NCBI RefSeq assembly: GCF_000196355.1
Contig: NC_007614.1
Span: forward strand, 2,460,001 to 2,492,000
From: Nitrosospira multiformis ATCC 25196
GTDB taxonomy: Bacteria; Pseudomonadota; Gammaproteobacteria; Burkholderiales; Nitrosomonadaceae
Length of the DNA stretch: 32,000 bases
Direction: 5' to 3'
The notes under the pieces are model-generated. The model saw only the letters and a program-made list of their open reading frames with translations, had not been told where the DNA came from and ran no database searches. Positions 1 to 32,000 of this stretch are shown here, piece by piece. The translations under genes and the position numbers were made by a program. The first letter of the stretch is position 1, and each line of letters opens with the position of its first letter.

Positions 1-89
1 GTTGAATTTGCTTCGGGAGTCCCGCCCCCGCCACAACTAGCCAAAGCCCCACTCAGCGCAATAATAAATACAATATATTCAGGCTTCAT
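1..89 (-). CDS. N-terminus of a putative lipoprotein; the gene continues beyond the left edge of the window
   Basis: The reverse strand reads ATG (87-89) MKPEYIVFIIALSGALASCGGGGTPEANS. This is a hydrophobic signal peptide with a lipobox-like LASC, preceded by a purine-rich SD (agagggaga). It is not in the ORF track because it is truncated by the window edge. Confidence 0.45.
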   Translation of the reverse strand, partial: MKPEYIVFIIALSGALASCGGGGTPEANS

Positions 90-317
90 TAAATTCTCCC
101 TCTTTAAAAATCCTCAACGTGGGGCAGATTCAAGTTTGAGATGCAACACTGATGGTTGCCACGCGCAGCTCACCAAAACCCCGAAGAATACCTTATCAAG
201 AGCTCTGATCCCAGGACTTTGCGGGGTCGCCCTTGATGGTAGTGCCTCGCCTTACTGTCAGAGCAGTTCTCGCAACAGCTTTTGTAGATAACGCAGCCAC
301 AGAATCGAAGATTGGTT

Positions 318-1664
318 CTATCGCCAGTTTATACGGACCGGAATTCCACCTTTGGGTCGCAGGGTTATTGCCATCTCCATCTCGACTTCCTTTGAATCAA
401 GCAGCTGTAAATCACAGTGCTGAATTATCATGCATAGCAAAAGCTGGCTCTCCATCAATGCAAAATGACTGCCGATACAGATGCGTTCACCTGTCCCGAA
501 AGGTATGAACGAATATCTCCGGTTTTGGGATAGCAGAAATCGTTCGGGGTCAAACTGCTCCGGTTGGGGCCAAAAGTCGGCATGATGATGAAGATTGAAA
601 ATACTGAATATCGCAAGCTTGCCAGCTTTTAAAAAATAACCGTCAACCTCGGTGTCTTTACTAACTTTACGCAGCAAAAAGCTGGCAGGCGGACGGAGGC
701 GCATCGATTCACTGAGTACGGCCCTGGTATAAACAAGCTGCTGCAAATCTTCGGCATTCGGTATTTTTCCTTGTAACACCCGATCAAGTTCCTCACGCAG
801 CCGAGTGAGCACGCCTGGATGGCGAACGAGTAAATATAAAGTCCAGCTTAGTAAATTCGCAGTTGTTTCATGGCCCGCGCTAAAAATGGTAATAACTTCA
901 TCACGAACCTGCCTATCGGTCATCTTCTCACCGCTGTCGTCATCACGCACTTTTAACAGCATATCCAACAGGTCATTCTGATCCGAGGGTGCAGCGCGGC
1001 GTTGATCGATGATCCCGTAAATGACATCATCGATTATTCCCAATGCCTGCTTGAATTTTCGGTTGGCCGGAGTGGGTACATATACCGGAAGAGTCAAAGG
1101 ATTTGCGATGGTTCTAGCGGCATATCTCAATAAAATCTCCAAGGACGGCGCGATCCGTTCTATTTTGTCGAGGACACTGGTGCTGAACATGGTTTGGGTG
1201 ATGACCTCCAATGTGAGCCGCATCATTTCACCCGACAGGTTGATTTGCGCCCCTTCACCCATCTGCCGCCATCGACCCAGCATGTTATTACCTGCGGTAA
1301 CCATTTGCGGCAGCAACGTGGTTACATTACTTCTCTGAAAAACGGGCTGCATCAAGCGCCGTTGTCTTTGCCATAAATCGCCCTGACTTGTTACTAATCC
1401 CTGGCCTAAAATCAATGCCAGACCGGTTGGCTTCTCAGGATTGTAGATTTTTACAAAAACATCGCTTTGCCTGATCAAGGCTTGTTCAACCAGTTTTGGA
1501 TGGCTGAATAAATAAAATTGGCGAGCCGCCAGCCTGAAGCTGACCAAATCCCCATAATTCTGCTGCCAGTCATAAAAGGCTTGAAGGGGGCTCGCAATCA
1601 TCTGCCTTAAATTCCCCAGCAGAAACTCGCCCTTGACCTGGGGAACTGTCTTGTTATGCGCCAT
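318..1664 (-). CDS. cytochrome P450 monooxygenase
   Basis: 448-aa ORF. It has the heme-thiolate signature FGTGERICIGSHFALME (FxxGxRxCxG), the I-helix motif SAGHETTANLL and ExxR (ESMRLR). An SD GGAGA lies upstream of the ATG. Confidence 0.93.
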   Translation of the reverse strand: MAHNKTVPQVKGEFLLGNLRQMIASPLQAFYDWQQNYGDLVSFRLAARQFYLFSHPKLVEQALIRQSDVFVKIYNPEKPTGLALILGQGLVTSQGDLWQRQRRLMQPVFQRSNVTTLLPQMVTAGNNMLGRWRQMGEGAQINLSGEMMRLTLEVITQTMFSTSVLDKIERIAPSLEILLRYAARTIANPLTLPVYVPTPANRKFKQALGIIDDVIYGIIDQRRAAPSDQNDLLDMLLKVRDDDSGEKMTDRQVRDEVITIFSAGHETTANLLSWTLYLLVRHPGVLTRLREELDRVLQGKIPNAEDLQQLVYTRAVLSESMRLRPPASFLLRKVSKDTEVDGYFLKAGKLAIFSIFNLHHHADFWPQPEQFDPERFLLSQNRRYSFIPFGTGERICIGSHFALMESQLLLCMIIQHCDLQLLDSKEVEMEMAITLRPKGGIPVRINWR

Positions 1665-2013
1665 CGTCTCCGCAGTTGGAAAGTTAATGAGGGGTTCGCC
1701 CGCCTCGATTCAGCCATGCATACCTCAATGCAATAAGCCAAACAAAACAGACCGCCTCCATTCAAGCAACAACAACCGATAGGCCGCATCCTAAATTGCT
1801 TTGTCCCTGATTACCATCCTGACTGCTGCATGGATGTTCTTTTCAATCTCTCTTGAATGCCAGGTTGCTCCTGGATGATACCAGGTCAACGCGAGCTCCT
1901 TCTCTGCGTTAAATGAGGCGGCAGCCTGCAAGCTCTATGGACGCTGCCGCTCGTGAAAGAATCAAAAGGACCAAGAGGCTGATACGACTCAACATAATAC
2001 GAAAGGAAATTTG

Positions 2014-2397
2014 ATGGCCGCAAAATTCGAAATCTACAAGGATAAGGCAGGGGAGTTTCGGTTCAGATTGAAAGCCACCAATGGACAAACCATTCTTGCC
2101 AGTGAAGGCTACAAGGCCAGGGCGGGATGCATGAATGGAGTGGAGTCTGTCCGAAAAAATGCGCCTGATGACGCCCGATATGAACGGAAAACCACTGAAA
2201 GCGGCAAATACAGGTTCAATCTCAAATCGGGCAATAATCAGGTGATTGGCACCAGCGAATCCTACGAGACGGAAAAAGCCCGGGATGGCGGAATAGAATC
2301 AGTCAAGAAAAACGCCCCCACCGCCGTCATTGCCGATATGACAGAGCCCACCGAGAAAATCGCACCCGGCACTCCCCCAGCCGGGGCAGCAGTCTGA
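2014..2397 (+). CDS. YegP/UPF0339 (DUF1508) family protein with a tandem domain
   Basis: Two internal ~50-aa repeats: FEIYKDKAGEFRFRLKATNGQTILASEGYKARAGCMNGVESVRKNA and GKYRFNLKSGNNQVIGTSESYETEKARDGGIESVKKNA. ATG at 2014 follows SD aaggaa; the track start at 2011 is a TTG. Confidence 0.85.
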   Translation: MAAKFEIYKDKAGEFRFRLKATNGQTILASEGYKARAGCMNGVESVRKNAPDDARYERKTTESGKYRFNLKSGNNQVIGTSESYETEKARDGGIESVKKNAPTAVIADMTEPTEKIAPGTPPAGAAV

Positions 2398-2415
2398 ATT
2401 CGGGGTTTTCAGCTT

Positions 2416-2439
2416 GAAGGGCTTCTGTTGAAGCCCTTC
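2416..2439 (+). terminator. hairpin downstream of the yegP-like gene; a weak intrinsic terminator candidate
   Basis: Perfect 10-bp stem GAAGGGCTTC / GAAGCCCTTC with a 4-nt loop, 19 nt after the stop codon. The 3' tail is not U-rich, so the call is weak. Confidence 0.35.
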
Positions 2440-3156
2440 CCTTCAATCACAGGTAATCGGCGGGGCAGATCCGGTATTCCAATGGCTGCCCATCGACTGT
2501 TACAAAATCGGAGGAAAATTGGGTGGATTTCTATCCAGTATCCTTTTTCCTGCTCAGGGATTGAAACTCAGAGGAGTTTGGATTTGGCGGAGGCTTGACT
2601 CCCCGCTCGGCGCAGCAGTTCGGGGACAGTATAAGCGATAGATGCATGCGGACAGGCATACTCAACTGGCATCACCAGGAATATGCCCCGTGAGGTACGT
2701 GTAATTCTTCTCGAATATCTACTCGGTAGACTGATCCGGAGCTTCCTCCCATATCTGCATGATTCCGTAAAGCACGGTCATCAACGGAGCTCCAAAAAGA
2801 GCCGGCTTCAAAAATTCAATCAACTCAATCATTTTTTCCTCAAAGAAGGTATTCAGTTATTCCGTCCTGGAAACGACAAAACTCGCTTTGTAGCGAAGCA
2901 ACCTAGCCATATAACGTAACGGATCGATTCCGCTGCCCCCTCAGCTTTGTGATCTTTTTGTTATTTTTTTGTGAAGAATATGTTAGCGGATAACTGTTGT
3001 CAAGTTATGAAAAATGTTTTAGATAAATTCCTCAAGGGAGGGAAGAGGATGGGTTCGTCTAAACTGCTTTCTACCGGCAGAGATTGAAATTCGCGGCTTG
3101 GAGCGGGTGGTAGCAGTTCGAACGGATCGGTCGGCAATTGGATATTCTGAAATTAA

Positions 3157-3181
3157 AAGACCACCTCAAGGGTGGTCTTTT
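3157..3181. terminator. bidirectional-looking hairpin terminator
   Basis: aagaccacc-tcaag-ggtggtctt stem-loop, flanked by an A-run on one side and a T-run on the other (attaaaagaccacc...ggtggtcttttaac). It sits in a gene-poor stretch downstream of the minus-strand 114-aa gene. Confidence 0.45.
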
Positions 3182-3399
3182 AACGGGTGGGGGTGGAGGT
3201 GATGGGAAAGCTACAACTGCCCCCATTCAATGTTGTTTCCTTCTGATTTTCAGAGTTTAAATCCGATCAGTTCGGGTTTCGGAATTCACTTGGGGTTCCA
3301 GGTTGGGCAGTATAAGATGATGAGGAGCGGGCTCAAGCAAACTCATTCAGTCTGTTCGATTTCTGCGTTGAAACTCCGGTGCGAATTCCTGCAATGTCT

Positions 3400-3861
3400 A
3401 CGTTTTATAACTGCCAGCCAAACTTTAAGACATCTATGAATTCCTTAGCTTATGAATAAACTTCTGAACGGCCTTGTTTTGCTGTTCCTTTGTCCCCTGA
3501 TCATTTCTAATGGATTCGAGGCACCAGAAGACTTTGTATTCAAATAACCCGGCCTTTTCGGAGTGCAAAGGAACAAACTTCTCTCCCAGGATTTCTCTTC
3601 CGTTATTAATAGTGACCTGGGGCCTCTTCCTCTCCCAACTAGCCAGCTGGCACCCGAATTCTTGAGTCTCAACGTATCTGACATCACCTATCTCATAAAC
3701 TCGTGTTACGGTTTCCTGCGGTTTGTCTTCTTGCGGTTGCGCTGGAACAACTTCATGTTTCTGTTCTTTATCAGCCATATATCTCTTTCCTCTCCCTTAG
3801 ATAAAAATAAACTTTGTTCAAACGGCTTGTTACGTCCTGCGGTATCGCCCTTCTCCATGCA
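3400..3861. repeat. direct repeat copy 1 (~460 bp): the orphan gene plus its conserved 5' and 3' flanks
   Basis: Aligns with 6480-6937 in the same orientation. Shared non-coding flanks include acg(t/c)tttataactgccagccaaactttaagacat and actttgttcaaa..ttacgtcctgcg(g/a)tatcgccc..tccatgca. Confidence 0.8.
3434..3778 (-). CDS. hypothetical protein, paralog A of a duplicated orphan family
   Basis: 114-aa ORF with SD (ggagagg) before the ATG. Its core RVYEIGDVRYVETQEFGCQLASWERKRPQVTINNGREILGEKFVPLHSEKAGLFEYKVFWCLESI is ~80% identical to the ORF at 6525-6857. I recognise no family. Confidence 0.6.
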   Translation of the reverse strand: MADKEQKHEVVPAQPQEDKPQETVTRVYEIGDVRYVETQEFGCQLASWERKRPQVTINNGREILGEKFVPLHSEKAGLFEYKVFWCLESIRNDQGTKEQQNKAVQKFIHKLRNS

Positions 3862-4132
3862 AGAGTATAAGAGAGTAACTTTTCAGGAGGGCAAAAATTT
3901 TCTGGTCCTGGGCATCAAGGAAGTGATTTTCTTTTTTCTTCCAAGGCTACCAGCCCTGAATAAATTCGATCCGTAGCCCCGCAATCGAAATGCGGATCGA
4001 ATCACCTTCCGGTTATTTTGCTTATCCTGTTTCACCGATTGCGCCTTTAACCATTTCCATGTAATTTCATTTCCATGAAAAAAAGCTTTTATTTTTCCTG
4101 AGCGCTTCTCACTTAGAAAGGACAATGCTGCC

Positions 4133-5632
4133 ATGTATCCAGCCCTCCAGTCTTTGAAGGCCCGGTTTGCAGAAATCGATGACCTCAGGCGGGCCGTTTC
4201 CGTGCTCCATTGGGATATGTCCACTTACATGCCTCAGGACGGAACAGCCTCCCGGGGCCGCATGATAGCCACCGTCGAAAAGGCGGCTCACGAAAAACTC
4301 ATCGACCCCGCTCTGGCCGGGCTTCTGGAGGAAACAGGGGCATTGCCCGATGCAATGCTGTCTGCAGACGAGCGAGCGTTCCTGCGCCTGGCCCGCCGGC
4401 AGTTTGTCCGCGCGTCAAAAATCCCTTCCGGTTTCAAGGCCGAATTTTTCCAGCACATGGCCGAGACCTACGAAGTTTGGGTTCAGGCACGAAAATTGAA
4501 CGATTTCAAGGTCGTGGCGCCCTTTCTGGAAAAAACCGTCGCATACTCACGAGCCCTGTCGGATTTCTTCAATGCCGGGGAAACCGCGTGGACGCACCCG
4601 ATGGATCCGCACATCGAAGACGCTGACCCTGGCATGACCACGACAGATCTCAAGACGCTTTTTGCCGACCTTCGACGTGATCTCGTACCATTGGTCCGGG
4701 AGCTGTCGTCTCGAAGCAAGCCACGAACCGATTTTTTGTCACGGGCCTGCCCCAAGTCCCGCCAAGTGGAGTTTTTGAACTGGCTTGCCAGGAATATCGG
4801 TTATGACTTCAATCGGGGGCGGCAGGACCTCACTCACCACCCGTTCATGACAAAGCTGGGCGCGGGGGATGTTCGCATCACCACCCGAATCAATGAGACG
4901 AACCTCTGTGATGGTATTTTCAGCACCATTCATGAGTGCGGGCATGCCTTTTACGAACTGGGGCTTTCCCCAAGCCAGGATGGAACTATCCTGGGTCACG
5001 GCACTTCCGCCGGAATTCACGAAAGCCAAAGCCGGCTGTGGGAAAACCAGGTTGGCCGCTCCCGGGAATTCTGGACATATTTTTATCCCCACCTGCAGGC
5101 CCACTTTTCAGAGGCTCTTGGGGATGTTTCGCTGGAAGAATTCTATTGCGGCATCAATCGCGTGGAACCATCGTTGATTCGAACCGAGGCCGATGAAGTG
5201 ACCTACAACCTCCATGTCATGATCCGCTTCGACATCGAATCGCAGCTTCTGGATGGCTCACTCCAAGTGAAGGATCTGCCAGGGGCTTGGAACGACCGGT
5301 ATGAAGCTGACCTTGGCGTACGTCCGTCGTCCGATGCTCAAGGCTGCCTTCAGGATGTGCATTGGTATTACGGAGGCGTCGGCGGAATGTTCCAAGGCTA
5401 TACGATTGGAAATCTCTTTAGCGCCCAGTGCTTCGAGGCCGCTCTTGAGGCCCATCCGGAAATTCCGGAGGCGATGATACAGGGAAATTTCAGCACCCTT
5501 CATTCGTGGCTGAAGGAAAACATTTATCAGTACGGCTCGGGTCTTTTTCCCCAAGAACTGATCCACCGCGTGACCGGTCACGACTTATCGTCGAAACCCT
5601 TCGTTGCGTACCTGAAGCGGAAATACCTGTAG
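4133..5632 (+). CDS. M32 family metallocarboxypeptidase (carboxypeptidase Taq-like)
   Basis: 499 aa. It has the HExxH zinc motif in TIHECGHAFYELG and the family-typical IHESQSRLWEN. SD aaagga lies before the ATG. Confidence 0.92.
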   Translation: MYPALQSLKARFAEIDDLRRAVSVLHWDMSTYMPQDGTASRGRMIATVEKAAHEKLIDPALAGLLEETGALPDAMLSADERAFLRLARRQFVRASKIPSGFKAEFFQHMAETYEVWVQARKLNDFKVVAPFLEKTVAYSRALSDFFNAGETAWTHPMDPHIEDADPGMTTTDLKTLFADLRRDLVPLVRELSSRSKPRTDFLSRACPKSRQVEFLNWLARNIGYDFNRGRQDLTHHPFMTKLGAGDVRITTRINETNLCDGIFSTIHECGHAFYELGLSPSQDGTILGHGTSAGIHESQSRLWENQVGRSREFWTYFYPHLQAHFSEALGDVSLEEFYCGINRVEPSLIRTEADEVTYNLHVMIRFDIESQLLDGSLQVKDLPGAWNDRYEADLGVRPSSDAQGCLQDVHWYYGGVGGMFQGYTIGNLFSAQCFEAALEAHPEIPEAMIQGNFSTLHSWLKENIYQYGSGLFPQELIHRVTGHDLSSKPFVAYLKRKYL

Positions 5633-5766
5633 ACACTTCCGCCCGACACGAACGCCTGGCCACCGGGCCGCTATGACTTGAACAGGCGGCGGGCATGGTT
5701 GATGAAGCAATCGCCCTGCCCGCGCAGCTTGAATGTACGTATCTGTTCCAACTCAGGAGAATCAAG

Positions 5767-6303
5767 ATGGTCAGCAAAAACACGATTTGCCTCTGGTACG
5801 ACGGCACCGCCCTGGATGCTGCGAAGTTCTACGCCGAGACGTTCCCGGACAGCGCGGTGGAGGCAGTCCACCGCGCGCCTGGCGACTTTCCTGCGGGCAA
5901 GCAGGGCGATGTCTTGACGGTGGAGTTCACGGTAATGGGTATCCCTTGTCTCGGCCTGAACGGGGGCTCAGCGTTCAAGCACAACGAAGCATTCTCGTTC
6001 CAGGTCGCGACCGACGATCAGGCCGAAACAGACCGTTTGTGGAACGCGATTGTCGGAAACGGGGGCCAGGAAAGCGTATGCGGCTGGTGCAAGGACAAGT
6101 GGGGAGTGTCATGGCAGATCACGCCACGTGCCCTGACGGCTGCGATCACAGATCCTGATCGAGCAGCGGCCAGGCGCGCATTCGAAGCCATGATGGGAAT
6201 GGGAAAGATCGACATAGCTGCCATCGAAGCAGCTCGACGGACTGACGCTCCCGATACCCAACCCATGTCGCCGCCCCTGCAAGATCAATGGTCATCAAAA
6301 TAA
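5767..6303 (+). CDS. PhnB/YjdN-like VOC-superfamily protein (3-demethylubiquinone-9 3-methyltransferase-like domain)
   Basis: MVSKNTICLWYDGTALDAAKFYAETFPDSAV...VLTVEFTVMGIPCLGLNGG..FKHNEAFSFQV...DRLWNAIVGNGGQESVCGWCKDKWGVSWQITP. ATG at 5767 follows SD aggag. The track start at 5695 looks like an upstream extension. Confidence 0.8.
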   Translation: MVSKNTICLWYDGTALDAAKFYAETFPDSAVEAVHRAPGDFPAGKQGDVLTVEFTVMGIPCLGLNGGSAFKHNEAFSFQVATDDQAETDRLWNAIVGNGGQESVCGWCKDKWGVSWQITPRALTAAITDPDRAAARRAFEAMMGMGKIDIAAIEAARRTDAPDTQPMSPPLQDQWSSK

Positions 6304-6479
6304 AAGCGCAGAGCAACAAACCCCACAGCAGATACAAATAAGCCGGCCAAGCTGAATTTCATCGATTTCGCAGGGCGGCGAGCAGATATCCGAAGATAAT
6401 GAGAAGATGTTATCGGAATGAGATCAGCGCCCAGTTTATTCGATTCTGTTTCTGGAATCGAACCGGATTCCTAAAATTC

Positions 6480-6937
6480 ACGCTTTATAACTGCCAGCCA
6501 AACTTTAAGACATTCGTGAATTCCTTAGCTTAGGAATAAATTTCTGAATAGTTGTGTTTTGCTGATCCTTCGCCCCTGATCATCTTTAACGGATTGGAGG
6601 CACCAGAAGACCTTGTATTCAAATAACCCCGACCTTTGGGAGTGCAAAGGAACAAACTTCTCCCCAAGGATTTGCCTTCCGTTATCAATAGTGACTTGGG
6701 GCCTCTTCTTCTCCCGACTAACCAGCTGGCAACCGAATTCTTGAGTCTCCACGTATCTGACGCCGCCTATTTCATAAACCCGCCTCATGGTTTCTCGCGG
6801 TTTGGTTTCTCGTGGTTGTACTGGAACAAGTTCGTGTCTTTGCTTGTTATCCGCCATATTTCCTCCCTCTCCCATAGATAAAATGCACTTTGTTCAAATG
6901 ACTATTACGTCCTGCGATATCGCCCTGTCCATGCAGA
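6480..6937. repeat. direct repeat copy 2 (~460 bp), partner of 3400-3861
   Basis: Same orientation as copy 1, with roughly 80-85% identity by eye across both the coding and flanking sequence. Confidence 0.8.
6525..6857 (-). CDS. hypothetical protein, paralog B of the duplicated orphan family; C-terminus is frameshifted relative to paralog A
   Basis: MADNKQRHELVPVQPRETKPRETMRRVYEIGGVRYVETQEFGCQLVSREKKRPQVTIDNGRQILGEKFVPLHSQRSGLFEYKVFWCLQSV. ATG at 6857 aligns with the paralog A start. A 1-nt indel near codon ~98 changes the C-terminal reading frame relative to paralog A. Confidence 0.55.
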   Translation of the reverse strand: MADNKQRHELVPVQPRETKPRETMRRVYEIGGVRYVETQEFGCQLVSREKKRPQVTIDNGRQILGEKFVPLHSQRSGLFEYKVFWCLQSVKDDQGRRISKTQLFRNLFLS

Positions 6938-7096
6938 TACCTAATGGGCCGATGGCATAAGGATAAAGCTTCGCCGCACTAAATTAAATAATGATTTATT
7001 CGGCAAAACTTTAACGCTTTTAGAAACCCTGATGTGCTCCGTTAAAACGGGCCATTTGGGATCCAGTAAAGTTCGTTCTTCGAGAAGAGAGCGGAC

Positions 7097-7461
7097 GTGA
7101 AGAAGCGTTTTACGAATGAGCGAATTATTGGAGGCAGATGGAGGCATTCCGGTCCGGGAATTGTGACGTCAACACGGTTTTTCGAATGCCTCTTCTACAC
7201 CGACCGCGGCAGATTTGCCGGGATGCCGGTATCTGACGCAAAACGGTTGCAAGATCTTGAAGCAGAGAACGCCCAGCTCAAGAAGCTTTTAGCCGAGTCG
7301 CTTCTGGATGCTGAAGCCTTGAAGGTTGCCTTGGGTAGAAAGCATTAACTTCCACCAGCCAAGCGAGAGGCGGTGATGGGGATGTTGAGGGAATGTTGAG
7401 GAGATGTTGGAGCAGCCAGAGATTTCCGAGTGTTGCGCCTGCCTGCTTGGGGAGATATCCC
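7097..7461 (+). pseudogene. remnant of an IS3-family (IS407-group-like) transposase orfA and the start of its orfB; decayed and interrupted by a later IS insertion
   Basis: (V)KKRFTNERIIG ... RFAGMPVSDAKRLQDLEAENAQLKKLLAESLLDAEALKVALGRK matches the IS407-group OrfA pattern, with frame damage in the HTH part. It continues as PAKREAV and ISECCACLLGEIS up to the insertion point at 7461. Confidence 0.7.
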
Positions 7462-7517
7462 TGTAGTAGCCCCCAATTGAACCGGACACAGATGCACTGA
7501 TGATAGGAGATAGGCAT

Positions 7518-7925
7518 ATGCCTGGTGCTATGCATAGTGCTTCAGGTTTGGATCGTATTGAAATCGTCACCGGGATCGAGCGCCGCAGGCGCTGGAGCCT
7601 GGGTGAGAAATTAAAAGCTGTTGAGGAATCCCGCTTGCCGGGCATGAGTGTCTCGTATGTGGCGCGAAAATATGGTATTGCTCCGAGCTTGTTATTTCGC
7701 TGGAGGAAGCTCATGACTGAAGGAGGCAAGGAAGCTGTTCGTAGCGATGATGCGGTAGTGTCTGCGGCCGAGGTGAAAGAGTTGAAGAAGCGGATCCGGG
7801 AGTTGGAGCGGGTTCTGGGCAAGAAAACCCTGGAGAACGAGATTCTCACGGAAGCGGTGAAGCTTGCGCATGAAAAAAAACTGATCTCGCGCATGCCCTT
7901 GCTGCCACCGGACGATTTGCCATGA
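7518..7925 (+). CDS. IS3-family transposase OrfA (HTH, InsC-like)
   Basis: ERRRRWSLGEKLKAVEESRLPGMSVSYVARKYGIAPSLLFRWRKL...ELERVLGKKTLENEILTEAV resembles IS2 InsC. SD aggaga lies before the ATG at 7518; the track start is 7500. Confidence 0.85.
   Translation: MPGAMHSASGLDRIEIVTGIERRRRWSLGEKLKAVEESRLPGMSVSYVARKYGIAPSLLFRWRKLMTEGGKEAVRSDDAVVSAAEVKELKKRIRELERVLGKKTLENEILTEAVKLAHEKKLISRMPLLPPDDLP
7873..7880 (+). promoter_or_regulatory. candidate programmed -1 ribosomal frameshift site (A8 run) producing an OrfAB fusion transposase
   Basis: A run of 8 A lies near the end of orfA. A -1 shift here enters the orfB frame, which is open from 7880 to the orfB ATG at 7922 (TDLAHALAATGRFAMKA). This arrangement is typical of the IS3 family. 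Confidence 0.6.
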
Positions 7926-8770
7926 AGGCCATTGCAGACACCATGGGTGTGGCGCGCTCCCGTCTTGTGGAACGGATGAAGCCGCAGGAAAAGTCTTTTC
8001 GTTGCCGCTACAACAAGGCTGATGATGCCTGGCTGTTGCCCTTGATCCGCGAAATTGTGGATTGCCGCGCGACCTACGGATACAGAAGGATTTGCGCTCT
8101 CCTTAACCGCAAACTGGAGAGAATGGGCAAGCCTGCTGTCAATCACAAGCGGGTCTATCGCATCATGCGCCAGAATGGCCTGCTGCTGGCCCGATATACG
8201 GGCAAACAGCGCGTGCTGTCTCATGAAGGCAAGGTCATTACCTTGCGTTCCAATTTGCGCTGGTGTTCGGATGGTTTTGAGATTCCCTGCTGGAATGGGC
8301 AAGTAGTGCGTGTTGCCTTCGCCCTGGATTGCTGTGATCGTGAAGTCATCAGCCATGTTGCCACCACTGGCGGCATTACTGGGGAAATGGTGCGCGATCT
8401 GATGACTGAATCCGTTGAGCGGCGCTTCGGCACCGTTGACCTGCTCCCACACAGGGTGGAGTGGCTCAGCGACAATGGCAGCTGTTACACCGCCAGCGAG
8501 ACAACTGCTTTTGCAAAGGATATGGGCTTCATCAGCTGTTTTACTCCCGTCAGAAGTCCCGAATCCAACGGTATGGCCGAGGCCTTCGTCAAAACCTTCA
8601 AGCGGGATTACGTCTATGTCCATGATCGTCCCGACGCAAAAACCGTAATGGCGCAGCTTGACCAATGGTTCGAGGATTACAATGAATTCCATCCTCACAA
8701 GGGGCTGAAGATGAAGTCGCCAAGACAATTCATCCGCAGCCAGTTACTAACCGCATCCTGTCCGGTTTAA
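7922..8770 (+). CDS. IS3-family transposase OrfB (DDE integrase-like catalytic domain, InsD-like)
   Basis: 282 aa. Candidate DDE residues sit in WCSDGFEI, WLSDNGSCY and SPESNGMAEAFVKTFKRDY. Its ATG overlaps the orfA stop (ATGA). Confidence 0.9.
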   Translation: MKAIADTMGVARSRLVERMKPQEKSFRCRYNKADDAWLLPLIREIVDCRATYGYRRICALLNRKLERMGKPAVNHKRVYRIMRQNGLLLARYTGKQRVLSHEGKVITLRSNLRWCSDGFEIPCWNGQVVRVAFALDCCDREVISHVATTGGITGEMVRDLMTESVERRFGTVDLLPHRVEWLSDNGSCYTASETTAFAKDMGFISCFTPVRSPESNGMAEAFVKTFKRDYVYVHDRPDAKTVMAQLDQWFEDYNEFHPHKGLKMKSPRQFIRSQLLTASCPV

Positions 8771-8784
8771 TAGGGGCAACTCCA

Positions 8785-8956
8785 ATCCCGTACGGTATTG
8801 CACTACACACCCAAGGTGCGGCTGGAGAATGAGCAATTGCAAGGCCGAATGGCTGAGTTGGTCTCTGAACGCGCCGTTTCGGTTATCCCGGCAGAATTCG
8901 CCGCCGACTGCCGTCTGCATAAAGAAAGAAGCAGCTATGAAAGAGGCAGAAACTGA
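8785..8956 (+). pseudogene. continuation of the interrupted IS407-group-like orfB remnant, truncated
   Basis: Joining 7461 to 8790 (one copy of the duplicated ATCCC removed) restores ISECCACLLGEISRTVLHYTPKVRLENEQLQGRMAELVSER, then RRFGY in another frame. This matches the N-terminal pattern of IS407-group OrfB. No DDE domain follows. Confidence 0.55.
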
Positions 8957-9168
8957 TTTTTAACTGTAGCTTTGCTAAAACACCCTTGGCACTACTACAG
9001 GAGCATATCAGTTTGTTTCCGATCCAGCTCTTGGCGTACCTGGATTCTGCTGCCGTGCCAGCTATGAATTCGCGTGCTACGGGGACAGCCGAAGAGTTGA
9101 AAAAGGAGCGCTGAATCCTGTAGCGTTTGATTTCACAGGAGGCTATGAGTTTTCAACAGCTGCCCCGA

Positions 9169-9678
9169 TTATTCCTCGTTCACATCCAGTTTGCGATGTT
9201 CCCCCAATGCATCGGTATCACCTGTCACCAGCGCTTTCACAAGTCCGTATGCCCGCGCAGTAGCGCTGTCAGGCGCATCCCAATATTCGACTGCTATGAT
9301 GCTGACTTTGAGCAAAGCGAGATCCGGATCGTCCAAGCCCTTTGGGAACCAGGGCTTGAGCCAGGGGGACCATAAAGTCTGCATCTTCTCCTTGTCGTGC
9401 ACCAGCTCCGCTGCCCCGGATATGGAAAGATAGTCGTACTTATCGGTACGAGCGTAGGAGAGATTGACTTGCTGGTCCGGTTGCGCTTCCTCGATTTTTG
9501 GGGATGACAGGGAAGTAAAAAACCAGAGGTTGCCTTCGCTGTCCAGTTGCATCGTAGCCATGGGACGGCTACGCAAGGTCCCGTCTTTTTCCTTGGTCGT
9601 CAACATCGCAAATTTGGCATCGCCAACCATTTCCGCCACTTTAGCCAGGGCGGGATTATGTTGTTCATCGATTTCCAC
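9169..9678 (-). CDS. general stress protein 26 / pyridoxamine 5'-phosphate oxidase-like FMN-binding protein
   Basis: 169 aa. FAMLTTKEKDGTLRSRPMATMQLDSEGNLWFFTSLSSPKIEE...LSISGAAELVHDKEKMQTLWSPWLKPWFPKGLDDPDLALLKV is the typical GSP26/PNPOx-like pattern. Confidence 0.85.
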   Translation of the reverse strand: MEIDEQHNPALAKVAEMVGDAKFAMLTTKEKDGTLRSRPMATMQLDSEGNLWFFTSLSSPKIEEAQPDQQVNLSYARTDKYDYLSISGAAELVHDKEKMQTLWSPWLKPWFPKGLDDPDLALLKVSIIAVEYWDAPDSATARAYGLVKALVTGDTDALGEHRKLDVNEE

Positions 9679-10193
9679 GGCTTACTCCTTTACATGAACC
9701 GGGATTGATATTCGGCGTTTCCGATGCTCCAGGTTTCCAGGTTAATGGAGCTTGGTACATCTTAATCCTTTCCTTTAGGCTAGACACCTCAGCGCGCCTT
9801 AGCCAGGCTTGGTCTTTGCCGTTCGAGTGGTCGAGGTAAAATGCGAAAAAATCGTCTTTTGTTCCATGACATTTCGATCTATTTGGAGTGCTTGGGTGGA
9901 GTTCCAAGCCAGATCGAACGTTTAGAAACGATTAAGCCGCCTAGAAAATCAGCGAATTAGCGGCTTAAGGTGGCGGCGGCAATTATATGCATTCCCCCAT
10001 TACGGTTTGAATTCCATTGCGGAATTAATAGGATGGGCAAGACCTGATATCGCTATCCCACGGAATGGTCGAACCAGTAAAGCTCTTAGGGCCCTTGGTT
10101 TTGATGTAAAAATATACTGATTAGGGCAAGGGCCTCCGGCTGCGCTGTCATCAATTTCCCCGAGCGTATTTTCCCGAACTGGGGTTTACATCG

Positions 10194-10766
10194 TTAGCTG
10201 CGGCTTGCATACCAGACCCCATCAATTTGCTCAAATCCGCCTTGCTCCTTCAGGTACGAGTCGAAATCCGGATGGTCGGCAGACAGCAGGATCAAATCGC
10301 CTTTCACATGGCCTTCGGTTTGGACGATCAGATTTTTTACTGCTTCTGGCGAGAGTCCGCCGATGTTTCCACGCTCATCCACCATCCATCTTGTGGCATT
10401 CATGAATGCCTCGTTGCGGGTAAATCCCGTGCCGAAAACGTAGTAGCCCGATTGAACAATCGCGAACCTGACCGGCAAACGGCCTCCAGTTGCCCACTCC
10501 CGGTATTCAGGATAGGCCTCAACCAGGGCAAGTCCGTCTTGGGTAGCTTTCACCGTCCAATGCTCTTCTGAGTATGGAATTCCGGTAGCTTCAGGTGTAG
10601 GACGGCTAATTGCTATTAGCCCTTCTGCCTCCAATTCCGCCAAATCATCAAGGTTGTAGATCTCCGTAAAATGCTTTCCCGCCTTGTCGTGGGTAGTAAT
10701 TTTCGAGAGGATTCGCACTTGTTCTGCTGTCTTCATTCCCTGCCCCCTGGTTAATGTCCTGCTCAT
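10194..10766 (-). CDS. hypothetical protein (orphan), immediately outside the distal island repeat
   Basis: 190-aa ORF with protein-like composition and no motif I recognise. An alternative start at 10736 (MKTAEQV) is preceded by a G-rich SD-like sequence. Confidence 0.55.
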   Translation of the reverse strand: MSRTLTRGQGMKTAEQVRILSKITTHDKAGKHFTEIYNLDDLAELEAEGLIAISRPTPEATGIPYSEEHWTVKATQDGLALVEAYPEYREWATGGRLPVRFAIVQSGYYVFGTGFTRNEAFMNATRWMVDERGNIGGLSPEAVKNLIVQTEGHVKGDLILLSADHPDFDSYLKEQGGFEQIDGVWYASRS

Positions 10767-10859
10767 TATTATGTCATGTTGCTTCGCCAGCTACCCATTA
10801 CATGGCTCAATCATGCTGTCAGGGGGGCTTCGCCCATCTTTGTCATATTCATTACTTGG

Positions 10860-10979
10860 GTCAGTTACCGTCCGATTTCAATAGATGAGTTTGGATTTGT
10901 TTGGACAACAAAAAACCCGCAAGCCTTTATTCATGCGGGTTTTCTGGATTTCTTTGGATTATTTTGGACTTTCAATTGG
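10860..10979. repeat. distal 120-bp direct repeat of the island (att-like); contains a copy of the ssrA downstream terminator
   Basis: Identical to 20557-20676 except for one position (10873 C versus 20570 G). Confidence 0.95.
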
Positions 10980-11235
10980 GCGGCGTCAACTGAATAATGC
11001 CCTGTGATGCCCATGTATAAAGGGTTATGCTAGTTAAAGAATTCTGAGTTACCGTCAAAGTTACCGCCACATTACCGATGTGGGAGCACTGAAATATGAT
11101 AAAAGTGTGCATTCTTTGATGCCAGAGTGGCTGGCGGTTCCTTGGCTAGAGCAGTCATTTCCGTTTTCTTAAAATGCTGTGCTTCCCAAGCGATCAGCGA
11201 CTATTTCAAACATCAAATCATAGATCAAGAATCTA

Positions 11236-13857
11236 TCAGTTACTGTGCAAGGAATTAGGTTGGGAAGCCGAGGTTGTATCACTGGCCTTCGCACCCGCGT
11301 TAATGATGGCAGCATCCAGAACCGAGCGGTATCCTGTCAGTGAATACTCGCGCAGCTTTTGGAAGAATGCGTTAAAGTCACGCGGGGCCACCATGTTGAA
11401 CTGGTAGCGCACCGACAATCCTTCTTTTTCTAACCAAGCATTCAGTTGGGTGAAATGCGCACTAGCGTATTCGTGCTTTTTCACGTTTTCTGGAGATAGA
11501 TCGCTGATTTCGCCATCGTCCTTGATCTCGGCCACAAACAGCCAGTCACCTTGTTTGATGAAAAAATCCGGGCTGAATTCACCGCGTTTTGGATGTTCAC
11601 CCTTCTTCCACGCGTATTCGAGCGAATAGAAGTTCATGGCAGCGTTCTTCAGCCAGGTGTCCAGACATTTTGTGTTTTCCCTTTTGGTCAATTCCCGCAT
11701 GAACTTGCGTTCGGGGGTAGCGTCGGCAATGGCGAGATTGACGGGCGATTTGAAATCGGCGGGGTTCCCAACCTCCACCCGACCGCTAACGAAATCCCCA
11801 TCGGCATCAACTACCTCGTCAAAGAATTCCTGCTGCTCGTCCACCAAGGTTTCGCGACAGCCCTCGGTGAAGAAGACTGTTTTTGTCCCACGCCGCAGTT
11901 CTGCGGCACTGCAACTGTCGGCCTGCCGTGTCGCGGTGTTAAACGTCACCAGCGCCTGGGGCGACAACACATACACTACCCGTTTCGTCGCTTTGCGCTT
12001 CAAAGGGCCGATTGCTTGTAGGAACTTCTGGCGATTGTCGTCGGTGATGCGACCATCAGTGATGCCCGCCTGTTTCAATGATTCACTGACAATCGCCATG
12101 CATTTGTCGCGGGGAAAACGTTTTGCATAGTTGGTCCGATCTTCCGGGTCTTGTGCATCGGCGGTTTCTTGGTCGATGCTCTTGAGCCGCAAGTAAAGCT
12201 GCTCAGCCACATCCTCAGCGGAATAAGTTTTCTGGCGGAGGATTGCGCCAAACTTTGAATGCTTGCCGGTCAGCGCCTCCTCGAATTCTACCGTAACGGA
12301 TTGGTCCACTACCTGTGAAGGCAGCACCACGTAGCCCTTCGCGAAAATCTGGTACTCACCGCTTTGCGGATGATCGGTGATTTCTTCCTTACGCGTGTAA
12401 TCCAGGTTGTGCAGCTCGAAGTGATACGGTGATTCCACTAGTGGTCGCGACGACAATCGGCGCTCGATTTCTAAAATCTCGTCAACTAGATGCTTGATGC
12501 GCCTTGACCATGCATCGTGATTGAATACCGTCACTATCGGATCTTCCCCTGTCCAGCCAACGGGCCTACGCAAGCCCCGGCCTAGCACCTGAGCTATTAG
12601 CAATTTACTGTTGAATGCGCGTTCCTCGTGCGGGACAATCTGGAACACGTTTTTCACATCCCAGCCCTCGGACAGCATGGATACCGAGATGATCCATTCC
12701 ACCTTGCTGGCAAGGCTATCCACTGTTCGTAGCATCGCCACATTGGCCTGATGCTCCTTGGCTGAAGTTACCACCAGCACCTTTGCACGAGCCTCTTCCG
12801 GTTTGATCTTCTCCCATGTAGTCAGCCAATCAGTCAGGTCTTCCGCCACCTGTTTGCACGCCGCGATCTTTTGCGTAATCACTATGGTCAAGGGCCGAAT
12901 AATCCGGCTCTTCAGCTTCCTCTTCCAATCCTCATGTCGCTGCCAGATCAGTTGCCAGTAGTCTTCTTGGCCATGGGTAGCTGGCATATCAGAAACGTAC
13001 TCCACCTTTTTAACGAAACGCTCCTCGATGGCCTGCCGCAACGAGTAGCGATACACCACGTCTGAGAAGTAATCGTTGCCAACATAGCAGGTACCAGAAA
13101 CGGCTAGCACATAGCGGAAACCATAGTCGGCCGATTGCAGGAAGGTTTTCCACTTACCCGCCTCTGTGCCGGTTTCGTTAGCCACGTGGTGGGCCTCGTC
13201 GTTCAGTACCGCTACCCGAGCGCCCTTACCCTTGAGACTGTCACGGATAGATGAATTCACATGGTCCAGAATAGCGTGGTAGTTCTCCACACACAGGGCA
13301 CCATCTACAATGGTTTCCGAGGCGTTGATGACGCGAGGTGTGGAAAAGCGCGCATAGGCCGGTAGGGTATCGCGTAAATCGGCATTGCTCGCTAATTCCT
13401 TGAACTTGGCCAGGAGGCCTGCCTCAATTGTGTTGGATGGGCAGAGTACCAGCACCCGGTCCACTACCCCCTCAGCTAGCAGGATCGCCGCGATGCCATA
13501 GAGCACGAAACTTTTGCCCGTGCCGGTTGCAAGATCCAGTGAACAGGCAAGCTGAGCGGGTAATTGCAAATGCGACTGCATCGAATCCCATCGCCCCCAG
13601 CGATGTCGCAAATCCTCGTTGGCCTCGAAATTCTCTTTGGCCAATTGGCACAAGTCGGCATACCGCCCACCCAACCAATAACTCAGTACGGCTCGGATTG
13701 CCGTCTTCTGGTATTCACGGTGCCCACACAAGGCGTCAAGAAATGCCTCATAACGGCTCTCATCCCATTTACAAGGATCATGGGGCTTGATTGCCAGAAC
13801 CAGGTCTTCATTGCGGAAGGCGCGGCGGTCACCGAAATGGCGTGCGGTAGTCCTCAT
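11236..13857 (-). CDS. res: Type III restriction endonuclease, Res subunit (SF2 helicase plus a PD-(D/E)xK nuclease)
   Basis: 873 aa. Helicase motifs: I DLATGTGKSF, II VLNDEAHH (DEAH), III VSGT, VI QVLGRGLRR. The C-terminal nuclease motif is SPDFFIKQGDWLFVAEIKD. Its start overlaps the mod stop by 4 nt. Confidence 0.9.
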   Translation of the reverse strand: MRTTARHFGDRRAFRNEDLVLAIKPHDPCKWDESRYEAFLDALCGHREYQKTAIRAVLSYWLGGRYADLCQLAKENFEANEDLRHRWGRWDSMQSHLQLPAQLACSLDLATGTGKSFVLYGIAAILLAEGVVDRVLVLCPSNTIEAGLLAKFKELASNADLRDTLPAYARFSTPRVINASETIVDGALCVENYHAILDHVNSSIRDSLKGKGARVAVLNDEAHHVANETGTEAGKWKTFLQSADYGFRYVLAVSGTCYVGNDYFSDVVYRYSLRQAIEERFVKKVEYVSDMPATHGQEDYWQLIWQRHEDWKRKLKSRIIRPLTIVITQKIAACKQVAEDLTDWLTTWEKIKPEEARAKVLVVTSAKEHQANVAMLRTVDSLASKVEWIISVSMLSEGWDVKNVFQIVPHEERAFNSKLLIAQVLGRGLRRPVGWTGEDPIVTVFNHDAWSRRIKHLVDEILEIERRLSSRPLVESPYHFELHNLDYTRKEEITDHPQSGEYQIFAKGYVVLPSQVVDQSVTVEFEEALTGKHSKFGAILRQKTYSAEDVAEQLYLRLKSIDQETADAQDPEDRTNYAKRFPRDKCMAIVSESLKQAGITDGRITDDNRQKFLQAIGPLKRKATKRVVYVLSPQALVTFNTATRQADSCSAAELRRGTKTVFFTEGCRETLVDEQQEFFDEVVDADGDFVSGRVEVGNPADFKSPVNLAIADATPERKFMRELTKRENTKCLDTWLKNAAMNFYSLEYAWKKGEHPKRGEFSPDFFIKQGDWLFVAEIKDDGEISDLSPENVKKHEYASAHFTQLNAWLEKEGLSVRYQFNMVAPRDFNAFFQKLREYSLTGYRSVLDAAIINAGAKASDTTSASQPNSLHSN

Positions 13858-15875
13858 GCTCTTTTTGCCTCTGTCTTTGCAATGGGAGAGCCGTTGCGCT
13901 TTTCAAGTTTCTCTAGCGCAAAATGAGCCGCAGGTATCACCACACGCGCCTCATTGCCATAGATGTCTAGGAAAACCGCCATGACCTTCTCGCCGGGGCG
14001 GTTGGCAGGAAAACGCACCTCCCAAGCCGCCCCCTCGATAGCTTCGGCATAAAACACCTCGTCCAGATCGAACACATCATTCTCGGCATCGTAGTCATAA
14101 TCCAACATTACCATGGACAATGTTTCCCGGTTGCCACGTTTTCGCATCGGCTCCCGCACGGCGGCCTCGCTGAAAAAAGTGTCGATGCGAATGAATGCTT
14201 GCTCAAGCAATTCACCCTCCGGGTTGCCTCGACCCACGGCGTACTCCAACTCAGGGGTCTTAATGAAATCGAAGCCTACGGCATCTACCGTGTCGTTCAC
14301 CGCCATCTCGTCAGTCGGCTGTTTTAAGGCAAGAAAGTCGCGTTGATGCAGCTCGTGAATGATGGAATACGGCACCCGCAGAGCGTAATAGCGTACCTCC
14401 CCGATCTGGATGTAATCCTGTTGGAAGTCGAAGGCCATTGCCGGCGCGATAATGAATATACGTGTGCCAACCTTGGAGCCCGCCGCTTCATGGATAGAGC
14501 GTAACGTCTCCTCGCTGACTGTCGCGCCATTCCCCTTGCGGTGATCGAAAATAATGACGGGGCTGGCTTTCAGTGTGCCATCAAATTGGATGCCACCGAT
14601 TCGTTGGGGGGCACTCTGGCAACTAAAGAGGGTGAGGGCAAACCGCCGCCAGTCACTCCAAGGCAATTCCTTAAGACGGGCGAAGTCGTAGAGGCCGGCG
14701 TTGTAAAGGGTGAAGGGCTTGGCTTTGAGCGCCTTGCCCTTTTCGCTGAGATTCAGCATCCGCTTCTGGATGGTGTAGATCGCAAGTTTCCCGCAGTCAA
14801 TGCCGATCCAGCGACGATTAAGTTTTTCTGCAACCGCACAGGTGGTTCCTGATCCGGCAAATGCATCCATAACAAGATCTCCAATATTGGAGGAGACCTT
14901 GATGATTCTATTTAAAAGTGCAGGATTTTTCGCGCTTGGATAGTCGTATCTGTCACTTGATGCTCTGTTAAGAAATGGAATGTCGCTCCACCAATCACGA
15001 GGTCTAATACCCTCTTTTGTGTCGAAGTAATCCCTATAGACCCATTCCGGATTTGCTGCCTCTACATCCAAAGGAATACCATGCTTACCGCGCCATGGAC
15101 TTCCCTTGACGTTTCTTCCCCTTAATTGAAATTTCCTTCCATCTTCATCGATGTGCTCATATTTTGCCAAAGTACCTTGTGAATACTGACCAGCCGCCTC
15201 TTTCCAGTTAAATACATGTTGATCTGATTTGAAGTTTTTTGCATACACCAAGATATTGTCATGCTTCCTGTTCCAATGACGTGTTGCTAACTCACGTTCT
15301 CCGTAGCACCAAGCAACTTCGTTCATAAAGTTTTGCTCGCCAAAAATCTCATCAAGGATAACTTTTATGTAATGAGACTTACGGTAATCCAGGTGAACGT
15401 ATAGAAGGCCATTATCAGAAAGAAGGTCACGAATGAGGATTAGCCTTTTTCGCAAAAACTCAATAAATGTAGCGCCATAAATCTTATCCTGATACGCTTT
15501 TTGGTCTTGCGCGCCCTGAAATTCTTGTCGAGTTGCAAATGGCGGGTCGATATATACCAAGCGGATACCAGACGTTCCGTCGGCGTTGCATAGTTCCCCA
15601 CGCCGCTTCATTTCCAGCAACGTCTTCATGGCTTGCAGGTTGTCCCCAAAGATCAATTTGTTGTGCCACGTCACCCCGTTTTTATTGAAGGTTCGTACTG
15701 GCTGTAAGGGTACTGCCAGCGTGTTGGCGATGATGTCTTCCTCGCGCTCCTTGCCTTGATAGACCAGCTCGTATTCACGCTTCTCAGGCGGGAACAGGAT
15801 GCGCGACCATTCCGGCGCTACTTCTCCACCGGAAAGTAGGATTTCGATGATGCGTTGTCGTTGTTCAGGTGTCAT
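13854..15875 (-). CDS. mod: Type III restriction-modification system methyltransferase, Mod subunit (beta-class N6A/N4C MTase)
   Basis: 673 aa. Motif IV VYIDPPFAT comes before motif I DAFAGSGTT (the beta-class order), with a variable region between them. It sits upstream of, and overlaps, res. Confidence 0.92.
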   Translation of the reverse strand: MTPEQRQRIIEILLSGGEVAPEWSRILFPPEKREYELVYQGKEREEDIIANTLAVPLQPVRTFNKNGVTWHNKLIFGDNLQAMKTLLEMKRRGELCNADGTSGIRLVYIDPPFATRQEFQGAQDQKAYQDKIYGATFIEFLRKRLILIRDLLSDNGLLYVHLDYRKSHYIKVILDEIFGEQNFMNEVAWCYGERELATRHWNRKHDNILVYAKNFKSDQHVFNWKEAAGQYSQGTLAKYEHIDEDGRKFQLRGRNVKGSPWRGKHGIPLDVEAANPEWVYRDYFDTKEGIRPRDWWSDIPFLNRASSDRYDYPSAKNPALLNRIIKVSSNIGDLVMDAFAGSGTTCAVAEKLNRRWIGIDCGKLAIYTIQKRMLNLSEKGKALKAKPFTLYNAGLYDFARLKELPWSDWRRFALTLFSCQSAPQRIGGIQFDGTLKASPVIIFDHRKGNGATVSEETLRSIHEAAGSKVGTRIFIIAPAMAFDFQQDYIQIGEVRYYALRVPYSIIHELHQRDFLALKQPTDEMAVNDTVDAVGFDFIKTPELEYAVGRGNPEGELLEQAFIRIDTFFSEAAVREPMRKRGNRETLSMVMLDYDYDAENDVFDLDEVFYAEAIEGAAWEVRFPANRPGEKVMAVFLDIYGNEARVVIPAAHFALEKLEKRNGSPIAKTEAKRA

Positions 15876-15968
15876 GTTAAATTTTTCAGCTTCGTTTTCA
15901 GCGCCTGCACCTCTTGGCGTTCTATATAACGACTATTACAGGCCTTCATCAGGCTAGCATTTTTAATC

Positions 15969-16492
15969 GGTAACACCGGTAACAATTGGGATAAGGTGCT
16001 AGAAACATCCAATTCATGAGGCTTTCCGTGTTACCGCAAAATGTCACCCATTCGAATATATGGGGTAACGGCGGTAACAGGTGTCAGCTTAAGTCAGAAC
16101 AGACTGAGAAGAGGCGCTTGCTTAACCGTGGCATGTATCAGCAACAAAGGGAAGATGTTAAAAAACGCTCTACTGTAACAGAAGGAGTTATCTTAGATGT
16201 TAACTGTAACTGTACCGTATCTACTATAGGACTGCACGCACGAAGCTGTACAGTACGGTAACCGTAACAATATCAGTAACGGTTACAGTTACGGTAACAG
16301 AGAATCGAATATATCAATAAATCCTGTAACGGTAACAGGAACATGAGAAGCAAAGATTTCTGTAACAGGAATTCCTATAGCGAGATTTCCGGTAACAGTG
16401 CAAGTGTTACCGGCCTGACTTGGCGCGGTAACACCAGGGTTACGTCGAAAATTTCGCTCCTATTGGCTGTTACCGCGTTACCGCTGTAACAG
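15969..16492. repeat. array of ~23 GTAAC/GTTAC-core motifs (13 exact GGTAAC/GTTACC; GTAACAG x7); candidate iteron or origin region
   Basis: GGTAAC at 15969, 15978, 16064, 16073, 16257, 16293, 16331, 16391, 16427. GTTACC at 16030, 16406, 16469, 16477. TGTAAC/CGTAAC/AGTAAC variants lie in between. No convincing ORF covers the region. Confidence 0.85.
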
Positions 16493-16504
16493 CGGCAATT
16501 GCGT

Positions 16505-18277
16505 TTACTCTTCCTCATCCCGATATCGAATAACGTAGACCCTCGATGAACCCAATCCTTGAAGTCGCACAACTTGCGACGGTTTGCCATCATTGCCTGG
16601 AAGCAATAGGCCAGCATTCAGCAAGACTTTCTTAACCGTCTTCTCATCAAAGCCCTCGCAGACTTCCTTGCGGAAGACTTGCGGCAATACCAGGAACTCC
16701 CGGCCTTCTTTTATTCCGTTCCGGTAGAAACCTGCCCTTTTTGGAATGCGCTGGTCAATTGTTGCGTTGATATCTTCAAACCTGCTTGCACCATGGGTTT
16801 CAAAGAAAGCCCGTACCTGAGCCAATATCGCCCGTTCTTCGCGGTTGCCACTCCCGCCAAAGGCTTCCAGCCAAACGGCAAAGCAGGTGTGAGCAGCATG
16901 AATCGCTTCACCTTGAGACCATCCTGTTAATTTTGAGTGTGTTGCCAGTTCGCCCGCCACGGCAACCAATGCAAAGCGACGCGCTACCCGCTCAACTTGC
17001 CCTGCCGCCCTTGCCGGTATTACTCCCGTTACAAATTGCTTGATTTGCTCAGGGACAAAGTCTTTGAGGGAAATCCTGTTCGCGACGAGATAGCGCAACC
17101 ATTCCTTACCAACAGCGCCATGATATTTGCTAGATGCTTCCTTTATCGCTACCGCCAGGGAAGCAGCATTGGGATATCCATTCAATGTCTCGAATATGCC
17201 CATGCCTGAGCCTGCATCAGCTTCTATGTCGGCTAGACGGATTTCCTGCCCGGCAGTTGTTTGTTTGCCTGCTTGTGCCATGATTGCGGAAAGAGAGGTT
17301 TCACCTGCGCTTAAGAACAGCAGCCGCCAGCGTTGGCTTGAGCGGGCAAAGCCATTGCGTGACGCTCTGACTTTGCCTTGACCATTCGCCAAAAGATAAG
17401 CGGCTTCTCCCGCATCCTTTGGTTCAATCTATCCAATTTCATCCAGAATCAGCAAGCCGTCATTGTGCAGTGTTGCCAATCCTTCCAAGCCATTGACCGT
17501 GCCACGCCAGAGCCGCACATAAGCTGAAGGATTGCCCCATACTGAAGCGGCAAGCTTTAATGCACTGGATTTGCCGGAAGATGAGGCGCCGCGAAGATGA
17601 AAGCCACCGGAGTCTTCCCCTGCAATTTCAGCCAATGCGCCTGCAAAGGCCACGGATAGCGCAAATACAAGGCGCGTATTGCCTGCCGCCAGTGCTGCCA
17701 CAGAATCACGCCATTCCTCTACCGTGCCGACTTCCGTATAAGCCGGTTCAATCGCGTGCGAGTTTTGAAATACGACAAGTTCTTCAGTTTCCCCAATTGC
17801 ACCAGTGGGTGTAACAAAAGTATTGCCGTGCCAGCCAAGACGATCTACGCAACGTGCTCTTGCTTCTACCGGCCATACCTTGACATATGCAGCCAACAAG
17901 CCACGTGCGAATTGATTAGGCGAGATATGCAACCCAAGGCGGGCAAGCTCACGCCTCACATCCGCGCCGTCACTCTCCAGGAGTTCGAGCGGCATTGCCC
18001 ATTGGTGGATATGTCCATCATCATCCCGCCATTCCAATAATCGCCCCCATTCGCCGCTCTTCCCATCCCTTGTTTTGGCAATTACAGATAGAGGGACGCA
18101 AATCCATTGCGGCAATTGCTCGTTTCCGTCTTTGTCTCTACCATGGAAATAGACGCCTGTTTCTGCAAGTTCGAAGCGACCGCTCCCGTATGAGCATGAA
18201 GTTATAAGAGCAGTCGTTGAGTTTTGGGTTGACGGTAGGGGTGCGATTTGTGCTGTGCTGATATTTCGCATCGCCAT
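16505..18277 (-). pseudogene. DUF927-type P-loop NTPase (putative island replicase/helicase) interrupted by one in-frame TAG
   Basis: The track ORFs 17429-18277 and 16505-17392 are in the same frame. The sequence reads ...GASSSGKSSAL (Walker A)...LLILDEIG (Walker B) TAG IEPKDAGEAAYLLANGQGKVRASRNG..., with the stop codon at 17429-17431. The N-terminal pattern (GVYFHG.., WICVPL, TRDGKSGEWGRLLEWRDDDG, RLGWH) is DUF927-like. Confidence 0.8.
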
Positions 18278-18281
18278 CCCC

Positions 18282-18533
18282 TTACAGCGCCTTGCCAGCC
18301 GTTTTACGGGCGGCTTCCAGTTTGGCTACCAATTCCCGTATCTCATCATCTGTCTTCCCAGCAATGCGGGCAGCATTAATGGCGGCTACTTCGCTGGCAG
18401 GCCAGCCTACAGAACGCGGGCCAAGTCTAACTGGCTTGGGCCAAAGTCCTTGCTGAATGCGAAGATAAATGGTTGAACGGGATGCGCCGGACTCAGCTTT
18501 AACAGCAGGAAGTCTTAGGATTGCTTGAACCAT
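18282..18533 (-). CDS. alpA: AlpA-family helix-turn-helix regulator / excisionase-like protein
   Basis: 83 aa. ILRLPAVKAESGASRSTIYLRIQQGLWPKPVRLGPRSVGWPASEV is the AlpA/MerR-type phage regulatory pattern. It lies 4 nt upstream of the replicase-like gene. Confidence 0.85.
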   Translation of the reverse strand: MVQAILRLPAVKAESGASRSTIYLRIQQGLWPKPVRLGPRSVGWPASEVAAINAARIAGKTDDEIRELVAKLEAARKTAGKAL

Positions 18534-18678
18534 GTTTGTACCTCTTTAGGTGTTGTTGAACATGGTTGGCAATTAAATAGCACAAGCGGATACGATAATA
18601 CGCGCGGAGGGTCGCGGGTATTCAATGCGAGTTACGTGGAAACTAGCGCCAATAGCGGCTTTTGGAGGGTGCGGTGAA

Positions 18679-19272
18679 CTATTTGCGCGGGCCGGTGGGA
18701 AGACCGTCAGCGCGAAGGATAGTAGCCATGATTTCGGCGGTGCGTTCAGACACGCCTTCCCCCTTTAGCCAATCAATGACTTGCTGATTGGTAGGCGCGG
18801 TGGTTGGGTCTGACGGGTCGTAGTTGCTCCAGAAACGCTGGGCAGCACCTCCAAGCTTTCGCAGTAAATGGGTTTCGTGTCTGCCCCATGGCCAATCGAG
18901 ATTACTGAGTGTGATAGGTTCAGGTTGCCAGGGGAATTGTGCGGGGATGGGATACTGTATGCTTTTGAGCCAGGTAGCGAAATTTGTAAGCTTGACTTCG
19001 CTTTCTTCCAGTCCTTCCTCACTGCGTGAAAGCAGTTTCAAGAAACTGTTCGCGCCAATACTGGCCTTGGCTAGGCCAAGCAAATCCTCGAATTGCCGGG
19101 GCGGTTCCTTGAACGACCTTGCGAGTTGAGGTTGCTCGAACAGTTGGAAGCTCGCTGGATCAAGATCGCAAGCCAGCGCGACTGACTGCCAGAGTCTTGC
19201 CTGTTTAACCGATTTCCAGTTATCCCAATTTGGCTTGCGAAGTCCCCAAGGCCAAGCGTTATCTTCACTCAT
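18679..19272 (-). CDS. hypothetical island protein
   Basis: 197-aa ORF between int and the alpA-like gene. It contains two WPWG motifs (NAWPWGLRK, LDWPWGRHE). I recognise no family. Confidence 0.6.
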   Translation of the reverse strand: MSEDNAWPWGLRKPNWDNWKSVKQARLWQSVALACDLDPASFQLFEQPQLARSFKEPPRQFEDLLGLAKASIGANSFLKLLSRSEEGLEESEVKLTNFATWLKSIQYPIPAQFPWQPEPITLSNLDWPWGRHETHLLRKLGGAAQRFWSNYDPSDPTTAPTNQQVIDWLKGEGVSERTAEIMATILRADGLPTGPRK

Positions 19273-19298
19273 GGTTTTCCCGAGAGCCCATTACTTCT

Positions 19299-20510
19299 CT
19301 AGGCCACGCCATGCAAGGGGATGATTTCGGCACCAGCTTTGAGTTTGTCCAGGTAATCCGCCCATTGCTGCATCATCTTGCGACGCTCGGGTAGATGAGC
19401 GGTTCGATTATAGGCGCGGCCATTAGGGTCTCTTACCGAATGAGCTAACTGGTGTTCGATAAAGTCAGGACGAACGCCTAGCACTTCATCAAGAATGGTT
19501 CGCGCCATGGCGCGAAAACCATGGCCACTCATTTCTTCCTTGTCTATGCCCATGCGTCGCAGGGCAGCAAGGATTGCATTATCACTCATGGGCCGGCCAT
19601 TGGTACGCGCACCGGGGAAAACAAAGCGGCTTCTGCCTGTTAAAGCTTGCAGTTCCTTGAGGATTTCCACGGCTTGTGTTGAGAGGGGAACAATGTGCGG
19701 GGTATTGGTCTTGGTGACGGTATAGCGCCATTCCCCGCCATCCAGGTCTATATCCTTCCATTCGGCTTTGCGCAGCTCGCCTGGGCGCACAAATACCAGT
19801 GGAGCAAGGCGCAATGCACAACGTACAACGTGAGAACCTGTATAGCCATCGATTGCCCGCAGCAATGCGCCTACCTGTTTAGGTTCGGTAATGGCGGCAA
19901 AATGTTCTCCCTTCACCGGGGGAAGGGCGCCTCTCAAATCAGCGGAAATATCTCGGGTAGCACGTGCGGTTGCGATGGCATAGCGAAAAACTTGTCCACA
20001 GTTACCCAATGCCCTATGCGCGGTTTCCACTGCGCCCCTGCTTTCGATGCGCCGCACTGTTGCCAGCAGTTCAGGTGCTGCTATCTCGGAAATGGGCTTG
20101 CTACCAATCCAGGGAAAGATATCGCGCTCGAACCGGCGAATAATTCGCTCACCATGGCTTTCATTCCAGGTCGGGGAAAACTTCGCATACCATTCCCTGG
20201 TGATCACTTCGAAACTGTTTGTAGTCTTTTCCAGCTTAGCAGCTTTGACCGCTTTACGGTTTTCGCCGGGATCGACATCGGAAGCAAGCAACTTGCGAGC
20301 TTCGTCACGGCGATTACGGGCGTCTTTCAAGCTCACGTCGGGATAAACACCCATGGAGAGGGTTTTGCGTTTGCCGCCATAGCGGTAATCAAATCGCCAC
20401 CAGCGGGAGCCATTGGGTTTGAGCAGCAGGTATAGCCCGCGCTCATCTGTTAGCTTGAGAGGTTTGTCAGCAGACTTGGTATTGCGAATAGCGGTGTCGG
20501 TAAGTGCCAT
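19299..20510 (-). CDS. int: tyrosine-type site-specific integrase (P4-like, with a DUF4102 N-terminal arm-binding domain)
   Basis: N-terminus: MALTDTAIRNTK..LTDERGLYLLLKPNGSRWWRFDYRYGGKRKTLSMGVYP. Catalytic region: HGFRAMARTIL, IEHQLAH, GRAYNRTAHLPERRKMMQQWADYL. ATG at 20510 is preferred over the track start at 20549. Confidence 0.93.
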   Translation of the reverse strand: MALTDTAIRNTKSADKPLKLTDERGLYLLLKPNGSRWWRFDYRYGGKRKTLSMGVYPDVSLKDARNRRDEARKLLASDVDPGENRKAVKAAKLEKTTNSFEVITREWYAKFSPTWNESHGERIIRRFERDIFPWIGSKPISEIAAPELLATVRRIESRGAVETAHRALGNCGQVFRYAIATARATRDISADLRGALPPVKGEHFAAITEPKQVGALLRAIDGYTGSHVVRCALRLAPLVFVRPGELRKAEWKDIDLDGGEWRYTVTKTNTPHIVPLSTQAVEILKELQALTGRSRFVFPGARTNGRPMSDNAILAALRRMGIDKEEMSGHGFRAMARTILDEVLGVRPDFIEHQLAHSVRDPNGRAYNRTAHLPERRKMMQQWADYLDKLKAGAEIIPLHGVA

Positions 20511-20556
20511 GACGGTAACTCCAGTTGGCGGTAACTCTATTACCGTCAAGTTTACC

Positions 20557-20676
20557 GTCAGTTACCGTCGGATTTCAATAGATGAGTTTGGATTTGTTTG
20601 GACAACAAAAAACCCGCAAGCCTTTATTCATGCGGGTTTTCTGGATTTCTTTGGATTATTTTGGACTTTCAATTGG
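20557..20676. repeat. tmRNA-proximal 120-bp direct repeat of the island (att-like)
   Basis: Partner of 10860-10979. It overlaps only the terminal CCA (20674-20676) of ssrA and covers the ssrA terminator. Confidence 0.95.
20605..20640 (-). terminator. rho-independent terminator of ssrA
   Basis: On the minus strand: aacccgca-tgaataaaggct-tgcgggtt followed by ttttttg, ~35 nt after the tmRNA 3' end. An identical copy lies at ~10908-10943, downstream of res. Confidence 0.75.
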
Positions 20677-21035
20677 TGGAGGCGGCGGGAATTGAACCCG
20701 CGTCCGCAAGCCCTCTACAGGCAGTTCTACATACTTAGCCATGTTTTTTAATTTAACCTGGCATCCGTCAACCGGCGGACTGATGGCAGGCGAGTCACCT
20801 ATTGTTTAACGCCCTGTAAAGTAACCCTACCGGGCGCGATCCTCGTTAATGGCTCCGCTGTCTGTTGCCAGACCCGGCGTTGAGGCCCACCGGTGCGGAG
20901 TCCAGCCGGATTTAAGCGGCTAGAGCGTAGTTTTCGTCGTTTGCGACTATTGGTTTCCAGATGTATTTACGAGGTAACTGGTCCTCGGTATGCCCTGCTC
21001 TGTTTTGCAACCCACGTCGAAGCCAAGTCGCCCCC
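20674..21035 (-). ncRNA. ssrA: tmRNA (transfer-messenger RNA, SsrA)
   Basis: The minus strand runs from 5' GGGGGCGACTTGGCTTCGACGTGGG to GGGTTCAATTCCCGCCGCCTCCACCA 3', with an alanine-type acceptor stem including G3:U. The tag reading frame GCA AAC GAC GAA AAC TAC GCT CTA GCC GCT TAA encodes ANDENYALAA (20912-20944). Confidence 0.95.
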
Positions 21036-21461
21036 GGCATTCTGTATTACGGCTAGTTAGATGACTGCGAACCGAAAGAGTTCAATGGGGGTGCTGCATA
21101 TTATTCCCGCAACAAACCTACCGCCAGCAGGATTCCCCTCGATTAGCAATAATATCACGGTCGGATTATACCCATTATTGTCGGGGGAGAGAACTCAAAC
21201 CCATTCCCAGATTTTGATGTTACCGAATAGTCATGTCTTCGAGGAAGAAACCTGTCCCAGGTCCTGGCACTGTTTCCCTTCGACAGTTCAGGGCGAACAA
21301 CGGTCGAGAGATTGAATACCCTCTCCCTGGCAGGGAGAGGGTGTCTTTTTGAAACAAACGTCGGGCGAGGCGAAAATCCGTCGCTGCCTTCCCCCCCCTC
21401 TCCCTGCCAGGGAAGGGGCTTTTCCAGACGAGCAAATAAGAAAAGAGAGTGCGAACGGTTT

Positions 21462-22109
21462 TTACAAATAGCCGAGCAGTTCTTCGGGCCGGTCTATGAG
21501 GTATCTTGCACCCCAGGTTTCGGGGGCACCTACATTGCCGAGATAGCCGTATCTGGCGATGATGGGTTCCATGCCGGCGGCGAGGCTGGCCTGGACGTCG
21601 CGCAGGTCGTCGCCCAGATAGATGCATTCTTCCGGCGGGACGGCTATTGCTCCGCTCGCTGTAAGCAGAGGCTCGGGATGGGGTTTGGAGTGCGTGGTAT
21701 CGCCCCCGCTGATAAGGCAGGAAGCACGATTGCCCAAACCCAGCGCCTCGAGGAGCGGTACGGAAAAACGAGCGGGTTTGTTGGTGACGATGCCCCAGAT
21801 CAGGCCCCGGTCATCGAGCTGATCGAGGAGATCCGCGACCCCTGCGAACAAGAATGTCTCGCGGCAGAGGTGTTCCGCGTAGAAGTCGAGGAATTCGGTG
21901 CGCATGGCGTCATATCCGGCGTCCCCGGGCTTGATGTTGAATCCCAGGCCCAACAGGCCGCGCGCCCCCGCGGAAGCCTCGGTACGGATGAGCTCCAACG
22001 GCAGGGGCAGCAGCCCGCGGGCGATGCGCTGCCGATTCAGGGCATACCCGAGATCGGGGGCGGTATCGGCAAGCGTTCCGTCGAGATCGAAGAGAACGGC
22101 GTTAATCAT
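21462..22109 (-). CDS. gph: phosphoglycolate phosphatase (HAD superfamily)
   Basis: HAD motif I is AVLFDLDGTLADT; later motifs are VTNKP and YLGDDLRDVQA. ATG at 22109 (MINAVLFD) is preferred over the TTG track start at 22154. Confidence 0.85.
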   Translation of the reverse strand: MINAVLFDLDGTLADTAPDLGYALNRQRIARGLLPLPLELIRTEASAGARGLLGLGFNIKPGDAGYDAMRTEFLDFYAEHLCRETFLFAGVADLLDQLDDRGLIWGIVTNKPARFSVPLLEALGLGNRASCLISGGDTTHSKPHPEPLLTASGAIAVPPEECIYLGDDLRDVQASLAAGMEPIIARYGYLGNVGAPETWGARYLIDRPEELLGYL

Positions 22110-22232
22110 GAAAGAAGCATGGATACGAACCGGAGGAATAAAGATGGGCGCCAATCCAGATTGATGATGTCACCGATGACCGGGCTCAACTGAAATGATC
22201 GCTTGGAGTCTGGCCTTGGAGCGCGAGGGGTT

Positions 22233-22952
22233 TCAGGCACGGAATGCCATGATGTAGTTCACATCGGTATCCTGTCCCAGGGAGTAAACTTTGGTGATGG
22301 GATTGTAGCTCATGCCGATTACTTCCTGCACATCCAACCCTGCTTCGCGCGCCATGCGTCCAAGTTCAGACGGTTTGATGAATTTGGCATAGTCGTGCGT
22401 CCCGCGCGGCAGCAGGTTCAACACGTATTCCGCCCCGATCACGGCAAACAGGTACGATTTGGGGTTGCGATTGATGGTCGAGAAGAATACCCAGCCACCG
22501 GGCTTGGCGAGCTCCGCGCAAGCTCTCACCGTGCTGACTGGATCCGGCACGTGCTCCAGCATTTCCATGCAGGTGACCACATCGTAATGATGGGGCTGCT
22601 CCGCCGCGAGCGCTTCCACTGAGCTCTTGCGGTAATTGACTTTATTCCCGCTTTCCAGCAGGTGCAGCTTTGCCACCTTCAGCGCCTTGTCGCCCAGATC
22701 GATGCCGGTTACCTGCGCGCCGCTCTCAGCCATGCTTTCAGACAGGATACCTCCGCCACAGCCGACATCCAGGACGTCTTTACCCGCCAGGCGGGCGTGG
22801 CGGTCTATGTAACCCAGCCGCAGCGGATTGATCTCATGCAGCGGCTTGAATTCACTGTTGGGATCCCACCAGCGATGCGCGAGCTGGTTGAATTTTTCCA
22901 GTTCCAGCAGATCAACGTTGACACTGCCATTTTCGATTTCTTTATCCATCAT
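22233..22952 (-). CDS. ubiG: bifunctional 2-polyprenyl-6-hydroxyphenol / 3-demethylubiquinol 3-O-methyltransferase
   Basis: 239 aa. [33 protein letters not shown] and the SAM motif [13 protein letters not shown] are present. Its ATG overlaps the stop of the upstream gene (ATGA). Confidence 0.92.
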
Positions 22953-24295
22953 TTTTCGTGAACTGCTATCACGCCCGTTGTCATTTGTTCCCGCCAGAAT
23001 TCAGCCCTGTGCACCAATTCTTCCCGGTCCAGCGTAGTCAATTCCGAGTCACGCAGCAGCATTTTACCATTTACCCACACATGACTCACATGTTCACGTC
23101 CGGCAGCATAGACAAGATGGGAAACAGGGTCATAGCAGGGCGCCATATCAAGACTGGAGAAATCCACGGCGGCAATATCCGCAGCTTTGCCTGGAACAAG
23201 GGAACCGATACGGTCTCCCAACCCTAAAGCCCTGGCCCCGTTGAGCGTGGCCATTTGCAGCACCTGCCATGCAGGCAGCACTTCTGCCCTCCCGCTTTGT
23301 CCTTTTGCTAGGAGTGCCGCAAGCCGCATTTCCTCGAACATCTTGAGCCGACTGTTACTTGCAGCGCTATCCGTTCCCAATCCTACGTTGACGCCTGCTT
23401 CTATAAGAGCGGCAACGGGTGCCAGCCCACTCGCATGTTTAAGGTTGGAAGAAGGGCAATGGGCTACGGAACAGCCTTGCTGCGCCAGCAGTTCGATTTC
23501 TCCCCCGGTAAGATGCACCATGTGTACCGCAATCAGATTGGGTCCGAGCAGTCCGAGCTTGTGAATGCGCTCAAGGGGACGCATTCCATAGCTTTTCAGG
23601 CTGTTGTCGATTTCATCCCCGGTTTCGTGCAGATGAATGTGAATGGGTACATCCAACTGCTCTGCATAGGTGAGAACCCGGGACAAATTCTTGTCACCTA
23701 CGGTGTAAGGCGCATGTGGGGCAAAACAGAATGACAGGAGGGAATGCGGATTGTAATCGTCCCGCAGCGCCAGACCCTTGGTCAGATAGTCGTCAGGATC
23801 GCTGGCGTAGGCAGTGGGAAAGTCGATTGCGATCATGCCGATGCTGGCACGCATGCCCGCGGCCAATGCGGCGCGCGCAGCGGCTTCCGGAAACAGGTAC
23901 ATGTCATTGAAACAGGTAACTCCACCCTGCAGCATCTCGGCGCATGCCAGACGCGTACCATCGAAAACAAAACCCTGGTCCACGTGCTTCGCTTCCGCCG
24001 GCCAGATATGATGGGTTAGCCACTCCATCAAAGGCAGGTCATCTGCCATTCCTCGCATCAGCGACATGGCCGCATGCGTGTGGAGATTTATCAGGCCGGG
24101 AATGAGCGCGTGGCTGTTCATCACGACGCGTTCGCGCGGCTCGAATTGCACGTGTGCCTCGGCGCGGGGCAGGATTGCGCGAATCATGCCCTGGTCAATT
24201 GCAATGGCATGACCATGAAGCACCGCGCCCGCGGGCTCAACCGGGATTATCCAGCGTGCCTCCAGCAGCGTATCGATTTTTACCGGATCCATCAT
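22949..24295 (-). CDS. amidohydrolase of the TRZ/ATZ family (5-methylthioadenosine/S-adenosylhomocysteine deaminase-like)
   Basis: 448 aa. The metal-binding motif is [15 protein letters not shown]. Other matches are [24 protein letters not shown] and an amidohydrolase fold pattern. Confidence 0.85.
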
Positions 24296-24309
24296 CGCGG
24301 AAGCTTAGC

Positions 24310-24337
24310 AAAAAAAAACCCTGCCGCGATGGCAGGG
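24310..24337 (-). terminator. rho-independent terminator downstream of the OmpA-family gene
   Basis: On the minus strand: ccctgcc-atcg-cggcaggg followed by a run of 9 T. Confidence 0.75.
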
Positions 24338-24372
24338 TTTGATTTTTTTGCGTTTTTTATATATGGATCGAA

Positions 24373-25050
24373 TTATTGTACTGTTTCCTTCGTACCGGCG
24401 ACTTCAACTTCGACGCGACGGTCGGGTTGCAGACAGGCGATCAGAGCCTTCGTCTTCTTGTTACCCTTGCAGGTATCGCCCGTTACAGGATTAGCTTCGC
24501 CTTTGCCGTCGATGAAGATGCGATCAGCCGGGATGCCTTTTTCGTTGACCAGGTAAGCCTTGACGGATTCGGCGCGGCGCATGGAAAGTTTCTTGTTATA
24601 GGCATCGCTGCCGAGACGGTCGGCATAACCGATGGCAACGATGGTGTCGTATTTGACGCCACCAAGCTTGGCCACAAGATCATCCAGGGTCTGTTTGCCT
24701 TCTGGCCTCAGGTTGGCCTTGTCGAAATCGAACAGTTGATCGGCGGAGAGCGAGATTTTCTCAGGCTCGGTATAAACAGGAGCAGGAGCAGGGGCAGGGG
24801 TGGGTTCTGGAGCGGGGGCTTCGACTTTTTTCTCGGGTTTTGGCAGCAGATCAGGGTCGCACTCATAGGTTGCCATTGCAGGTGTCCAATAACCGGTGCG
24901 CCAGCAGTCTCCGGAAGAATCTCTGACTACTTCGCCAACGCTATCGACCGCGTAGGCCTCAGGTATCTCCTGAGCCATAGCGACGCCTGAAAACAGCACT
25001 GGCAAAACAGCTGCTCCAAGCAAGAGTTTTTTCGTTACTGTATTTTTCAT
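24373..25050 (-). CDS. OmpA-family (OmpA C-like peptidoglycan-binding) outer-membrane-associated protein
   Basis: Signal peptide MKNTVTKKLLLGAAVLPVLFSGVAMAQE, Pro-rich linker APAPEPTPAPAPAPV, and OmpA-C domain LFDFDKANLRPEGKQTLD..IGYADRLGSDAYNKKLSMRRAESVKAYL. ATG at 25050 is preferred over the track start at 25152. Confidence 0.88.
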   Translation of the reverse strand: MKNTVTKKLLLGAAVLPVLFSGVAMAQEIPEAYAVDSVGEVVRDSSGDCWRTGYWTPAMATYECDPDLLPKPEKKVEAPAPEPTPAPAPAPVYTEPEKISLSADQLFDFDKANLRPEGKQTLDDLVAKLGGVKYDTIVAIGYADRLGSDAYNKKLSMRRAESVKAYLVNEKGIPADRIFIDGKGEANPVTGDTCKGNKKTKALIACLQPDRRVEVEVAGTKETVQ

Positions 25051-25355
25051 GCTATGCCCCTTTTTAGAAAAACTAAGATTCAAGATCAGATCATCCCTGT
25101 AAGTCATGCAAATGAAAAGACTAAGCCGCCTCATTGCGGCATCGCGCATCATTGCATAATCGCGCTTTGATTATGTATTCATATATTTGTCCTTGTCAAA
25201 TAGGGGTGTTGCAATCGGCATGAAAACCGGGCTTTCCGGGTGACTCCCCTACGGGCGGCATGCTAAAATGGGGGGCTTTATATGCCGATATCAGGAAAGA
25301 AATATATCCTCGATATGTTCCCGTTCCCGCAAGTTCTTGTCCCCCTTCAAAAGTA

Positions 25356-27941
25356 ATGGATCAATTCGCGAAAGAAACCCTGCAGATCAGTCTCGAAGAG
25401 GAAATGCGCCGCTCCTATCTCGACTACGCCATGAGCGTCATCGTGGGACGCGCATTACCCGACGTGCGCGACGGCCTGAAACCGGTGCATCGCCGGGTTC
25501 TATTCGCTATGCATGAACTCTCCAACGACTGGAACCGTCCCTACAAAAAATCGGCGCGCGTCGTCGGTGATGTCATCGGTAAATATCACCCGCACGGCGA
25601 TACTGCCGTATATGACACTATAGTACGGATGGCGCAGAATTTCTCGCTGCGCTACATGCTCGTGGATGGACAGGGCAACTTCGGCTCCGTGGATGGCGAC
25701 AACCCGGCGGCAATGCGTTATACCGAAATCCGCATGTCTCGCATCGCGCATGAAATGCTGGCCGATCTGGATAAGGAAACGGTTGATTTCGGCCCTAACT
25801 ATGACGGCACCGAGAAAGAACCGCTGATCCTGCCGACCAAAATCCCGAACCTGCTTATCAATGGTTCGTCCGGGATTGCGGTGGGCATGGCAACCAATAT
25901 TCCGCCACATAACCTGAATGAAGTGACGGATGCCTGCCTCGCCCTGCTGAAGAACCCCGAAATCGCCATCGAGGATCTGATCGAACTGATACCGGGCCCG
26001 GATTTTCCCACCGCCGCGCTGATCTATGGCGTGACCGGCGTAAAAGAAGGCTACCGCACGGGCCGCGGGCGCGTAATCATGCGCGCGCGCACTCACTTCG
26101 AGGATATGGAAAAAGGGGGCGGACGCCAGAGCATCGTTATCGACGAGCTGCCCTACCAGGTAAACAAGGCCAATCTGCTTATCCGTATCGGCGAGTTGGT
26201 GCGGGATAAGAAAATCGAAGGCATTTCCGATTTGCGCGATGAATCGGATAAATCGGGGATGCGCGTGGTTATCGAACTGCGCCGCAACGAAGTACCCGAG
26301 GTGGTGCTGAACAATCTCTATAAAGAAACGCAAATGCAGGACACCTTCGGCATGAACATGGTGGCCCTGCTTGACGGGCAGCCGCGGCTACTGAATTTGA
26401 AGCAGATGCTGGAGGCGTTCTTGCGCCACCGGCGCGAGGTCGTTACGCGGCGCAGCGTATTCGAGTTGAAAAAGGCCCGTGAACGCGGCCATGTGCTGGA
26501 GGGACTCGCTGTCGCCTTATCCAACGTGGATGAAGTGATTGCCCTGATCAAGGCAGCGCAGACGCCTGCAGCAGCCAAGGAAGCATTGATGTCGCGGGTG
26601 TGGCGCTCGCGACTGGTGGAGCAGATGCTGGCACGCGCTGCAGTGGATGCGAAGCAATTCCGACCCGAGGGCCTGGCGCCCGAATACGGGTTATTTGATG
26701 ACGGCTATCATCTTTCCGATGGACAGGCACAAGCTATACTGGAATTGCGCCTGCAACGCCTGACGGGGCTCGAGCAGGACAAGATTGTCAGCGAGTATAG
26801 GGATGTGATGGAGAGAATAGCCGACCTTCTCGACATTCTTGCCCGCCCGGAGCGTATCACGGCCATCATCACCGAGGAGCTTGTTGCGATGAAGCAACAG
26901 TTTGGTGATAAACGCCGCAGCGAGATCGTCATCAATACTCAGGATTTGAGCATGGAGGACCTGATCGCATCCGAGGATGTGGTCGTGACGCTATCGCACA
27001 ATGGATACATCAAATCCCAGCCGCTCGACGACTATCGCGCGCAGAAACGGGGCGGCCGGGGGAAGCAGGCAACAGGCACCAAAGATGATGATTTCATCGA
27101 TAACCTGTTTATCGCCAATACGCACGACTATATTCTCTGCTTTTCCAGCCGGGGGAGGGTCTACTGGATCAAGGTGTATTCCGTGCCGCAGGGAGGACGC
27201 GCTTCCCGCGGCAGGCCTATCGTCAACCTGATGCAACTGGAATACGGCGAGAAGATCAATGCCGTTCTTCCGATAAAGACATTCGATGACAACCGTTATG
27301 TATTCATGGCAACTTCTCTGGGCACGGTGAAAAAAACACCCCTGTCGGAGTTTTCGCGGCCGCGCGCGAGTGGCATCATAGCGGTAGGTCTCGACGAGGA
27401 TGATTTCCTGATCGGCGTAGCGCTGACCGAGGGCAAGCATGATGTGATGCTCTTCTCCGATGGAGGGAAAGCCGTGCGTTTCGATGAGAACGACGTACGC
27501 CCGATGGGACGGGGCGCGCGGGGTGTGCGCGGGATGACGCTGGGCAAGGGGCAAAAGGTGATTTCGCTGCTGGTGGCCGAGAGCGAGGAGCAGGCGGTGC
27601 TGACCGCAACCGAGAATGGCTATGGCAAACGTACTCCCATCAGCGAATACACTCGTCACGGCCGGGGTTCGCAGGGCATGATTGCGATCAAGACCACCCA
27701 GCGCAACGGCAAGGTCGTGGGGGCGCGCCTGGTGCGCGAGGACGACGAAATCATGCTCATCACGACCGGTGGCGTGCTGATCCGCACACGCGTGAAAGAG
27801 GTGCGCGAGATGAGCCGGGCAACACAGGGCGTGATACTGATCAACCTGGATGAGGGTGAGAAGCTTGCCGGGCTGGAAAGGGTCGTGGAAACTGACGAAG
27901 CGCCAGGATTAGGGGAAGGCTTAGCCACGGATTTGCCGTGA
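25356..27941 (+). CDS. gyrA: DNA gyrase subunit A
   Basis: [47 protein letters not shown], the QRDR sequence [19 protein letters not shown] and the active-site AAMRYTE are present, followed by C-terminal beta-pinwheel repeats. ATG at 25356. Confidence 0.97.
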
Positions 27942-27984
27942 ACAGCCAGAGTAAGAACTCATGAGGAATTCATAAGGAACTCCG

Positions 27985-29073
27985 ATGGAACCCATCTATA
28001 ACTTCAGCGCAGGTCCGGCGGTATTACCAAAGGAAGTTTTGCAGCAGGCGCGTGACGAAATGCTTGATTGGCACGGCAGCGGTATGTCGGTGATGGAAAT
28101 GAGTCACCGCGGCAAGGAATTCATGTCCATTGCGGCCAGGCTCGAGACGGATTTGCGGGAATTGGCGAGCATCCCGCCCAACTACAAGGTACTCTTTTTG
28201 TCCGGCGGCGCTTCCAGCCAGTTCGCGATGGTGCCGATGAACCTGGTGCGCGGAAAGAAAAGCGCCAACTATATCAATACTGGCCAGTGGTCCACGAAAG
28301 CGCTCAAGGAAGCGAAAAAATATTGCGCCGTTCATGTTGCAGCTTCCTCGGAAGATGCAAATTTTACGTATGCTCCCACCCAGGATAAATGGAACATCGA
28401 TCCGGAGGGAGCTTATCTGCACTACACGCCCAATGAGACGATTGGCGGAGTGGAGTTCAACTGGATTCCGGACTTGTCGGGTACCGATATACCCCTGGTG
28501 GCGGACATTTCTTCCGCCTTTATGTCACGCCCCCTGGATGTAAGCCGGTTTGGGCTGATTTATGCCGGCACTCAGAAAAACGTGGGTCCCGCAGGCCTCT
28601 GTATCGTCATCGTGCGCGAGGACCTGATAGGAACAACCGTGCCGGGCACACCGACCATGTTCGATTACAAGATTCACGCCGACAACGACTCCATGTACAA
28701 CACGCCGCCGACTTATGCGATGTATATCACGGGGCTGGTGGTGGAATGGCTGAAACAGAAAGGCGGGCTTCAGGCAATGGAGAAAATCAACATTGCCAAG
28801 GCGCGTCTGCTGTACGACTTTCTGGACACTACTGATTTTTATCATTGCCCCGTGGCGAAACCCGACCGGTCGCGCATGAATGTGCCGTTCACTTTAAAAG
28901 ATCCGGGGCTCGATGAAGAGTTTCTGAAACAGGCCCGAACGCACGGCCTCATCCAGTTGAAAGGCCATCGTTCTGTCGGCGGCATGCGCGCTTCGATATA
29001 CAATGCGATGCCGCTTGAAGGCGTAAAGGTCTTGGTGGAATTCATGAAGGAATTTGCGAGCAATCATGCCTGA
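27985..29073 (+). CDS. serC: phosphoserine aminotransferase
   Basis: 362 aa. IYNFSAGPAVLPKEVL, SVMEMSHRGKEF and GTQKNVGPAGL (PLP lysine region) are present, with the C-terminal GGMRASIYNAMP. Confidence 0.95.
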   Translation: MEPIYNFSAGPAVLPKEVLQQARDEMLDWHGSGMSVMEMSHRGKEFMSIAARLETDLRELASIPPNYKVLFLSGGASSQFAMVPMNLVRGKKSANYINTGQWSTKALKEAKKYCAVHVAASSEDANFTYAPTQDKWNIDPEGAYLHYTPNETIGGVEFNWIPDLSGTDIPLVADISSAFMSRPLDVSRFGLIYAGTQKNVGPAGLCIVIVREDLIGTTVPGTPTMFDYKIHADNDSMYNTPPTYAMYITGLVVEWLKQKGGLQAMEKINIAKARLLYDFLDTTDFYHCPVAKPDRSRMNVPFTLKDPGLDEEFLKQARTHGLIQLKGHRSVGGMRASIYNAMPLEGVKVLVEFMKEFASNHA

Positions 29074-30265
29074 ACGTGCACATAAAATCTTCCGGATACT
29101 GACCCTCAACCAGATTTCGCCGCTGGGCCTCAAGCTTTTCAGTTCCAGCCATTATAAAGTGGGCAGCGACACAACCGAGCCCGATGCGATTCTGGTGCGC
29201 TCCCACAATATGCTGGACATGGATATTCCTCCCAGCGTGAAAGCAATAGGCCGGGCCGGGGCAGGCACGAACAACGTACCGGTCAGCGCCATGAACCTGC
29301 GCGGGGTGCCCGTTTTCAATGCGCCGGGAGCCAATGCCAACGCAGTCAAGGAACTGGTGCTGGCAGGCCTGCTGATCGCTTCCCGTAACCTGATTCCGGC
29401 GATTCATTTCACCGAAAAACTGGAAGGCGATAACGAGACCCTGAACAGGCTGTCTGAGAACGGCAAAAAGCAGTTTGCTGGCATCGAACTGCCCAGACGT
29501 ACGCTGGGCATCATTGGCCTGGGCGCAATAGGACGCCTGGTGGCTGATGCAGCGCTTCGGCTTGGCATGAAGGTGATGGGATATGATCCCAATATCACCG
29601 TGGATGCAGCCTGGAACCTGTCCTCGGAGGTCAAGCGCGCGGAAAGCATCGAAGATTTGTTGCGCAACAGCGAGTTTGTAACATTGCACGTACCCCTGCT
29701 AGATTCGACCCGGCACCTCGTCAACCGGCAGGTTGTGCAAAGCATGAGAAACAGTACGATTCTGCTCAACTTTTCGCGTGACGGCATCGTGGATGAAAAT
29801 GCCGTGCTCGAAGGAATCGAGATGGGGAAGATAAAATATTACGTAAGCGATTTCCCCAGCGAAAAGCTTCAACATCATGCAAGGGTTATCACCCTGCCGC
29901 ATCTGGGCGCATCCACTCAGGAAGCGGAAGAGAATTGCGCGGTAATGGTGACGAAGCAGGTAATCGATTATCTGGAGAACGGCGGCATTACCAATGCAGT
30001 CAACTTCCCCAATATAACAATGGAGCGGGAATCCCCTTATCGACTCGCCGTTGCGAATGCCAACGTACCGAACATGGTGGGGCAAATTTCCACCGCCATG
30101 GCGAAAGCCGGTCTCAATATCCACACCATGGGTAACAAGTCTCGCGGCGAAATGGCCTACACCCTGGTGGATGTCGACAGTCCGGTACCCCAGGAAACGA
30201 TCGACGAGATTGCGGCGATAAAGGGTGTGTTGAATGTACGCTACCTGCCGGTACCGGCCAAATAG
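29066..30265 (+). CDS. D-3-phosphoglycerate dehydrogenase-like 2-hydroxyacid dehydrogenase with a C-terminal ACT domain
   Basis: NAD-binding GIIGLGAIGRLVA is present, with the catalytic region ...LLNFSRDGIVDE...HLGAST and a C-terminal ACT-like YRLAVANANVPNMVGQISTAMAKAGLNI. ATG at 29066 overlaps the serC stop. Confidence 0.85.
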   Translation: MPERAHKIFRILTLNQISPLGLKLFSSSHYKVGSDTTEPDAILVRSHNMLDMDIPPSVKAIGRAGAGTNNVPVSAMNLRGVPVFNAPGANANAVKELVLAGLLIASRNLIPAIHFTEKLEGDNETLNRLSENGKKQFAGIELPRRTLGIIGLGAIGRLVADAALRLGMKVMGYDPNITVDAAWNLSSEVKRAESIEDLLRNSEFVTLHVPLLDSTRHLVNRQVVQSMRNSTILLNFSRDGIVDENAVLEGIEMGKIKYYVSDFPSEKLQHHARVITLPHLGASTQEAEENCAVMVTKQVIDYLENGGITNAVNFPNITMERESPYRLAVANANVPNMVGQISTAMAKAGLNIHTMGNKSRGEMAYTLVDVDSPVPQETIDEIAAIKGVLNVRYLPVPAK

Positions 30266-30322
30266 CTGCCATTTCATGTCATAGCTTTGGCAGGTACGGT
30301 TCAAAACAGAAATTATCCCGCG

Positions 30323-31390
30323 ATGACCGCTCAACTCAAACAGCTGCGCGACAAGATAGATGCAATCGACAGCGAACTCCTGAAGCTGGTGAGCGCGCGG
30401 GCAGATCTCGCCCGCGAAATCGGAGAAATCAAGAATGGCACTGCGTATCGGCCCGAACGTGAAGCTCAGGTGCTGGCGCGGATGCGCGAACTGAACCCGG
30501 GGCCCTTGGAGAATGAACAGGTTGCGCGGTTATTTACGGAGATCATGTCTCTCTGTCGATCCATGGAAGAACCTCTGACAGTCGCATACCTGGGACCGAG
30601 GGGCACGTTTTCCGAAGAAGCTGCGCTCAAGCGCTTCGGTAGCGTTGTGACTTCGCTGCCGTGCAATTCGATAGATGACGTATTTAGCAAGGTGGAAGCC
30701 GGCAAGGCAAATTATGGGGTTGTACCGGTAGAGAATTCGACCGAGGGCGCAGTGGGTAGGTCGCTCGATCTGTTGCTGCAAACCCGCTTGAAGGTGTGCG
30801 GCGAAGTGGCGCTGGCCATACATCAGCTTCTGCTGGCGCATCATACCGACCTTGCACGCATTCGCAGGATTTACTCTCATCCTCAATCGTTTGCTCAATG
30901 TCACGAGTGGCTCAATGTCCATTTGCCCCATTTACCCGCGTCGGCAAGAATCAACGCCGCGAGCAATGCGGATGCTGCCAGACTGGCGGCGGAAGATGAA
31001 AGCGCCGCGGCAGTGGCGGGAAAAAAGGCGGGAGAAGTATATGGTCTCACTGTCTGTGCCGAGAACATCGAGGATGATCCCAGCAATACGACCCGCTTCC
31101 TGGTAATAGGTGAGCAGGAAGTCGCCCCTTCCGGCAGGGATAAAACGTCGCTGGTAACGTCGGTCAGGAATCGGCCGGGCGCCATACATGAGTTACTGGC
31201 CCCGTTCGCCCATCATGGAGTCAGCATGACCCGGCTTGAATCGCGCCCGTCCCGTGCGGGTTTATGGGAATACGTGTTTTTTGTGGATGTCGAAGGCCAC
31301 CAGCAGGAGCCGAAAGTCTCCCAGGCGCTGCGCGAACTGGTGGAAAAAGCGGCGTTTCTCAAAGTGCTCGGCTCATATCCCGCAGCCTGA
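30323..31390 (+). CDS. pheA: bifunctional chorismate mutase / prephenate dehydratase (P-protein)
   Basis: The CM domain is LKQLRDKIDAIDSELLKLVSARADLAREIG, the PDT domain is VAYLGPRGTFSEEA...VPVENSTEGAV...TRFLVIG, and the ACT domain is GVSMTRLESRPS. ATG at 30323. Confidence 0.93.
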   Translation: MTAQLKQLRDKIDAIDSELLKLVSARADLAREIGEIKNGTAYRPEREAQVLARMRELNPGPLENEQVARLFTEIMSLCRSMEEPLTVAYLGPRGTFSEEAALKRFGSVVTSLPCNSIDDVFSKVEAGKANYGVVPVENSTEGAVGRSLDLLLQTRLKVCGEVALAIHQLLLAHHTDLARIRRIYSHPQSFAQCHEWLNVHLPHLPASARINAASNADAARLAAEDESAAAVAGKKAGEVYGLTVCAENIEDDPSNTTRFLVIGEQEVAPSGRDKTSLVTSVRNRPGAIHELLAPFAHHGVSMTRLESRPSRAGLWEYVFFVDVEGHQQEPKVSQALRELVEKAAFLKVLGSYPAA

Positions 31391-31656
31391 CCCTCCTCCT
31401 CTGTTTTCTCATAAACCTCCATGCGCTGCCGCGAAATGCCGTAAAGTGAATCCCGTGCGATGATCCAGTTACCCTGCGAAAAATTCGGCGTCATATCATT
31501 GCGGCTCCGCACCCCGGAATCTCCGATGGGGGGCCATGACGAAGATTTTGCCTACGGCCGGGAAACGGGTTATTGCAAGCATGAATCCATGCTTTTTGTG
31601 CGATTGCCTGTCCTGTTGACGGTTATTATTTTCTGCTTTTTCTTCCCTACCATCTT

Positions 31657-32000
31657 ATGAATATTTGCGATCTCGCTCCTGCATATATCCGTGCCATCAG
31701 TCCCTATCAGCCCGGCAAGCCTATTTCTGAACTGGCCCGGGAGATGGGGATGGATGAACAGTCCATCATCAAGCTTGCGTCCAATGAAAACCCCCTGGGA
31801 ACCAGTCCAATGGCCCTGAACGCAATGAGCAAGGCGCTCGACGAGGTTTCGTTGTATCCGGACGGAAGCGGATTTGAGCTGAAAGCAGCGCTGTCCGAGC
31901 GCTATGGCGTGACCAGCGATCAGATTGTGCTGGGCAACGGTTCCAATGACGTTCTGGAGTTGGCCGCGCGCGTATTCCTGAAGCCGGGGGCCTCGACCGT
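31657..32000 (+). CDS. hisC: histidinol-phosphate / aromatic aminotransferase, 5' part; continues past the right edge of the window
   Basis: [57 protein letters not shown]...[32 protein letters not shown] is the class-II aminotransferase N-terminal pattern. It is open to the window end and is not in the ORF track. Confidence 0.85.

Follow-up and report, generated by a model that had tools for sequence, protein, structure and literature searches.

Why does the gap between two genes hold some two dozen copies of a five-nucleotide core, and which protein reads them? The question is raised by a stretch of 32,000 nucleotides from Nitrosospira multiformis ATCC 25196 (NC_007614.1, positions 2,460,001 to 2,492,000; hereafter the window), in which the gap at 15876-16504, between a replicase-like gene and a Type III mod gene, is crowded with GTAAC motifs. 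A preliminary description had proposed a cis-acting iteron origin or another protein-loading platform beside the replicase-like gene, and this proposal is supported here by the homology of Rep, by conservation across about 85 loci, and by a layout of the PICI/SaPI type. The array is very probably the vegetative replication origin of an island inserted at ssrA, with iterons read by the island's own DUF927 Rep protein. It most likely represents a known kind of feature, an iteron origin of the PICI/SaPI type, found here in a defence-carrying island of a betaproteobacterium.

Between 15970 and 16490, 23 GTAAC or GTTAC cores are counted as pentamers, in agreement with the two dozen announced for 15969-16492, and 13 of them are exact hexamers, every one at the coordinate first reported for it: GGTAAC at 15969, 15978, 16064, 16073, 16257, 16293, 16331, 16391, and 16427, and GTTACC at 16030, 16406, 16469, and 16477. 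The gap does measure 629 bp, and its GC content is 44%, compared with 52.5% window-wide. With its 23 cores, this is the densest 550-bp interval of the 32 kb, for which the mean is 1.1 cores and the median 1, and over all 32 kb the hexamer GGTAAC is found 30 times, where dinucleotide-preserving shuffles give an expectation of 7.5 ± 2.4 and 0 of 100 shuffles reach 30. The extended consensus, built from 116 sites in seven related islands, is c-G-GTAAC-(A/G)-G. The heptamer GTAACAG occurs seven times on the + strand, as had been noted, but it is not confined to that strand, with one CTGTTAC at 16467. Two open reading frames overlap the gap: the 81-aa frame that had been taken for the only one (16016-16261, +) and a second of 80 aa (16375-16617, -). 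Indels of up to ~88 bp among close relatives preclude the conservation of either frame, and both were rejected as genes for this reason. An Rfam search of the gap returned one chance miRNA match (E=0.67), which indicates no RNA element, and a promoter and terminator scan of the gap found about 2-3 sites versus ~1 expected from shuffles, none of them informative. In E. coli genomes, the gap had no match and only ssrA matched, weakly; the element is not enterobacterial.

The putative origin lies directly 3' of rep, its first core being 15 bp past the stop codon, and spans 15969-16492, with cores in both orientations; it is conserved in the related loci L001, L006, L007, L009, L010, L012, L015, and L067. 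Read in the direction of rep, the cores are oriented <>><><<<<<<>><<<><<<><<, in which the canonical ends are retained and the middle is expanded. The rep-proximal set (16391-16492) comprises cores at 16486(+), 16477(-), 16469(-), 16439(-), 16428(+), 16406(-), and 16392(+), whose positions are kept across GTAAC-type islands, and its pair at 16477 and 16469, 8 bp apart, points away from rep. The distal set (15969-16078) consists of a pair at 16065/16074, a single inverted core at 16030, and a terminal pair at 15970/15979 with 9-bp spacing, which points back toward rep. In the reading direction of rep, the rep-proximal pair is >> and the distal pair <<, the opposed arrangement of PICI and SaPI origins. 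The sequence TTATCCCAA, located 16-24 bp from the distal pair, is conserved between the window and L001 only.

Between the two sets lie an expanded central cluster (16257-16366), in which tightly packed cores are in places 6 bp apart and whose length differs among relatives, and an iteron-poor central stretch (16080-16256) with only two cores, which by analogy with SaPI and PICI origins is a candidate melting region (PMC9371898, PMC6092414). Just distal to the cluster, at about 16148-16235, the window holds ~88 bp more than L001. The AT content is 65-70% at 16160-16230 and 16290-16380, versus a window average of 47.5%, and no sharply bounded AT block is present; 16160-16230, at 65-68%, is the local AT maximum of the iteron-poor stretch. 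So modest an enrichment falls short of a classical unwinding element and counts against the origin reading. At about twice the canonical size and with an irregular middle, the array counts against an origin reading of its whole length, and part of it may be a non-functional expansion.

The genes that accompany the array delimit the element to which it belongs, and all of them lie on the - strand. The integration target ssrA (tmRNA; 20674-21035) is followed by a tyrosine integrase gene with an Arm-DNA-bind_3 domain (19299-20549), a gene for a 197-aa protein of no known family that is conserved mainly in GTAAC-type islands (18679-19272), an alpA-like HTH regulator or excisionase gene (18282-18533), and the 590-codon rep, which encodes a DUF927 initiator-helicase of the SaPI Rep/SCCmec Cch type (16505-18277). 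Beyond the array lie the Type III mod (13854-15875) and res (11236-13857) genes as cargo. The left copy of a 120-bp direct repeat (20557-20676) starts at the CCA end of ssrA, the island boundary, and the right copy (10860-10979) is 99% identical; as the two copies bracket the element, the island is about 9.7 kb long. In gene direction, the order is int, the 197-aa gene, alpA, rep, array, and defence cargo, the insertion point being the 3' terminus of ssrA. A unidirectional int-alpA-pri/rep-ori order with a specific att site is the core of a PICI, and the island has this core. No capsid morphogenesis, terS, or interference gene was found, the Type III RM system alone lying between the origin and the right repeat. 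Because morphogenesis, terS, and interference genes are missing, the island is filed not as a PICI but only as an island with a PICI/SaPI-type replicon.

The core had also been seen to recur at both island termini, and GGTAA(C) is indeed found at 20514-20566, 10864, and 11048-11065. These terminal sites have an extended consensus of their own, GACGGTAA, with an optional final C, and vary independently of the array in related islands. On the integrase side, they form three direct and two inverted repeats (20514-20570, - strand) that overlap the start of int, and they are probably arm-type or autoregulatory sites distinct from the iterons.

The identity of Rep was approached through sequence and fold. 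With an intact orthologue as the query, phmmer matched the PDB sequences of SaPIbov1 Rep (8tch, E=8e-14) and SCCmec Cch (5dgk, E=6e-11). An AlphaFold2 model of Rep built from an 85-sequence alignment (pLDDT 81, pTM 0.71) replaced a 14-sequence model that was discarded for its poor ATPase core (pLDDT 61.6), and in Foldseek the predicted structure matched 5dgk (E=1e-18) and 8tch (E=7e-17) over its full length, with about 580 aligned columns, the next PDB match having an E value of 8e-3. The identity of Rep to the solved structures is 13-16%. NCBIfam assigns the SCCmec Cch1 model, and PHROGs assigns phage primase/helicase families. Because the PDB sequence, the fold, and the NCBIfam and PHROGs matches agree, Rep is placed in a family of self-loading initiator-helicases. 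Rep of the window's sub-lineage is devoid of the Toprim primase domain carried by many relatives, which counts against the origin reading.

In the window, rep carries an in-frame TAG at 17429-17431, where the closest relative has CAG; throughout the alignment of 85 sequences, this position is an invariant glutamine, directly behind the Walker B motif LILDE. Synonymous and nonsynonymous differences between the window and L001 are similarly distributed before (67/27) and after (46/25) the stop, so the TAG looks recent. As rep carries this stop codon, the origin in this copy probably depends for any activity on a Rep provided in trans; alternatively, the array in this copy could act only as a Rep-binding sink.

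Close relatives of the island keep the array and exchange the cargo. A scan of genome contigs with the single Rep protein gave five loci, and the closest relative, from Nitrosospira multiformis Nl18 (L001), has a Rep that is 91% identical. Loci L002, L004, and L005, with Rep proteins 36-41% identical, have weak or ambiguous repeats (TCTCCA six times, CACAAAG four times) and were left out of the evidence. Six loci with Rep proteins 69-91% identical (L001, L006, L007, L009, L010, and L012) hold 11-19 GTAAC cores in gaps of 385-580 bp, and they retain int, a ~200-aa gene, alpA, and rep, alpA not being called in L009. The genes past the gap in these six loci encode another Type III RM system, Schlafen/AlbA, a Type I/IIG methyltransferase, MmeI with SIR2, Dcm with HATPase, or unknowns. 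When GTAAC-type gaps are aligned, the GTAAC cores form invariant columns while the spacers drift, and homology between islands ends directly after the last pair, TGTTACCGnTGTTACCG (15969-15985). The shared core of the window and L001 is 91-96% identical, whereas Res is almost unrelated and Mod strongly diverged. As homology stops at this point and the cargo differs, the array is part of the conserved core, with the boundary of cargo exchange at its distal edge.

A metagenome scan added 80 further loci, in which k-mers in the 600 bp past the rep stop codon were compared with the rest of the locus. The comparison of homologous DUF927-carrying islands that the preliminary description had suggested thus covers about 85 related loci, and an array occupies the corresponding position in them whatever the cargo. 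At least six copies of one short motif are present there in about 70 of 83 usable loci, typically 8-15 copies versus 0-3 elsewhere; over the survey as a whole, 8-23 copies lie almost always within 200-550 bp downstream of rep. Most of the remaining loci have recognisable but degenerate arrays, and three (L090, L051, and L052) have no clear array past rep, which counts against the origin reading. At least nine motif classes occur across the about 85 loci: GGGGAC(A) (about 26 loci), GTGGGAC(A) (about 15), GTAAC (about 10), CGGGAC (about 6), GGGAAC (6), GGTTAC (5), and GTGGAAC, GTACCAC, ACACCG, and TGGGGAG (one locus each). The arrays, about 70 in number, start at a median of 45 bp past the stop codon and have a median span of 217 bp with 12 sites, and the commonest orientation string, >>><>><<><<<, is a perfect 6+6 dyad. 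Among 57 distinct arrays, 42 open with >> and close with <<, and neighbours of the same orientation are 9-10 bp apart in 255 of 335 pairs.

The switching of the motif between islands offers a means of asking which protein reads it. Motif class follows the last ~40 residues of Rep, not the downstream cargo or the integrase-side repeats. Mutual information between Rep columns and motif class is highest in residues 550-589 (0.72 and 0.61 in the last two 20-residue blocks), compared with 0.16-0.47 in most other blocks, 0.61 in 390-409, and 0.58 in the variable N-terminal block 30-49, these statistics being correlative, blind to kinship, and confounded by shared ancestry. At matched core identity, Rep pairs with the same motif have a C-terminal identity 5-14 points higher. 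The three top columns are 565, 503, and 568, and two of them, 565 and 568, fall within the segment KPSQVVR of GTAAC islands, which is predicted to form a β-hairpin after helices 529-536 and 542-551; this helix-helix-hairpin at the C-terminus is modelled at a pLDDT of ~80-86. In place of this segment, three of four GGTTAC islands have QLLR or QLMR, most islands of the GGGGAC and GTGGGAC classes have TQKPR, and those of the GGGAAC class have QRVR, QKVR, or QRIR. The array is most likely bound by the C-terminal domain of DUF927 Rep, a protein that was already among the candidates and that sequence comparison favours, in that motif class tracks its C-terminus.

Other proteins of the island have to be weighed as readers of the array. 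The AlpA-like HTH protein, a DNA-binding protein encoded just upstream of rep, or the 197-aa protein, which is largely restricted to GTAAC-type islands, might use the array as a platform for regulation or excision control, and it would then not be an origin. This is unlikely, given that in every lineage the array accompanies the 3' end of rep despite different upstream genes (L013, L014, and phiAH14b), that most elements with differing upstream genes have no 197-aa gene, and that AlpA homologues 70-77% identical to that of the window occur with TGGGAC or GGGGAC arrays. The strongest association between protein and motif is that of the Rep C-terminus, and homologous SaPI Reps bind such iterons (PMC9371898). 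The arm domain of the integrase had been named as a further candidate, in which case the array would consist of arm-type sites or form a recombination or synapsis platform for Arm-DNA-bind_3. The GGTAA(C)-containing GACGGTAA repeats beside int and at the right island end bear a superficial likeness to the iteron; their extended consensus, with its optional final C, nevertheless differs from cgGTAAC(a/g)g, and the distance from the array is about 4 kb to the att end beside ssrA and about 5 kb to the opposite one. Moreover, GTAAC iterons are accompanied by integrase-proximal GACGGTAA repeats in the window, L001, L006, L007, L009, L010, and L012 and by GGGGCAA repeats in L067, while L013 combines CGGGGGCAT repeats with GTGGGAC iterons and L014 combines TACCAAC repeats with GGGGAC iterons. 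Because the two repeat sets vary independently in this way, the likeness of GACGGTAA to cgGTAAC is apparently a coincidence, and binding by the arm domain of the integrase is unlikely; a recombination platform at this position is highly improbable.

The remaining explanations turn to functions beyond this core. Adjacency to mod is the sole point that speaks for a recognition or regulatory target of the Type III Mod/Res enzyme, a reading that had been rated less likely from the outset and is rejected here. Islands that have no downstream Type III system (L006, L007, L009, L010, and L012) carry the GTAAC array too, and in L001 it is near-identical beside a Mod that is only 27% identical. The Mod-target idea was removed because the array belongs to the conserved core and the cargo is swapped; judged by comparison of islands, it is effectively refuted and retains almost no probability. 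Short repeats arrayed at one-turn spacing are also known from parC/parH centromeres and from some pac sites, and a packaging site (pac/cos-like, small-terminase) or a centromere for partition, to which a helper or host factor binds, might look similar. The family does include a proven satellite, phiAH14b (PMC4936722). Such a role is very unlikely for the array, as neither a par nor a terS gene is present in the island, the motif follows Rep and not any helper-derived gene, and a 6+6 dyad adjoining rep is the published signature of an origin (PMC6092414, PMC9371898).

From the position of the array, its enrichment and conservation, the homology of Rep, the covariation of the motif with the Rep C-terminus, and the independence of the motif from cargo and integrase, we infer that Rep would bind the array, melt it, and load onto it as a double hexamer. 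The GTAAC cores would serve as iterons for the C-terminal winged-helix-like domain of a self-loading DUF927 Rep. After excision of the island, Rep would fill the rep-proximal set and the distal set of iterons, which point toward each other with a spacing of about one helical turn, and would melt the iteron-poor, moderately AT-rich centre. It would then assemble as hexameric helicases, probably two in head-to-head orientation given the 6+6 dyad, and replication of the excised circle would start.

A more far-reaching version, which is offered as speculation and which we consider doubtful, joins these elements into one scheme. Each six-iteron half would template one Rep hexamer, with one winged helix per iteron, such that origin DNA itself would dictate the loader-free, head-to-head assembly of an MCM-like helicase; the hairpin (QVVR, QLLR, QKPR, or QRVR) would provide a simple code by which iteron specificity is switched; and the 23-site array combined with a nonsense rep would constitute a Rep sink, an incompatibility or decoy element directed against incoming relatives.

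The origin reading assigns a replication function to a conspicuous repeat array and, to the DUF927 genes of proteobacterial islands, the function of an origin-binding initiator-helicase; in islands of the MGIVchHai6/MGIVflInd1 type, the role of DUF927 is still called elusive (PMC7449626). The edge of the origin is also the border between a conserved int-alpA-rep-ori core and a swappable slot for defence cargo, and can thereby help to set the limits of such islands and to discover new defence systems. Over about 85 loci, the iteron variants and the C-terminal variants that go with them provide a data set on how a helicase family reads its origins.

Two known systems, P4 ori/crr and the iteron origins of plasmids, are analogous in function only, as initiator class, repeat length, and layout differ. 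Plasmid iterons are direct repeats of ~17-22 bp recognised by Rep proteins of the WH1-WH2 class, which recruit the host DnaB. In contrast, the present array has a 5-nt core (within a ~9-nt consensus) in mixed orientations, and its initiator is itself a helicase; no RepA-type gene is present in the island. What is shared is the principle of repeated initiator-binding sites whose sequence sets replicon specificity, as for RepA, pi, and TrfA (PMC4980987). The analogy with P4 ori/crr drawn in the preliminary description is looser than that with SaPI and PICI, for the helicase family differs and a second, distant cluster is absent. The alpha protein of P4 is described as a member of another helicase class (SF3/D5-like), and its system has two separated clusters, ori and crr. 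Here, a single cluster adjoins rep, and the DUF927 Rep has the Cch/SaPI Rep fold. Common to both is a set of short repeats, octamers in the case of the P4 satellite primase-helicase alpha (PMC6092414).

SCCmec Cch (DUF927, PDB 5dgk) is the best full-length structural match to the modelled Rep and belongs to the same Pfam family, with the NCBIfam Cch1 model. The element type differs, however, with Ccr serine recombinases in SCCmec and a tyrosine integrase here, and we know of no defined iteron origin in SCCmec. Closer in layout is the Pseudomonas satellite phiAH14b (KU708005), which has int, alpA, a Toprim primase, and a homologous helicase (36% identity), and in which a 309-bp gap after the helicase gene contains GGGGAAC sites arranged as >>> < >> [AT-rich] < > <<<. 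It differs in its iteron sequence, its separate primase gene, and its tail-assembly-like genes, and its centre is more clearly AT-rich than that of the window array. The satellite behaviour of phiAH14b has been shown experimentally, and a text search of the paper found no mention of an array, iterons, or an origin (PMC4936722).

In Gram-negative PICIs, int, alpA, and pri are followed by an origin downstream of pri (PMC10111431) that consists of two iteron sets flanking a central region, and the rep-ori of EcCICFT073 supports plasmid replication (PMC6092414). The published layout of EcCICFT073-type PICIs resembles that of the window in its unidirectional int-alpA-pri/rep order, the origin directly downstream, and the accessory genes beyond; unlike these PICIs, the island has no capsid, terS, or interference genes, carries Type III RM as its sole cargo, and has no known helper phage. 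In SaPI Rep, a winged helix in the C-terminal domain reads iterons of five or six nucleotides, at origins with 6-12 iterons directly downstream of rep, an AT-rich centre, and at least two opposed iterons per side, and neither binding nor melting needs ATP (PMC9371898). Compared with SaPI, the host here is a betaproteobacterium, 23 sites extend over ~520 bp instead of 6-12, the centre is moderately AT-rich, and there is no adjacent primase gene and no Stl-type divergent regulator. The features shared with SaPIbov1, SaPI1, and SaPI5 of Staphylococcus aureus are the structural family of the cognate Rep-type helicase, the multiple opposed iterons of 5-6 nt 3' of rep, and an iteron specificity tied to the Rep C-terminal domain, the match of iteron sequence to Rep allele being, for our islands, a correlative association in which kinship is ignored. 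An origin 3' of rep was already to be expected from these systems, and the extensions that the present family brings to them are family-wide iteron switching, the 6+6 dyad, and a function for DUF927.

The island in the window and its relative in N. multiformis Nl18 (L001) have cores that are 91–96% identical. Their Type III restriction-modification systems (window positions 11236–15968 against L001 positions 7230–11471) are different, with Mod proteins that share 27% identity and Res proteins that are nearly unrelated. The iteron array downstream of rep has the homology breakpoint exactly at its distal edge, and this edge marks a hotspot at which defence cargo is swapped.

The rep gene itself contains an in-frame TAG codon (17429–17431, minus strand) in place of a CAG, and the Gln residue that is lost, which is positioned directly past the Walker B motif, is invariant in 85 homologues. 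Because the substitution patterns before and after the TAG are alike, the inactivation of rep looks recent. The 590-aa Rep lineage of the window represents a short form without the N-terminal Toprim primase domain that is found in many Rep homologues of ~800–950 aa (P0045, P0049, and P0117, among others, as well as those of loci L013 and L014).

The island is bounded by a 120-bp direct repeat, which is unusually long for such a repeat, and its two copies (20557–20676 and 10860–10979) are 99% identical. One end of the repeat is at the CCA end of ssrA, where it begins, and the other falls within the first GACGGTAAC site; in between is a hairpin that resembles a terminator. The left-end sequence of the island also accompanies the related island L006, so that the right copy, instead of being a simple attR, could be what is left of a second island in tandem. 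Beyond this copy, and outside the island, lies an IS3-type element (7500–8770), in which an HTH_21 and rve transposase (7922–8770) is preceded by an ORF (7500–7925). A 190-aa ORF of no family (10194–10766) and a pyridoxamine-oxidase-like gene (9169–9678) separate this element from the island.

Three direct and two inverted GACGGTAA repeats overlap the int start codon (20514–20570), and three further copies reside at the right end of the island (11048–11075). These repeats, which probably serve the integrase as arm-type sites or act in autoregulation, are conserved in islands inserted at ssrA and at a tRNA gene (L007, L009, and L010). Between int and alpA, a minus-strand gene (18679–19272) encodes a 197-aa protein in which a WPWG motif recurs and which has no match in Pfam, PHROGs, or NCBIfam; the protein is retained at this position with 51–91% identity, mainly in GTAAC-type islands.

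In the wider Rep family, a long insert splits the outer iteron triplets of the arrays in L022 (3078–3600) and L026 (2267–2690), and these inserts carry a second, unrelated repeat family (CCTAGG/GCCTAGG-like), together with GACGTGCCATAGAG in L022. In the published satellite phiAH14b (L095, KU708005; PMC4936722), whose description mentions neither an origin nor iterons in a term search of the text, the gene annotated as 'RNA helicase' is followed by a GGGGAAC array (9290–9530) that has the canonical 12 sites and is AT-rich in its centre.
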